Assembly: GCA_903937405.1 (NCBI GenBank)
Contig: CAIZZE010000059.1
Location: 14,075 to 78,074, forward strand
From: an uncultured Alphaproteobacteria bacterium
Lineage (GTDB): Bacteria > Pseudomonadota > Alphaproteobacteria > Rickettsiales > UBA1997
Length of the DNA: 64,000 nt
Direction: 5' to 3'
Position 1 is the stretch's first letter. The number at the start of each line of letters is the position of its first letter. Positions 1 through 64,000 of this stretch are shown here, piece after piece. The notes beneath the pieces were generated by a model. The model was not told the DNA's origin. It ran no database searches and was given only the letters and a program-made list of their open reading frames with translations. A program made the translations under genes and the position numbers.

Positions 1-592
1 GAGATCCAATTAATAAACAACCGCGCGGAATTCTGGCACCAACATCAGTATATTTTTTGGCATCTTTTAAGAAATCGACAATTTCAGTGAGTTCTTGTTT
101 GGCTTCATCAATGCCTGCAACATCAGCGAAAGTAACTTTGGTTTTGCTTTCCTGCAAAAGTTTGGCGCGTGATTTTCCAAAACCAAAAGCACCGCCGCGA
201 GACCCGCCACCAGAAGCGCCGCGAGCAAAAAATATCCACAAACCAATCATTAAAATAAAAGGTAACCAACCTAAAATTCCGGCAATAACTTTTTCAGACT
301 TGCTAACCAAAGGCAGCGCGTTGATTTCAACACCTTTTTCTTGCAGCGCTTCAACTAAATTAGGATATTCTGGAAGATAAGTATAAAATTGACCGCCGCT
401 TTTAAATTTTCCGACCAAATCATTTCCTTTGATGTCAACTTGATTAACTTCACCGGCATCAACTTTTTTCATGAATTCACTAAAGATCAACTTATTGCCC
501 GACACACCGTCAGGCCCGCCAATTAAGTTTGAAATTGTCATTACCACAGCAAAAATAACCAACCAGATGAAGAAGTTTTTTGAATTTTTCAT
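1..592 (-). CDS. ftsH: ATP-dependent zinc metalloprotease FtsH, N-terminal part (3' end lies beyond the window)
   Basis: Not in ORF track because it is open at the window edge. Minus-strand translation from ATG 592-590 reads MKNSKNFFIWLVIFAVVMTISN...GFGKSRAKLLQESKTKVTFADVAGIDEAKQELTEIVDFLKDAKKYTDVGARIPRGCLLIGS. This is a canonical FtsH N-terminus ending just before Walker A. Confidence 0.9.
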   Translation of the reverse strand, partial: MKNSKNFFIWLVIFAVVMTISNLIGGPDGVSGNKLIFSEFMKKVDAGEVNQVDIKGNDLVGKFKSGGQFYTYLPEYPNLVEALQEKGVEINALPLVSKSEKVIAGILGWLPFILMIGLWIFFARGASGGGSRGGAFGFGKSRAKLLQESKTKVTFADVAGIDEAKQELTEIVDFLKDAKKYTDVGARIPRGCLLIGS

Positions 593-798
593 GAAATTTT
601 TTTAGAAATTTGAAGCAATATTTATTAGTAAAGAACTTAGGAATGAATTGAGTAATTTCAATTGCTGATTATTAAAATTAATCACATTTTTTATAAAAAT
701 TCGACACCATCCCTAATTCTTGAGATAGGTATAAATAAAAAGAGTCCCTAAATTGTGGGATCAAAATAATAATGAACCAAACATCTTGCTGAAATATT

Positions 799-1617
799 AT
801 GATAACACTTCCATATACAGAAATTATCGATCTAAAATCAACTTATAATGAAGTTGAATATAGTTTATTCATAAGAACTCCCAATGATTATAAAACTAGT
901 AACAAAGCTTATCCAAGCTTGTTTTTGCTCGATGCGCAATATTTGTTTTCAGCTTGTTATGGAGTTCAGAAAATTTATGAAAATTACATTATTATTGGCA
1001 TTGGACATAAAGATTTCGACTTTAAAGAACTAGATCAAGAAAAACGCGGACACCTAATTGAAATCAACAGAGATAGAGATTTTTTGCCCTGGAAAATAAA
1101 TAGAAATATTTTTGCTAAGGGAGTTAGTGAAGCTGAAATTGATGAAATTGTTAGCGCTTCTGGACAGGCTGAAAAATTTGCCGAGTTCATAAGCTATCAA
1201 GTCGTTGCGTTGATTGATCAGAAATTCAGAACCACCAAAGACCGAATTTTAATCGGCCATTCATTCGGGGGAGTTTTTGTGAGCTTTATGTTATTTTGCC
1301 ATCCTGAAAATTTTACGAAATACATCGCTATTGCTCCAGTTTTAGCCTCCGAATATTATCAAGAAAAAAAGATGTTTGAAGCTTTGAAGAGAAAAATTTC
1401 TGACACAAAAAAATTTGCTTATTTTTCAATTGGCGGCGAAGAGAGAGATAATCGTATTAATAACTATGTTGGCGTAGTAGAAAAATCTTGTTTAAAAATT
1501 GCAGAACTTTCCAACATCGTCGGCAAAGTTGAAGTAATCGCTGCAGAAAATCATGTGTCAGTTGTAACTCCAAGTATTTGGCGCGGACTAAAGTTCTTTG
1601 ATGAGAATTTAAACTAA
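799..1617 (+). CDS. alpha/beta hydrolase, putative esterase family (IroE/COG2819-like)
   Basis: 272 aa ORF. It has a GHSFGG nucleophile elbow, and the YPSLFLLDAQYLF N-terminal block is typical of this esterase family. Confidence 0.65.
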   Translation: MITLPYTEIIDLKSTYNEVEYSLFIRTPNDYKTSNKAYPSLFLLDAQYLFSACYGVQKIYENYIIIGIGHKDFDFKELDQEKRGHLIEINRDRDFLPWKINRNIFAKGVSEAEIDEIVSASGQAEKFAEFISYQVVALIDQKFRTTKDRILIGHSFGGVFVSFMLFCHPENFTKYIAIAPVLASEYYQEKKMFEALKRKISDTKKFAYFSIGGEERDNRINNYVGVVEKSCLKIAELSNIVGKVEVIAAENHVSVVTPSIWRGLKFFDENLN

Positions 1618-1707
1618 AATTTTTCTAAAAATAAATTTTAAATTCAAAGACTTAGTGTTGATAATTTTTTTACGAAAGATTCGTTTATTACTCAGGATCT
1701 TGGTGTT

Positions 1708-1730
1708 TTAATCAAACGAAGTGTGATTAA
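1708..1730 (+). repeat. degenerate copy of the GAAG-loop hairpin motif (ttaatcaaacGAAGtgtgattaa)
   Basis: Same architecture as the 29-nt motif at 18759-18787 and 43287-43315 (aattcaaacGAAGtttgaatt), with a few substitutions. Confidence 0.35.
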
Positions 1731-1758
1731 TTGCTTATTTTACCTGTAGTGACGAGAT

Positions 1759-1839
1759 AAGATCCTGAAAAATTTGGGGGGATGACGATGCAGGAAAGTC
1801 ATTGAAGCTGCATCATCCTGAACTTGTTTCAGGGGGATT
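1759..1839. repeat. palindromic element, family 'GATCCTGAAACAAGTTCAGGATGAC' (degenerate copy)
   Basis: Left arm gatcctgaaaaatttggggggatgac. Right arm atcatcctgaacttgtttcagggggatt. The right arm closely matches the arms at 43168-43195 and 26248-26275. Confidence 0.6.
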
Positions 1840-1883
1840 TATCTATCCGTAATTTAATGCGTTAGCCAACTAAATTTTAGACA

Positions 1884-1921
1884 ATAAAAAACCCGCTTAA
1901 CTGTTTAAAGTTAAGCGGGTT
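1884..1921 (-). terminator. rho-independent terminator downstream of 5S rRNA
   Basis: Minus strand reads aacccgcttaac-tttaaaca-gttaagcgggtt followed by TTTTTATT. The stem is a perfect 12 bp. Confidence 0.7.
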
Positions 1922-1963
1922 AATTTTTTATTTTAATCGTAGCAATTTAATGTCACTTATAAG

Positions 1964-2080
1964 CTTGGCGACAACCTACTCTCACTGGACATAAAGACCA
2001 AATACCATCGGCGCGACGTACGTTTCACTTGCGAGTTCGGAATGTGATCGAGTGGTTCCATACCGCTATCCTCACCAAGC
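1964..2080 (-). rRNA. rrf: 5S ribosomal RNA
   Basis: Reverse complement reads gcttggtgaggatagcggtatggaaccac...ccgaactcgcaagtgaaac...gcgccgatggta...gagagtaggttgtcgccaag. It is flanked by complementary aatttaatgtcactt / aagtgacattaaatt processing stems. Confidence 0.9.
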
Positions 2081-2211
2081 CAACAAGTGACATTAAATTA
2101 TAATAATCGATAACTAGAGTAATACCTGCTATTTCAATTGTGTTGTTTATCTCAAGATCCTTACGAATCTTTAATTCGAGCTAGTGTATATTATACCACA
2201 CATAGTTCAAA

Positions 2212-4978
<2,767 letters not shown>

Positions 4979-5160
4979 AATCTATGTGCAGAATAATCCA
5001 CACTTTCGCTCGAATTAAGAATTATAAGGTTTTTCTTGAGATAAACTATTATATATAACAATTCGTTAAAATTGTTTTCAGTTTATTGAAATCGCATAAA
5101 TTAATACGCAGGGCATTGCTGCCACGCGTTAATTTGCGGTATTCTCTAGTTATCAATTAT

Positions 5161-5177
5161 TTACGATGTAAAACAGC
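5161..5177 (-). promoter_or_regulatory. rRNA leader box shared with the 16S leader (boxA-like candidate)
   Basis: Minus strand gctgttttacatcgtaa here versus gttgttttacatcgtgaa at 36902-36919. A second shared box, cattgctgcc, lies at 5114-5123 and 36793-36802. Confidence 0.4.
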
Positions 5178-5357
5178 AAACTTCACAAATCAGAAAAAAA
5201 TCAAAGGCTCAGAAGCGATCTCGCTTATGAGTGGTTTTGACTTTTGAAAGGATTGTCAGTTGTTTAGGACTGCAAGAAGTTTTGACTCAACCAATGCTTC
5301 TGGGTTCAAGCTGTTTGAAAAGCTTTTTTGTAAAAACCAGAAGTTAGGAGGACATGC

Positions 5358-5385
5358 ATTAAACCCACCACTTTTAATATGTCAA
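5358..5385 (-). promoter_or_regulatory. candidate sigma70-type promoter of the 23S-5S unit
   Basis: Minus strand: TTGACA (5385-5380), 16-nt spacer, TTTAAT (5363-5358). The spacer and -10 context resemble the 16S promoter at 37023-37050. Confidence 0.5.
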
Positions 5386-5498
5386 CATCTTAATGTTAAA
5401 AATCTTAAAGTTTTTTTAATATAAAAAAAGGACCCTTGTAACCTCTTGTAAATAGGGCTTCAGGCAATTTTAAAAAAATGACTTTCTTTGTAAAAAGA

Positions 5499-5530
5499 AA
5501 AACTTTTTCAAAATAAATTGAAAAAGTTTT
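5499..5530 (-). terminator. AT-rich hairpin, possible insulator terminator upstream of the 23S promoter
   Basis: A perfect 13-bp inverted repeat aaaactttttcaa / ttgaaaaagtttt, followed on the minus strand by a T-rich tract. Confidence 0.3.
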
Positions 5531-5690
5531 GGGAATTTTTGGCAAAAATTTAAAAGAATGTTTTTATTTAGTTCATACTATGTATGTACAGTGAATTTAC
5601 ATTTTACTTTATAGCTGGAAATAGATTTGCGCTAACTTTTAAAAAAACTCTATTTTTTGGGTCGAACTATACTAAGTTTGGTACTTACAA

Positions 5691-5745
5691 GATCGAGCTA
5701 GTATCTCAAAGACGTACCTCATGTTTTGCTCGATGAGCTAAGTAT
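5691..5745. repeat. degenerate end-copy of the ATCGAGCTA repeat family
   Basis: gatcgagctagtatctc..gacg..ttgctcgatgagctaagta aligns with the left end of the 44436-44773 element (aatcgagctaacatctcgacgacg..tttgctcgatgacctgaagta). Confidence 0.45.
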
Positions 5746-5785
5746 AGAGTTTTTGATAATTTGCTTACACAAAAAAATTTCACGC

Positions 5786-5824
5786 AACAAAAAACCGCCC
5801 CTGAAAAAATTTAAAGGCGGTTTT
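5786..5824 (-). terminator. terminator-like hairpin downstream of rplI
   Basis: Minus strand aaaaccgcc-loop-ggcggtttttt just after the rplI stop. The loop is long (~16 nt). Confidence 0.5.
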
Positions 5825-5853
5825 AAATTTCTTAATTAAAAGATGAGTCGAAG

Positions 5854-6462
5854 TTATTCAGCCTCAACTACTTCTTCTTTTTTCTTTTTAGATGACTTTT
5901 TTGGTTTTTCAACTTGAGCAACTGCTTCCTCAGAATTTTCTACAACTTCTTCAGAGTTTTCATTTCTAGAATTAGTTTTTTTCTCAGCTTTCAAAAGTGC
6001 GCCGATTTCAGATTCACTTCTAGTTACAATCAAACGTACATCGAAATTAACTTCAGAATGCGGAGCAACTTTAACTGAGTAAATACCAATTTCTTTGATT
6101 GGTTTTTTCAAGAAAATGTCTGCACGTGAAATTACTTTTCCACCTACAACTTCATTAATTTTTGCAGCAATAACTGAAGAACTTACTGAGCCATAAAGTC
6201 TGCCATCGTCAGAAGCATTTTCGATAATGATAATGTCTTTGCCAACGATTTGGTCTTTAACTTCAGAAGATGACGCAAGATTTTTTTGATTTTCTTGTTC
6301 AAATTCAACCTTCTTAGATTCGAAGATTTTATAGTTATTTGCAGTAAAACAAATCGCTTTTTTTCCTGGGATTAGGAAGTTTTTCGCGTAGCCGTTTTTC
6401 ACTTCTACAACGTCACCAATTTTTCCCAAGTTGGAAATGGCGGTAATTAAAATAATTTTCAT
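5854..6462 (-). CDS. rplI: 50S ribosomal protein L9 with a Lys/Glu-rich C-terminal extension
   Basis: 202 aa. The N-terminus MKIILITAISNLGKIGDVVEVKNGYAKNFLIPGKKA is typical bL9. The tail ...NSEEVVENSEEAVAQVEKPKKSSKKKKEEVVEAE is extra. Confidence 0.9.
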   Translation of the reverse strand: MKIILITAISNLGKIGDVVEVKNGYAKNFLIPGKKAICFTANNYKIFESKKVEFEQENQKNLASSSEVKDQIVGKDIIIIENASDDGRLYGSVSSSVIAAKINEVVGGKVISRADIFLKKPIKEIGIYSVKVAPHSEVNFDVRLIVTRSESEIGALLKAEKKTNSRNENSEEVVENSEEAVAQVEKPKKSSKKKKEEVVEAE

Positions 6463-6473
6463 GATCCGATTAA

Positions 6474-6809
6474 TTAGATAGTTGCTAGATCTTTTTTGAT
6501 TGGAGAAATCAAAGCCAAATGGCGAGCTCTTTTAATTGCATTCGCAAGAGCTTTTTGTTTTTTAACTTCAACATTAGTAATTCTGCTTGGAATAATTTTG
6601 CCTCTTTCGGACAAGAATTTATTCAACAATTTTAAATTAGTGTAGTTGATTTCAGAAAGAGGAATGTCGCGAAGTGGACAAGATTTTTTCTTTCTGATAA
6701 AAACGCTTTGGTTAACCAAAGAGATTTTGATATAGCCTTCCTCAGTATTCTGAGTAGCGCTGGCGTTATTATTGGTGTTTTTATTTTTATTAGCAGTTCT
6801 AGCAACCAT
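6474..6809 (-). CDS. rpsR: 30S ribosomal protein S18 with an Asn-rich N-terminal extension
   Basis: 111 aa. The core KKSCPLRDIPLSEINYTNLKLLNKFLSERGKIIPSRITNV matches bS18. Confidence 0.85.
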   Translation of the reverse strand: MVARTANKNKNTNNNASATQNTEEGYIKISLVNQSVFIRKKKSCPLRDIPLSEINYTNLKLLNKFLSERGKIIPSRITNVEVKKQKALANAIKRARHLALISPIKKDLATI

Positions 6810-6817
6810 GATACTCC

Positions 6818-7228
6818 TTAAACTTCAAATTGAACTTGATCCAAAACCAAATCTGTTTTGCTTGGCTCTTTCTTGGCGGCAACTTTGCCAGCCTTATAAT
6901 CTTTAGCATTACCAGAAACAAAAAGAGGAGACTCTTCTTGGTGAGCTTCAACTGAGAAAGTCATGTTTCTAATGATGTCTTCGTTGAAACCCATAACGCG
7001 GTTAAGTTCTGCAACTGCTGCATATTCAGCATCGATGTTTAACAAAATATAATGTCCGCGAGAATTTTTCTTAACTTTATAAGCTAAGTTTCTAAGTCCC
7101 CAATATTCTTTGGAAATGACCTTTCCTTTACCGTCGGTAATAATCTTGGAAAGCTTTGTAGTTAAGGCGTCAACGTCTTCGGCGGTTAAATCTTGCCTAG
7201 CAATAAAAACGGTCTCGTAAAGAGGCAT
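6818..7228 (-). CDS. rpsF: 30S ribosomal protein S6
   Basis: 136 aa starting MPLYETVFIARQDLT... It is first in an rpsF-rpsR-rplI arrangement. Confidence 0.9.
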   Translation of the reverse strand: MPLYETVFIARQDLTAEDVDALTTKLSKIITDGKGKVISKEYWGLRNLAYKVKKNSRGHYILLNIDAEYAAVAELNRVMGFNEDIIRNMTFSVEAHQEESPLFVSGNAKDYKAGKVAAKKEPSKTDLVLDQVQFEV

Positions 7229-7333
7229 AAGTAAAAGTTTTTAAATTGAAAATTAATTGCTTTATTTGTCAGCAGCTAAAAATTGGGAGCGGCACAAAGT
7301 ATTTACCGGTTTTTTAATTGCAAGATAATAGTT

Positions 7334-7438
7334 GATTTTAGATTTAGGATTTAGAATTTAAAATTTAAGATTTGAAATTTAGCTTGTAAAATCAACACTT
7401 GCGGCAAATCATTAAATTCTAAATCTTAAATCTTAAAT
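7334..7438. repeat. heptamer arrays: 7 x RATTTRR (7334-7382) and an inverted 4 x YTWAAAT (7411-7438) ending 1 nt before the smpB ATG
   Basis: Read directly: gatttta gatttag gatttag aatttaa aatttaa gatttga aatttag, then attaaat tctaaat cttaaat cttaaat. The first array is enclosed by the 10-bp stem gttgatttta / taaaatcaac. Confidence 0.6.
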
Positions 7439-7439
7439 A

Positions 7440-7874
7440 ATGCAAATCCTTAACCGCAAAGCACATTTTAATTTTGCCATCGAAGAAGAAATCGAAGCTG
7501 GCATCATGCTGCTTGGAAGTGAAGTAAAATCAATTCGCGAAGGCAAAGCCAATATTTCCGAGGCTTATATTGCCGACATTAAAGGCGAGCTTTTTTTAAT
7601 TAATTGTAATATCAGCGAATATAAAGGCGCTAATAAATTTAATCACGCGCCGAAAAGACAACGCAAACTTTTACTTCACAAAAAACAATTAGATAAAATC
7701 ACCGGAAAAATGCAGGTTCAAGGTTACAGCGCCTTACCAATGAAAATATTTTTCAACAAAAAGAATTTTGCAAAAGTAATTGTCGGAATCGGACGCGGAA
7801 AAAAACTTTTCGACAAGCGCGAGTCAATCAAAAAACGCGATGAGAACCGCAGAGCGCAACGCGGCGAAGAATAA
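7440..7874 (+). CDS. smpB: SsrA-binding protein SmpB
   Basis: 144 aa. The length and sequence blocks (GSEVKSIREGKANISEAYI, KRQRKLLLHKKQL) are typical of SmpB. Confidence 0.9.
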   Translation: MQILNRKAHFNFAIEEEIEAGIMLLGSEVKSIREGKANISEAYIADIKGELFLINCNISEYKGANKFNHAPKRQRKLLLHKKQLDKITGKMQVQGYSALPMKIFFNKKNFAKVIVGIGRGKKLFDKRESIKKRDENRRAQRGEE

Positions 7875-7899
7875 ACAATTCACCAATTAATTGTAAAGA

Positions 7900-9978
7900 A
7901 TGAGCATCCAAACTCTACTTCAACCTCTTTCCACATTAAAACGCGTCGGCCCAACAATAACTGATTTTTTAGCCCGCTTGGTTGGAGATGACAAAATTTT
8001 TGATTTATTGCTTCATAAACCAGTGCGCGCCGAAAAAATCATGTTAAGCCCTCGCCTTTTTGAAGTGCCAAATGACAGTCTTGTTGTCATCAAAGCCAAA
8101 GTTGAATCACACCTAAAACCAGCAACCTCGCGCCAGCCTTACAAGGTTATTTGCTATACGCCAAGCGGCTATGTAAATTTGGTATTTTTCAAAATTTTCC
8201 CCAGTCAAATTGCAAAAATGTCAATTGGCTTTGAAATTGCGATTTTAGGAAATTTACAAAAAATTGCTGGCGAAAATCAAATCGTTCATCCGCAAGAAAT
8301 TTTACCAGTAAAAGAAATTGAAAAGCTGCCAAAAATTAATGCGATTTATCCTTTGGGTGCAGCGATTTCGCAAAAATTTATTACTCAAAAAATTCACGAA
8401 ACTTTAGCAAAACTTGAAGAAAATATCGAAGAATGGATCGATCACAATCTTTTAAATCAGCAACTCTGGCCTAGTTTTGTGACAGCTTTAAAAAACCTGC
8501 ATTATTTTGCGTTGGAAGAAAAAAATCGCGACAATTTGCATGAAACGGCACGCAAACGCTTGGCTTATGATGAGCTTCTAGCTTGGCAAATCGCGACTCT
8601 GCTCGCAAAATCGCAATCTGGAGAAAAGAAAAAATTTCATAAACCAGAAAAAAATCTTGCCCAAAAATTTCTTATTTCACTTCCTTTTGAACTTACAATC
8701 GGGCAGTCCAAAGCTATTCAAGAAATTTCCTCCGAAATCAATTCTGATAAAAAAATGTTGCGCCTTTTACAAGGCGATGTTGGAAGTGGAAAAACTGTGG
8801 TGGCAATCGCCAGTTGCCTTAACAGCATTTCACAAGAAAAACAAACTTGTGTAATTGCACCAACAACAGTTTTAGCAAAACAGCATTTGACTTACTTCCG
8901 CAAGCTTCTGGAAGGCAATGAAATCAGAATTGAACTTCTTACTTCCGCCAATACAAAAAAACAAAAAGCTAAAATTCTTACCGATTTGATCGAGGGAAAA
9001 ATTGACATTTTAATCAGCACTCACGCGGCTTTGGAAGATGATGTAAAATTTAAAAAACTGGGTCTGGCAATTATCGACGAACAACATCGTTTTGGCGTAA
9101 TGCAACGTTTAAAATTAGTTGAAAAAGGCCAAGATGTTGATGTTTTATTAATGAGCGCAACCCCTATTCCGCGCAGCCTCATGATGGGTTTATATGGCGA
9201 TATGGATATTTCAATTTTGAATGAAAAACCAAAAAATCGTCAACCAATTGAAACTCTGGTAATGTCAGCAAAAAAAATTGCCGATGTTTATCAATCCATA
9301 AAACGCGCGGTTGCGCGCGGTGAAAAAATTTATTGGATTTGCCCAGCAATTGAAGAATCTGAAGAAGTTCAACTAGTTAGCGCTAAACAAAAATTTAGCG
9401 AATTATCCGAAGTTTTCGGCGCTGAAAATGTTGCGCTACTTCACGGAAAAATGAAAGAAAGTGAAAAAGAAAAAGTAATGAATGAATTTTCTAAGTGCGA
9501 TGGAAGCTTGAAAATATTGGTTTCAACTACCGTGATTGAAGTTGGAATTGATGTTCCTGAAGCAACGGTAATTTTAATTGAAAATTCCGAAAATTTCGGA
9601 CTTTCACAACTTCATCAGCTTCGCGGTCGCGTTGGCAGATCGGATAAAAAATCTTTTTGTATTTTACTTTACGGCGAAAAATTTGGTGTAAATGGCCGCA
9701 AAAGATTGAGCATTTTACGCGAATCAAATGATGGATTTTTTATTGCTGAAGAAGATTTAAAAATCCGCGGAAGTGGCGATTTACTTGGCACCAAACAAAG
9801 TGGTTTTCCCGAATTTAAAATTGCTGATTTAACTTTTGACACTGATTTATTGAAAATCGCCCATAAAAATGCCGAACTAATTTTGTATCACGATCAAAAA
9901 CTGCAAAGCAAAAAACATCGCAACCTGCTGCGACTTTTTAATTATGACGATTGTTTGAGGATGATTAATAGCGGCTAA
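7900..9978 (+). CDS. recG: ATP-dependent DNA helicase RecG
   Basis: 692 aa with Walker A GDVGSGKT, DEQHRFG (DExH), and QLHQLRGRVGR in the helicase C domain. Confidence 0.9.
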   Translation: MSIQTLLQPLSTLKRVGPTITDFLARLVGDDKIFDLLLHKPVRAEKIMLSPRLFEVPNDSLVVIKAKVESHLKPATSRQPYKVICYTPSGYVNLVFFKIFPSQIAKMSIGFEIAILGNLQKIAGENQIVHPQEILPVKEIEKLPKINAIYPLGAAISQKFITQKIHETLAKLEENIEEWIDHNLLNQQLWPSFVTALKNLHYFALEEKNRDNLHETARKRLAYDELLAWQIATLLAKSQSGEKKKFHKPEKNLAQKFLISLPFELTIGQSKAIQEISSEINSDKKMLRLLQGDVGSGKTVVAIASCLNSISQEKQTCVIAPTTVLAKQHLTYFRKLLEGNEIRIELLTSANTKKQKAKILTDLIEGKIDILISTHAALEDDVKFKKLGLAIIDEQHRFGVMQRLKLVEKGQDVDVLLMSATPIPRSLMMGLYGDMDISILNEKPKNRQPIETLVMSAKKIADVYQSIKRAVARGEKIYWICPAIEESEEVQLVSAKQKFSELSEVFGAENVALLHGKMKESEKEKVMNEFSKCDGSLKILVSTTVIEVGIDVPEATVILIENSENFGLSQLHQLRGRVGRSDKKSFCILLYGEKFGVNGRKRLSILRESNDGFFIAEEDLKIRGSGDLLGTKQSGFPEFKIADLTFDTDLLKIAHKNAELILYHDQKLQSKKHRNLLRLFNYDDCLRMINSG

Positions 9979-9986
9979 TCTTCGCG

Positions 9987-10040
9987 CCCAAAGCTTATAC
10001 ATGAAATTTTTCCTGATAAATTTCATGTATAAGCTTTGGG
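9987..10040. terminator. perfect 23-bp stem / 8-nt loop hairpin between convergent recG and the orphan operon
   Basis: cccaaagcttatacatgaaattt-ttcctgat-aaatttcatgtataagctttggg. There is no clear U-run on either side. Confidence 0.5.
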
Positions 10041-10160
10041 CTCCCTACAATTTCAGAATCATCTTTAAAACAAGATTCACTGTTTCATCAATTTTTTCTT
10101 AGTTAAACTTTGAGAAGCCTCAACACTAAATATTGACTGAAAAACTTCATTTTATTCCTT

Positions 10161-10535
10161 CTATGAATAATAGTCTAAGGTTCGACCTGTATAATTATTT
10201 AGGATTTTACTAATATTTTGTTGTGATTTTTCTCTCTCTACTGGTGTCTCAAGATCACTATAAATAACAAAGAATTCAAAATGATGATCTTTTTTGCTTA
10301 TGACAAAAGTACGAATTGGGAGTTTTAACAATTCAACCTTAGCTTTAATAAGATTTTCATTTTTTACCATAGCACTAGAAGATAATAGCAACTCAATGTA
10401 TCTATCAGACCAATTTCCCTCGATGCTATCTTTAGAATAAGTTGGCAAATATTTTCTGTTTAATGCGACAATTCTCTTCTCATCGATAATTACGATGCAG
10501 TAAGGTTGGTTGTAAATTTTATTACTTTTTTTCAT
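10161..10535 (-). CDS. hypothetical protein (orphan)
   Basis: 124-aa ORF. No motif I recognise. It is last in a tightly packed minus-strand cluster. Confidence 0.45.
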   Translation of the reverse strand: MKKSNKIYNQPYCIVIIDEKRIVALNRKYLPTYSKDSIEGNWSDRYIELLLSSSAMVKNENLIKAKVELLKLPIRTFVISKKDHHFEFFVIYSDLETPVEREKSQQNISKILNNYTGRTLDYYS

Positions 10536-10556
10536 TAAATTTTTTCATTAAATGAG

Positions 10557-10823
10557 TTAATAATTTTTCAAAATACAACTATTGGCCAAGCGCAACCCTT
10601 TGATGCTATCATCAGAAGTAAGAATTTTTTCTATCCAACTTTTAGTATGTTCATCTAGGTAAAAAATTTTAATAATAGCCTTGGAGTTATTTTTCCATAC
10701 ATCTTCACTCATCTTGTTCTCATCTTTGTATTTTTTTAATAAATCCAACAAGGCGCGCACGTGAGAGGAAAAAGACATTAATAATTCCAAATTCTTACCA
10801 GCATTTTTTATATCTAATGCCAT
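10557..10823 (-). CDS. hypothetical protein (orphan)
   Basis: 88-aa ORF. No recognisable motif. Confidence 0.4.
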   Translation of the reverse strand: MALDIKNAGKNLELLMSFSSHVRALLDLLKKYKDENKMSEDVWKNNSKAIIKIFYLDEHTKSWIEKILTSDDSIKGLRLANSCILKNY

Positions 10824-10927
10824 AGTAACATTGCGATATAAGAAGCAGATTCAACCTCGTTGTAACCAGATTTCATCATCTTTATAGCAATCACACTTCC
10901 TTCATCATTAATATCATATCCCGTCAT
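10814..10927 (-). CDS. possible 37-aa micro-ORF (MTGYDINDEGSVIAIKMMKSGYNEVESASYIAMLLWH)
   Basis: Hand-translated; it falls below the ORF-track length cut-off. Its ATG lies 2 nt after the upstream stop (TAAGAATG), and its stop overlaps the next ORF start by 10 nt. Confidence 0.25.
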   Translation of the reverse strand: MTGYDINDEGSVIAIKMMKSGYNEVESASYIAMLLWH

Positions 10928-10929
10928 TC

Positions 10930-11184
10930 TTAAATGATATTTTGAGAATTAGCAGCGGTCTCTTCCCATACTAGTTTGAGAGCTTTTGTAACTTCAATTT
11001 CTTGATTGAACAACCTTTTAACTTCTAATTCATCATTTGCAGCACTGCAAAATCCTTGATACTCTTGTTTTATCTCCAAAAGACACACCTGTAAGTCCTT
11101 ATATGACATCATTAATGGCGACTCTTCATCTCTCGCCTGATTATTTTTATCTTTTTTTTGGAATTTTTTAATGAAAGTTTTCAT
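10930..11184 (-). CDS. hypothetical protein (orphan)
   Basis: 84-aa ORF. No recognisable motif. Confidence 0.4.
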   Translation of the reverse strand: MKTFIKKFQKKDKNNQARDEESPLMMSYKDLQVCLLEIKQEYQGFCSAANDELEVKRLFNQEIEVTKALKLVWEETAANSQNII

Positions 11185-11241
11185 ATGCTTAGATCTTGAT
11201 AAAAGTTTTTCTTAAAAGCCGTCGGGTTTTATTCTAAATAT

Positions 11242-12777
11242 TTACAAAGGAAGATTATCGTGTTTTTTCCAAGGTTTTTGAACTTTTTTATTTTTCAAAA
11301 TCTGAAGCGAAGAACAAATTCTTTTTCTGGTGTTTTGGGGACGGATAACTTCATCAATAAATCCGCGCGAAGCCGCCACAAAAGGTGAGGCAAATTTTTC
11401 GCGATATTCAGCAACTCTTTTGGCTTTGCTTTCTGGATTTTTGGCATCTTCACGGAAAATAATTTCAACCGCGCCTTCTGGCCCCATAACCGCGATTTCA
11501 GCGTTAGCCCAAGCATAGTTTACATCGCCCCGCAAATGTTTTGAATTCATTACGATATAAGCTCCGCCGTAAGCTTTGCGAGTTACAACCGTGATTTTTG
11601 GAACTGTTGCTTCGCCATAAGCATAAAGCAATTTTGCGCCATGTTTAATAATTCCGGCATGTTCTTGATCGGTTCCTGGTAAGAATCCCGGAACGTCAAC
11701 GAAAGTTAAAAGCGGAATATTGAAAGCGTCACAAAAACGAATAAAACGCGCCGCTTTTTCAGAAGCTTTAATATCGAGACAACCTGCCAAATGCATTGGC
11801 TGATTGGCTACAACGCCAATCGTTTCGCCTTCTAAACGACCAAAACCAACCATGATATTTTTAGCATAATTGGGTTGAATTTCGTAAAAATCACCTTCAT
11901 CAAGAATTTTTTCAACAAGCTCCGACATGTCGTAAGGCAAATTGGCATTGTCTGGAATCAAAGTGTTTAAAGAAATATCAACGCGATCTGCTTCGTCAGA
12001 ACTTGGAATTTGTGGAATCGCTTTTTGGTTAGAAAGTGGCAAGAAATTAATTAAACGACGAGTTTGTAAAAGCGCCTCGATGTCGCTTTTAAAAGTCAGA
12101 TGAGCCACGCCACTTTTACTGCCGTGAACTGAAGCTCCACCTAAATCTTCTTGGGTAACGGTTTCGTGAGTAACGGCTTTAACTACGTCTGGACCGGTTA
12201 CAAACATGTATGAAGAATTTTCAACCATGATCGTAAAATCAGTCAGAGCTGGCGAATAAACTGCACCGCCGGCGCATGGTCCCATAATTAAAGAGATTTG
12301 CGGAACAACACCGCTGGCATCGATGTTGCGCTGAAAAATTTCGCCGTAACCACCCAGAGAATCTACGCCTTCTTGAATGCGAGCTCCGCCTGAATCGTTA
12401 ATCCCAATTACGGGAGCGCCAACTTGAACTGCGCGATCTAAAACCTGACAGATTTTTTTAGCATGCGCCTCACCCAAAGATCCGCCCATAACGGTGAAAT
12501 CTTGGCTATAAACAAAAACTAGGCGACCATTAATTGTGCCTTGTCCAGTTACAACGCCGTCGCCCGGATGTTTTTTATCTTCCATATCGAAATCGGAACA
12601 ACGGTGCTCAACATAAAGACCATATTCTTCGAACGAATCTGGATCGAGTAAAACCTCAATTCTTTCGCGCGCAGTTAGTTTTCCTTTGGAATGTTGAACG
12701 TCGATTCTCTTTTGACCGCCGCCCACTCTGGCTTCTTCACGTTTCGAAGCTAGTTTTGCAATATTTAAAGAACGCAT
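11242..12777 (-). CDS. pccB: propionyl-CoA carboxylase beta chain / acyl-CoA carboxyltransferase
   Basis: 511 aa. The carboxyltransferase family pattern runs throughout, e.g. [33 protein letters not shown]. Confidence 0.85.
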
Positions 12778-12786
12778 GTTTTTTAA

Positions 12787-13461
12787 TTAATTCAATTTCG
12801 CGACAATAGTTTCACCACCAATCATGGTTTGACCTACAAGGGCTTTGATTGCCATGTTTTCTGGCAAGAAAATGTCGGCACGACTTCCAAAACGGATAAT
12901 TCCGTAACGATTGCCCATTTTAACTTCTTGACCTTCTTTGATGTCGGAAATAATGCGACGCGCAACCAAACCAGCGATTTGCACAAAAATAATTTCAGTG
13001 CCACTTGCGGTTTTTACTACAACTGAATTTCTTTCATTTTCAGCACTAGCTTCATCAGCATTCGCGCTTAAAAATTTTCCTGGTTTATAGCTAACTTTAG
13101 TAACAGTTCCGCTAACTGGGACGCGATTTACGTGAACATTAAACACATTTAGAAAAACAGTGATTTTATTAAATTTTTGTTTGCCGTAACCCAAATCATC
13201 TGGCGCTTCAACACCAAATTCAACGCGAGTTACAACGCCGTCAGCCGGACTGATAATGATATTTTCTTCAACAGGAATAACTCTTTCAGGATCGCGAAAG
13301 AAAAATACACACCATAAAGTTGCAACCAGACCGATAAGCCCCAAAGTGTTGCTAAGCATGGCTAGAAATGCGGTTACCAAAGCGAAAATTACGATAAATT
13401 TATAGCCTTCCTTGTGAATGGCAAAAGTAATCAGTTTTAATGCGTCTAAAAAGTGAGTCAT
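12787..13461 (-). CDS. psd: phosphatidylserine decarboxylase (short form)
   Basis: 224 aa with N-terminal TM segments and a C-terminal FGSR self-cleavage-type motif. Confidence 0.8.
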   Translation of the reverse strand: MTHFLDALKLITFAIHKEGYKFIVIFALVTAFLAMLSNTLGLIGLVATLWCVFFFRDPERVIPVEENIIISPADGVVTRVEFGVEAPDDLGYGKQKFNKITVFLNVFNVHVNRVPVSGTVTKVSYKPGKFLSANADEASAENERNSVVVKTASGTEIIFVQIAGLVARRIISDIKEGQEVKMGNRYGIIRFGSRADIFLPENMAIKALVGQTMIGGETIVAKLN

Positions 13462-13537
13462 AAAATTTTAATTAAGATTTTGTTTAAATTTTTGGTGCTT
13501 GCTTCGCTTTTTCAAGTAGCGAAGCATTTTGCAAAGT

Positions 13538-14881
13538 CTATTCAACCTCGCTGGCTTTTTGCCAAAGTTTGTCCAATTCCTTTAAAGAAATTTTCTTTCT
13601 CTCAATTCCCGGTTGATTCAAAATAAAATCAACTGCTTTTTCTTCAATAATTGAACCACGAAGCTGTTGAACAGCGCTGGCATTTTTTTGATAATATTCC
13701 AAAACCGCTTTTTCCTGATTTGGAAAACGAGCTAAAATTTTACCAATTTCTTGATTAATATCGTCGTTAGTAACTTCGATTTTATTTTTTAGCGCAACTT
13801 CAGACAAAACCATACCACAACGGATCATGCGCTGGGCAATTTCGCGTTTTTTATCTTTGGCTTTTTCTTTTTCTTTGTCGTTTTTGAATTTATTTGGATT
13901 GGTTTTTAGCTCTTCTTCAGTTTCAGCCCAAAGGTTATTAACTTGCTCTTCAACCAAACCTGCTGGCAATTCGAAATCATATTTTTTGTTTAAGAAATCG
14001 AATAATTCTTTTTTGAATAAGTTGCGTTCAATGCCTTTATAATTGTCATCGATCTGCTTTTTAACCGCTTCTTCAAGCTTGGCTTTATTTTCTAAACCGA
14101 AATTATTTTTGATGAATTCATCATTAACTTCTGGCATTTCGGCAGTTAAAACTTCATTAATTTTTACATCAAATTCTGCAGCTTTTCCGGCAAATTCTTC
14201 GTTATGATATTCTTTAGGAAATTTCACTTTTACGCGAGTTTCGTCACCCGCTTTTTTACCAACCAATTGCTCTTCAAAATCATCGATGAAGCTTTTGCTG
14301 CCAAGCTCTAACTGGTAACCTTTCGCAGCGCCACCTTCAAATTCTTTTTTGTCGATTTTACCAACATAATCGATATTAACTGAGTCGCCTAATTTTGCTT
14401 TGTATGAAGCATCTTTGGCGTTCCATTTGCAGTAAAATTTTAATAATTTTTTCAGTGATTCATCTAAGTCAGCCGCTGAAATTTCAGCATCTCTTTTAGT
14501 AACTTTGACTTTGTTAAATTCAATTTCAGGAAGTTGTGGGTAAAGTTCCATTGTAGCTGTAAGCTCAACGTCTTGACCTTCTTTGAAATTTTTGATGTCG
14601 ATTTTTGGAGATAAAACCAATTTGATGTTATTGTCGGTAACAATTTTTTTGATAGTATCATTGATGATTTTATCTGATTCATCAGCCATAATTGATTGAC
14701 CATATTTTTCTTTGATAACTTCTAGAGGAACTTGTCCTTTGCGGAAACCTTTAAGTGAAAAATTACCACGAACTTTTTCAATATAATCGCTAACTTTAGC
14801 GTCAATTAATTGGTAAGGAACGGTAACTTGAAATTCTTTTTTTAATTTCTTGTCGTAAGTATTTTTGATTTGTACTTCCAT
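13538..14881 (-). CDS. tig: trigger factor
   Basis: 447 aa with the N-terminal ribosome-binding block GFRKGQVP and a central FKBP-like domain. Confidence 0.9.
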   Translation of the reverse strand: MEVQIKNTYDKKLKKEFQVTVPYQLIDAKVSDYIEKVRGNFSLKGFRKGQVPLEVIKEKYGQSIMADESDKIINDTIKKIVTDNNIKLVLSPKIDIKNFKEGQDVELTATMELYPQLPEIEFNKVKVTKRDAEISAADLDESLKKLLKFYCKWNAKDASYKAKLGDSVNIDYVGKIDKKEFEGGAAKGYQLELGSKSFIDDFEEQLVGKKAGDETRVKVKFPKEYHNEEFAGKAAEFDVKINEVLTAEMPEVNDEFIKNNFGLENKAKLEEAVKKQIDDNYKGIERNLFKKELFDFLNKKYDFELPAGLVEEQVNNLWAETEEELKTNPNKFKNDKEKEKAKDKKREIAQRMIRCGMVLSEVALKNKIEVTNDDINQEIGKILARFPNQEKAVLEYYQKNASAVQQLRGSIIEEKAVDFILNQPGIERKKISLKELDKLWQKASEVE

Positions 14882-15076
14882 TGGAGAGCCTTGATATGTA
14901 TAGGTTAGAATGAGTCCGCAGCAAGTGCGGGTTAGTTAAATTTCGTGATTTTTTTGTAATCGAAAAAATGAGGCGCGAATTTAAGAAGAAGGAGTGAAAA
15001 ATAGCAATTAAATCGTTTGGGTTTTTTGTAAATTTTTTGGGAGATGAAATTGCTTAAATTTGTTTGGAAAAAAATA

Positions 15077-15322
15077 TTAAAAATGCTTTTGAGCAAAAGA
15101 TCTTCCAGAATGAGATTTTAAATATTGTTCGAAATTTAATGCGGTTTTTTTATCGCGAAATGCGAAGTAAGATTGAAGTTGCCAAGGGGTGTATTTAGAG
15201 GTAAAATTGCATTCGCCGGAATTGTGGATTTCTAATCTTTTTTTGAGATTGGAAGTGTAGCCGATGTAGGTTTTTTCTTTGGATAAAGAGGAAATGGATT
15301 TTAGGATGTAGGTGTAGTGCAT
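15077..15322 (-). CDS. small GIY-YIG nuclease-superfamily protein (COG2827/UPF0213-like)
   Basis: 81 aa: YTYILKS...TYIGYTSNLKKRLEIHN...ALNFEQYLK (GIY / YIG / R / E elements). Confidence 0.7.
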   Translation of the reverse strand: MHYTYILKSISSLSKEKTYIGYTSNLKKRLEIHNSGECNFTSKYTPWQLQSYFAFRDKKTALNFEQYLKSHSGRSFAQKHF

Positions 15323-15392
15323 ATATGGTTTGAAAATTGGGTGAAATTTTAAAACTTACTTTGGATTTAGTATTTATTTGTGCGAGGTTATT

Positions 15393-15510
15393 GGAGCGGC
15401 CCGTCGTCGCCCTTCGGGCTATGCCGAGGCAGGCTTCGCTCTAGCAATCTACGCTGACAGTCCAGGACAAGCCTGGGCCTGCCAGGCGTAGCTCGCAAGA
15501 GCGAAGCCTG
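15393..15510. repeat. GC-rich extended imperfect hairpin abutting the tRNA-Leu 3' end
   Basis: caggcttcgctct..ctacgc..tccagg-acaag-cctggg..gcgtag..agagcgaagcctg (15430-15510), plus an adjacent gccc-ttc-gggc hairpin. It is strongly GC-rich in an AT-rich context. Confidence 0.6.
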
Positions 15511-15593
15511 GTGCGGACGGAGGGACTTGAACCCACATGCCGTGAGGCGCTAGATCCTAAGTCTAGTGCGTCTGCCAATTTCGCCACGTCCGC
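15509..15593 (-). tRNA. tRNA-Leu (anticodon UAG), CCA encoded
   Basis: Reverse complement: gcggacg tg gcgaaattggcagacgc a ctaga-ctTAGga-tctag, then a long variable arm, a TTCAAGT T-loop, cgtccgc and acca. This is a class II cloverleaf with one T-stem mismatch. Confidence 0.85.
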
Positions 15594-15616
15594 ATAAAAT
15601 CCGGCAAGTGCCGGAT
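15594..15616 (-). terminator. rho-independent terminator after rpmA
   Basis: Minus strand atccggc-acttg-ccggat followed by TTTTAT. The tRNA-Leu 5' end starts right after it. Confidence 0.6.
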
Positions 15617-15624
15617 TAATTTAT

Positions 15625-15894
15625 CTAGTTTGCTGCAGCAGCTGCAACAACGTCGATTGAGATTCTGTTATTTCTTGAAGATTTAACAAAAACTACTGTT
15701 CCTTCGATTTTAGCAAAGATTGTATGATCTTTACCAATTCCTACATTTTTACCTGGGTGCCATTTTGTTCCTCTTTGACGAACAATAATGTTGCCAGGAA
15801 TAACTGCCTGACCACCGTATTTTTTAACGCCTAATCTTCTACCTGCCGAATCACGACCGTTTCTCGAACTACCACCAGCTTTCTTCGTTGCCAT
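15625..15894 (-). CDS. rpmA: 50S ribosomal protein L27
   Basis: 89 aa starting [29 protein letters not shown]... Confidence 0.95.
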
Positions 15895-15969
15895 GGCTCT
15901 CCTAATATTAAATTACACTACTTGCAGACAACTTGAAGCCTGCTTTCGCACTTAAATTCTCAAAAGCAA

Positions 15970-16284
15970 TTAGCCTTTGATCGATAAAATTTTTAACAAA
16001 GTCTGTTGTTGACGATGACCTTGTTTTCTACGCGAATTTTGTCTTCTTCTTTTTTTGAAGATGATAACTTTATCGTTTTTAAAAGTTTTAACGATTTCAG
16101 CTTCAACCTTAGCGCCACTAACTAAAGGGCTGCCAAAGCTTACTTCGCCTTGTTCAGATTTTACTAACAAAACCTTGTCGATCGTAACTTTAGAACCGGC
16201 TTCGCCGATAAGTTTTTCAACAATGATTTTTTCATTGGCTTGGACGCGATATTGCTTCCCGCCAGTTTCGATAATTGCAAACAT
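15970..16284 (-). CDS. rplU: 50S ribosomal protein L21
   Basis: 104 aa starting MFAIIETGGKQYRV... Confidence 0.9.
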   Translation of the reverse strand: MFAIIETGGKQYRVQANEKIIVEKLIGEAGSKVTIDKVLLVKSEQGEVSFGSPLVSGAKVEAEIVKTFKNDKVIIFKKRRRQNSRRKQGHRQQQTLLKILSIKG

Positions 16285-16354
16285 AAAGATTTAAAATATG
16301 TGATCAGCTTTAAAAAGGGTCGCGCAACTTATTTTCCAAAGTCTTTTTGTCAAA

Positions 16355-17779
16355 TCATTTTTTTTGGGAGTTTGAAAAAACTTCCCAACCACCACCCAGA
16401 GATTTATAAAGTGCTACTGTTTTTTTAGCAAACTCTAATCTTTCCGAGTTTAATTTTTTTTCCGATTGTAAAAAATTAAGTTGCGATTGCAAATATTCAA
16501 CTTGCGCCATTAAGCCACTATTTTGCCGCTTGTAGTTCAGTTTATGCACCATTTTCTGAACTTCTCCACTTTGCATTATAAGATCAAATTTTTGGCTTTC
16601 TTTGACAAAACCAATCATCGAAGACTCAACATCAAGCAAAGCTTTATTAACTTTTTCTTCATAAGTTATTAAAGCCTGTTTTTTTCTTTCATCGGCAATT
16701 TTCATGCCCGCAAAAATTCCGCCAAAATCTAAAACCGGCATTGTAATTTGTGAATCGGCAGCAAAAACACGGCTTGAAGATTGAAGTAAATTTTGCGATT
16801 TCGTATTATAAAATCCAAAAAATCCACTCAAAGAAATCTTAGGAAATATTCGCGCCACCGAATAATTTTCCATTTCCGTTGCCGATGCAAATTCACGTTC
16901 TGCCTGCTTAATATCAGGTCTGTTTCTCAAAAGCGAAACTGGCGCATCAATAATCACACCTTTGCGCAAAATTGGAACTGCGCCGATTTCACCAAAAAAA
17001 TTCTTCATTTCGCCCGGTCTTTTTCCCAGCAAAAATTCTAAATTATATAAGGCAATTGCAGCCCGCGCTTCTGATTCCAAAAGATCAGATTTGCTATCCA
17101 ACATCGCGATTTTTATCGGCCCTAAATCAATATCACTTAATAAGCCGACAGATTTTTTTGCTTCATTTAATTGCAGAATCGTAACACGCGCCGCATCAAT
17201 TTGTTTTTGTAAAAATAATTCATTTTGAGCAGCGCGTAAATCGGAATAATTTTTTACAACTTCCGCAATCAGCGAAACTAAAATATAATTTTTTGCTTCA
17301 TCTGAAGCTTCAAGCAAAGCTTTTGCTGATTGTCGGGAGCGATAATTTGCACCAAATAAATCAAGCTCCCAACTAGCGTCAAAACCAGCGGTGAATAAAT
17401 TAAAAATATTGTGAGTATTGGGCGCAAAAGGAATTATATAATTATTTTTTCTAGCTGCTGAAGCGGTTGCATTAACTTTCGGAGCTAATTCTGAAGTTGC
17501 GGTCGTAACATTTGCGCGCGCTTCAACCACGCGGCTTTGGGCAATTTTAAAATCGTGATTATTTTTTACCGCCTGCTCAATAACTTTGTTTAAAACCGGA
17601 TCTTGAAAATTTTCCCACCAGTTTTTTTCAATTTCACCAAATTCTGAATTTTCATCTTTTTTTACGCTATCCCAAGCCGCGGGCATTTTGGTTTCAGGCT
17701 TTTTATATTTTTCACCAATCGGCGGAAGGTATTGGCAATTGGTGAAAAATAGGAATGTGAGTAAGAAAAAATATTTCAT
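16355..17779 (-). CDS. outer-membrane efflux lipoprotein (NodT/TolC family)
   Basis: 474 aa with lipobox FFTNC. The two-repeat OMF pattern and the ending LYKSLGGGW are typical of NodT-family proteins. Confidence 0.8.
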   Translation of the reverse strand: MKYFFLLTFLFFTNCQYLPPIGEKYKKPETKMPAAWDSVKKDENSEFGEIEKNWWENFQDPVLNKVIEQAVKNNHDFKIAQSRVVEARANVTTATSELAPKVNATASAARKNNYIIPFAPNTHNIFNLFTAGFDASWELDLFGANYRSRQSAKALLEASDEAKNYILVSLIAEVVKNYSDLRAAQNELFLQKQIDAARVTILQLNEAKKSVGLLSDIDLGPIKIAMLDSKSDLLESEARAAIALYNLEFLLGKRPGEMKNFFGEIGAVPILRKGVIIDAPVSLLRNRPDIKQAEREFASATEMENYSVARIFPKISLSGFFGFYNTKSQNLLQSSSRVFAADSQITMPVLDFGGIFAGMKIADERKKQALITYEEKVNKALLDVESSMIGFVKESQKFDLIMQSGEVQKMVHKLNYKRQNSGLMAQVEYLQSQLNFLQSEKKLNSERLEFAKKTVALYKSLGGGWEVFSNSQKK

Positions 17780-17794
17780 TAAATTTGTTTTTTA

Positions 17795-17819
17795 AATCGA
17801 GCTAACATCTCGACACGCC
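17795..17819. repeat. solo copy of the ATCGAGCTA terminal repeat
   Basis: aatcgagctaacatctcgacacgcc is identical over the first 20 nt (23 of 25 overall) to the left terminus of the 44436-44773 element. It lies in the 41-nt gap between the MFP and OMF genes. Confidence 0.6.
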
Positions 17820-17820
17820 A

Positions 17821-18750
17821 CTATTCCGACTCAATATAAACATCCAGTTGCTGACCAACCAGAATTTTAGGTTCGAAATTATTTTCAAAACTATAAATCG
17901 CTTGCAAAACTCGTGTATCAATTTTTTCAGCATTGCCGCCACTTAGCGAAACTTTTGGCACAATATAAGGCTCAATTCTCACAAATTTTAACGGAATTTT
18001 AAATGTTGACTGGTCGCGCAAAAACGCCATCGCTGGACGATTTGGATTTACGCGACGTGCATCAGATTCATCAATTTCAACACGCACATGCATCAACGAT
18101 AAATCGCCAATAATCATCAAGGATTTTGACAGCGCGCCACCTTGCGCAAACTCGCCGGGACGAATATCAACTTTTAAAATTTCAGCTTTTATTGGCGCTT
18201 TTACAGTCGATTTATCAACCACAATTTTTGCCATTTCCATTTCTGCTTTCGCCTGTTTTGCCCTTTGCTCAAAGATTCCGGCGGCGATTCTTTTTTTATT
18301 AAATTCATCGCGACTATAAGCGCGTTCATCATCAATATTTTTATACATTTTAAATTCCTGACGCTTTTCTTCAGCATCAAATTTTGCGGCTTTAAATTCT
18401 GCCGTTTTTAAATCGAGATTAGCTTTAACCTCACGATCATCAATGGTGAAAAGCTTGTCGCCTTTTTTAACTTTATCTCCGGCTTTAACATAAATTTCCG
18501 AAACAATTCCTGAAATATTTGTGCCAATTGCAATTGATTCACTTTGCGGTTCAGTAACTCCAAGTCCAGAAACGCTGTGCGCGTAGGCTGAAATTGTTAT
18601 GGGATTTTGCGGTTCAAGATTTTGGCGTTTTGGATTTTGGAATAATCCAATAATCGCGCTTAAAAACATTAGCGCCGCAATTGCAGGCAAAACAATTTGC
18701 AAAACGAAATGCTTTTGTTTCATCAAATTTTTAATTTTTTCATTTATCAT
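17821..18750 (-). CDS. HlyD-family membrane fusion (periplasmic adaptor) protein
   Basis: 309 aa with an N-terminal TM segment, a lipoyl-like VKAGDKVKKGDKLF block, a coiled-coil hairpin and a beta-barrel region. Confidence 0.75.
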   Translation of the reverse strand: MINEKIKNLMKQKHFVLQIVLPAIAALMFLSAIIGLFQNPKRQNLEPQNPITISAYAHSVSGLGVTEPQSESIAIGTNISGIVSEIYVKAGDKVKKGDKLFTIDDREVKANLDLKTAEFKAAKFDAEEKRQEFKMYKNIDDERAYSRDEFNKKRIAAGIFEQRAKQAKAEMEMAKIVVDKSTVKAPIKAEILKVDIRPGEFAQGGALSKSLMIIGDLSLMHVRVEIDESDARRVNPNRPAMAFLRDQSTFKIPLKFVRIEPYIVPKVSLSGGNAEKIDTRVLQAIYSFENNFEPKILVGQQLDVYIESE

Positions 18751-18758
18751 ATATAGTC

Positions 18759-18787
18759 ATTTAAATTCAAACTTCGTTTGAATTTAG
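18759..18787 (-). promoter_or_regulatory. 29-nt hairpin motif ctaaattcaaacGAAGtttgaatttaaat, 8 nt upstream of the MFP start codon
   Basis: On the transcribed (minus) strand it is identical over 29 nt to 43287-43315. It has a 9-bp stem and a GAAG loop. Confidence 0.55.
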
Positions 18788-18841
18788 GTTAATTTGAATT
18801 GCTTACGCACACGATTAAATCGGAGCATCCACAATAGATTT

Positions 18842-19525
18842 TTAGTTTTCTACAATTCTTCCATCTTCCATTTTAATAATGCGGTTAGCGAATTTAAAAA
18901 TACGATCGTCGTGAGTCACAATAACTACAGCGCGACCGCTTTTTAAGGCATTATCGCGCAAAATTTCCATTACTTTCTGACCAGTTGCTGCGTCAAGGGC
19001 TGCTGTTGGTTCATCGCAAATAATTATCGACGGCTCGTGAACCAAAGCGCGCGCAATTGCAACGCGCTGCTGTTGACCGCCAGACAGTTGTGAAGGTAAT
19101 TTTTCGATATGATTTTCCATGCCGATTTCGCGCAAAATTGCGGCTGATTTTTTGCAGGCTTTCGAAATTTCCATATCGTCAGCGATTAGCGGAATTGCTG
19201 CATTTTCTGCGGCAGTTAAAGCGGGCAAAAGATTATATTGCTGAAAAATAAATCCTAAATTTTTGCGACGAAAATTGACTTTTTTTGCGTCGGGAAGATT
19301 GGTAATTATTTCATCATTAATAATTACTTCGCCTTCGCTTTGACTTAAAATTCCGCTAATAATTGAAATTAATGTAGTTTTTCCGCAGCCCGACGGACCA
19401 ACAAGCATCGTGATTTCGCCGGCATAAATTTTTAGATTTATGTCAAAAAGCACACGCATTTTTTGTTCGCCAACTTGAAAATCTTTACTGATATTTTTGG
19501 TTTCGATGGAGATTTTTTTATTCAT
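18842..19525 (-). CDS. ABC transporter ATP-binding protein (MacB/LolD/DevA-like)
   Basis: 227 aa with Walker A GPSGCGKTT, signature LSGGQQQRVAIARAL and Walker B IIICDEPT. Confidence 0.9.
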   Translation of the reverse strand: MNKKISIETKNISKDFQVGEQKMRVLFDINLKIYAGEITMLVGPSGCGKTTLISIISGILSQSEGEVIINDEIITNLPDAKKVNFRRKNLGFIFQQYNLLPALTAAENAAIPLIADDMEISKACKKSAAILREIGMENHIEKLPSQLSGGQQQRVAIARALVHEPSIIICDEPTAALDAATGQKVMEILRDNALKSGRAVVIVTHDDRIFKFANRIIKMEDGRIVEN

Positions 19526-19528
19526 AAA

Positions 19529-20668
19529 TCACCCTCTAAAAACAATCGCCGGATCAGTAACAAAAACTTTTCTGATGCTGATAAAACTGGAAATAAACAT
19601 AATTAAGACAACCGCCAAAGCAACGCCCAGAACGACTTGCCACGGCAAGAAAAATCCTTTGAAAGCACTTGCGCCGCCAGAAACTTTTTTAAAAAAGATC
19701 GAAGTTAATCCAATTCCGATCGCAAAACCAATTGATCCAACAACAGCTGCTTGAGTTAAAACCATTTTTAAAATTTTATTATTAGTCACGCCAATCGCTT
19801 TTAACGCGGCGAATTGTTTTAAATTCTCAACAATAAAAATATAAAAAGTTTGCCCCGAAATCACCGCGCCAATTATGAATCCAAGCAAAACTGTAATTCC
19901 AAAATTAATCGCGATTCCGGTGTGAGTTAAATAATAATTCAGTGTTGCATCAGAAAATTCTTTCCAGGTTTGTGCTTTTAGATTTGTTTCTTTGCTGATG
20001 CGCTCTGCGACTTGCTTTGGATCAAAGCCATCTTGCGCTTTTGCAACTACAAAAGACATTTTATTTCGCGATTGTCCGGTGTAAAGAATTGCTTCGGAGT
20101 AACGTGCATACATTATTACGGGAGAAGAAAAATTTGGTGTTGAGTCACAGATTCCAACCAACAACATTCTTTGATCATTAGCTTCAAATTCACGACCAAT
20201 TTTATAAGGCTCGTTGGGCCAAATGTAGCTGTAGCCCAAACGGTCGACTATTACAGCATTTTTTATTTTTAGATCTTCCAAATTTCCCATCACCATTTTA
20301 CGCGGCGCGCCGACAAAAGAAACATCATCAACACCAACCAAACCAACAGCTTGCAAGCTGCCATTAACTTTAACCACCAAATTTCCTTTATGCATCGGAA
20401 CTGCCCATTTTACACCTTCAACGCCGCGAACCTGTGCCAGCGCAATATCGGGAAGCGGTTCAACGCCGTCCAAATATTGTACTTTTTTATCCATAACCCA
20501 AATATCAACTTCACTAGTTTCATCAATCGTGGCGTAAGTTCGCCCTACTATTCCAAGGAAGAGCGACATTTGTTGTGCCATTAAAAGTGTTGCAAACATG
20601 ATGCCAAAAATCAGGCCCAAATATTTGGCGCGATCTCCCATCAGCATTTTGATTGCAATTTGGTTCAT
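19529..20668 (-). CDS. ABC exporter permease, FtsX/MacB-type (DevC-like)
   Basis: 379 aa: N-terminal TM, a large periplasmic domain and a C-terminal 3-TM FtsX-like bundle. It lies directly upstream of the ATPase with a 3-nt gap. Confidence 0.75.
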   Translation of the reverse strand: MNQIAIKMLMGDRAKYLGLIFGIMFATLLMAQQMSLFLGIVGRTYATIDETSEVDIWVMDKKVQYLDGVEPLPDIALAQVRGVEGVKWAVPMHKGNLVVKVNGSLQAVGLVGVDDVSFVGAPRKMVMGNLEDLKIKNAVIVDRLGYSYIWPNEPYKIGREFEANDQRMLLVGICDSTPNFSSPVIMYARYSEAILYTGQSRNKMSFVVAKAQDGFDPKQVAERISKETNLKAQTWKEFSDATLNYYLTHTGIAINFGITVLLGFIIGAVISGQTFYIFIVENLKQFAALKAIGVTNNKILKMVLTQAAVVGSIGFAIGIGLTSIFFKKVSGGASAFKGFFLPWQVVLGVALAVVLIMFISSFISIRKVFVTDPAIVFRG

Positions 20669-20745
20669 GAAAAAATTTACAAGTATTTAAAAAAGATTGA
20701 TTAGAATTACCTTAACTTACCTTTAGAAAATTCAAAGCATTTACA

Positions 20746-22137
20746 ATGTCAGGTCCTCTTTTTGAAGCAAAAAAACGTCTTTATCCCCAAAAAGTTAAAG
20801 GACGTTTTCGTCGCTTGAAATGGATTCTAAATAGCGTGTTTTTAAGCATTTATTTTCTCTCTCCATTTTTGCGCTACGAGCGCGCTGGTGGCGCTCCAAA
20901 TCAAGCAATTCTTATCGATTTCTCGGATGGAAAGGCTTATTTTTTTGGTATCGAAATCTGGCCGCAGGAAATTTATTATCTAGCTGGAATTCTTATTCTT
21001 GCCGCCGTTGCATTATTTTTTGTAACTTCACTTTTTGGCCGAATCTGGTGTGGTTACGCTTGTTTTCAAACTGTTTGGACTGATATTTTTATCGCTCTGG
21101 AGCGTTTATTTCAAGGCGACCGCAATGATCGTATTTTGCTTGATCGTAAAAAAAACTTCAAAAAATTCTGGCGTAAATTTTTAACTCACAGCAGCTGGAT
21201 AATAGTTTCACTCCTTACCGGATATGCTTTTGTTAGTTATTTTACCGATTCATTTACATTCACAAAAAATCTTTTTCATGGCCAAATAACTTGGGATGCG
21301 TTGGGCTGGATCTTGGGAATTGGAGCTGCTACTTATGTTATGGCAGGTTTTGCGCGTGAACATGTTTGTACATACATGTGCCCTTACGCACGCTTTCAAT
21401 CGGCGATGTTTGATAAAAATACTCTCATTATTACTTACGACGAAAAACGCGGCGAACCGCGTGGCAAAATGAAACAAGGTGAAGATTTTAAAAATCGCGG
21501 CGATTGTATTGATTGCAAACAATGCGTAGTCGTTTGCCCTACCGGCATTGATATTCGAAATGGGTTACAAATGGAATGTATTGCCTGCGGACTTTGCGTT
21601 GATGCCTGCGACAATGTGATGGAAAAAATTGGCTTACCAAAAGGCCTCATTCGTTATGACACCATGAATCATTTACTCGATCCAATCCCGCAGAAAAAAT
21701 TTAAGATTTTGCAACCGCGCACTTTTCTTTATGCCACGATTTTAATTTTAGTTTCAGCAATAATGCTGCGCAGCCTGATTTTAAAACCAACTCTTGAAAC
21801 CGCTATTCTGCCTGATCGTAACCCGATTTTTGTAACTCTTTCTGATGGTTCAATTCGCAATGGTTATACATTAAAACTCATGAATAAAACTCATGAGAAT
21901 AAGATTTTTAGTCTAAAAATTAATGCTCCGAAAGATGCGGTTTTAAAAATGCAAAATGTTGAACCAGATCATATGGAGGTTGCTCCCGATTCAGTTGCGG
22001 CGTTTAAGGTTTATGTGATTATGCCTAAAATTTTTATGGAAGGAAATGAAGAAGGACGAGGCGTAATTGAGTTTTTACTGATAGATGAAATTGATAAAAA
22101 AGAAGAGAAAGTTGAGGCGGTGTTTATTGGGAAATAA
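20746..22137 (+). CDS. ccoG: cytochrome c oxidase (cbb3) accessory protein CcoG/FixG
   Basis: 463 aa with two ferredoxin-type clusters (CIDCKQCVVVCP and CIACGLCVDAC) plus N-terminal TM segments. Confidence 0.85.
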   Translation: MSGPLFEAKKRLYPQKVKGRFRRLKWILNSVFLSIYFLSPFLRYERAGGAPNQAILIDFSDGKAYFFGIEIWPQEIYYLAGILILAAVALFFVTSLFGRIWCGYACFQTVWTDIFIALERLFQGDRNDRILLDRKKNFKKFWRKFLTHSSWIIVSLLTGYAFVSYFTDSFTFTKNLFHGQITWDALGWILGIGAATYVMAGFAREHVCTYMCPYARFQSAMFDKNTLIITYDEKRGEPRGKMKQGEDFKNRGDCIDCKQCVVVCPTGIDIRNGLQMECIACGLCVDACDNVMEKIGLPKGLIRYDTMNHLLDPIPQKKFKILQPRTFLYATILILVSAIMLRSLILKPTLETAILPDRNPIFVTLSDGSIRNGYTLKLMNKTHENKIFSLKINAPKDAVLKMQNVEPDHMEVAPDSVAAFKVYVIMPKIFMEGNEEGRGVIEFLLIDEIDKKEEKVEAVFIGK

Positions 22138-22339
22138 TCGAGCCAGAGCCTGTATTCAAACTCACAACCCAATCGCCAAATAAATAAAGGCAATAATTAT
22201 AAAATTAAAGAAAGCGCTGGAAAGCTGTCACATCAATTGCATTTGAATCTTAGCCTTTATCGGGGAAAAATTCGTAGCATTTTACTTTGTTGGAAATTTC
22301 TTCGTCGATCTTAGATTAGCTTCGATTTCTTCGAACTAA

Positions 22340-22774
22340 TTACAACGAACTCTTAATCCACTTCCCATCTTCTTTTTTATAAGAATTTGTCGGCTTAATT
22401 TTCTTCGCAATCTTCTTGGCATTTTCTAATCCCGCTTCTTCAAAGAAATAAAAAACCCGCGCAAACTCTTGTACAAAAGCATCTGACGGCGCATCTAAAA
22501 AAACTAAATAATCAGCTTTGTTCGAATTTTCTTCACGATTCGTAATCAAAATTGGCTGACGTTCCATCACAAATTCCTTATCTTCAATCGTCACGTGAGG
22601 AATAAATTTATTGCGTCCGTAAGTCCAGAGCGCGCCATCAATTTCTTTGATTTGGGCGGGATTTTCGCAAAAAACTAAAGCTTTTTTCTTTTCATCCAAA
22701 ACCTTCAAAAGCAATGGAGCAAGCGACTTTATGATAGTTTCATCAACTTGGTAAAAATTTATTTCAGCAGGCAT
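22340..22774 (-). CDS. holC: DNA polymerase III chi subunit
   Basis: 144 aa. It starts INFYQV... and carries the ALWTY...FIPH block typical of HolC. Confidence 0.7.
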   Translation of the reverse strand: MPAEINFYQVDETIIKSLAPLLLKVLDEKKKALVFCENPAQIKEIDGALWTYGRNKFIPHVTIEDKEFVMERQPILITNREENSNKADYLVFLDAPSDAFVQEFARVFYFFEEAGLENAKKIAKKIKPTNSYKKEDGKWIKSSL

Positions 22775-22779
22775 TTTAT

Positions 22780-23277
22780 TTATAAATAGTCCGAAAATTC
22801 TTGAATCACGTCTTCGTAAAGATCGCGTTTAAAAGCAACAATTGCGCCCGTAATTTCAGCGCGCGAAATCCATTTCCAATCCGAAAATTCCGGATTTTCA
22901 GTTTGAATATTAATTGCGGCTTCATCTCCCGTAAACTCAGCCAAATACCATCTTTGTCTCTGACCTAAATATTTTCCGCCCCAAAATTTTTTCTGCAATT
23001 TATAAGGTAAATTATAGTAAAGATGGCCTTCGCTTTTTTTGATTATTTTAATATTGAAATCATCAATTCCGGTTTCTTCTTTTAATTCGCGAATCATCGC
23101 CGCATCTTCAGTTTCACCGGCGTCAAGCCCGCCTTGCGGCATTTGCCAGGCATCAGAATGATTATCGATTCTTTTGCCGACAAAAATTTCCTTCTTCTTA
23201 TTAACCAGCATAATTCCAACACCGCTGCGATATAAGTAATCTGGCTTATCCTGATCTTGGTTTGATTGCGCTGACAT
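22780..23277 (-). CDS. rppH: RNA pyrophosphohydrolase (Nudix, RppH/NudH/InvA-like)
   Basis: 165 aa with Nudix box GGLDAGETEDAAMIRELKEETGI. Confidence 0.85.
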   Translation of the reverse strand: MSAQSNQDQDKPDYLYRSGVGIMLVNKKKEIFVGKRIDNHSDAWQMPQGGLDAGETEDAAMIRELKEETGIDDFNIKIIKKSEGHLYYNLPYKLQKKFWGGKYLGQRQRWYLAEFTGDEAAINIQTENPEFSDWKWISRAEITGAIVAFKRDLYEDVIQEFSDYL

Positions 23278-23355
23278 TGACTTGTTTATTGGTTGGACTT
23301 AAAAAATATAACTCAAGTTAGAAAACCTCCTTACAAAAATCAAATCATTGCTCTC

Positions 23356-24774
23356 ATGAAATTTATTTCGACCCGCCTTGCAGCACCACGCCTTTCTTTT
23401 GAAGAAGTTGTTCTTCAAGGTTTGGCCTCAGACGGCGGTCTTTACGTGCCAGAATTTTTGCCAACATTTAGCAAAAACGACATCACAAAAATGAAAAAAA
23501 TGACTTACGAAGAATTATTTTTCGAGGTTACTCGACATTTCGTTGATAATGAAATTGACGCTACTACTTACAAAAAAATCATCAAAAAATCTTACAAAAA
23601 TTTTTCTCACAGCGCCATCGCACCATTAAAACAATTAAGCCATAATGAATTTTTGCTAGAACTTTTTCACGGCCCAACTTTGGCTTTTAAAGATTTTGCT
23701 TTGCAATTTTTAGGAAATTTGCTCGATTATTTTTTAACCAAAAGAAATGAAAAAATCGTCATAATCGGCGCTACTTCTGGCGACACCGGATCAGCGGCAA
23801 TTCAAGGCTGCAAAGCATCAAAAAACGCCCAGATTTTTATTTTACATCCGCATGAAAAAGTTTCTGAAGTTCAAAGAAAACAAATGACTACGGTTTTAGC
23901 CGATAATGTTTTCAACATTGCGGTGAAAGGAAATTTTGATGATTGCCAATCAATGGTAAAAAAAATGTTTGCAGCAGAAAATAGCGGCGACAAATTTTTG
24001 AAGGGCAAAAAAATGGTGGCAGTAAATTCAATTAATTTCGCCCGCATCATGGCGCAAATTGTTTATTATTTTTATGCCGCGCTACGTCTTGGCGTTGATG
24101 AAAAAAATCCAATTTCATTTTCAGTTCCAAGCGGAAATTTCGGCGATGTTTATGCTGGATTTTTAGCCAAAAGAATGGGCTTAAATATTAACAAACTCGT
24201 TGTCGCAACTAACTCAAACGACATTCTAAATCGCTTCATTCGTGAAAATAATTATAGTAAAGCACAAATGATTGAAACCATTTCTCCGAGTATGAATATT
24301 CAGGTTTCAAGCAATTTCGAAAGATTACTTTTTGATGCCCATCACGCCAAAAAATCAGAAGCAAAAATGCCGAAATTAATGGTTGATTTTGAGCGCAGCG
24401 GCAGTTTGAAAGTTTCTGATGATATTTTAAAAAACATTCAAAATGAATTTGAATCTTTTACTGTTGACGATGAAACCACCAAAAAAACCATCAAAAAATA
24501 TTTTGAAAAAACTGGAGAAATCCTTGATCCTCATAGCGCTATTGGTGTTTATGCCGGAGAAGAATTTATCAAAAGCAAAAATTATCAAGGTGAGTTTGTA
24601 GTTTCTCTCGCAACGGCGCATCCAGCAAAATTTCCGGACGCAGTTATTGCTGCAGGAGTTCCAAATCCTACTCTGCCAAATTTCTTGAAAGATTTATTTA
24701 AAGACGAAGAAAAGTTTGAAGTTCTGGAAAATAATTATGAAGCGGTGACAAAATTTATTTCAGAAAGAGTTTAA
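23356..24774 (+). CDS. thrC: threonine synthase
   Basis: I prefer the ATG at 23356 (MKFISTR...) over the ORF-track TTG at 23293. The PLP-lysine block is FHGPTLAFKD. Confidence 0.9.
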   Translation: MKFISTRLAAPRLSFEEVVLQGLASDGGLYVPEFLPTFSKNDITKMKKMTYEELFFEVTRHFVDNEIDATTYKKIIKKSYKNFSHSAIAPLKQLSHNEFLLELFHGPTLAFKDFALQFLGNLLDYFLTKRNEKIVIIGATSGDTGSAAIQGCKASKNAQIFILHPHEKVSEVQRKQMTTVLADNVFNIAVKGNFDDCQSMVKKMFAAENSGDKFLKGKKMVAVNSINFARIMAQIVYYFYAALRLGVDEKNPISFSVPSGNFGDVYAGFLAKRMGLNINKLVVATNSNDILNRFIRENNYSKAQMIETISPSMNIQVSSNFERLLFDAHHAKKSEAKMPKLMVDFERSGSLKVSDDILKNIQNEFESFTVDDETTKKTIKKYFEKTGEILDPHSAIGVYAGEEFIKSKNYQGEFVVSLATAHPAKFPDAVIAAGVPNPTLPNFLKDLFKDEEKFEVLENNYEAVTKFISERV

Positions 24775-24803
24775 GGTTTGGTTCGTCCTAAAATTTCATA
24801 TAT

Positions 24804-26726
24804 ATGTCACCAATCATCGGTTTTGCACTTTTATTATTAGTACTTTCGATCAGCATTTTTTTACCGGTTTTTAACTTCGCTTCTTTACGCAAAAAAAACC
24901 CGACAAAATTTTTAGAATTAGAAAAAATCTCTTTTTATCTAACTGCTCTAAGCTTTGTCGCCGCTGCAATTTCACAACTTTGTCTAATTCATTCTTTCAT
25001 AATTTCTGATTATTCCGTCGCCAATGTTTACCAAAATTCCCACCACTTAAAGCCATTAATCTATAAAATTTCTGGTAGCTGGGGAAATCACGAAGGATCA
25101 ATGCTGTTGCTGATTTCCATACTTTCTGCTTACAGTTTTGGTTTCGCTTTTTTAAGCAAAATTGATAATGAGAGAAAAGTTATTATCTCTTCCGCGCAAT
25201 CCTCAATCATCGCGCTACTCGCAGCTTTCACCGCTTTTACTTCCAATCCTTTTGAGAGAATTTTCCCAACTCCCGAAGTTGGTTTAGGCTTAAATCCTCT
25301 TTTACAAGATATCGGCCTCGCGCTACATCCACCAATGCTTTACACTGGCTATATCGGATTTTCTTTAATTTTTTCTTTCGCCATCGCCGGACTTTTATCG
25401 GAAAGAATCGATAAAAAATTCGCACAACATTTAAAAGGCTGGCTATTTTTTTCTTACGGTTTTTTAACTTTCGGAATTGGTCTCGGCGCTTGGTGGGCTT
25501 ATCGCGAACTTGGTTGGGGCGGCTATTGGTTTTGGGATCCGGTAGAAAATATTTCACTCATGCCTTGGATCGCCGCAACCGCATTAATTCACTGCTTAAA
25601 ACTTTTAGAAAAAAAAGAAATTTTCAAAATCTGGACGGCATTTTTAGCAATTTTAACTTTCATTTTATGCCTGCTTGGCCTTTTTTTAGTGCGCTCTGGC
25701 GTATTAACTTCAGTTCATTCTTTTGCCATTGATGCCAAGCGCGGATTTTTTGTTATCGGATTAATTTTCTTAATCGGCGGCGCCGGACTTTTAATTCTTG
25801 GCGCTAAAATTCCGCGCCTAAAAAGTGAACAAAATAAAATTTTCTTCTGGTCAAAAACGGGTTCGATTTTACTCAATAATTATTTTCTGATTGTTGCTTT
25901 ATTCGTGGTGCTTCTTGGCACAATTTACCCAATTTTTTCGCGCGGAATTTTCGATGAATTTATTTCAATTGGTCCGGAATATTATAACAAAATTTTTGGT
26001 TTTTTAATTACGCCATTTTTGATTTTTTTGGCGATTTCAAATCAGCTAAATTATTCAGAAAAAACAGCTAAGAAAAAATTTATAAATCGTAAAATTGCTT
26101 TGATTTTAGGGCTTTCAGCGCTCATTACTTCTTCCGTTTTTTTATATCATAAAAGCGCCGATTTCTTGCAGATTATTATTTTATTTTTGGCGATTCTTTC
26201 AGCTGTAATTACGCTTTTTTCTGGAGGAAAATCTTTTCAAAAACTCCGTCATCCTGAACTCGTTTCAGGATCTAATCTCGCAATGACTTTAGCTCATTTC
26301 GGCTTTTCAATAATCATCGTCGGCATTGTAATGACTTCGTCTTTCGGCCTTACCAAAGAAACAAATCTCAAGAAAAATGAATCACTAAAAATTGCCAATT
26401 TTGAAATCAAATTTTTAGACGTAGAATATTTCGCCGGTAAAAATTTTATCTCGCGCCAAGGTGATTTTTTAGTTACAAAAAATGGTCAGGAAATTGCGCA
26501 TTTAAAACCGCAATTGCGCTATTATCCAATCTCGGAACAAACAACAAATGAAGCGTCAATTAAACATGGATTTTTTGGCGATCTTTATTTGGTAATCGGA
26601 AATAAAGATGAAGAAGAAAACTACGCCGTACGCGCTTATTACAAGCCATTCATTTACTTAATTTGGCTGGGTTGTATCTTAATTTTTCTTGCCACTTTTT
26701 TAAAAATTTTCCGCAAAAAAATATGA
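24804..26726 (+). CDS. ccmF: cytochrome c-type biogenesis protein CcmF (heme lyase subunit)
   Basis: 640 aa, polytopic. It carries the WGGYWFWDPVEN (WWD) motif and GSWGNHEGSMLL. A repeat arm is embedded in-frame at 26248-26275. Confidence 0.85.
   Translation: MSPIIGFALLLLVLSISIFLPVFNFASLRKKNPTKFLELEKISFYLTALSFVAAAISQLCLIHSFIISDYSVANVYQNSHHLKPLIYKISGSWGNHEGSMLLLISILSAYSFGFAFLSKIDNERKVIISSAQSSIIALLAAFTAFTSNPFERIFPTPEVGLGLNPLLQDIGLALHPPMLYTGYIGFSLIFSFAIAGLLSERIDKKFAQHLKGWLFFSYGFLTFGIGLGAWWAYRELGWGGYWFWDPVENISLMPWIAATALIHCLKLLEKKEIFKIWTAFLAILTFILCLLGLFLVRSGVLTSVHSFAIDAKRGFFVIGLIFLIGGAGLLILGAKIPRLKSEQNKIFFWSKTGSILLNNYFLIVALFVVLLGTIYPIFSRGIFDEFISIGPEYYNKIFGFLITPFLIFLAISNQLNYSEKTAKKKFINRKIALILGLSALITSSVFLYHKSADFLQIIILFLAILSAVITLFSGGKSFQKLRHPELVSGSNLAMTLAHFGFSIIIVGIVMTSSFGLTKETNLKKNESLKIANFEIKFLDVEYFAGKNFISRQGDFLVTKNGQEIAHLKPQLRYYPISEQTTNEASIKHGFFGDLYLVIGNKDEEENYAVRAYYKPFIYLIWLGCILIFLATFLKIFRKKI
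26248..26275. repeat. single arm of the GATCCTGAAACAAGTTCAGGATGAC palindromic family inside the ccmF reading frame
   Basis: gtcatcctgaactcgtttcaggatctaa matches 43168-43195 (gtcattctgaacttgtttcaggatctaa) at 26 of 28 positions. It is translated as RHPELVSGSN. Confidence 0.7.
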
Positions 26727-28465
26727 AAAAATACTTTTTAATTTGTTCATTTTTATTGCTCGCAGCTTGTAATCACCAAGCTTCAAACTTTAGTCTTTCT
26801 GACATTTGGATTGGTGAACCCGATTCTGGTTTTCGTGATTTAAAAGTTGTGATCGGAAAAAAATTCATGATTTCTTCCGGCAACGAACTTGCAAGCCGCG
26901 CTGGTTCTGAGATTATGGCGCAAGGTGGAAATGCCATTGATGCTGCAATTGCAGCGCAGTTAGTTTTAAATATTGTTGAACCACAATCTTCTGGAATTGG
27001 TGGTGGCGCTTTCATTCTTTATTATGATAAAAAAAGCGGCGAAACCATTTATTTTAATGGACGCGAAACCGCGCCTAAAAATTCTAAAAGCGATATGTTT
27101 TTAGATAAAAATGGCAAGCCCCGCGAGTTTAATGACGCAGTGCGTGGCGGCCTTTCAGTTGGAACGCCAGGACTTTTAATGGCAATGTCAGAAGCGCATA
27201 AAAAATATGGAAAATTACCTTGGAAAAAACTTTTTCAGCCGGCAATAAAAATTGCTAGTGACGGTTTTATTGCCAGCAATAGATTTCATATTTTATCGTC
27301 AAATATTTCTTACTTAAAAGATTTCAGTGAAACTGCTGAAATTTATCTCGATAAAAATGGCAAAGCTTTCCAAGCTGGCGATAAAATAACTAATCCTAAA
27401 ATGGCAAAAACGCTGAAAATAATTTCCAAGGAAGGCATTGATCCATTCTACAAAGGAGAGATCGCACATGATATTGCAAACGCAGCACAAAACTCAAAAA
27501 TCAATCCCGGTTATTTATCTTTTGATGATTTAAAAAATTACCAAATCAAAACCGGCGATTTACTGTGCGATTCTTACCGAAAAAAATACAAAATATGTAC
27601 AATGCCATTACCCGCCGGCGGCATTACACTTTTGCAAATTATGGGAATTTTAGAAAATTTTGATTTGTCAAAATTTAAACCAAATTCTGTTGAAGCAATT
27701 CACTTAATTTCCGAAGCAACTCGTTTGGCTTATGCCGATCGCAATCAATATTTAGCTGATACAACAGATGTTCCGATTCATAAAATGTTGGATAAGGATT
27801 ATTTGGCAAAACGCGCTGAATTGGTTGATCCAAATAAAGCAATTGAGAAAATTGAGCCTGGTAAATTTACCTACAAACAAAATTCTGTAATTAATAATCG
27901 AGTTATTGAACTTCCTTCGACAACTCATTTATCGGTTGTTGACGCCAAGGGAAATGCTGTTTCAATGACGAGCTCGATTGAATATTTTTTTGGTTCGGCA
28001 ATTTCGGTTGATGGATTTATGTTAAACAATCAACTAACTGATTTTTCTTTTGAGCCGATAAAAAATGGCAAGTTAGTTGCAAATCGTTTGGAGCCAGGTA
28101 AACAGCCGCGCAGTTCAATGTCGCCAACTTTCGTCTTTGATGAAAAAGACAAATTAATTATGATTATTGGATCTCCGGGGGGGCCTAGAATTATTCAGTT
28201 TGTTGCCAAAACTATCATCAATCATTTGGATTTTGGACTTGATGCTCAAGAATCAATTTCCATTCCAACATTTGTGGTTTTAAATAACGTAATCGAACTA
28301 GAAAAAAATCAGGACATTATTAAATTAGAACCTGAACTAAAAAAAATGGGTCACAAAACAAAAGTGATCGAAATCACGAGCGGAATTCACGCAATTACAA
28401 TTGATAAAAACAAAATCGAAGGTGGCGCTGATCCTAGAAGAGAAGGCGTTGCAGTTGGTTTTTAA
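26723..28465 (+). CDS. ggt: gamma-glutamyltranspeptidase (lipoprotein signal)
   Basis: The start MKKYFLICSFLLLAAC at 26723 overlaps the ccmF stop as ATGA. The family pattern is present, including the autoprocessing PSTTHLSVVD Thr. Confidence 0.85.
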   Translation: MKKYFLICSFLLLAACNHQASNFSLSDIWIGEPDSGFRDLKVVIGKKFMISSGNELASRAGSEIMAQGGNAIDAAIAAQLVLNIVEPQSSGIGGGAFILYYDKKSGETIYFNGRETAPKNSKSDMFLDKNGKPREFNDAVRGGLSVGTPGLLMAMSEAHKKYGKLPWKKLFQPAIKIASDGFIASNRFHILSSNISYLKDFSETAEIYLDKNGKAFQAGDKITNPKMAKTLKIISKEGIDPFYKGEIAHDIANAAQNSKINPGYLSFDDLKNYQIKTGDLLCDSYRKKYKICTMPLPAGGITLLQIMGILENFDLSKFKPNSVEAIHLISEATRLAYADRNQYLADTTDVPIHKMLDKDYLAKRAELVDPNKAIEKIEPGKFTYKQNSVINNRVIELPSTTHLSVVDAKGNAVSMTSSIEYFFGSAISVDGFMLNNQLTDFSFEPIKNGKLVANRLEPGKQPRSSMSPTFVFDEKDKLIMIIGSPGGPRIIQFVAKTIINHLDFGLDAQESISIPTFVVLNNVIELEKNQDIIKLEPELKKMGHKTKVIEITSGIHAITIDKNKIEGGADPRREGVAVGF

Positions 28466-28478
28466 AATTTATTTAAAT

Positions 28479-28763
28479 ATGAAAGTAAAAATTTTTCGCC
28501 CGACAAAATCGGCGATGCAATCAGGAAAAAGGAATACTAAAAAATGGTTAATGGAACCAATTGAAGAGAAGAATATTCGCTCGATCAGCCCAGTTACTGG
28601 CTGGGTTTCGGCAAGTAACACTTCTTCGCAATTAGGATTTGTTTTTGAAAGCAAAGAAGAAGCGATAAAATTCGCAGAAAAAAGTGGATTTGAATATGAA
28701 GTTGAAGAGCCGAAGAAACTGCTTGTAGCCAAAAAATCTTACGCAGCAAATTTTACTGGGTAG
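28479..28763 (+). CDS. ETC complex I subunit conserved-region protein (NDUFS4-like)
   Basis: 94 aa from the ATG at 28479 (MKVKIFRPTKSAMQSGKRNTKKW...). The ORF-track start at 28401 would overlap ggt. Confidence 0.7.
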   Translation: MKVKIFRPTKSAMQSGKRNTKKWLMEPIEEKNIRSISPVTGWVSASNTSSQLGFVFESKEEAIKFAEKSGFEYEVEEPKKLLVAKKSYAANFTG

Positions 28764-28773
28764 TTAACTCAAG

Positions 28774-28872
28774 CCCAAGTCGACCCCGTCGTGAAGACGG
28801 GGTGACACTGAGTATGGTTGATGTACATACTTCCAACTTGTCACCCCGTCTTCACGACGGGGTCCACTCGGG
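28774..28872. repeat. 99-bp nested palindromic element (RPE-like)
   Basis: The 34-nt arms cccaagtcgaccccgtcgtgaagacggggtgaca and tgtcaccccgtcttcacgacggggtccactcggg differ at 2 positions. Each arm itself contains the hairpin accccgtc-loop-gacggggt, and the centre also pairs (agtatg/catact). Confidence 0.75.
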
Positions 28873-28902
28873 TTCCAAACAAAGAAATAATCAAAAATCA
28901 TA

Positions 28903-30150
28903 ATGCAAAAAATCACCGAAATTCTTTCACAAAAAATCAGCGAAAATCACCAAAAAATTGAAGATTTTTTTGCGAAAAAATTTCGTGAAAATCCACCACT
29001 TTTTTATAATTCAGTTGATTTGCGTCACAGCGAAATAAAAATTGCACCGGTTGATACAAACTGCTTTCCAGCTGGATTTAACAACCTTTCCGATGTTTCA
29101 AGGCAAAAAGCTAAATCTATCGCCGATAATTTTTTATCGACATATTTTCCTCAAGCAAAAAAGATTTTAATTTTACCAGAAAGCCACACGCGCAATTTGC
29201 GTTATTTGGATAATATTTTTTATTTGCAGGAAATTTTAAGCTCTAAAAGAGAAGTTATTGTTGGAACTTTATCTGCTGAAATAATTGAAAAAACTGTAAT
29301 CGATCTAGAAAATGGTCATTTTGTCACAGTTCATCCTTTACAAAAAAATGGCGATAAAATTGCCAGCAAGGAAGGTTTTGAACCAGATTTAATTATTCTA
29401 AATAATGATTTAACTGACGGAATTCCAGAAATTCTAAAAAATCTTTCATCGCCAATTATTCCATCAGAAAATTTAGGCTGGCATTCACGCACCAAATCAC
29501 ATCATTTTGACATTTATAACCAACTGGCTGTTGAATTAGCGCAAATTATTGAAATTGATCCTTGGCTAATTTCTTCTCTTCACGCCGTATGTCAAAAAGT
29601 GAATTTTAAAGAACAAACTGGCCTTGAATGTTTGGCAACGCATGTTGATAAAATCATCAGCGATTTAAAAGAAAAATATCAGCAATACGAAATTTCAGAT
29701 GAGCCTTATTGCTACATTAAAGCTGATAATGGCACTTACGGAATCGCAGTCTGGCCGGTTTTTTCCGGTGCAGAAGTTTTGGAAATAAATAAAAAAGAAC
29801 GCAATAAAATGAACATGCTCAAAGGTGCCGTTCAAAATACGCAAGTGATGGTCCAAGAAGGAATTAAAACGGTAGATCGCATTGATGATAAAATTGCCGA
29901 GCCAATGATTTACATGATCGGCGGCGAAATTGTGGGAAACTTATTTCGGGCTAATGAAAATCGCGATGAAAAAATCAGCTTAAACGCAGCGGGCGCAAGC
30001 TTTTTTGATTTAGAAAAATTATCTGAAACTCAATTAAAATTGGGATTAGAAAAAAATAAAATTGCTGCAATTTATTCATTAATTGCAAGGCTTGCGGCGC
30101 TTGCTTCTGCTGTTGAAAACAGCATCAATATTTCAATAAAAAATTCATAG
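28903..30150 (+). CDS. glutamate--cysteine ligase-like protein (GshA family of the PF08886 type, from memory)
   Basis: 415 aa. The N-terminal block FYNSVDLRHSEIKIAPVDTNCFPAGFNNL resembles the proteobacterial GshA family as I recall it. This was not checked by search. Confidence 0.5.
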   Translation: MQKITEILSQKISENHQKIEDFFAKKFRENPPLFYNSVDLRHSEIKIAPVDTNCFPAGFNNLSDVSRQKAKSIADNFLSTYFPQAKKILILPESHTRNLRYLDNIFYLQEILSSKREVIVGTLSAEIIEKTVIDLENGHFVTVHPLQKNGDKIASKEGFEPDLIILNNDLTDGIPEILKNLSSPIIPSENLGWHSRTKSHHFDIYNQLAVELAQIIEIDPWLISSLHAVCQKVNFKEQTGLECLATHVDKIISDLKEKYQQYEISDEPYCYIKADNGTYGIAVWPVFSGAEVLEINKKERNKMNMLKGAVQNTQVMVQEGIKTVDRIDDKIAEPMIYMIGGEIVGNLFRANENRDEKISLNAAGASFFDLEKLSETQLKLGLEKNKIAAIYSLIARLAALASAVENSINISIKNS

Positions 30151-30156
30151 AGATTT

Positions 30157-30909
30157 ATGAAAACAACTAGACCATTAATTGGAATTGTTCCAGACTATAA
30201 AGATGGCTGCCCAAACGGCTATTCATCTCGCAATTATTATGCATTGCGCGCCAATTACGTTGAAATGATCAATGATGCCGGAGGCGCTGCGATTATTTTA
30301 ACTTATGATTATGATTTGATTGATTCTTATCTCGATTCGCTCGACGGTCTGGTTGTGGTTGGCGGATATTTTGACATTCATCCAAAGCGTTACGGCGAAC
30401 AACAAATTCATCCGGCTGTAAAATTAAACGACATTCGCGAAAACTTCGAACACGCGCTTGGAAGCAAAGCGATTAAAACCGATGTTCCTTTGTTTGGAAT
30501 TTGCAACGGCATGCAATTAATCAATGTTTTGCACGGCGGAAAAGTGATTCAACATATTCCCGACGAAGAGCAATTTATGGATCACGAACAAAGCCATATT
30601 GAAGGGTTCAATGATTATAAAATACCTTATCACGATATTTTAATTGAGAGAAATTCTAAACTTTTTTCAATTGTCGGCGAAGAAAAAATTAAAACTAATT
30701 CTTCACATCATCAGGCGGCAAAAAATCCTGGTGAAGGCTTGCGAGTTGCAGCGCGCGCTACTGATGGCGTGATTGAAGCGGTTGAAAAACCAGGACATCC
30801 TTTTTGCATTGGCGTACAATGGCATCCAGAATTTGAAGTGACTGACACCGATAAAAAAATCTTTGTAGCTTTTGTTGAAGCGGCAAAAAAATATAAAGAT
30901 TCGAAGTAA
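30157..30909 (+). CDS. class I glutamine amidotransferase-like gamma-glutamyl hydrolase (peptidase C26, PuuD-like)
   Basis: 250 aa with the catalytic Cys context GICNGMQLIN, HHQA and WHPEFE. Confidence 0.75.
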   Translation: MKTTRPLIGIVPDYKDGCPNGYSSRNYYALRANYVEMINDAGGAAIILTYDYDLIDSYLDSLDGLVVVGGYFDIHPKRYGEQQIHPAVKLNDIRENFEHALGSKAIKTDVPLFGICNGMQLINVLHGGKVIQHIPDEEQFMDHEQSHIEGFNDYKIPYHDILIERNSKLFSIVGEEKIKTNSSHHQAAKNPGEGLRVAARATDGVIEAVEKPGHPFCIGVQWHPEFEVTDTDKKIFVAFVEAAKKYKDSK

Positions 30910-30930
30910 TCTTAAAAAAAAATAAAAAAA

Positions 30931-31677
30931 ATGACTGAAATAAAAGCTGAAGAAAAAGGAATCAGAATTGCAAAAGTAATCGCCCAAGCTGGATATTGCT
31001 CGAGAAGAGAAGCGGAAGAAATGATTTTGGAAGGCCGCGTTAAAGTTAATGGCGAAGTTATTACAAGTCCTGCAACTTTTATTACGGATCATTCAATAAA
31101 AATTGATGATAAATTAATTAATGCCAAACAACCAGTGCGTTTGTGGCTTTTTCACAAGCCGGAGGGAGTTTTAACAACGTCAAAAGATCCGCATAATCGC
31201 AAAACTGTTTTTGATTTATTACCCAAAAACATGCCGCGTACGGTGACGGTTGGAAGATTAGATTTTAACACCGAAGGGCTTTTGCTTTTGTCCACAAGCG
31301 GCGAGCTTGCGCGCTACATGGAATTGCCGAAAAATAAATGGATCAGAAAATATCGCGCTCGCGTTTTTGGAAAAGTTAATCACGAAAGATTAAAGAAATT
31401 AGAAAACGGAATTACCGTTGAAGGAATTAGATATGGTTCAATTAAAGTTGAAGTTGAAGTTGAAAAAAACTCAAATTCCTGGCTAAAAATTTCACTCGAA
31501 GAAGGCAAAAATCGCGAAATCAGAAAAGTTATGGAACATCTAGGATTAAAGGTAAACCGCCTAATCCGCGTTTCATTCGGTCCTTTTACTTTAGGTAATT
31601 TAGCAGTTGGCGATATTAGAGAAGTTACAAAAGCGGCGCTTAGAAGCTCGTTTCCGGATATCGTGGCAAAAGGGTAG
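30931..31677 (+). CDS. pseudouridine synthase, RsuA/RluB family (S4 domain + catalytic domain)
   Basis: 248 aa: S4 block RIAKVIAQAGYCSRREAEEMI, and catalytic Asp in VGRLDFNTEGLLLL. Confidence 0.85.
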   Translation: MTEIKAEEKGIRIAKVIAQAGYCSRREAEEMILEGRVKVNGEVITSPATFITDHSIKIDDKLINAKQPVRLWLFHKPEGVLTTSKDPHNRKTVFDLLPKNMPRTVTVGRLDFNTEGLLLLSTSGELARYMELPKNKWIRKYRARVFGKVNHERLKKLENGITVEGIRYGSIKVEVEVEKNSNSWLKISLEEGKNREIRKVMEHLGLKVNRLIRVSFGPFTLGNLAVGDIREVTKAALRSSFPDIVAKG

Positions 31678-31984
31678 ACGGCAATGCACCGAGAGTTTGA
31701 ATATCATATTCTCCGCCATAGCCTGTGATCTTTAGAGCCATAAGACTTCAGACCATTTGATTGTTTTTGCAAACTTTATTGCGAACTCATCTTCACATCT
31801 CCTCCGACCACTGTAGCGCGAAGCGTACCGAAAATAAATTTCATAAAAATAAAACTGACAATCACTTCCTAGGAAAGGGATGCAATTTGCGAATTTTTTG
31901 TTCAAAGGCGTAGTTGAATTCTTTAAAAATAAAAAAATTGGATAATTTTCTATAAAGGATGTTATGCGAAGCCTTGATAAAACC

Positions 31985-32009
31985 AATCAAAACTCGGTGA
32001 ACGTGAAGC
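31985..32009 (+). repeat. short direct repeat flanking the KilA-N/DUF2971 islet (copy 1)
   Basis: aatcaaaactcggtgaacgtgaagc versus aatccgaaattcggtgaacatgaaatgc at 33925-33952. The shared cores are tcggtgaac and tgaa. Confidence 0.4.
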
Positions 32010-32038
32010 GGAGATTTGGAGAATGTTGCTTGCAAAAA

Positions 32039-32938
32039 TTAAGATTTTCTAAACGGAATTTCAGAGCATTTAACTTTTACATTCTTATAACCGAACTCTC
32101 TTAGCATATAATCAACCCAATGCTTTGCTGCTTTCTGATCACTCACTGGACCAATAATTATTTCTTCAATAGCGTTTTCTATGATAGCCGGATCTTCCTC
32201 AAAAAGCTTGATGTGAGCTTTGCCAGGCGCATGGAAATGAAGTTTTTTGCCGCTATTTTTTGGAATCAGGATCACTATTCTTCTTTCTTGCTCTTCGTGA
32301 AAACCTCTGTGTTTAACAAACAAAATAGGAATAAAAGATATGGTCATTAGTTCCCTTATTTTCTTATCTTCCTCTTTCGACATAACTTCTTTTTTGCGGA
32401 GTTTTTCTACAATTTTTATCCAATCATCGGCAGATATGGATTGTTTAAATTTATCAATCTCAACTTTTAATGAGTTGTCTTTTTGAAACATTTTATAATC
32501 ATCTTCAGATTTTGAATAATATCTCACATTTTCATCTAGATCAGCTATCAGAATTTGATCTTTGTCTTCTTGTTTCCAATTTTTTAATACCTCTAACAGA
32601 GCGTTCTTTTTAAACTTGATAGCGTAAGATCCATAGCCCCGCCATTGACTAAGTAATCCATCATTTGAGATGTGCTCTTCGTTAGTAGTTGAGAAACAGA
32701 CAAAGAATACCCCCTCTAATAACTTCCACCTATCCTCGAACAAAAATTTTAAACCATCCTCAGAACGATTATTCTGCTTCATCCATTCTTGTAGGTTTTT
32801 TACAAATAGATCGTTTCCCAATTCAATTTCCGAAGAATCATTACTAGCAAAAACATCAGTCGCCCAAAGACACTTGTTTTGCAAAATTCCCTGAAGACCT
32901 GCTTCGCTTGTATAATGAAAAAGAATTTCTTCGCTCAT
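32039..32938 (-). CDS. DUF2971-like protein
   Basis: 299 aa. The N-terminal LFHYTSEAGLQGILQNKCLWATDVFASNDSSE and C-terminal KHRGFHEEQERRIVI fit the DUF2971 pattern from memory. Confidence 0.55.
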   Translation of the reverse strand: MSEEILFHYTSEAGLQGILQNKCLWATDVFASNDSSEIELGNDLFVKNLQEWMKQNNRSEDGLKFLFEDRWKLLEGVFFVCFSTTNEEHISNDGLLSQWRGYGSYAIKFKKNALLEVLKNWKQEDKDQILIADLDENVRYYSKSEDDYKMFQKDNSLKVEIDKFKQSISADDWIKIVEKLRKKEVMSKEEDKKIRELMTISFIPILFVKHRGFHEEQERRIVILIPKNSGKKLHFHAPGKAHIKLFEEDPAIIENAIEEIIIGPVSDQKAAKHWVDYMLREFGYKNVKVKCSEIPFRKS

Positions 32939-32944
32939 TTTTGT

Positions 32945-33763
32945 TTAATTAATTAATTTTTTTAGCTGATCACTTGCCAACAGCGACTTCATCTGCGAAA
33001 TAGCAATCTCATTCAGATTTTTTAATCTCTCGCCTTGCGATAAATTTTGTTTGATCAAAACCGAATTAATGCTCTCCAAATTTGTCATCACAACCAACTG
33101 TTCTAAGGTTGCATTATCTCGTAAATTTCCCTCAAGATCAGGATTTTCTTTTTTGAATTCAGTGGCGGTTTTTCCAAACAAAGCAACATTCAATAAATCG
33201 GCTTCATTGGCGTAAATCGTTGATATTTGCTGTTTGGAAAGAGTTTTGGGAATTAGATTTTCTTTAATGGCATCAGTATGAATGCGGTAATTTATTTTCG
33301 CCAAAGTGCGCTGCAAATTCCATTCCAGCTTGAGGCGATTATTTTCATCCTCTTTGAGTCGCTGGAATTCTTTAACTAAATAAAGTTTAAATTCTGCAGA
33401 AACCCAAGAAGCGAATTCAAAAGCGATATCTTTGTGGGCAAAAGTTCCACCTGTTTTACCAACTTTAGAAATAATCCCAATCGCATCAGTATTTTCTATC
33501 CATTTACTAGGAGAAAGAACAAAGGCATTTGCTCCGGCTTCTTGCCAAAAGGAGTCGAATTCGACCCCTTTAAAATTTTGATTATTAATTTTTTCCCATA
33601 GACCAAGAAACTCGATGGTATTTTTTGATCTCATCCAATTCTTTACTAAATCTTTTGGTTCATCGGGATTTTTATGACGAGCAATATCTGTTAGCGAAAT
33701 GTAATCGCTGCTACTGGCTTTAAGTATGGAAATTTGTAATTTTTTGATGGTGATTTTCTTCAT
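32945..33763 (-). CDS. KilA-N domain DNA-binding protein
   Basis: 272 aa. It has the blocks YISLTDIARHK...NWMRSKNTIEFLGLWE and GGTFAHKDIAFEFASWVSAEFKLYL, followed by a coiled C-terminal half. Confidence 0.6.
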   Translation of the reverse strand: MKKITIKKLQISILKASSSDYISLTDIARHKNPDEPKDLVKNWMRSKNTIEFLGLWEKINNQNFKGVEFDSFWQEAGANAFVLSPSKWIENTDAIGIISKVGKTGGTFAHKDIAFEFASWVSAEFKLYLVKEFQRLKEDENNRLKLEWNLQRTLAKINYRIHTDAIKENLIPKTLSKQQISTIYANEADLLNVALFGKTATEFKKENPDLEGNLRDNATLEQLVVMTNLESINSVLIKQNLSQGERLKNLNEIAISQMKSLLASDQLKKLIN

Positions 33764-33785
33764 ATTTTTCTTTTGGGTTTAGTTC

Positions 33786-33813
33786 TTAATTATGGCGGAT
33801 TCGCCATAATTAA
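33786..33813. promoter_or_regulatory. perfect 12-bp inverted repeat (ttaattatggcg-gatt-cgccataattaa) 22 nt upstream of the KilA-N start
   Basis: Read directly. Operator-like dyad symmetry lies in the putative promoter region of the islet operon. Confidence 0.45.
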
Positions 33814-33924
33814 AATAATTTTTATAAGTGGTGAGACGTAATTTTAATTGCCATTAGAGTACTGAACAACACAAAAAACAACTCGCAAAATCTGCAAATG
33901 AATTTGTATTTTTTTCAAAAGTAT

Positions 33925-33952
33925 AATCCGAAATTCGGTGAACATGAAATGC
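33925..33952 (+). repeat. short direct repeat flanking the KilA-N/DUF2971 islet (copy 2)
   Basis: See 31985-32009. A second shared pair (aagacttcRga ... cctccgMccact) occurs at 31742-31812 and 33964-34021. Confidence 0.4.
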
Positions 33953-34047
33953 TTTAGAAAATCAAGACTTCGGAAGGTGTCGGAGAAAAGTTCGCAAAAA
34001 GAGGTCGCTTCCTCCGCCACTTGAGCTTATTTAAAATTCATCTTCAA

Positions 34048-34725
34048 TTACCTAATCCCTAGAATCTTGTGCGTTTGTAGTGATAAGAAATATCCGCCTT
34101 CTTCGCATAAGCGCGTTGTATATTCTAAATTTTCTTTGTTTTTAGTGGCATCATATTCATCCATTGGTTGGAGATAAATGGGAATGGGAAATTTTGATTG
34201 GCCGACTTCGGCGAGTTGTTGGTAATTTTTGTGGGTTTTGGAAATTATGAATTTTAGGGCGTTGAGGCGTGGGAGTAAGTCGGGTCTGATTTGGTGATAT
34301 TTTTCGTTGGTGATTTTTGGAGAGCAGATGATTTTTATTTCTGGTGGTAAGTCGCGATAAATGGTGCCGTTAGTTTCGATTTGAACGAGGAAATTTAATT
34401 TTACTAATTCTGCACAAAGTTTTTCAATTGGCTGGCGTAAAGGCTCTCCGCCTGTGATTACGATTAATTTTCTGACAATTTTTCCATCGGAATTTTTTGA
34501 AAGCTTGATAGTTTCTTCGATAATTTTTTCTAAAGAAAAATTTTGATAAGATTCAAATTCAGTATCACAAAAATCGCAGGCTAAATTACAGCCACCAAGG
34601 CGGATAAAGACGGAAGGATGACCAGCGTAAGGGCCTTCACCTTGAAGAGTTGGAAATATTTCTTGAATATCGAGAAAAGAGCCGTCGTGAAGTTCTGGTT
34701 TTAAGATTTTATTTTTACCAAACAT
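34048..34725 (-). CDS. queE: 7-carboxy-7-deazaguanine synthase (radical SAM)
   Basis: 225 aa with the GEGPYAGHPSVFIRLGGCNLACDFCDT (CX3CX2C) cluster motif. Confidence 0.8.
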   Translation of the reverse strand: MFGKNKILKPELHDGSFLDIQEIFPTLQGEGPYAGHPSVFIRLGGCNLACDFCDTEFESYQNFSLEKIIEETIKLSKNSDGKIVRKLIVITGGEPLRQPIEKLCAELVKLNFLVQIETNGTIYRDLPPEIKIICSPKITNEKYHQIRPDLLPRLNALKFIISKTHKNYQQLAEVGQSKFPIPIYLQPMDEYDATKNKENLEYTTRLCEEGGYFLSLQTHKILGIR

Positions 34726-34746
34726 TTTATAGCGAGAGTGTTTAAT

Positions 34747-35121
34747 TTACTGTTTAACTATAAACTTCTGATATGTCTCACGCTCCATTTCAACGATATC
34801 AACGGAAATTTCATGTCTCTTACCTGACAATTTCAAATCAAGAAGAAACTCTCTGCTAAATTCTAGAATTTTCTCAGCCAAATTTTTTCTTATCTGAACC
34901 GTTCTGCCAGTTAGAACTTTTAGAGTTATGTGAATAAAGGAAGAAGTGGTTTGATCTGTCAATCCCACCAAATAATCATCAAAAGGTAAAGCTCTGGCTT
35001 TGCATTGATCAGCGTCAAAATTACCTTCAACACCACTCATGATGTTTTGGATATTTTTTTGTAAATTTGTGATTGAACTTTTTGAGATATTGGCTGAATG
35101 CTCGATGATGAGATGTGGCAT
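34747..35121 (-). CDS. 5-carboxymethyl-2-hydroxymuconate isomerase-like (CHMI/tautomerase family) protein
   Basis: 124 aa. The MPHLIIEHSANI N-terminus (Pro-1 after Met removal) is typical of the family. Confidence 0.5.
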   Translation of the reverse strand: MPHLIIEHSANISKSSITNLQKNIQNIMSGVEGNFDADQCKARALPFDDYLVGLTDQTTSSFIHITLKVLTGRTVQIRKNLAEKILEFSREFLLDLKLSGKRHEISVDIVEMERETYQKFIVKQ

Positions 35122-35197
35122 ATATAATCGTGAGTTGAATTAGTTCGCGTTTTTTAAGAAAAACAAAGACGATAGCCCGCATGTTTTTGTTTTTTGT

Positions 35198-35249
35198 GTA
35201 ATGATGCAAGCATCATTACGTATTGGAAATTGATCCGAAGATCAATTTC
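35198..35249 (-). other. two perfect hairpins in the 16S 3' trailer
   Basis: gaaattgatc-cgaa-gatcaatttc (35226-35249; UUCG loop on the RNA strand) and gtaatgatgc-aa-gcatcattac (35198-35219). Confidence 0.6.
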
Positions 35250-35255
35250 TTTTCT

Positions 35256-36746
<1,491 letters not shown>

Positions 36747-36901
36747 AATTTGTTCTGACTGAATCTTTTTTTTGCTGACATAAAACTCGCGACATTGCTG
36801 CCGCTAGAATTAACGAAAACATCTAAAAAGATAGTCCACACGGAACTATCGCCTTAGTTTTTCTTAAAAATTACTTTTTGCTAAAAGTATAAACGCGACT
36901 A

Positions 36902-36919
36902 TTCACGATGTAAAACAAC
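36902..36919 (-). promoter_or_regulatory. rRNA leader box shared with the 23S leader (boxA-like candidate)
   Basis: Minus strand gttgttttacatcgtgaa. See 5161-5177. Confidence 0.4.
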
Positions 36920-37022
36920 TAGATTTTTGGCAAAAGAAATTTGTCTTCAGCAGTTAAGCTGATTTGAATTTCTTTTCAAAAATCAGGGAAAAATTCAGAA
37001 GTCATTTCCGAACGAGCGGCGC

Positions 37023-37050
37023 AATTTAGGTCCAACTTTTCTTTTGTCAA
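37023..37050 (-). promoter_or_regulatory. candidate sigma70-type promoter of the 16S unit
   Basis: Minus strand: TTGACA (37050-37045), 16-nt spacer, TAAATT (37028-37023). It lies directly downstream of the holA stop. Confidence 0.5.
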
Positions 37051-37069
37051 GCAGACAAATCAATATTTG

Positions 37070-38104
37070 TTAAATATTTTTATTTTTTCTCAAACAATTT
37101 TGGACAAAAGCACTAAACACAAGCTTTCCTGGCATTATGCCTTTTTTAATATTTATCTCTAATTCCGCTAATTCCTGTAAATTTTTGGTTAAAAACTGCA
37201 ATGGAAGAGTTATTAAATGCTTCCGAAATTCGATTTCTGTTTTGAAAAAAAGACGTTGTGACTTCACAACTTCCTCAAAATTTGCCTTCTCTAATTCGGT
37301 TTGAATTCTACAGTGATAGAGCTTTTGAAGGTAATTTGAGAGAAAACGAATCAAGGTAATAGGTTCAAAACCATCTTTAAAAAGCTTTTCTGTTTGTTGT
37401 AATGCAATATCAAATTTTCGTGCTGCAAAATTCATCACAAATTCATTGGCTGTAATATCGCTTTCAGACTGTGTCAGCTTATCTACAAGCTCTGTTGTTA
37501 AAACCTTGTTTTCACCTAGAAAAACGGTGATTTTTTCAAGTTCAGACAGAATGATTTGGCGATTTTTTCCGAATTTTTCTATTAACAAGTCAATGGTCTG
37601 AGAGCTTGATTTTACTTGCTTTGATGCCAATTCATTTTCAATAAATTTTTTAATTACACGCTCATCATCTTCGTAACAAGCGATTGCTGCGAAATTTGGA
37701 TTATCCTCCGCAGCCTTACGCAGAGGCGATGATTTGTCCAAGTCGCCGGCTTGAATCAAAATAAAATTATCACTTTTTTTAGCAAAATCCTGATCTTCAA
37801 AAAGAATCTTAAGCGCTGCTCCACCAGCAATATCAACGTCTTTCACTAAAATTAATTTTCTTCCACCCAACATTGAGTAGGAAAAAAACTCATCAGCTAA
37901 AATTCCTTTATCTTCCGAAAGCCGCTCTTTGCTTAGGTTTGTGACCATAAATGGATCAGATAAATCTGGTGAAATCTTCTTAGAAATCATATCAAATCTA
38001 TAATTTACAACTGATGTTTCAGGCCCAAATACCAAGCATCCGGCAACTTTTTCCTGGGCAATTTTTTGGATATAAAAATCAATCTGTGCGTTAGCAATTT
38101 TCAT
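37070..38104 (-). CDS. holA: DNA polymerase III delta subunit
   Basis: 344 aa. The length and block order (N-terminal clamp-loader-like domain, ...LSELEKI...) are consistent with HolA. Confidence 0.65.
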   Translation of the reverse strand: MKIANAQIDFYIQKIAQEKVAGCLVFGPETSVVNYRFDMISKKISPDLSDPFMVTNLSKERLSEDKGILADEFFSYSMLGGRKLILVKDVDIAGGAALKILFEDQDFAKKSDNFILIQAGDLDKSSPLRKAAEDNPNFAAIACYEDDERVIKKFIENELASKQVKSSSQTIDLLIEKFGKNRQIILSELEKITVFLGENKVLTTELVDKLTQSESDITANEFVMNFAARKFDIALQQTEKLFKDGFEPITLIRFLSNYLQKLYHCRIQTELEKANFEEVVKSQRLFFKTEIEFRKHLITLPLQFLTKNLQELAELEINIKKGIMPGKLVFSAFVQNCLRKNKNI

Positions 38105-38338
38105 TAGTTAAATTGTAAGAGTTGTGCAATGGCGCGGTTTTGCGCGAAGAATATAATCTGCTTTTTATAAAAAAATTACACAAAGCATTTTTAATATCAC
38201 TTTTTGATATTATGAGCCTGTCGTAAATATTAAATATTCTCCAAACCAATCTTCAATTTTAGAATTTCAAACTCATCAAATTTTATTGCATATATAGTAC
38301 AGCAAAAAAATGTCCCTTTATGAATTTTATTAAATTAT

Positions 38339-38357
38339 GATATTGACTATCATTTTC
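38339..38357. promoter_or_regulatory. candidate Fur box upstream of tonB
   Basis: gatattgactatcattttc matches the 19-bp consensus GATAATGATAATCATTATC at 15 of 19 positions. It ends 38 nt upstream of the tonB ATG. Confidence 0.55.
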
Positions 38358-38395
38358 GTTAAAACTATTTTGTCGCTCTAATTTATTTTAAATTT

Positions 38396-39022
38396 ATGAA
38401 AATCAGTTTTTTAAACTTGCAACATTCACATTTTATTGCGCTAACTGCCGCCGCTTTTGTACATGGTTCAATTGCGGTTTGGTCAATGATGCCATCGAAT
38501 CCGATCGTTATTAACCAACAAGCAATTCAGGTAAGTTTTGTAGCGCCTTCGGCTTCGGAGAAAAAAAATGAAAGCGCTTCTCACAAAAAAATTGCGCTAA
38601 ATGTTGAAAGCGAAAATGCTCTAAAACAAAAGAAAAATGACAAAGTTGAAAAATCCGAAAGCAAAGCCGAAAAAAACAAATTAGCCGGGAAAGAAACTTC
38701 CGGTCGTGTTGATCCAAATGCAACTGCAACAAAATCTGCCGAAACTGATCCGGTTTTTGACGCTGCTTATTTAAACAACCCTGCCCCGTCTTATCCACAA
38801 GCCGCAAAACGCAAAGGCATTCAAGGCAAAGTTATGCTTAATGTTATTGTAAAAGCAGATGGCACGCCAGCTAAAGTGCAAGTTTATCATTCGAGTGGTT
38901 TCAGTGCTTTAGATGAAGCAGCTCTTGAAGCGGTTAGACAATGGAAATTTGTTCCGGCGCGTCGCGGTGGAGAATTTGTTCAGGCCAACGTGGTTGTTCC
39001 TGTTGATTTCAAAATGATTTAA
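38396..39022 (+). CDS. tonB: energy transducer TonB
   Basis: 208 aa: an N-terminal TM anchor, a charged linker, and the C-terminal TonB domain YPQAAKRKGIQGKVMLNVIV...ALEAVRQWKFVPA. Confidence 0.75.
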   Translation: MKISFLNLQHSHFIALTAAAFVHGSIAVWSMMPSNPIVINQQAIQVSFVAPSASEKKNESASHKKIALNVESENALKQKKNDKVEKSESKAEKNKLAGKETSGRVDPNATATKSAETDPVFDAAYLNNPAPSYPQAAKRKGIQGKVMLNVIVKADGTPAKVQVYHSSGFSALDEAALEAVRQWKFVPARRGGEFVQANVVVPVDFKMI

Positions 39023-39034
39023 GGTTTTTAAAAA

Positions 39035-39682
39035 ATGAATTTCGCTCACGTTTTTGCTCAAGGAAACTCAGTTTTAATTGCGGTTTTTTTACTACTTTTA
39101 GCAATGTCTTTCGCCAGCTGGTATTTAATTTTCTGGAAAGGTTTAAAGCTGCGCCAAGAATATAAAGCATTTCAAAAATTTCACGATACCTACGTAAATA
39201 TTAAAGACTGGCCGGCTCGCAAAAATTTTCAAAATGTTGAAGGCAGCGTTAATGATTTGTTGATTGAAGTAAAAAAACTCGAACCAATCCTTCCGCAATA
39301 TAACACTCACGAAGCTAAAAAAGAAATTTTGACTATGCATTTGTTGCAGGTTTTGGATGAAACCAGAATTAATCTCGATAAAGGCTTAACCGTTCTGGCA
39401 TCTATCGGCAGCTCCTCACCATTCATCGGATTATTCGGAACAGTTTGGGGAATTTACAACGCACTTCAAAGCATTGCTGCGCAAGGAAATGCCGGACTTT
39501 CAGTTGTTGCCGGCCCAATGGGCGAAGCTTTAGTTGCAACGGCGATTGGTCTTTTTGCCGCAATTCCGGCAGTTTTAGCTTACAATAGTTTCGTTCGTCT
39601 AAATCGCCTTTTAGTACAAAACCTGCGTCATGTTGCGGAGCAGATGACTGTTTACCTATCTAACGAAACTCAAAAACACTAA
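39035..39682 (+). CDS. exbB: MotA/TolQ/ExbB proton-channel protein
   Basis: 215 aa with GLFGTVWGI and GPMGEALVATAIGLFAAIPAV. Confidence 0.85.
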   Translation: MNFAHVFAQGNSVLIAVFLLLLAMSFASWYLIFWKGLKLRQEYKAFQKFHDTYVNIKDWPARKNFQNVEGSVNDLLIEVKKLEPILPQYNTHEAKKEILTMHLLQVLDETRINLDKGLTVLASIGSSSPFIGLFGTVWGIYNALQSIAAQGNAGLSVVAGPMGEALVATAIGLFAAIPAVLAYNSFVRLNRLLVQNLRHVAEQMTVYLSNETQKH

Positions 39683-39685
39683 TTC

Positions 39686-40093
39686 ATGCAAAGTCCTTTT
39701 GATCGCGAAGATTTACAAGCGCCACTTGCTGAAATAAACACCACGCCACTTGTTGACGTGATGTTGGTATTGCTGGTGATTTTCTTGGTTACAGCGCCAA
39801 TGTTAAATAGTGCCATTAAACTTAATTTGCCGTCAGAAACTGCGGCCCAAATTAGCGAACAAAAAACTCTCACAATTTCTGTAAATAAATCAGGCCAATA
39901 TTTTTTAGATGATGCGCCAATTTCGACTGATGAGCTGGAAAGAAAACTAGAACTCACCGCTAAAGATAATCCGAAACAACCAATTCACATCCGCGCCGAT
40001 GTTGATGTTTCTTACGGTAAAGTAAGTCACGTTTTAGCAATAGCGCAAAGGTTTGGATTGGCGAATGTTGGGTTTGTAACCGAACCGAAGTAG
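39686..40093 (+). CDS. exbD: biopolymer transport protein ExbD/TolR
   Basis: 135 aa with EINTTPLVDVMLVLLVIFLVTAP. Confidence 0.85.
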   Translation: MQSPFDREDLQAPLAEINTTPLVDVMLVLLVIFLVTAPMLNSAIKLNLPSETAAQISEQKTLTISVNKSGQYFLDDAPISTDELERKLELTAKDNPKQPIHIRADVDVSYGKVSHVLAIAQRFGLANVGFVTEPK

Positions 40094-40094
40094 A

Positions 40095-40119
40095 GAAAAC
40101 AGCCTAAATGGCTGTTTTC
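40095..40119 (+). terminator. hairpin after exbD
   Basis: gaaaacagcc-taaat-ggctgttttc: a 9-bp stem whose 3' side ends in TTTT. Confidence 0.5.
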
Positions 40120-40179
40120 GGCACTAACACACTCTAAGGAAATTATTACAGAAGGATCGCAATTTTAATTTTTTAAGAA

Positions 40180-42345
40180 ATGTCAGAAATCTCTAAAACA
40201 GCCTTTATTCCATTGGCTACAAAAGCAAAAAATAATCGCTTTGCTAACTTGTTAAACAGCACAGTAATTGTTGGCGTTGCTTTAACTCCTTGTATTGCCG
40301 TTGCGAAAGAAAGCGAAACTACAACACTTCCGACAGTTACAGTAATTGATAGCCGCGAAAATGAGAACTACAATTCAACTGAATCTTCTTTTTACAAATT
40401 AAGTGGACCTCTGGTTGACCAGCCCAGAACAGTTTCAACTGTTAGCCGCCAATTAATGGATGATCAAGGTATAACTAAAGTTTCTGATGCGCTTCGCAAC
40501 GTACCGGGCGTTTCTCTTGTTGCTGGTGAAGGTGGAAATCAAGGCGATAACCTTACAATTCGCGGCTTTTCTGCCCGCAATGATTTCTTCATTGATGGAA
40601 TGCGCGACTTCGGAAGTTATTTCCGCGATCCTTTTAATTTAGAAACTATCGAAGTTGTTCAAGGCCCTTCTTCAATTTTATTTGGCCGCGGAACCACAGG
40701 TGGTGCAATTCAACAAAATTCTAAACAAGCATTTTTAGGAACAAAAAAAGAAGGTGATTTCATGCTTGGAACTAACGAAACAACTCGCGCTGCTGTTGAC
40801 GTAAACACTAAAATTAGCGATAGTTCAGCATTTCGTTTAAACGCCATGGGTCACAGAAATAAAGTGGCGCAGCGTGATGAACCTTTATATCGCCGCGCCG
40901 GATTTGCTCCATCTTTAGCATTCGGACTTGGAACCGACACGCGTTTAAATATTTCTCACCTTTACCAAGCTGAAGATAATATTCCTGATTACGGCGTGCC
41001 ATTTTTTGCCGGCAAACCAGCTAATGCCAACCGCAATAATTTTTACGGTTTCAAAAATTCAGATCACTTAAAAACTGATGTAAATATTTCTACCGTAAAA
41101 CTTGAGCATGATATTTCCAAAGATTCGACTTTCCGTAACCAAGCCAGATATGCACGTTATTTTCGTGATGGTCAAGTTACCGAACCGCAAATGACAACCA
41201 GCGCCAATACTGTTGCCAGAAACATCAGAGCTAGAACTTCGGTTGAATCTTATCTGGGAAACCAAACTGATATTTCCAACAAATTTTCAACTTATGGAAT
41301 TGAACATGCTACAATTCTTGGCCTTGCGCTTGAAAGTGAAACTTCAGCTCCAACCATTCTAACTTACACGGGAGTTCCTTCGATTAATTTATATAATCCA
41401 GACCCTTCAACTGGATTTAGTTATACTGGAGTAACCTCTTCTTATACCAAAGTAAAACTTGATACAGTTGCAGTTTATGTAGCTGACAATATCAAATTTA
41501 ATAAATCATGGGAATTGGCTTTGGGCGCGCGTTTTGATAATCTAAAAAGCAATTATAACAACATTGCTGCGACCGGTACTCAAACCAATCTGTCACGCAC
41601 CGACAATTTGTTTAGCTACAGCGCTGGCTTGGTTTATAAACCAGCTAAAAATGGCAGCATTTATTTTAATTATGGAACTTCGTTTAATCCTTCGGCTGAA
41701 ACACTTTCGCTTTCAACTGGAAATGCCAATATTGAACCGGAACAAAATACAATTTACGAAATCGGAACTAAATGGGATTTGTTAAAAAAACGTCTTTCTA
41801 CAACTTTAGCAATTTTTAGAGCTGATAAAGATAATGCCCGTGAAACGATTGACGCCAGCGGCACCAACACTTTGTCAGGTAGCCAACGTGTTTATGGTTT
41901 AACGGCGCAAGTTACTGGAAACATTACTGAAGCGTGGAAAATTTCTGCGGGCTATGCTTATTTAGATGGCAAAGTTACAAGCTCCATTGTTAATCCAACT
42001 TACGTAAATCGCCCTTTAGCCTATACTCCGGAGCATAGTTTCAATTTATTTACAACTTACAAAATTACTCCAAAACTTGAAGTTGGCGGCGGCGCAAATT
42101 TTGTTTCCGAACGCTTTGTTAACCCAACTGCTACAGCAGATGCAGTTAGCGGAACTCTTAGAAATGCGCCTGGTTACTTGATTTACAACACAATGGCAAA
42201 ATATCCGCTTAACAAAAACATCGATCTGCAATTAAACGTGAATAATATTTTCAACACTTATTATTTCGATTCTATTCGCGGTAATAACGCCGTTCTAATT
42301 GGCGAAGGACGCGTAGTTCTTCTTTCAACCAAAGTAAAATTCTAA
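40180..42345 (+). CDS. TonB-dependent siderophore receptor (PiuA/FhuE-like)
   Basis: 721 aa with a signal/TonB-box region (TTLPTVTVI), a plug ([29 protein letters not shown]), a beta-barrel and a terminal ...KVKF. Confidence 0.85.
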
Positions 42346-42346
42346 T

Positions 42347-43027
42347 ATGTTGCTTCAAATTCCCGACATTTTAACTCCAGAACAAGTAAAAGAATTTCGC
42401 GAAATTTTGAACAAAGCAAATTGGGTTGATGGCAAGTTTACAACTGGTCATCAATCAAGTTTGGTTAAAAATAATGCACAACTTCCAGAAAATTCTGCTG
42501 AGTCTAAAGAGCTGGGCGAGAAGATTTTAATAGCATTAGAACGTAATTCTACATTCATCTCAGCGGCCCTTCCCTTGAAGGTTTATCCGCCACTTTTTAA
42601 CAGCTATTCTGACGGGCAAAACTTTGGCACGCACATTGACAATGCAATTCGTCACGTGCCGGGAACTCATTTCAGAATTCGCACCGATCTTTCCGCCACC
42701 TTATTTCTTTCTGATCCTTTGGAATATGAAGGCGGAGAGCTAGTGGTAGAGGACACATATGGTTTGCATAAGGTAAAATTACCCGCAGGCCATATGATCC
42801 TCTACCCGGCAAGTAGTTTGCATTATGTAACGCCAGTTACAAAAGGTGCAAGAGTTGCATCGTTTTTTTGGATGCAAAGCATGGTGCGCGATGATGCGCA
42901 AAGAACTTTGCTTTTTGATTTAGATAATTCAATCAGAACAGTTATTCGTGATTTACCGAATCACGAATCTTCGATTCATTTAACCGGCATCTACCACAAT
43001 TTGCTGCGCCGCTGGGCTGATTCTTAG
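42347..43027 (+). CDS. piuC: Fe(II)/2-oxoglutarate-dependent hydroxylase, PiuC-like
   Basis: 226 aa with HxD in GTHIDNA, a distal His in SSLHYVTPV and Arg in GARVASFFW. Confidence 0.7.
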
Positions 43028-43114
43028 AAAAATTTAGGAAATTAAATTTTTAGGAACTAGAAATTATTTATACTTTCAGTTGCCTATATCAAAGTCCTTT
43101 TGAATTCAGCATAA

Positions 43115-43195
43115 TTAGATCCTGAAACAAGTTCAGGATGACAGCTTTGGTAGACATTCCTACAATCGTCATTCTGAACTTGTTTCAGGATCTAA
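43115..43195. repeat. 81-bp palindromic element, best-preserved copy of the GATCCTGAAACAAGTTCAGGATGAC family
   Basis: The 28-nt arms ttagatcctgaaacaagttcaggatgac and gtcattctgaacttgtttcaggatctaa differ at 1 position. The spacer is 25 nt. Confidence 0.8.
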
Positions 43196-43241
43196 TAACG
43201 AGAAGTCCAAATGTTTAGTATATACCAAAAAAACAAATCTA

Positions 43242-43275
43242 TTGCGGATGCGCGGGTTTATCCCGCGCGTAGCAA
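43242..43275. repeat. GC-rich hairpin
   Basis: ttgc-ggatgcgcggg-tttat-cccgcgcgta-gcaa. Confidence 0.5.
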
Positions 43276-43286
43276 TTCAAATAAAA

Positions 43287-43315
43287 CTAAATTCAAACGA
43301 AGTTTGAATTTAAAT
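43287..43315 (+). promoter_or_regulatory. 29-nt hairpin motif ctaaattcaaacGAAGtttgaatttaaat, 12 nt upstream of the piuB-like start codon
   Basis: Identical to the transcribed-strand sequence at 18759-18787. Confidence 0.55.
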
Positions 43316-43327
43316 TATCCCAATTCC

Positions 43328-44437
43328 ATGAGAAAAATTCTAAAAAAACTTCATCTTTATCTCGCAATAACTCTTTGCATTCCCTTGGTATTACAAGGCA
43401 TCACTGGCCTAATAATGGTTTTTCAGCATGAGATTTCCAATTACCAACTTCACACAAAACATGTTTTTGCAAGCGGCGAAATTCAAGCACCGAGCAAAAT
43501 AATTATTTCAGCTTTAACTCAGGTTCCAGAAGGCTCCAAGGTAAATTCTATCAAATTACCAATCGCAGAAAAATCGCCGGCAGTTGTACGTTTAACCAAA
43601 AAAATTGAAGAAAAAAAATCAATTTTTGAAGTTGTAGCTGATCCAGTTTCGCTTGAAATTATAGAAGTAAAAAATCCGGAAAATGACTTTTTTAAAAACC
43701 TCAAAAAATTCCACTCCAGCCTTTTTATTCCAGGTCAAACCGGCAAAAATATTGTCGGCACTTTTGGCTTGGTAATGTTGTTCATGGTAATTAGCGGATT
43801 AGTTATTTGGTGGCCGAAAAAAATCACCTTTAAACGCGCCATGACTTTTAAATTTAGTTCAACCGGCAAACAATTTCATCGCGACTTACACAGCGCCGTG
43901 GGCTTTTGGACATCACTCATAATTTTCATCACCAGTTTTGCTGGAGTTTATTTGGCTTTCACGCCGCAAACTACCGCAACAATTTTAGCAATTTTTCCAG
44001 GTAAAGATTTAAAGAAAAGCGCCAATGAAATGGTAATTGATCCTGGTTCAAGCTTTTTGACAATCGATGAGCTCGCAGACTTTGCTGCACAAAAGGTTTC
44101 AAGTGATGATAAATTACTTTCAATAAATTTTCCGATGAAACCAGAGCAGCCTTTTCGCATAAATTTTGTACCAAAAAATTATGAAGATGGCGAACCAATT
44201 ATCACAGTTTTTATCGATCAATATTGGCAAAGAATTTTGGAAGTTCGTGATCCAAAAAATTATTCTTTAGGAGAAAAAATAATCGCCTGGCAACATTCAA
44301 TTCATGCTGGTGAAGGCTTGGGATATTTGTGGAAAATTACGGTGTTTTTGACCGGATTTTTGCCGTTACTTTTTTCAATTACTGGAATTTCTTTGTGGCT
44401 TATTAAGAGAAAAAGCAAAAAGCTGAAGGCAGCTTAA
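43328..44437 (+). CDS. PepSY-associated TM helix protein (PiuB-like)
   Basis: I prefer the ATG at 43328 (MRKILKKLHLYLAITLCIPL...), because the ORF-track start at 43211 would read through three palindromic elements. It has the four-TM PepSY_TM pattern and lies downstream of piuC. Confidence 0.65.
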   Translation: MRKILKKLHLYLAITLCIPLVLQGITGLIMVFQHEISNYQLHTKHVFASGEIQAPSKIIISALTQVPEGSKVNSIKLPIAEKSPAVVRLTKKIEEKKSIFEVVADPVSLEIIEVKNPENDFFKNLKKFHSSLFIPGQTGKNIVGTFGLVMLFMVISGLVIWWPKKITFKRAMTFKFSSTGKQFHRDLHSAVGFWTSLIIFITSFAGVYLAFTPQTTATILAIFPGKDLKKSANEMVIDPGSSFLTIDELADFAAQKVSSDDKLLSINFPMKPEQPFRINFVPKNYEDGEPIITVFIDQYWQRILEVRDPKNYSLGEKIIAWQHSIHAGEGLGYLWKITVFLTGFLPLLFSITGISLWLIKRKSKKLKAA

Positions 44438-44773
44438 TCGAGCTAACATCTCGACGACGCTGCGCTTTGCTCGATGACCTGAAGTAAGAATTCGCGAAGA
44501 AAAAGATGGGCAAAACTTCATATTTAGGGAAATTCCCCATAGAATTTTAACGAGATCGTTGATTTTATTGGGTTAAAGTCACTTTTCATTTTCCAGAAAT
44601 TGAATACTAAAAAGCCTGATAAATTATGGAAATAAAAAATGCCGCAAGGCCTTTAAATATATGGGTTTGGGCAAAAAGCTATGGGTAATTTCCACTAAAT
44701 GTGCAATTTTACCCAAAGATTAGGTCACCCTAGCAAACCGCATTTGGCGCGTCGTCGAGAAGCTAGCTCGATT
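44436..44773. mobile_element. 338-bp non-coding MITE-like element with 25-bp terminal inverted repeats
   Basis: The left end is aatcgagctaacatctcgacgacgc. The reverse complement of the right end is aatcgagctagcttctcgacgacgc (22 of 25). There is no ORF inside. The ends abut the stop codons of the PepSY gene and tilS. Confidence 0.6.
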
Positions 44774-45810
44774 TATTCACATCCAAAAATTTTTCCTAAA
44801 ACTGTCCGAAAATAAAAATTTTGCTCTTCTTTTTGGCATTCGATAATTACACGCTTTGCATCATATTGTTGAGCTTTGCATCCATAAAAATTCCGCGGTT
44901 TTATTTTTTTATTTTCCAATAAATATTCATAAAAAAGTTTTAACTCTTTCAATCGCGGTTTGTAATTTTTTCTAGCAACTTCCATCGCCACTAAAGCCAA
45001 AATTTTTAAAGCAATTTTGCTTTCGGTTTTTCTGAATTTTTCTAAGTCTAATAAAAAAAATCCCGCCTTACCAAACTCCAGTATTTTCTTAGCTTCACAA
45101 AGCATCGAGTCATTAAATAAATCTCGTGTAATCGCAATTTCATCAGCGGCATTTTTGATTCTTTCTTGAATCAAGTTTTTATCTTCGAAAGTCGCGAAAA
45201 AATTTCTGATTTTATTGCGCAAAAATTTCTCATCCAAATTAGTTTCATCTTCAAACCATTCGACTTTTTTACTTTTTAAGAATTTTTTTAATTCATCTTT
45301 TTCAAAATCCAAAAGCGGCCTTACAAGCTTAATTTTCTTGAAGTCAGAAACTTCTGCAATTGTTGACAATCCATCCAAACCACTACCGCGAAACAGGCGA
45401 ATCAAAAAATTTTCTGCCACATCTTCAAGTTGATGACCTAAAAATAAAAACCCAATTTCATTCTTAATGCAAAACTCATAAAGCAGCTCATATCTTGCTT
45501 CGCGAAGCTTAGCTTCGATATTAGTTTTTGGAATATTTGTAGAATCAATTTCTAAAATCTGGTGAGAAATCTTTTTCTTTTTTAAGGCTCTATTAAGGTT
45601 TAAAGCTTCTTGTGACGAGCCTTGGCGCATTTTGTGATCAATTGTGACAGCGAATAATTCAATATTATTTTTCTTACAAAATACAGAAAGCAACAAGGTT
45701 AAAGCTAGAGAATCCGCACCTCCGGAAACTGCAACCGCAATTCTTTTTGGTGTATTTTTTTGCAAAAAAATCTCTTCGATCTTGTTTGAGAAATTGTTAA
45801 TAAGAGTCAT
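44773..45810 (-). CDS. tilS: tRNA(Ile)-lysidine synthetase (short form)
   Basis: 345 aa with the PP-loop AVAVSGGADSLAL. Confidence 0.8.
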   Translation of the reverse strand: MTLINNFSNKIEEIFLQKNTPKRIAVAVSGGADSLALTLLLSVFCKKNNIELFAVTIDHKMRQGSSQEALNLNRALKKKKISHQILEIDSTNIPKTNIEAKLREARYELLYEFCIKNEIGFLFLGHQLEDVAENFLIRLFRGSGLDGLSTIAEVSDFKKIKLVRPLLDFEKDELKKFLKSKKVEWFEDETNLDEKFLRNKIRNFFATFEDKNLIQERIKNAADEIAITRDLFNDSMLCEAKKILEFGKAGFFLLDLEKFRKTESKIALKILALVAMEVARKNYKPRLKELKLFYEYLLENKKIKPRNFYGCKAQQYDAKRVIIECQKEEQNFYFRTVLGKIFGCE

Positions 45811-45844
45811 CGCTTCTTGATTTCACTAGTTAGAAATTAATAGC

Positions 45845-46267
45845 CTACCAAATAACTGCCAATATCTCACCCACAACAAACATCGAAACGTAAACTGCGA
45901 AACAGCCAGAAATAGTCACAGCAACACTAGTGCGAAACGGATATTCTTTTTCCTTAAAAGATAAGACGGTTAATTTGGTCATAATGCCAATAGCAAAAGA
46001 AATCAAAACTGAGAAAAATCCGATTAATCCAATAATGTTTCCCGAGGCAAGATCTTGGAAAATTTCTGAATTTACGATCCGGTTTATAGCATAGTCACAA
46101 ACTAAGTATAAAAACAGAGCTCCTCCAAAAAAACTATATACGGAAAGTGATTTTCTACTCCACATTAACTGCGCCACAAAGAATGGAATGCTAACTATCA
46201 GCATGATGTCGAGTAAATCCATATCCATGAATATGGCTGTAAGTAATTCAGAAAGATATTTGAACAT
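45845..46267 (-). CDS. hypothetical membrane protein (about 4 TM)
   Basis: 140-aa hydrophobic ORF. No recognisable motif. Confidence 0.4.
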   Translation of the reverse strand: MFKYLSELLTAIFMDMDLLDIMLIVSIPFFVAQLMWSRKSLSVYSFFGGALFLYLVCDYAINRIVNSEIFQDLASGNIIGLIGFFSVLISFAIGIMTKLTVLSFKEKEYPFRTSVAVTISGCFAVYVSMFVVGEILAVIW

Positions 46268-46286
46268 TTTTTAGGTGATTACAGAT

Positions 46287-47081
46287 TTAATTCAATACGT
46301 CACGCATTGAGTAAAATCCTGGATTTTTGGCACTTCCCCAAATTGCAGCACGAATTGCGCCTTTGGCAAAAATATCGCGATTTGAAGCTTTATGAGTTAA
46401 TTCAACACGTTCGCCGTCTCCGGCAAAAATTACAGTATGATCTCCAATTACATCTCCGCCGCGTAAAGCTGCGAAGCCGATTTCACCTTTTTGACGTTTG
46501 GCCTCTTTTCCGACTCGCGCCATATTTCCAACAGTTTTTAAATCTACCCCGCGACCTTTCGCAACTGCCGCGCCAAGTGATAAAGCGGTTCCAGAAGGCG
46601 AATCAACTTTGTTATTGTGATGCATTTCGAGAATTTCAATATCAAAATCTTCATGCAAAATTCCCGCAACTTTTTCGGCCAGATTCATCAAAAGGTTAAC
46701 TCCAAGAGACATATTGGAAGACCAGATAATTACTGCATCTTTAGCAAATGAAGCGAATTTTTGTTTTTCAACATCGGAAAATCCTGTAGTTCCACAAACC
46801 AAAACTTTTTTGTTTTCCGCACATTTTTGTGCCATTTCCAAACTTAAAGCCGGCGCAGAAAAATCAATAATCGCATCACAGCTTTGAATAAACTGGTCAA
46901 TATCAGAAATTAATTTGCCGCCATTTTTTTCAAAACCTAAAAATTCTCCCAAATCTCCGCCTTCTTGCCCGCCGCCTTGACGAACTAAGGCTGAAGCAAG
47001 TTCAACCACAGAATCTTGTAAAACAAGAGTGGCAATGGTTCGGCCCATACGACCGGTGACTCCAGTTACGCCTATTTTCAT
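46287..47081 (-). CDS. dapB: 4-hydroxy-tetrahydrodipicolinate reductase
   Basis: 264 aa with GVTGRMG and EMHHNNKVDSPSGTAL. Confidence 0.85.
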   Translation of the reverse strand: MKIGVTGVTGRMGRTIATLVLQDSVVELASALVRQGGGQEGGDLGEFLGFEKNGGKLISDIDQFIQSCDAIIDFSAPALSLEMAQKCAENKKVLVCGTTGFSDVEKQKFASFAKDAVIIWSSNMSLGVNLLMNLAEKVAGILHEDFDIEILEMHHNNKVDSPSGTALSLGAAVAKGRGVDLKTVGNMARVGKEAKRQKGEIGFAALRGGDVIGDHTVIFAGDGERVELTHKASNRDIFAKGAIRAAIWGSAKNPGFYSMRDVLN

Positions 47082-47228
47082 AAATTTTGAAATTTGATTT
47101 TTAAGAATATTTTAAAACTACAAATCACATAAGCGATAAGCAAATAAAAATCTTGCGTCGCATGAAAGCAGTTCGTAAAATTACGACCTATTTTAAAGCC
47201 ACAAATCTTTTCTTAAAAAAATCTCAAA

Positions 47229-50039
47229 ATGACTACTCAAAACATTATCCAAGTTGCCACTGGCAAAGATATTCAGTCTGTTTCTCTAGTTACTGAAATG
47301 AAAAAATCTTACCTCGATTATGCCATGAGCGTAATCGTAGCGCGCGCTATTCCAGATGCGTGCGATGGATTAAAACCTGTGCATCGCCGTATTTTATTCG
47401 CCATGCATGAAGGTAGTTATGATTACAATAAACCGTTCAAAAAGTCGGCGAGAATTGTCGGTGAAGTGATGGGTAAATATCACCCGCATGGTGACTCCGC
47501 AATTTACGAATCTTTGGTTCGTATGGCGCAAGATTTCTCAATGCGCGTGCCCTTAATTGACGGACAAGGCAACTTCGGTTCAATCGATGATGATCCGGCG
47601 GCTGCAATGCGTTATACCGAGTCGCGTTTAGAAAAAATTTCCCACACTTTGCTTGAAGATCTCGACAAAGATACTGTCGATTTTATTCCCAATTATGACG
47701 GTTCTGAAAGAGAACCAAAAGTTTTACCAGCACGTTTTCCAAACTTACTTGTGAATGGTTCTAGCGGTATCGCTGTAGGTATGGCAACCAACATTCCACC
47801 ACATAATTTAGGTGAAGTTATTGATGCTTGCTTGGCCTATATCGACAACAACGAAATTGCGATTGAAGATATTATTAAAATTGTTCCGGGCCCTGATTTT
47901 CCAACCGGCGGTATTATTTTAGGTCGCTCTGGTTATGACTCAGCAGCCCGCATGGGACGTGGTTCCGTAGTGATGCGTGGTAAACATAAAATCGAGAAAA
48001 AAACTGGCGGTAAAGTTGCCATCATCATCGAGGAAGTTCCTTACCAAGTTAACAAAGCCAAGCTTGTAGAAAAAATCGCCGACTTAGTTAAAGAGAAAAA
48101 AATTGAAGGAATTACTGATCTGCGCGACGAATCTGACCGCGATGGAATCCGCGTAGTTATTGAGCTTAGACGCGATGCCATGGAAGAAGTTATCATCAAC
48201 CAACTTTATAGTTTCACTGAATTACAATGCAATTTCAGCGTTAACATGTTGGCACTAAATCACGGCAAACCACAATTGATGGGCATTCTTGATGTCATCA
48301 AAATTTTCTCGGCTTTCCGTGAAGAAGTTACAATTCGTAGAACTAATTTCTTGTTGAATAAAGCCCGCGACAAAACCCACATCTTAATTGGTTTGGCCGT
48401 TGCCGTTGCTAATATCGACGAGATTGTTGAGTTGATTAAAAAATCGCAAGATGCTGCTGAAGCTAAAGAAAAGTTACTTGCAAAAAGCTGGCCGTCTCAC
48501 ACTGTTGAAGCAATTATCAAGCTAGTTCAAGACAAAGGAAACGTCATTAAAGATGGCAAATTCTATTTCACCGAAATTCAAGCAAAAGCAATTTTAGAAA
48601 TGAGATTGGCGCGTTTGACTGGCTTGGAAATGGGTAAAATCAATGATGAATTGAGAATTTTAGCCGCTGAAATTTCAGGTTATTTGGAACTTCTTGCTGA
48701 CCGCGTGAAGTTGATGGAATTAGTCAAAAAAGAATTAATCGAAATCAAAGATCAATTCGCCACTCCTAGAAAATCAATCATCGAAGATAGCGAATATGAA
48801 GTTGATATCGAAGATCTAATTCCAAAAGAAGATATGGTCGTTGTAGGTACAATGAATGGCTATATCAAACGTGTTGCTTTGAATGCTTACCGCACGCAAA
48901 AACGCGGTGGCAAAGGCCGCAGCGCGATGGATGTTCGTGAAGAAGATATCGCAACTGACATTTTTGTGACCAACACGCACACGCCGATTTTATTTTTCTC
49001 CAGCAAAGGAAAAGTTTATAAATTAAAAACTTACAAACTTCCTTTAGGCAGTCCTCAAGCTCGCGGACGTGCTTTGGTGAATCTTTTGCCATTAGAACAA
49101 GATGAAAAAATCAGCACAATTTTAGCACTTCCAGAAAATGAAGAAAGCTGGAAAGATTTGAGCATAATTTTCGCCACTTCGAACGGTGATATTCGTCGTA
49201 ACTCAATGGATCAATTTGTCGATATTCGCTCCAGCGGAAAAATCGCTATGAAATTGGAAGGCAACGAAGCTTTGATTGGAGTGAATTTATGCACCCAAAA
49301 AGATGATATTTTACTTTCTACTAAAGATGGAAAATGCATTCGTTTCCCAGTTGAAAAACTGAGAATTTTCCAAAGCAGAAATTCTACCGGCGTTAGAGGC
49401 ATCAAGCTAGAAGCCAGCAATAAAGTTATTGCAATGTCAGTTTTGAAACATGCATTCGAAAGCTCAGAAGAAAAAGAAAAATATTTAAGCGTTAATTTGG
49501 AAAAACGCTTAGATCTGCGCGAAGCATTGCTGCACAATAAACGTCTGCAAGAAAATCCGCCTACAGATTTGTTAGAACAGCCAAAAGCAATTCCACAAAT
49601 TAAAAATGCTGAATTGCCGCAAGATAAAATCGAAGCTATGGCTTTGAATGAAGAATTTATTTTGACTATGACTGAAAATGGCTTTGGCAAAAGATCTTCG
49701 GCTTATGAATATCGCATTACAAATCGCGGCGGTTCAGGAATTACCAATATCGTAACTTCAAAAAGAAATGGCTGCGTAGTTGCCAGCTTCCCAATTGAAG
49801 CCAAAGACCAAGTTATGATCATCACCAACAAAGGAACTTTAATCAGAACCGAAGTTGGTTCAGTAAGAATTACCGGCCGCAACACTCAAGGCGTAACTTT
49901 GATTAAAACCAAAGACGAAACCGTAGTTTCAGTTGCTAGAATCGCCCACACCGGAAATAAAGATGTGGATGATGCAGAAACTGGGGAAGAAACTGCAGAA
50001 GGCCAAGAAGGCGTTGAGGCAGTCGCTACAACCGAGTAA
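47229..50039 (+). CDS. gyrA: DNA gyrase subunit A
   Basis: 936 aa with [12 protein letters not shown], active-site AAMRYTE, GyrA-box/beta-pinwheel repeats and an acidic C-terminal tail. Confidence 0.95.
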
Positions 50040-50078
50040 ACTCACAATTTCTCAAATAATAAACAAACCCAAACACCT

Positions 50079-64000: not shown

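Follow-up and report, generated by a model that had tools for sequence, protein, structure and literature searches.

A hairpin-based palindromic repeat probably inserted in frame into ccmF of an uncultured alphaproteobacterium, with empty, full, duplicated and half-deleted alleles among close relatives

Several families of short repeats offer points of comparison. Rickettsia palindromic elements (RPEs) are described as small palindromic repeats with an open frame, found between genes and in frame within unrelated genes (Ogata et al. 2000; PMC10969869). REP, BIME and REPIN sequences are built from 20-40-nt hairpin units with a conserved foot and occur as singlets, doublets and clusters; they are mobilised by RAYT (TnpA-REP) HUH transposases, the genes of which usually have REPs on their flanks (PMC3116915, PMC6006769), and Alphaproteobacteria reportedly have few tnpA(Y1) genes or none (PMC6006769). 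The dRS3 and NIME repeats of Neisseria are likewise short inverted repeats of hairpin type, in which the outer part is fixed and the centre free, and a role as targets of recombinases has been proposed for them (PMC1797815). Finally, intragenic MITEs of the ERIC, BOX and Correia type are small non-autonomous repeats that can be read through by a host open reading frame (PMC10969869).

Here we describe a repeat that shares traits with each of these systems and lies, in part, within ccmF. The features below are those of the window, by which we mean the whole stretch of 64,000 nt that was analysed.

24804..26726, + strand: ccmF, 640 aa, host of the insertion (open reading frame; Pfam CcmF_C and Cytochrom_C_asm)
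26226..26236, + strand: deletion junction GGAAAATCTTT (DNA alignment of the window with L206)
26229..26273, + strand: probable element remnant of ~45 nt, 15 codons (KSFQKLRHPELVSGS; protein and DNA alignments with empty and full alleles)
26248..26275, + strand: right arm gtcatcctgaactcgtttcaggatctaa, with hairpin 26251-26271, a GTC foot on the 5' side and CT on the 3' side
1757..1840, no strand assigned: decayed two-arm copy (covariance model R1: 1817-1833, E 0.015; 1758-1788 on the - strand, E 0.15)
28774..28872, no strand assigned: sister element (inverted repeat, hairpin scan, R1 matches)
43089..43225, no strand assigned: complete intergenic copy (inverted repeat; RNA fold; absent in L244)

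The element resembles the RPEs in being a palindrome with an intrinsic open frame that occurs both between genes (43089-43225, 1757-1840, 28774-28872) and in frame (ccmF), in being tolerated like them at surface or loop positions and decaying afterwards, and in having a host akin to Rickettsiales (split rRNA operon; among named sequences, the closest CcmF comes from a 'Rickettsiales bacterium'). It differs in that its arms are autonomous hairpins, in its low copy number and in the occurrence of the hairpin far outside Rickettsiales, and the ccmF and intergenic copies are 84-137 nt long as compared to ~100-150 nt for RPEs (PMC10969869). The 'coding palindrome' phenomenon of Rickettsia would thereby extend to an uncultured alphaproteobacterial lineage represented by environmental metagenome assemblies only.

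The product of the open reading frame at 24804-26726 is CcmF (Pfam CcmF_C 4.9e-71, Cytochrom_C_asm 4.4e-42); it aligns with T. thermophilus CcmF (6ZMQ) at 1.6e-61, and exactly this 640-aa protein is encoded on 29 contigs, of which the longest has 116 kb. A sequence-only reading had reported that 26248-26275 matches 43168-43195 at 26 of 28 positions, and the two mismatches were found again (43168-43195 on the + strand); against 43115-43142 (- strand) the ccmF 28-mer has a single mismatch. Since 100 dinucleotide-preserving shuffles gave 0 matches to the 28-mer, the likeness of the ccmF arm to the intergenic palindrome is not a matter of chance. Model R1 scored the right arm, 26248..26275, at 45.8 bits (E 1.4e-9). 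The resemblance to an arm near 1811 that had also been pointed out is real but weaker (1811-1840, 73% over 30 nt), and R1 gave this copy 18.4 bits (E 0.015). Within CcmF the arm is indeed read in frame as RHPELVSGS (...GGKSFQKLRHPELVSGSNLAMTLAHFG...), as described before, and neither a stop nor a frameshift is present.

Each arm forms an 8-bp hairpin of its own, which in the ccmF arm is perfect, ATCCTGAA-ctcgt-TTCAGGAT with a 5-nt loop. This internal hairpin had no place in the earlier description of the arm. The whole element is composed of two inverted hairpin units of ~26 nt, GTC-ATCCTGAA-cttgt-TTCAGGAT-CT, with ~25-32 nt of spacer between them, a design that recalls REPIN, BIME and NIME elements. 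As in a REPIN, the inverted doublet and its spacer make one long hairpin, with a fold of -50.1 kcal/mol (z -8.0) for RNA of the intergenic copy and -47.6 kcal/mol (z -8.1) for the full ccmF alleles; the single arm in ccmF of the window gave no significant fold (z -0.9). Three of the six reading frames through the arm are free of stops, and the intergenic copy (43119-43196) has the same open frame as the ccmF insert. When the pairs were left free, 79 distinct 27-mers were collected, 68 of which keep all four Watson-Crick pairs, and stem pair 1 is CG in 34, TA in 19 and GC in 23. The covariation of the stem and a compensatory change in the ccmF arm of L202 (CCTGAA/TTCAGG to CCCGAA/TTCGGG) show that the hairpin is under selection; its foot is GTCAT in every copy. 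Rfam returned only rRNAs and one tRNA for the window at gathering thresholds, and in E-value mode the matches for 43050-43330 were confined to generic miRNA models for long hairpins, well short of the threshold, and the element thus belongs to no known RNA family. A role as terminator was ruled out by the absence of a T-run after the hairpin.

A metagenome scan with CcmF gave only relatives of at most 70% identity; the close alleles were obtained by exact protein look-up. The stretch of ~15 residues that includes RHPELVSGS is an insertion, as the earlier reading implied: it is missing from 625-aa orthologues (92-95% identical) and from all outgroups at 64-79%, which read ...FSSK-N(I/V)AMTLAHFG, and the only carriers of the segment in the CcmF alignment are the window, P0001-P0006 and their 90% cluster. 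The alternative that the loop is ancestral to CcmF and was deleted in the 625-aa lineage, the likeness to the palindrome stemming from an origin in ccmF or from chance, draws on the variable length of this site, where T. thermophilus and some Pelagibacterales-like sequences are longer, but every 64-79% outgroup is short and, where distant relatives have longer loops, these have unrelated sequences. The 23-mer of the hairpin is found in distant phyla at unrelated sites that number in the hundreds, which contradicts birth of the repeat in ccmF, and a chance likeness is excluded by the shuffles. This alternative is already largely refuted and we give it hardly any credence.

An insertion is also what the DNA points to, with a clean empty site (TTTTTTCCAGCAAA/AATATCGCAATGAC) as compared to the filled alleles. 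The bounds of the remnant were set by comparing empty alleles (L200, L201) with full ones (L202, L203, L206); 26229..26273 comprises leftover spacer and the right arm, and its left boundary, 26229, is approximate to within a few nt due to the A-rich flank. In the full allele an 84-nt two-arm element lies in frame, giving a CcmF of 652-653 aa, and these sister alleles read both arms in frame (ILKQVQDD...RHPELVSGS). The duplicated allele (669 aa) has the full element plus a 48-nt internal tandem duplication, and the 640-aa allele of the window is the full element minus 36 nt between AAATC microhomologies. The 36 nt gone at 26226..26236 held the left arm (…CTCAAACAATTTCAAGATGATAACGCAGAGAAATC in L206), and at this point the protein reads SKGKILKQFQDDNAEKSFQKL in P0004 vs. 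SGGKSFQKL in the window. Every one of the ccmF indels (+84/+81, +48 and -36 nt) is a multiple of three. That only one arm could be detected had been taken as the sign of an old or partial insertion, and it is accounted for by this in-frame deletion of the left arm, both arms being kept in the sisters; in L206 the hairpins of both arms have decayed.

Among close relatives this site occurs in an empty, a full, a duplicated and a half-deleted form, which bears out the proposal that a repeat invaded ccmF, a presumably essential gene, and shows that this is real selfish DNA inside a working gene. Taking the explanation as a whole, we consider it very probable that the ccmF segment is the remnant of an inserted small non-autonomous palindromic repeat. 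Judging from the alleles, an 84-nt copy (28 codons) entered ccmF where the gene encodes a loop that joins two late transmembrane helices. It did so in the common ancestor of one sub-lineage, in an orientation and phase that let the whole element be read through as ...ILKQVQDD-spacer-RHPELVSGS.... The gene would have survived because the loop accommodates the added length, with selection presumably leaving only frame-preserving changes. Later, by the same comparison, the element drifted in one lineage and the 48-nt tandem duplication arose in another; in that of the window, 36 nt with the left arm dropped out between the AAATC microhomologies. This deletion takes a hairpin of ~-48 kcal/mol out of the gene and its mRNA, as judged from the folds, a loss that may have been favoured or neutral. 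The data document, in one closely related population, how a selfish palindrome entered a membrane-bound cytochrome c maturation enzyme and was then edited by frame-preserving indels.

The position of the insert in a loop just before a conserved helix was confirmed, as the segment is an inter-helix, poorly modelled stretch directly N-terminal to the helix with the conserved His498, which we take to be a haem b ligand. In the structure model residues 475-490 have pLDDT <50 and are flanked by helices 454-474 and 484-514; from this mediocre model (overall pLDDT 60.7) and textbook CcmF topology, the loop is predicted to face the cytoplasm. At the insert position the loop of 6ZMQ is longer too, and distant CcmF relatives have loops of other lengths that are unrelated in sequence. 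At E values of up to 10, the four insert peptides, which are short, matched none of the NCBIfam or Pfam models; the NCBI peptide model library presumably contains RPE models. Between P0002 and P0004, 18 of 30 residues of the insert are identical, as compared to 558 of 572 in the rest of the protein, i.e. the insert diverges ~16x as much as the remaining CcmF. This faster divergence is more suggestive of a tolerated passenger than of an adaptation, and the inserted peptide is probably a passenger linker and no functional module. The divergence also speaks against co-option of the insert, in which the folding, topology or expression of CcmF would benefit from the basic residues added to the cytoplasmic loop (K, K, R, H) or from the mRNA hairpin. 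Co-option would fit the commonness of the allele (29 contigs), the extra charges, which agree with the positive-inside rule, and the arm hairpin, which is still perfect in the window and compensated in L202; however, empty, full, duplicated and half alleles coexist in closely related populations, both L206 hairpins have decayed and the single arm of the window lacks a significant fold, and we regard co-option as very unlikely. As a tolerated passenger, the insert marks a permissive CcmF loop adjoining the His498 helix.

Copy number in this lineage is low, with four loci in the 64-kb window, one of them coding, and an R1 scan of 176 kb of relatives' contigs gave the ccmF copies as the only strong matches. 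The intergenic copy has core arms at 43115-43142 and 43168-43195, extended to 44-nt arms at 43099-43142 and 43168-43211. This 137-nt segment (43089-43225), with a TATA direct repeat at its bounds, is a presence/absence polymorphism: L244, in which the neighbouring gene product is 94% identical, has an empty site (CCTATA/CCAAAA). The decayed copy (1757..1840) lies ~120 nt downstream of the 5S rRNA gene (1963-2079). The sister element (28774..28872) lies between an NDUS4-like gene and gshA in all related strains, and both its arms repeat the design of the ccmF element with stems rich in G+C, GTC-ACCCCGTC-ttcac-GACGGGGT-C. It has two arms in the window and in L200 and four arm-like units in L204 (three intact hairpins in a strict scan), and its spacer is inverted in L202 and L206. 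The presence/absence polymorphism relative to L244, the spacer inversion and the arm amplification show that the family is mobile.

The TATA repeat around the intergenic copy, and TA directly outside GATC...GATC, could indicate a classical MITE, i.e. a deletion derivative of a DDE insertion sequence with double-stranded terminal inverted repeats that inserts at TA with target-site duplication. The lineage is clearly home to DDE-type MITEs, and a separate MITE of ~160 nt, which shows a clean TA duplication, is polymorphic among the same strains. However, the inserted unit is 137 nt at the intergenic site with its TATA repeat and 84 nt in ccmF, which argues for a mobile unit without fixed ends; in ccmF the flank that would show a target-site duplication is rich in A and has changed after the insertion. 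The internal hairpin of each arm, with its covarying pairs, is needless for recognition of a double-stranded repeat, the hairpins also occur alone, in both relative orientations and in arrays, and the DNA examined showed no insertion sequence with ends of the GATCCTGAAACAAGTTCAGGATGAC type that could be the parent. We consider the MITE explanation unlikely. MITEs of the ERIC, BOX and Correia type are longer than the present element, have defined terminal repeats and in some cases known target duplications, and are each found in one genus or family (PMC10969869).

Independent folding of the arms, together with the conserved foot and the covarying stem pairs, argues for recognition of a folded single strand and against a DDE transposase that reads double-stranded terminal repeats. 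The small palindromic repeat may therefore spread through REP/REPIN-like HUH (RAYT-type) enzymes or through hairpin-targeting recombinases, which is the weakest step in the proposed history. Transposases or recombinases (Y1, DDE, IS110-type) were not found by Pfam among 20 less-obvious ORFs of the window, nor was a transposase or recombinase among the annotated syntenic genes. No RAYT gene was found in the 64-kb window and none recurred near 153 copies in other genomes; BLASTP clustering of ORFs of at least 90 aa at these 153 hairpin loci showed only ABC transporters and phage structural genes as recurrent, and a link of the hairpin to a phage or IS110-type integrase was not seen.

The ccmF arm is repeated well beyond the loci of the window, with many copies in distant genomes. 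Exact copies of the 23-mer were found in 34 viral contigs and in >119 genome stretches that are spread over very distant phyla; the hosts include Patescibacteria, Bacteroidota, Spirochaetota, Campylobacterota, Alpha- and Gammaproteobacteria and conjugative plasmids, and among the Rickettsiaceae the exact hairpin is present in Ca. Megaera venefica and a Rickettsiaceae MAG (L073, L097). The earlier view of the family as probably unrelated to RPEs agrees with the lack of a peptide model match but has to be set against these Rickettsiaceae copies. As with REPINs, the copies are mainly extragenic and their stem pairs covary: long open frames hold 16 of 134 hairpin copies vs. 65% of random positions. 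In some cases the hairpin lies in frame within conserved enzymes (GltB, Fpg, RarA, an aminotransferase, FemAB and a 4Fe-4S protein), and in-frame coding insertions are no known REPIN trait. Across genomes the hairpins occur singly, in either relative orientation and in arrays, for example with a period of 163 in Sphingomonas echinoides (L078). The repeat family is not peculiar to the source genome and is part of a cross-phylum hairpin family. An adapter or assembly artefact was rejected, as copies are contig-internal and also present in isolate genomes, their flanks differ, their stems are compensated and the ccmF allele is found on 29 contigs.

Searched as text strings, the DNA motif and the typical peptides had no match in the literature searched. 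If the cross-phylum covarying hairpin is undescribed, it would imply that an activity which mobilises or recombines hairpins specifically is very widespread, and it would be a recurrent, cheap supply of loop insertions in proteins. A tentative reading, which we hold to be possible rather than probable, is that the ccmF arm is one copy of an undescribed, horizontally spreading superfamily of GTCAT-foot hairpins (consensus GTC-AT-n-C-n-G-r-A / CTTGT-like loop / complement / C), of which RPEs and dRS3 would be local faces; it would then be a pan-bacterial class served by a widely distributed hairpin-recognising enzyme. The 23-mer is identical across phyla, in contrast to REP families, which are normally confined to one species, and the foot is GTCA(T) here as compared to the canonical guide GT[AG]G there (PMC6006769). 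Doublets and arrays of the 23-mer hairpin are REPIN- and NIME-like, and, as with dRS3 and NIME, variable spacers are flanked and the number of units in arrays differs between strains. NIMEs are, in contrast, reported as Neisseria-specific and intergenic (PMC1797815). The dRS3 motif, ATTCCC-N8-GGGAAT, compares with AT(C/T)C(T/C)GAA-N5-TTC(A/G)G(A/G)AT here; the 20-bp dRS3 repeat ATTCCCNNNNNNNNGGGAAT is not matched, the arms being ATCCTGAA-N5-TTCAGGAT with other conserved hexamers. In Pedobacter (L045) and others, literal dRS3-type hairpins adjoin the 23-mer hairpin.

The 28-nt arm at 26248-26275 reads gtcatcctgaactcgtttcaggatctaa and is translated in frame as RHPELVSGS within CcmF (Pfam CcmF_C and Cytochrom_C_asm), which bears out the in-frame reading made from the sequence alone. 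Taken by itself the arm is a perfect hairpin, ATCCTGAA-ctcgt-TTCAGGAT, with GTC before and CT after it, a feature overlooked in that reading. A mismatch-tolerant search of the window recovered the claimed match at 43168-43195 as well as an inverted copy, and there were no matches in 100 dinucleotide-preserving shuffles; the claimed likeness to an arm at 1811-1838 held only as a weaker copy. When a covariance model built on the arm was run across the entire window with filters off, strong matches were limited to the arm in ccmF and the pair at 43115-43195.

24804-26726, CcmF ORF
26248-26275, arm within ccmF
43115-43142, minus strand, intergenic copy, one mismatch
43168-43195, plus strand, intergenic copy, two mismatches
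1811-1840, weaker copy, 73% over 30 nt
28779-28867 and 1758-1833, weak covariance-model matches

A protein search showed that very close CcmF orthologues come in four lengths. The 625-aa proteins (92-95% identical) and, in the protein alignment, all outgroups down to 64% identity have the short form ...FSSK-NIAMTLAHFG or an equally short one. Compared with these, the 640-aa proteins of the window and P0001 have 15 additional residues, in line with the insertion of about 10-30 residues proposed around RHPELVSGSN, and the 652-653-aa proteins (P0002, P0003, P0004, P0006) have 27-28, KILKQVQD(D/E)A..GEL...NLRHPELVSGS. Since ILKQVQDD is the reverse-complement arm translated, the latter alleles keep the entire two-arm element in frame, and the 669-aa P0005 carries a 16-residue internal repeat on top of the insert. 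The allele DNA was retrieved and aligned, giving an empty site of TTTTTTCCAGCAAA directly followed by AATATCGCAATGAC and a full insert of AGATCCTGAAACAAGTTCAGGATGA, a 32-nt spacer and GTCATCCCGAACTTGTTTCGGGATCT, in total 84 nt. The close relative L204 has an extra 48-nt tandem duplication, the window allele equals an L206-type allele less 36 nt deleted between two AAATC microhomologies, and all insert length changes are multiples of three. The single arm, earlier ascribed to an old or partial insertion, is what this deletion left; sister alleles retain both arms. The exact window protein was found on 29 contigs, which marks the allele as real and common. The polarity of the insertion, its identity with the repeat and its frame-preserving indels are shown; the original observation is confirmed, and the interpretation of a selfish repeat in ccmF is supported and sharpened.

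CcmF can be aligned to the T. thermophilus structure 6ZMQ, where the loop at the insert position is also longer and basic. In an AlphaFold model made from the orthologue alignment (A1), of moderate quality only (pLDDT 60.7), residues 475-490 (pLDDT <50) lie between helices 454-474 and 484-514, the second of which holds His498 of LAHFG and is followed by a beta-rich domain (516-614); the site therefore maps to a loop ahead of the LAHFG helix, where it had been placed from the sequence. In the established CcmF topology the beta domain is periplasmic and His498 is the second of the transmembrane histidines that bind haem b, which would put the inserted loop on the cytoplasmic side, and the K, K, R and H added by the insert agree with the positive-inside rule. 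The inserts of P0002 and P0004 are identical at 18/30 residues vs. 558/572 in the remaining protein, and both hairpins have decayed in L206 ccmF; constraint on the insert peptide is relaxed. The full element within ccmF has a folding energy of -47.6 kcal/mol (z -8.1) vs. z -0.9 for the window's single arm, so that loss of the left arm took very strong secondary structure out of the gene. A compensated change in the right arm of L202 (CCTGAA/TTCAGG to CCCGAA/TTCGGG) could have arisen either under selection for base pairing or through conversion by a second copy. A more distant CcmF (P0027, 664 aa) has an unrelated 39-residue insertion in the periplasmic beta domain (A1 columns 608-646, PAFSEELEGGSDRRSEVYKDIHRASRIEPTEQLPLKVGF), which may likewise derive from a repeat.

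For the intergenic copy, 137 nt are present in the window and absent from L244, a relative whose empty site reads CCTATA/CCAAAA and whose adjacent gene product is 94% identical; the hairpin element is polymorphic among strains. It is bounded in the window by a TATA direct repeat, and from this repeat, at one site, a DDE-type MITE is a possible explanation.

The hairpin also occurs in distant bacteria. In the species-representative genome collection its 23-mer CATYCTGAACTYGTTTCAGGATC has exact matches in >119 stretches (estimated chance expectation ~0.07), so the arm is repeated beyond the window loci. Hosts among the matches listed include Patescibacteria, Gracilibacteria, Bacteroidota, Sphingomonadales, Treponema, a Heliobacteriaceae MAG, Shewanella, Ca. 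Megaera and a Rickettsiaceae MAG; exact copies are also found in 34 viral contigs (L208-L241) and on plasmids (H1-H9), mainly conjugative ones of sphingomonads. GT almost always stands ahead of the 23-mer, which is often paired with an oppositely oriented hairpin that shares its design and differs in the stem. Across 855 kb of 23-mer loci there are 205 sites of GTCAT plus a perfect hairpin vs. 1 after shuffling, with C directly after the hairpin at 200/205. When the stem positions were allowed to vary, all four variable pairs were Watson-Crick in 68/79 distinct 27-mers (pair 1: CG 34, TA 19, GC 23); the stem covariation is genuine. Copies lie in long open frames in 16/134 cases vs. 65% of random positions, an extragenic bias. 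The 23-mer hairpins look like a pan-bacterial superfamily with REPIN/NIME-like doublets and arrays. In some loci the 5' half of the hairpin plus ~8 nt is repeated in tandem as a 'stutter', (N8-GTCATCCTGAAC) x3-5, directly 5' of a complete hairpin: L011, L071, L092 and L093 (Falkowbacteria, a gammaproteobacterial MAG and others).

Pfam confirmed several of the 16 open-frame copies as genuine in-frame insertions within conserved proteins; such copies usually give the peptide (C)HPELVSGS or ILKQVQDD.

L020, L049, L077, L087, L096, L098 and L247 1002-2141, hairpin in frame, alone or paired, in conserved genes of unrelated bacteria
Treponema GltB, hairpin between two domains (Pfam)
Patescibacteria Fpg, full hairpin pair (Pfam)
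RarA/MgsA, class I/II aminotransferase, Fe-ADH and FemAB, in-frame hairpin in each (Pfam)
L247 1002-2141, RefSeq-annotated 4Fe-4S protein of Sulfurovum mangrovi, reading ...RHSGLDLESQKSEDEILNQVQDD...

The copies may spread by a structure-specific enzyme acting on single-stranded DNA, since the conserved foot and covarying stems fit the requirement of such enzymes. In REP/REPIN elements a conserved foot and stem are recognised as a single-stranded structure by the transposase RAYT (PMC3116915, PMC6006769), and the ccmF-type hairpin likewise has a conserved foot and covarying stems. However, three points speak against simple membership of the REP-RAYT system: the foot is GTCA(T) here and GT[AG]G there, RAYT was not found here, and alphaproteobacteria rarely carry it (PMC6006769). 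Neither the ORFs of the 64-kb window nor syntenic neighbours in relatives yielded a transposase gene. The hairpin design and array behaviour also recall the Neisseria dRS3/NIME elements, for which a role as targets of a phage-encoded recombinase has been proposed (PMC1797815). Functionally, the ccmF insertion is the same phenomenon as the Rickettsia palindromic elements in a different Rickettsiales-related lineage and probably with another sequence family (PMC10969869); it is a new case of an already known kind of event. Rfam, Pfam and NCBIfam hold no family matching the element or its peptides, and the DNA motif and peptides had no match in the papers searched. The cross-phylum hairpin family, possibly undescribed, is a more novel lead than the ccmF insertion.

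Further repeat types were located in this lineage.

Window 28774-28872; L200 8951-9089; L202 14000-14140; L204 8104-8374; L206 13763-13906, G+C-rich sister palindrome downstream of an NDUS4-like gene
L202 2756-2918 and 3902-4060; empty site L201 2990-3005, ~160-nt MITE with ~32-nt terminal inverted repeats (TACCAAATTAACTATCTCTTGATAGC...)

The sister palindrome is found in all strains; its spacer is reverse-complemented in L202/L206 compared with L200 and the window, having flipped between its inverted arms, and L204 has further arm units in tandem. The MITE has a clean TA target duplication and occupies two intergenic sites in one strain, being absent in another. A ~90-nt intergenic repeat is present in two inverted copies (18759-18849 and 43227-43315; 45 nt at 96%), beside a PepSY-like gene and between HlyD-like and ABC genes, and also in L244 and L202; it holds two small hairpins, GCGCGGG-tttat-CCCGCGC and AAATTCAAAC-gaa-GTTTGAATTT. 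A G/C-run palindrome of another kind (caaaaccccccaaccccccttaacagggggg...), together with a short tandem repeat, is inserted between thrC and ccmF in L204 only (3896-4057). The near-perfect palindrome at 9986-10041 (27-nt arms, 2-nt centre), directly after a 692-aa ORF (7900-9978), is probably a terminator-like hairpin.

Neighbouring genes also vary in length among strains: the outer-membrane efflux (OEP) gene was called as 498 aa in L206 (1196-2692) and 443 aa in others (L201 1552-2883), NDUS4 as 82/94/113 aa and ABC as 205/227 aa, which may reflect more repeat-associated indels or differences in gene calling. The window has a G+C content of 37%, and its rRNA genes are split, with 23S-5S (1963-4974) and 16S (35256-36744) ~30 kb apart on the same strand; such splitting is typical of Rickettsiales. 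Genes for KilA-N and Bro-N proteins and a HepT-like/NTase-substrate-binding toxin-antitoxin component (32945-33763, 50079-50912, 51455-51847) lie amid housekeeping genes, which suggests small islands of mobile or phage origin.

Follow-up and report, generated by a model that had tools for sequence, protein, structure and literature searches.

A 2.4-kb islet without an integrase, carrying KilA-N and DUF2971 genes of probable defence type, between rluB and queE

Introduction

The DUF2971 family is predicted to consist of ADP-ribosyltransferases (ARTs), is reported to be similar in sequence to DarT and has AbiGi as a named relative (PMC12522546), and one of its members, the lactococcal plasmid abortive-infection gene Aristaios, has an ART fold and works as a single gene (PMC11381338). 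The PDC systems, on the other side of the comparison made here, are defence candidates proposed by genomic association, and PDC-S22, a KilA-N protein, is defined among them as a single-gene candidate; a literature search found no published account of its validation or mechanism.

The window, by which we mean the whole 64,000-nt stretch of DNA that was analysed, carries one gene of each kind in a small islet. The reading that we prefer, to which we assign a probability of roughly 0.6, is that this islet is an integrase-less, horizontally acquired mini-island that carries two independent single-gene modules of anti-phage type within one transcription unit.

Results

The islet as an insertion

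Seated between the convergent genes rluB (plus strand) and queE (minus strand) is an islet of about 2.38 kb that is a genuine insertion relative to related lineages.

31663 to 34044, no strand: inserted islet, delimited by the homology break points against the empty-site loci L171/L172 and L174

Homology of these loci to the window ends at 34045 and restarts at 31661. The empty sites, which represent two related lineages (queE 88% identical to that of the window in L171/L172 and 80% in L174), have identical synteny and queE-rluB spacings of 60 nt and 4 nt, and the insert provides the final four codons of rluB (VAKG, then the stop). All contigs with an identical rluB or queE carry the islet, which is fixed in the sampled population. 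It shows no GC anomaly, ARAGORN detects no tRNA in it, and Rfam searches of it, at the gathering threshold or at E<5, return only noise. An earlier sequence-only reading had described a 2.4-kb segment with long non-coding flanks at this place and had proposed a remnant or miniature integrated element; the sequence facts check, the flanks measuring 361 nt and 284 nt, and the proposal is supported both by the empty rluB-queE sites, looked for and found in L171/L172 and L174, and by the presence of the same module in other genomic contexts.

The two genes

As described earlier, a minus-strand unit of two genes, for proteins of 272 and 299 residues, occupies the islet, with a gap of 6 nt (32939-32944).

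32945 to 33763, minus strand: gene of the KilA-N protein (272 aa), PADLOC candidate PDC-S22 (Pfam, PADLOC, PHROG and AF2 model)
32039 to 32938, minus strand: gene of the DUF2971 protein (299 aa), a predicted H-Y-E ADP-ribosyltransferase (Pfam, residues and family literature)

The KilA-N domain (PF04383) of the first protein is recognised well above threshold (75.1 bits versus a cut-off of 23.8, E=5e-21; Pfam), and a PADLOC check gave a full-length match to the PDC-S22 profile (residues 2-270 of 272, 434.6 bits, E=3e-131), while the PHROG match is phrog_2657, ‘transcriptional regulator’. The protein has more than 8000 relatives, the best with at least 70% identity, and the neighbourhoods of this family are enriched in restriction-modification parts; homologues with 59% identity are also found between the repressor and the integrase of Staphylococcus phage EW and of Streptococcus satellites. 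A PDB search with the sequence was empty, and the AF2 model (pLDDT 84.5) has its best PDB match in DdrC, which binds DNA as a dimer (probability 1.0). Because of this DdrC-like model and of the palindrome class described below, we infer that the KilA-N protein is probably a dimeric DNA binder.

The DUF2971 protein passes the Pfam cut-off for its family narrowly (PF11185, 22.4 bits versus 22), and the profile is matched by all 18 close homologues (best E=1.9e-7), with a Tox-ART-HYD1 signal at the N-terminus in 17 of the 18. Across 18 sequences, with identities as low as 32%, residues H8, Y102 (also Y105) and E216-x-E218 do not vary; they supply the H (motif I), Y (motif II) and ExE (motif III) of the ART signature (PMC12522546), and on these residues the window protein is predicted to be an H-Y-E ADP-ribosyltransferase. 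The earlier reading, which could state no assigned function for DUF2971, is superseded by the published prediction for the family. A PDB search with the sequence was empty, and Foldseek with the AF2 model (pLDDT 87.7) found nothing in the PDB below E=0.3; Tpt1, an enzyme with the ART fold, came at rank 13 with a probability of 0.18. A scan of genome contigs revealed no close relative (best 36%); relatives occur on 54 viral contigs.

Palindromes upstream of and within the KilA-N gene

33786 to 33813, minus strand: upstream palindrome with perfect 12-bp arms, extended as TTTTAA...TTAAGA over 33782-33817 (arms, conservation)
33548 to 33571, minus strand: internal palindrome, within the coding part of the KilA-N gene, reading AAAGGGGTCGAATTCGACTCCTTT in the sense direction and corresponding to K65-F72 (family comparison)

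The upstream dyad, TTAATTATGGCG-GATT-CGCCATAATTAA, lies 22 nt from the KilA-N ATG, as first noticed in the sequence-only reading, and is confirmed as a conserved feature: it is unique in the window, shuffles give no match to it even when three mismatches are allowed, and L002, L089, L169 and L119 preserve its outer arms. It belongs to a family-wide class of palindromes. The internal palindrome, the symmetry of which is kept even by altering the protein, is found in 83 of 83 family genes, from Alphaproteobacteria to Firmicutes phages, as 38 distinct 24-mers that have undergone compensatory changes around an invariant centre; 93.3% of its cells are paired, in comparison with 77.8% in shuffles (the observed value being reached by 0 of 500), and it uses the codons GTC, GAC and TCC, which are rare or absent in the rest of the KilA-N gene. 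Two other interpretations of the upstream dyad and its region were rejected. A terminator is flagged for the plus strand only, where nothing is transcribed into the dyad, and the sense strand has no U-run; the idea that the region descends by decay from the 5' part of a KilA-N gene finds no support either, as with the dyad removed the alignment score is reached by 467 of 1000 and 43 of 1000 shuffles. A literature search found no published description of palindromes tied to the KilA-N gene.

Tentatively, at somewhat less than even odds, we read the GAATTC-centred palindrome inside every PDC-S22 gene, together with its optional upstream copies, as a cis-element that the KilA-N protein reads and that serves as a breakpoint for the exchange of alleles and defence genes. 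As such it would act as a hairpin, a cruciform or an operator, and selection on the nucleic acid would dictate residues of a surface loop, in the pairs P..G, G..S, L..Q, V..H and Q..L. The count of G.U versus A.C cells (61 versus 14) does not separate a role in RNA from one in DNA, because few columns and shared ancestry dominate it.

It is rather unlikely that the palindromes are not functional as sites and instead perpetuate themselves as quasipalindromes kept symmetrical by template-switch (hairpin-templated) mutation, with the upstream dyad as debris of recombination between KilA-N alleles. Such an origin would fit the observation that the arms of the upstream and internal palindromes differ within one locus, the near identity (all but two substitutions) between the window's upstream dyad and the palindrome inside the KilA-N allele of L181, the three tandem N-terminal gene fragments in L165, each of which ends right past its palindrome, and the lack of a clear wobble bias among the non-Watson-Crick cells once sequence dependence is considered. 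It is at odds, however, with the invariant centre in all 83 genes across so wide a range of hosts, with the use of otherwise avoided codons, with the similar distance that the upstream copies hold to the start codon in many loci, and with the surroundings of the dyad, which do not significantly resemble the 5' part of the KilA-N coding sequence.

Conserved flanks and their repeats

33764 to 33998, minus strand: conserved non-coding region ahead of the KilA-N gene, presumably promoter and leader (identity 86% with L002 and 83% with L089, which differ in context)
31688 to 32038, minus strand: conserved non-coding element ‘R’, 3' of DUF2971 (78-80% identical to L001 and L002)
31994 to 32007, minus strand: X motif TTCACGTTCACCGA, downstream copy (position matches L001 and L002)
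33935 to 33948, minus strand: X motif TTCATGTTCACCGA, upstream copy (position matches L002, L089 and L169)
31730 to 31812, plus strand: Y repeat CTTTAGAG..AAGACTTCAGA..CCTCCGACCACT, ending in a stretch like a tRNA 3' end (conserved within R of L001 and L002)
33952 to 34021, plus strand: Y' repeat CTTTAGAA..AAGACTTCGGA..CCTCCGCCACT, where the insert borders on the queE side

No sigma-70 consensus is seen in the upstream non-coding region, and R, of which L002 holds a second copy flanking a 1173-aa gene, has no match in Rfam. A structured RNA was considered for R and rejected (RNAalifold on four copies gave -20 kcal/mol for 298 columns, and its covariation term was unfavourable), as was a hidden small ORF for either element, the copies being separated by frame-breaking indels.

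The direct repeats that the sequence-only reading had placed in both flanks are present, give or take 1-3 nt. The sequence TTCAYGTTCACCGA occurs exactly twice in the 64 kb, once in each islet flank and on the minus strand; AAAAGTTCGMAA does not qualify as a genome-wide repeat, with 3 matches versus 5.4 expected. A 31-nt stretch of Y' matches the terminal part of R in L002 with 90% identity. A repeat search of the window also returns many chance pairs of a quality comparable to X and Y. By alignment within the window the significance of the repeats is marginal, with the score reached by 49 of 1000 shuffles for X and 12 of 1000 for Y, and the repeats are taken as real because other loci keep them at matching positions.

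A tRNA-Ser remnant

31680 to 31719, plus strand: decayed tRNA-Ser 3' fragment, abutting the rluB stop (in-register alignment to the L001 tRNA-Ser(UGA))

Parts of the islet recur elsewhere beside the 3' ends of tRNA-Ser genes. Directly downstream of the module in L001, L002, L003, L177 and L181, which are five of the five distinct loci off the rluB site, there is a tRNA-Ser gene (UGA, GGA or GCU). Over its whole length the islet shares 82% nucleotide identity with L002, which lies in another context, and DUF2971 plus R are 88% identical to L001. The window itself has no intact adjacent tRNA gene (ARAGORN, Rfam), only the decayed fragment, which agrees at 24 of 31 positions with the 3' end of the tRNA-Ser(UGA) gene that is intact in L001. 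Adjacency to tRNA-Ser is not seen at distant DUF2971 genes.

The octamer CTCCGCCA is common to this fragment (31712-31719) and to Y' (34012-34019), and with its degenerate tRNA-like context forms putative border repeats. The att-like duplications proposed earlier are upheld in part: att-like repeats, probably tRNA-derived, do lie in the flanks, but those at the borders are short and decayed, and the most informative ones are tRNA-Ser 3'-end fragments that had gone unrecognised. Neither the islet nor the flanks of eight related loci contain an integrase or recombinase.

Exchange of the gene slots

The two gene slots have been swapped independently between relatives. At a single site the cargo varies between L002 and L177, and between the window and L169 and L179; DUF2971 of L179 is 51-73% identical to that of the window in its centre and 90-100% in its flanks. 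In two near relatives the second gene, after KilA-N, is a different one; loci in which KilA-N has another follower are L169 and L089, and in a 96%-related strain this is seen at the rluB site itself. In the close DUF2971 subfamily, with seven distinct loci, the partner is KilA-N in four cases and, about equally often, a SoFic-type Fic protein in three (L001, L003 and L177; full-length SoFic match, E=1e-49), and since SoFic can fill the slot upstream of DUF2971, this slot takes defence-type genes.

KilA-N and DUF2971 are, therefore, not an obligate pair. A dedicated two-component module, as the sequence-only reading had suggested, is not borne out by the neighbourhood check, in which DUF2971 was present at none of 80 sampled KilA-N loci, as well as by the Fic partner in three of seven loci and by the lack of a constant partner of distant DUF2971 genes. 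Nor is there a small co-inherited antitoxin of the type II toxin-antitoxin kind, since the position upstream of DUF2971 is taken by genes for 272-348 aa that represent two unrelated families and mostly occur with no DUF2971 beside them.

We consider it unlikely that KilA-N or the SoFic-type Fic protein senses, regulates or neutralises a DUF2971 ART effector in a pair that works only together. An ART toxin would normally need restraint, and AbiGi, a related ART family, works as a two-gene system. In all seven distinct loci, moreover, DUF2971 follows KilA-N or Fic at 10 nt or less, or overlaps it, and lacks a separate upstream region, a tight spacing that could mean functional coupling rather than stacking. 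Against this stand the unrelated folds of KilA-N and Fic, the other followers of KilA-N, the absence of a constant neighbour at distant DUF2971 genes and the single-gene action of Aristaios (PMC11381338).

Quite improbable is a prophage or satellite regulatory relic, in which KilA-N would be an ordinary phage regulator or antirepressor left with its cargo and without a defence role in the host: the homologues beside repressor and integrase, the PHROG annotation, the viral contigs with DUF2971 relatives and the tRNA-adjacent location speak for it, but the eight loci hold no other phage gene, both ORFs are intact, KilA-N is 96-97% conserved among strains, and the family is often found in restriction-modification loci and not in phages only.

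Discussion

The reading of two independent modules in an acquired mini-island may be set out as follows. A defence function of both genes is suggested by the PDC-S22 match, by membership of the DUF2971 family of Aristaios together with the invariant ART residues and by SoFic as an alternative partner, and further by the restriction-modification parts near KilA-N genes, by the KilA-N homologues in phage EW and Streptococcus satellites and by the divergent centre of DUF2971 relative to L179, in agreement with the defence-type affiliation put forward earlier. Both genes would be transcribed from the conserved upstream region, and a KilA-N dimer may bind two GAATTC-centred palindromes, one ahead of the KilA-N gene and one within it, setting the level of KilA-N itself and of the downstream gene, a putative self-regulation such as the sequence-only reading had suggested. 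The DUF2971 protein, as a putative DarT/AbiGi-like ADP-ribosyltransferase, would modify DNA or protein on infection and abort phage growth in the manner of Aristaios. The mini-island would have arrived with a piece of the donor's tRNA-Ser flank, probably via recombination, since a target that lacks a tRNA gene speaks against site-specific integration. Counting against the reading as a whole are the lack of a significant PDB fold match for the DUF2971 model, the missing pairwise similarity to lactococcal plasmid genes, the absence of a promoter consensus, the gene that closely precedes or overlaps DUF2971 at all seven distinct loci and, as to current mobility, the fixation of the islet in the sampled population.

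The islet may serve as a clean natural example of tiny defence cargo that spreads without a recombinase of its own, complete with empty site, filled site and allele-swapped variants, in which two slots are refilled independently, one by PDC-S22 or SoFic and the other by DUF2971 or another gene, and it draws attention to two candidate families, PDC-S22 and the alphaproteobacterial DUF2971 ADP-ribosyltransferase. The 24-32-nt dyad, which compensatory change maintains inside a coding gene that bacteria and phages carry in their thousands, is a direct way into the question of what the KilA-N protein recognises, and is a caution for protein-level covariation analyses, because in KilA-N the covariation is imposed by DNA. 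If true, the cis-element reading would add a previously undescribed element of self-referential control and exchange to a very widespread defence-candidate gene.

Compared with PDC-S22 (a KilA-N protein of about 274 aa), the window protein is alike in size, architecture, restriction-modification loci and accessory positions in prophages and satellites; the difference is that it heads a two-gene unit, whereas PDC-S22 is a single-gene candidate. With Aristaios the second protein shares the DUF2971 Pfam family, the ART-type H, Y and ExE residues and a similar length (299 versus 316 aa), but its subfamily is a separate, alphaproteobacterial one, always behind another gene and facing tRNA-Ser; tblastn against plasmids gave no Lactococcus match and no pairwise similarity to lactococcal plasmid genes. 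The DarTG system, composed of the DNA ADP-ribosyltransferase DarT and the macrodomain protein DarG, resembles the islet in the similarity of DUF2971 to DarT (PMC12522546) and in having an ART as the proposed abortive effector, and differs in that the neighbour here is KilA-N (Fic elsewhere), with no macrodomain by Pfam, and in the large helical inserts of the DUF2971 fold. SoFic, a single-gene Fic system in PADLOC and DefenseFinder, takes the same slot upstream of DUF2971 in three loci and is absent from the window.

Binding sites inside the gene of the cognate DNA-binding protein have a precedent in the lambda ori iterons within gene O. By analogy, the KilA-N dyad lies in a tolerant, low-confidence coding loop and varies across relatives while staying symmetric, but the KilA-N gene has a single putative site plus an optional upstream one, with no replication function indicated. 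With tRNA-associated islands and defence hotspots, finally, the islet shares the tRNA-Ser 3' end in five loci, putative tRNA-3'-like direct repeats at both ends and the variable cargo; in contrast to them it has no integrase, measures about 2.4 kb only, and sits at a target without a tRNA gene, to which a decayed fragment of one has travelled along.

Insertion of a two-gene islet at the rluB-queE site

The layout proposed by the sequence-only reading for the rluB-queE region, including the genes, their spacing, the upstream dyad and the flank repeats, was recovered in full. The 2.37-kb stretch between the rluB-like and queE-like genes holds two minus-strand ORFs that are 6 nt apart, and its flanks of 361 and 284 nt contain no credible ORFs.

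Features of the rluB-queE region
30931-31677, plus strand, rluB-like gene, converging with the queE-like gene
32039-32938, minus strand, DUF2971 ORF, 299 aa
32945-33763, minus strand, KilA-N ORF, 272 aa
34048-34725, minus strand, queE-like gene, converging with the rluB-like gene

Both protein assignments were upheld, the first by a KilA-N Pfam match (E=5e-21) and the second by a DUF2971 match of 22.4 bits, barely over the cut-off of 22, which is found in 18/18 close homologues. The rRNA genes elsewhere in the window, at 1963-4974 and 35256-36744, share a strand, and ~30 kb separates the 16S gene from the 23S-5S pair. Such unlinked rRNA genes are typical of Rickettsiales-like genomes; among protein matches that bear a name, the nearest are to 'Rickettsiales bacterium' MAGs.

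The islet is an insertion. It is carried by all contigs with an identical rluB or queE protein (lake metagenomes, MAG GCA_903940335.1), and comparison of the junction in related loci revealed empty sites in L171/L172 (queE-rluB distance 60 nt; queE 88% identical, rluB region 92% in nucleotide sequence) and in L174 (4 nt; 80% identical), all with the synteny of the window (CHMI-queE / rluB-peptidase C26-GshA). Homology to these loci ends at 34045 and restarts at 31661, and the insert therefore spans ~31663-34044. The last four rluB codons (VAKG*, 31662-31677) thus come from inserted DNA, the corresponding ends in the empty-site relatives being INKS* and FKK*. There is no tRNA gene at either empty site and no anomaly in GC content at the islet. 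The flank direct repeats, taken earlier for candidate att-like duplications, are present and yet only marginal by within-window statistics (49/1000 and 12/1000 shuffles). TTCAYGTTCACCGA occurs exactly twice in the 64 kb, both times on the minus strand within the islet flanks, and a repeat search of the window returned many chance pairs that are as good.

Related loci and tRNA-Ser genes

The whole islet is shared with L002 in a different genomic context (82% nucleotide identity), and L001 shares the DUF2971 gene together with R, 350 nt of conserved downstream non-coding DNA (88%). Outside the rluB site, all loci of the close DUF2971 subfamily have an intact tRNA-Ser immediately behind the DUF2971 gene, its 3' end pointing towards that gene.

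Downstream tRNA-Ser genes
L001, UGA
L002, GGA
L003, GCU
L177/L178, GGA, 68 nt past the DUF2971 stop
L181, UGA, 84 nt past the DUF2971 stop

Distant DUF2971 genes show no such association. Window 31680-31719 is identical at 24/31 positions to the 3' 31 nt of the L001 tRNA-Ser, with the T stem broken and no tRNA call by ARAGORN or Rfam, and tRNA-3'-like pieces (..CCTCCGMCCA) close both copies of the second flank repeat (31801-31812 and 34010-34021). None of the loci has an integrase. We infer that tRNA-Ser 3' ends are the usual home of the module, which would have been brought to the rluB site along with a scrap of donor flank, probably by recombination and not by site-specific integration.

Two R copies in L002 (5943-6272 and 10026-10263; 250-330 nt) lie either side of an unrelated 1173-aa gene (6316-9837, minus strand) in a region adjoining tRNA-Ser(GGA); its protein has no Pfam, NCBIfam or PADLOC match, and the gene is possibly further cargo of the same hotspot. 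At L169, from a sister strain, a 144-bp MITE-like insertion (2015-2159) with long terminal inverted repeats (GGCACTGTCGCAAATCAA...TTGATTTGCGACAGCACC) breaks the conserved region upstream of the KilA-N gene. The ~5 kb upstream of the L089 KilA-N gene (1-5000) has almost no ORF of at least 70 aa and no Rfam match; degenerate copies of the Y-X flank motif are arrayed there in tandem, alongside repeated AAAAGTTCG motifs. This KilA-N gene has a 1-nt frameshift close to its start.

Independence of the two genes

The proposal of a dedicated KilA-N/DUF2971 two-component module was not supported, as a DUF2971 gene is present in 0/80 KilA-N loci and 78 distant DUF2971 genes have varied neighbours. Neighbours of KilA-N in the 80 metagenomic loci are often restriction-modification parts (ResIII/DEAD in 8, plus N6_Mtase, Eco57I, PLD nucleases and HsdS), and otherwise housekeeping genes. 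Members of the close DUF2971 subfamily are invariably preceded by another gene, with a gap of no more than 10 nt or an overlap. This gene encodes KilA-N at four loci (the window, L002, L179/L180 and L181); in L001, L003 and L177 it encodes a Fic protein of 348 aa, which matches the PADLOC SoFic model over its full length (E=1e-49). The KilA-N/Fic junction lies 12 nt ahead of the DUF2971 ATG. A different, frameshifted CxxC..EH gene replaces DUF2971 in L169 at the rluB site (queE 96%, KilA-N 97%), and in L089 a beta-lactamase-fold gene comes after KilA-N (92%). KilA-N and DUF2971 are not an obligate pair, and the simplest reading is that two slots are refilled independently of each other. Functional coupling of DUF2971 with its upstream gene would account for its constant, tight linkage to some such gene; we consider it an unlikely alternative.

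Between L179 and the window, the centre of DUF2971 (32331-32830, roughly residues 37-200, the helical inserts) is only 51-73% identical, versus 90-100% for both gene ends and flanks, 99% for rluB and 96% for KilA-N. This pattern of identity indicates a putative mosaic or diversifying allele. Mosaic alleles are typical of defence genes.

A covarying palindrome within the KilA-N gene

The perfect 12-bp upstream dyad was confirmed (33786-33813), 22 nt from the KilA-N ATG, with no counterpart in the rest of the window or among shuffles; its outer arms are kept in L002, L089, L169 and L119. The KilA-N coding sequence itself contains another palindrome of this class (33548-33571, sense AAAGGGGTCGAATTCGACTCCTTT), which encodes K65-F72. 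This GAATTC-centred element of 24-32 nt is present in 83/83 KilA-N genes examined (window, L089-L168, L002, L169, L175 (3699) and L176 (3202)), in 38 distinct versions maintained by compensatory changes. Since the arms change in step, the encoded peptide (residues 65-72) covaries.

Peptides encoded by versions of the internal palindrome
KPLEFEGF, palindrome AAACCCCTCGAATTCGAGGGGTTT
KLVEFDQF, arms ..CTGG..CCAG..
KVVEFDHF, arms ..GTGG..CCAC..
NVTEFSNI, palindrome AATGTTACTGAATTCAGTAACATT

Among 81 distinct 42-mers, pairing is found in 93.3% of cells versus 77.8% in shuffles, and double changes number 146 versus 38 expected, values reached by 0/500 shuffles (slid controls 23-63%). The window arms use the codons GTC, GAC and TCC; elsewhere in the same gene GTC serves 0/9 Val and GAC 0/12 Asp, and 14% of codons end in C. 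The peptide falls in a low-confidence loop of the KilA-N model. Copies in Firmicutes phages also carry the internal palindrome. At least 11 other loci have a same-class palindrome ahead of the ATG as well, at a distance of 20-100 nt, and its arms are not those of the internal palindrome in that locus. The window dyad equals the internal palindrome of L181 (TTTTAATTATGGCGAATTCGCCATAATTAAAA) save two substitutions (L181 3503-3532, 30/32 identical; KilA-N protein 73% identical). The dyad belongs to a family-wide class, and so amounts to more than an 'operator-like' curiosity.

Several explanations may be considered. The palindrome could be an RNA or DNA hairpin, for which the wobble counts (G.U on the sense strand 61, A.C 14), although not independent, may point towards RNA. 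It could also be a binding site for a dimeric KilA-N protein, a recombination breakpoint, or a quasipalindrome whose symmetry is maintained by template-switch mutation. In L165 (4444-6084), a full-length KilA-N gene is preceded by three N-terminal fragments in tandem (residues 2-64, 2-95 and 2-99), each with its own palindrome version and ending just past it, which looks like serial allele replacement at the palindrome. No promoter consensus was found upstream of the window gene. No description of a KilA-N palindrome was found in the literature searched.

Comparison with known systems

The full length of the KilA-N protein is covered by a match to the PADLOC phage-defence candidate PDC-S22 (E=3e-131), and the protein also matches PHROG 2657. 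Judged from its >8000 matches, the best 120 of which have at least 70% identity and ~274 aa, the family appears very large and unusually conserved; the few matches with a source name come from several phyla. Copies in Staphylococcus phage EW and Streptococcus satellite prophages (59% identical) lie between a repressor module and an integrase. The top structural match of the AlphaFold model (pLDDT 84.5) is DdrC (probability 1.0, E=8.5e-4, low TM scores), a DNA-binding dimer whose N-terminal winged-helix domain is followed by a C-terminal helical bundle.

The DUF2971 model is confident (pLDDT 87.7) and has no significant neighbour in the PDB. H8, Y102 and E216-x-E218 are invariant across 18 sequences, 17/18 members give a Tox-ART-HYD1 signal at the N-terminus, and 54 viral contigs and many enterobacterial plasmids carry relatives (22-32% identity). 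The family has been proposed as an H-Y-E-clade ADP-ribosyltransferase (ART) related to DarT and AbiGi (PMC12522546). One of its members is Aristaios, an abortive-infection system of lactococcal plasmids that consists of a single gene (PMC11381338).

The mobile-element interpretation was thus largely right, in view of the empty sites and the same parts by tRNA-Ser in other contexts, as was the defence interpretation, in view of the PDC-S22 match and the Aristaios family membership of DUF2971. What was not expected is the covarying palindrome inside the genes of the KilA-N family; the islet itself is best filed as a mini defence islet with a candidate PDC-S22 and a predicted DUF2971/Aristaios-family ART, both of known kinds.
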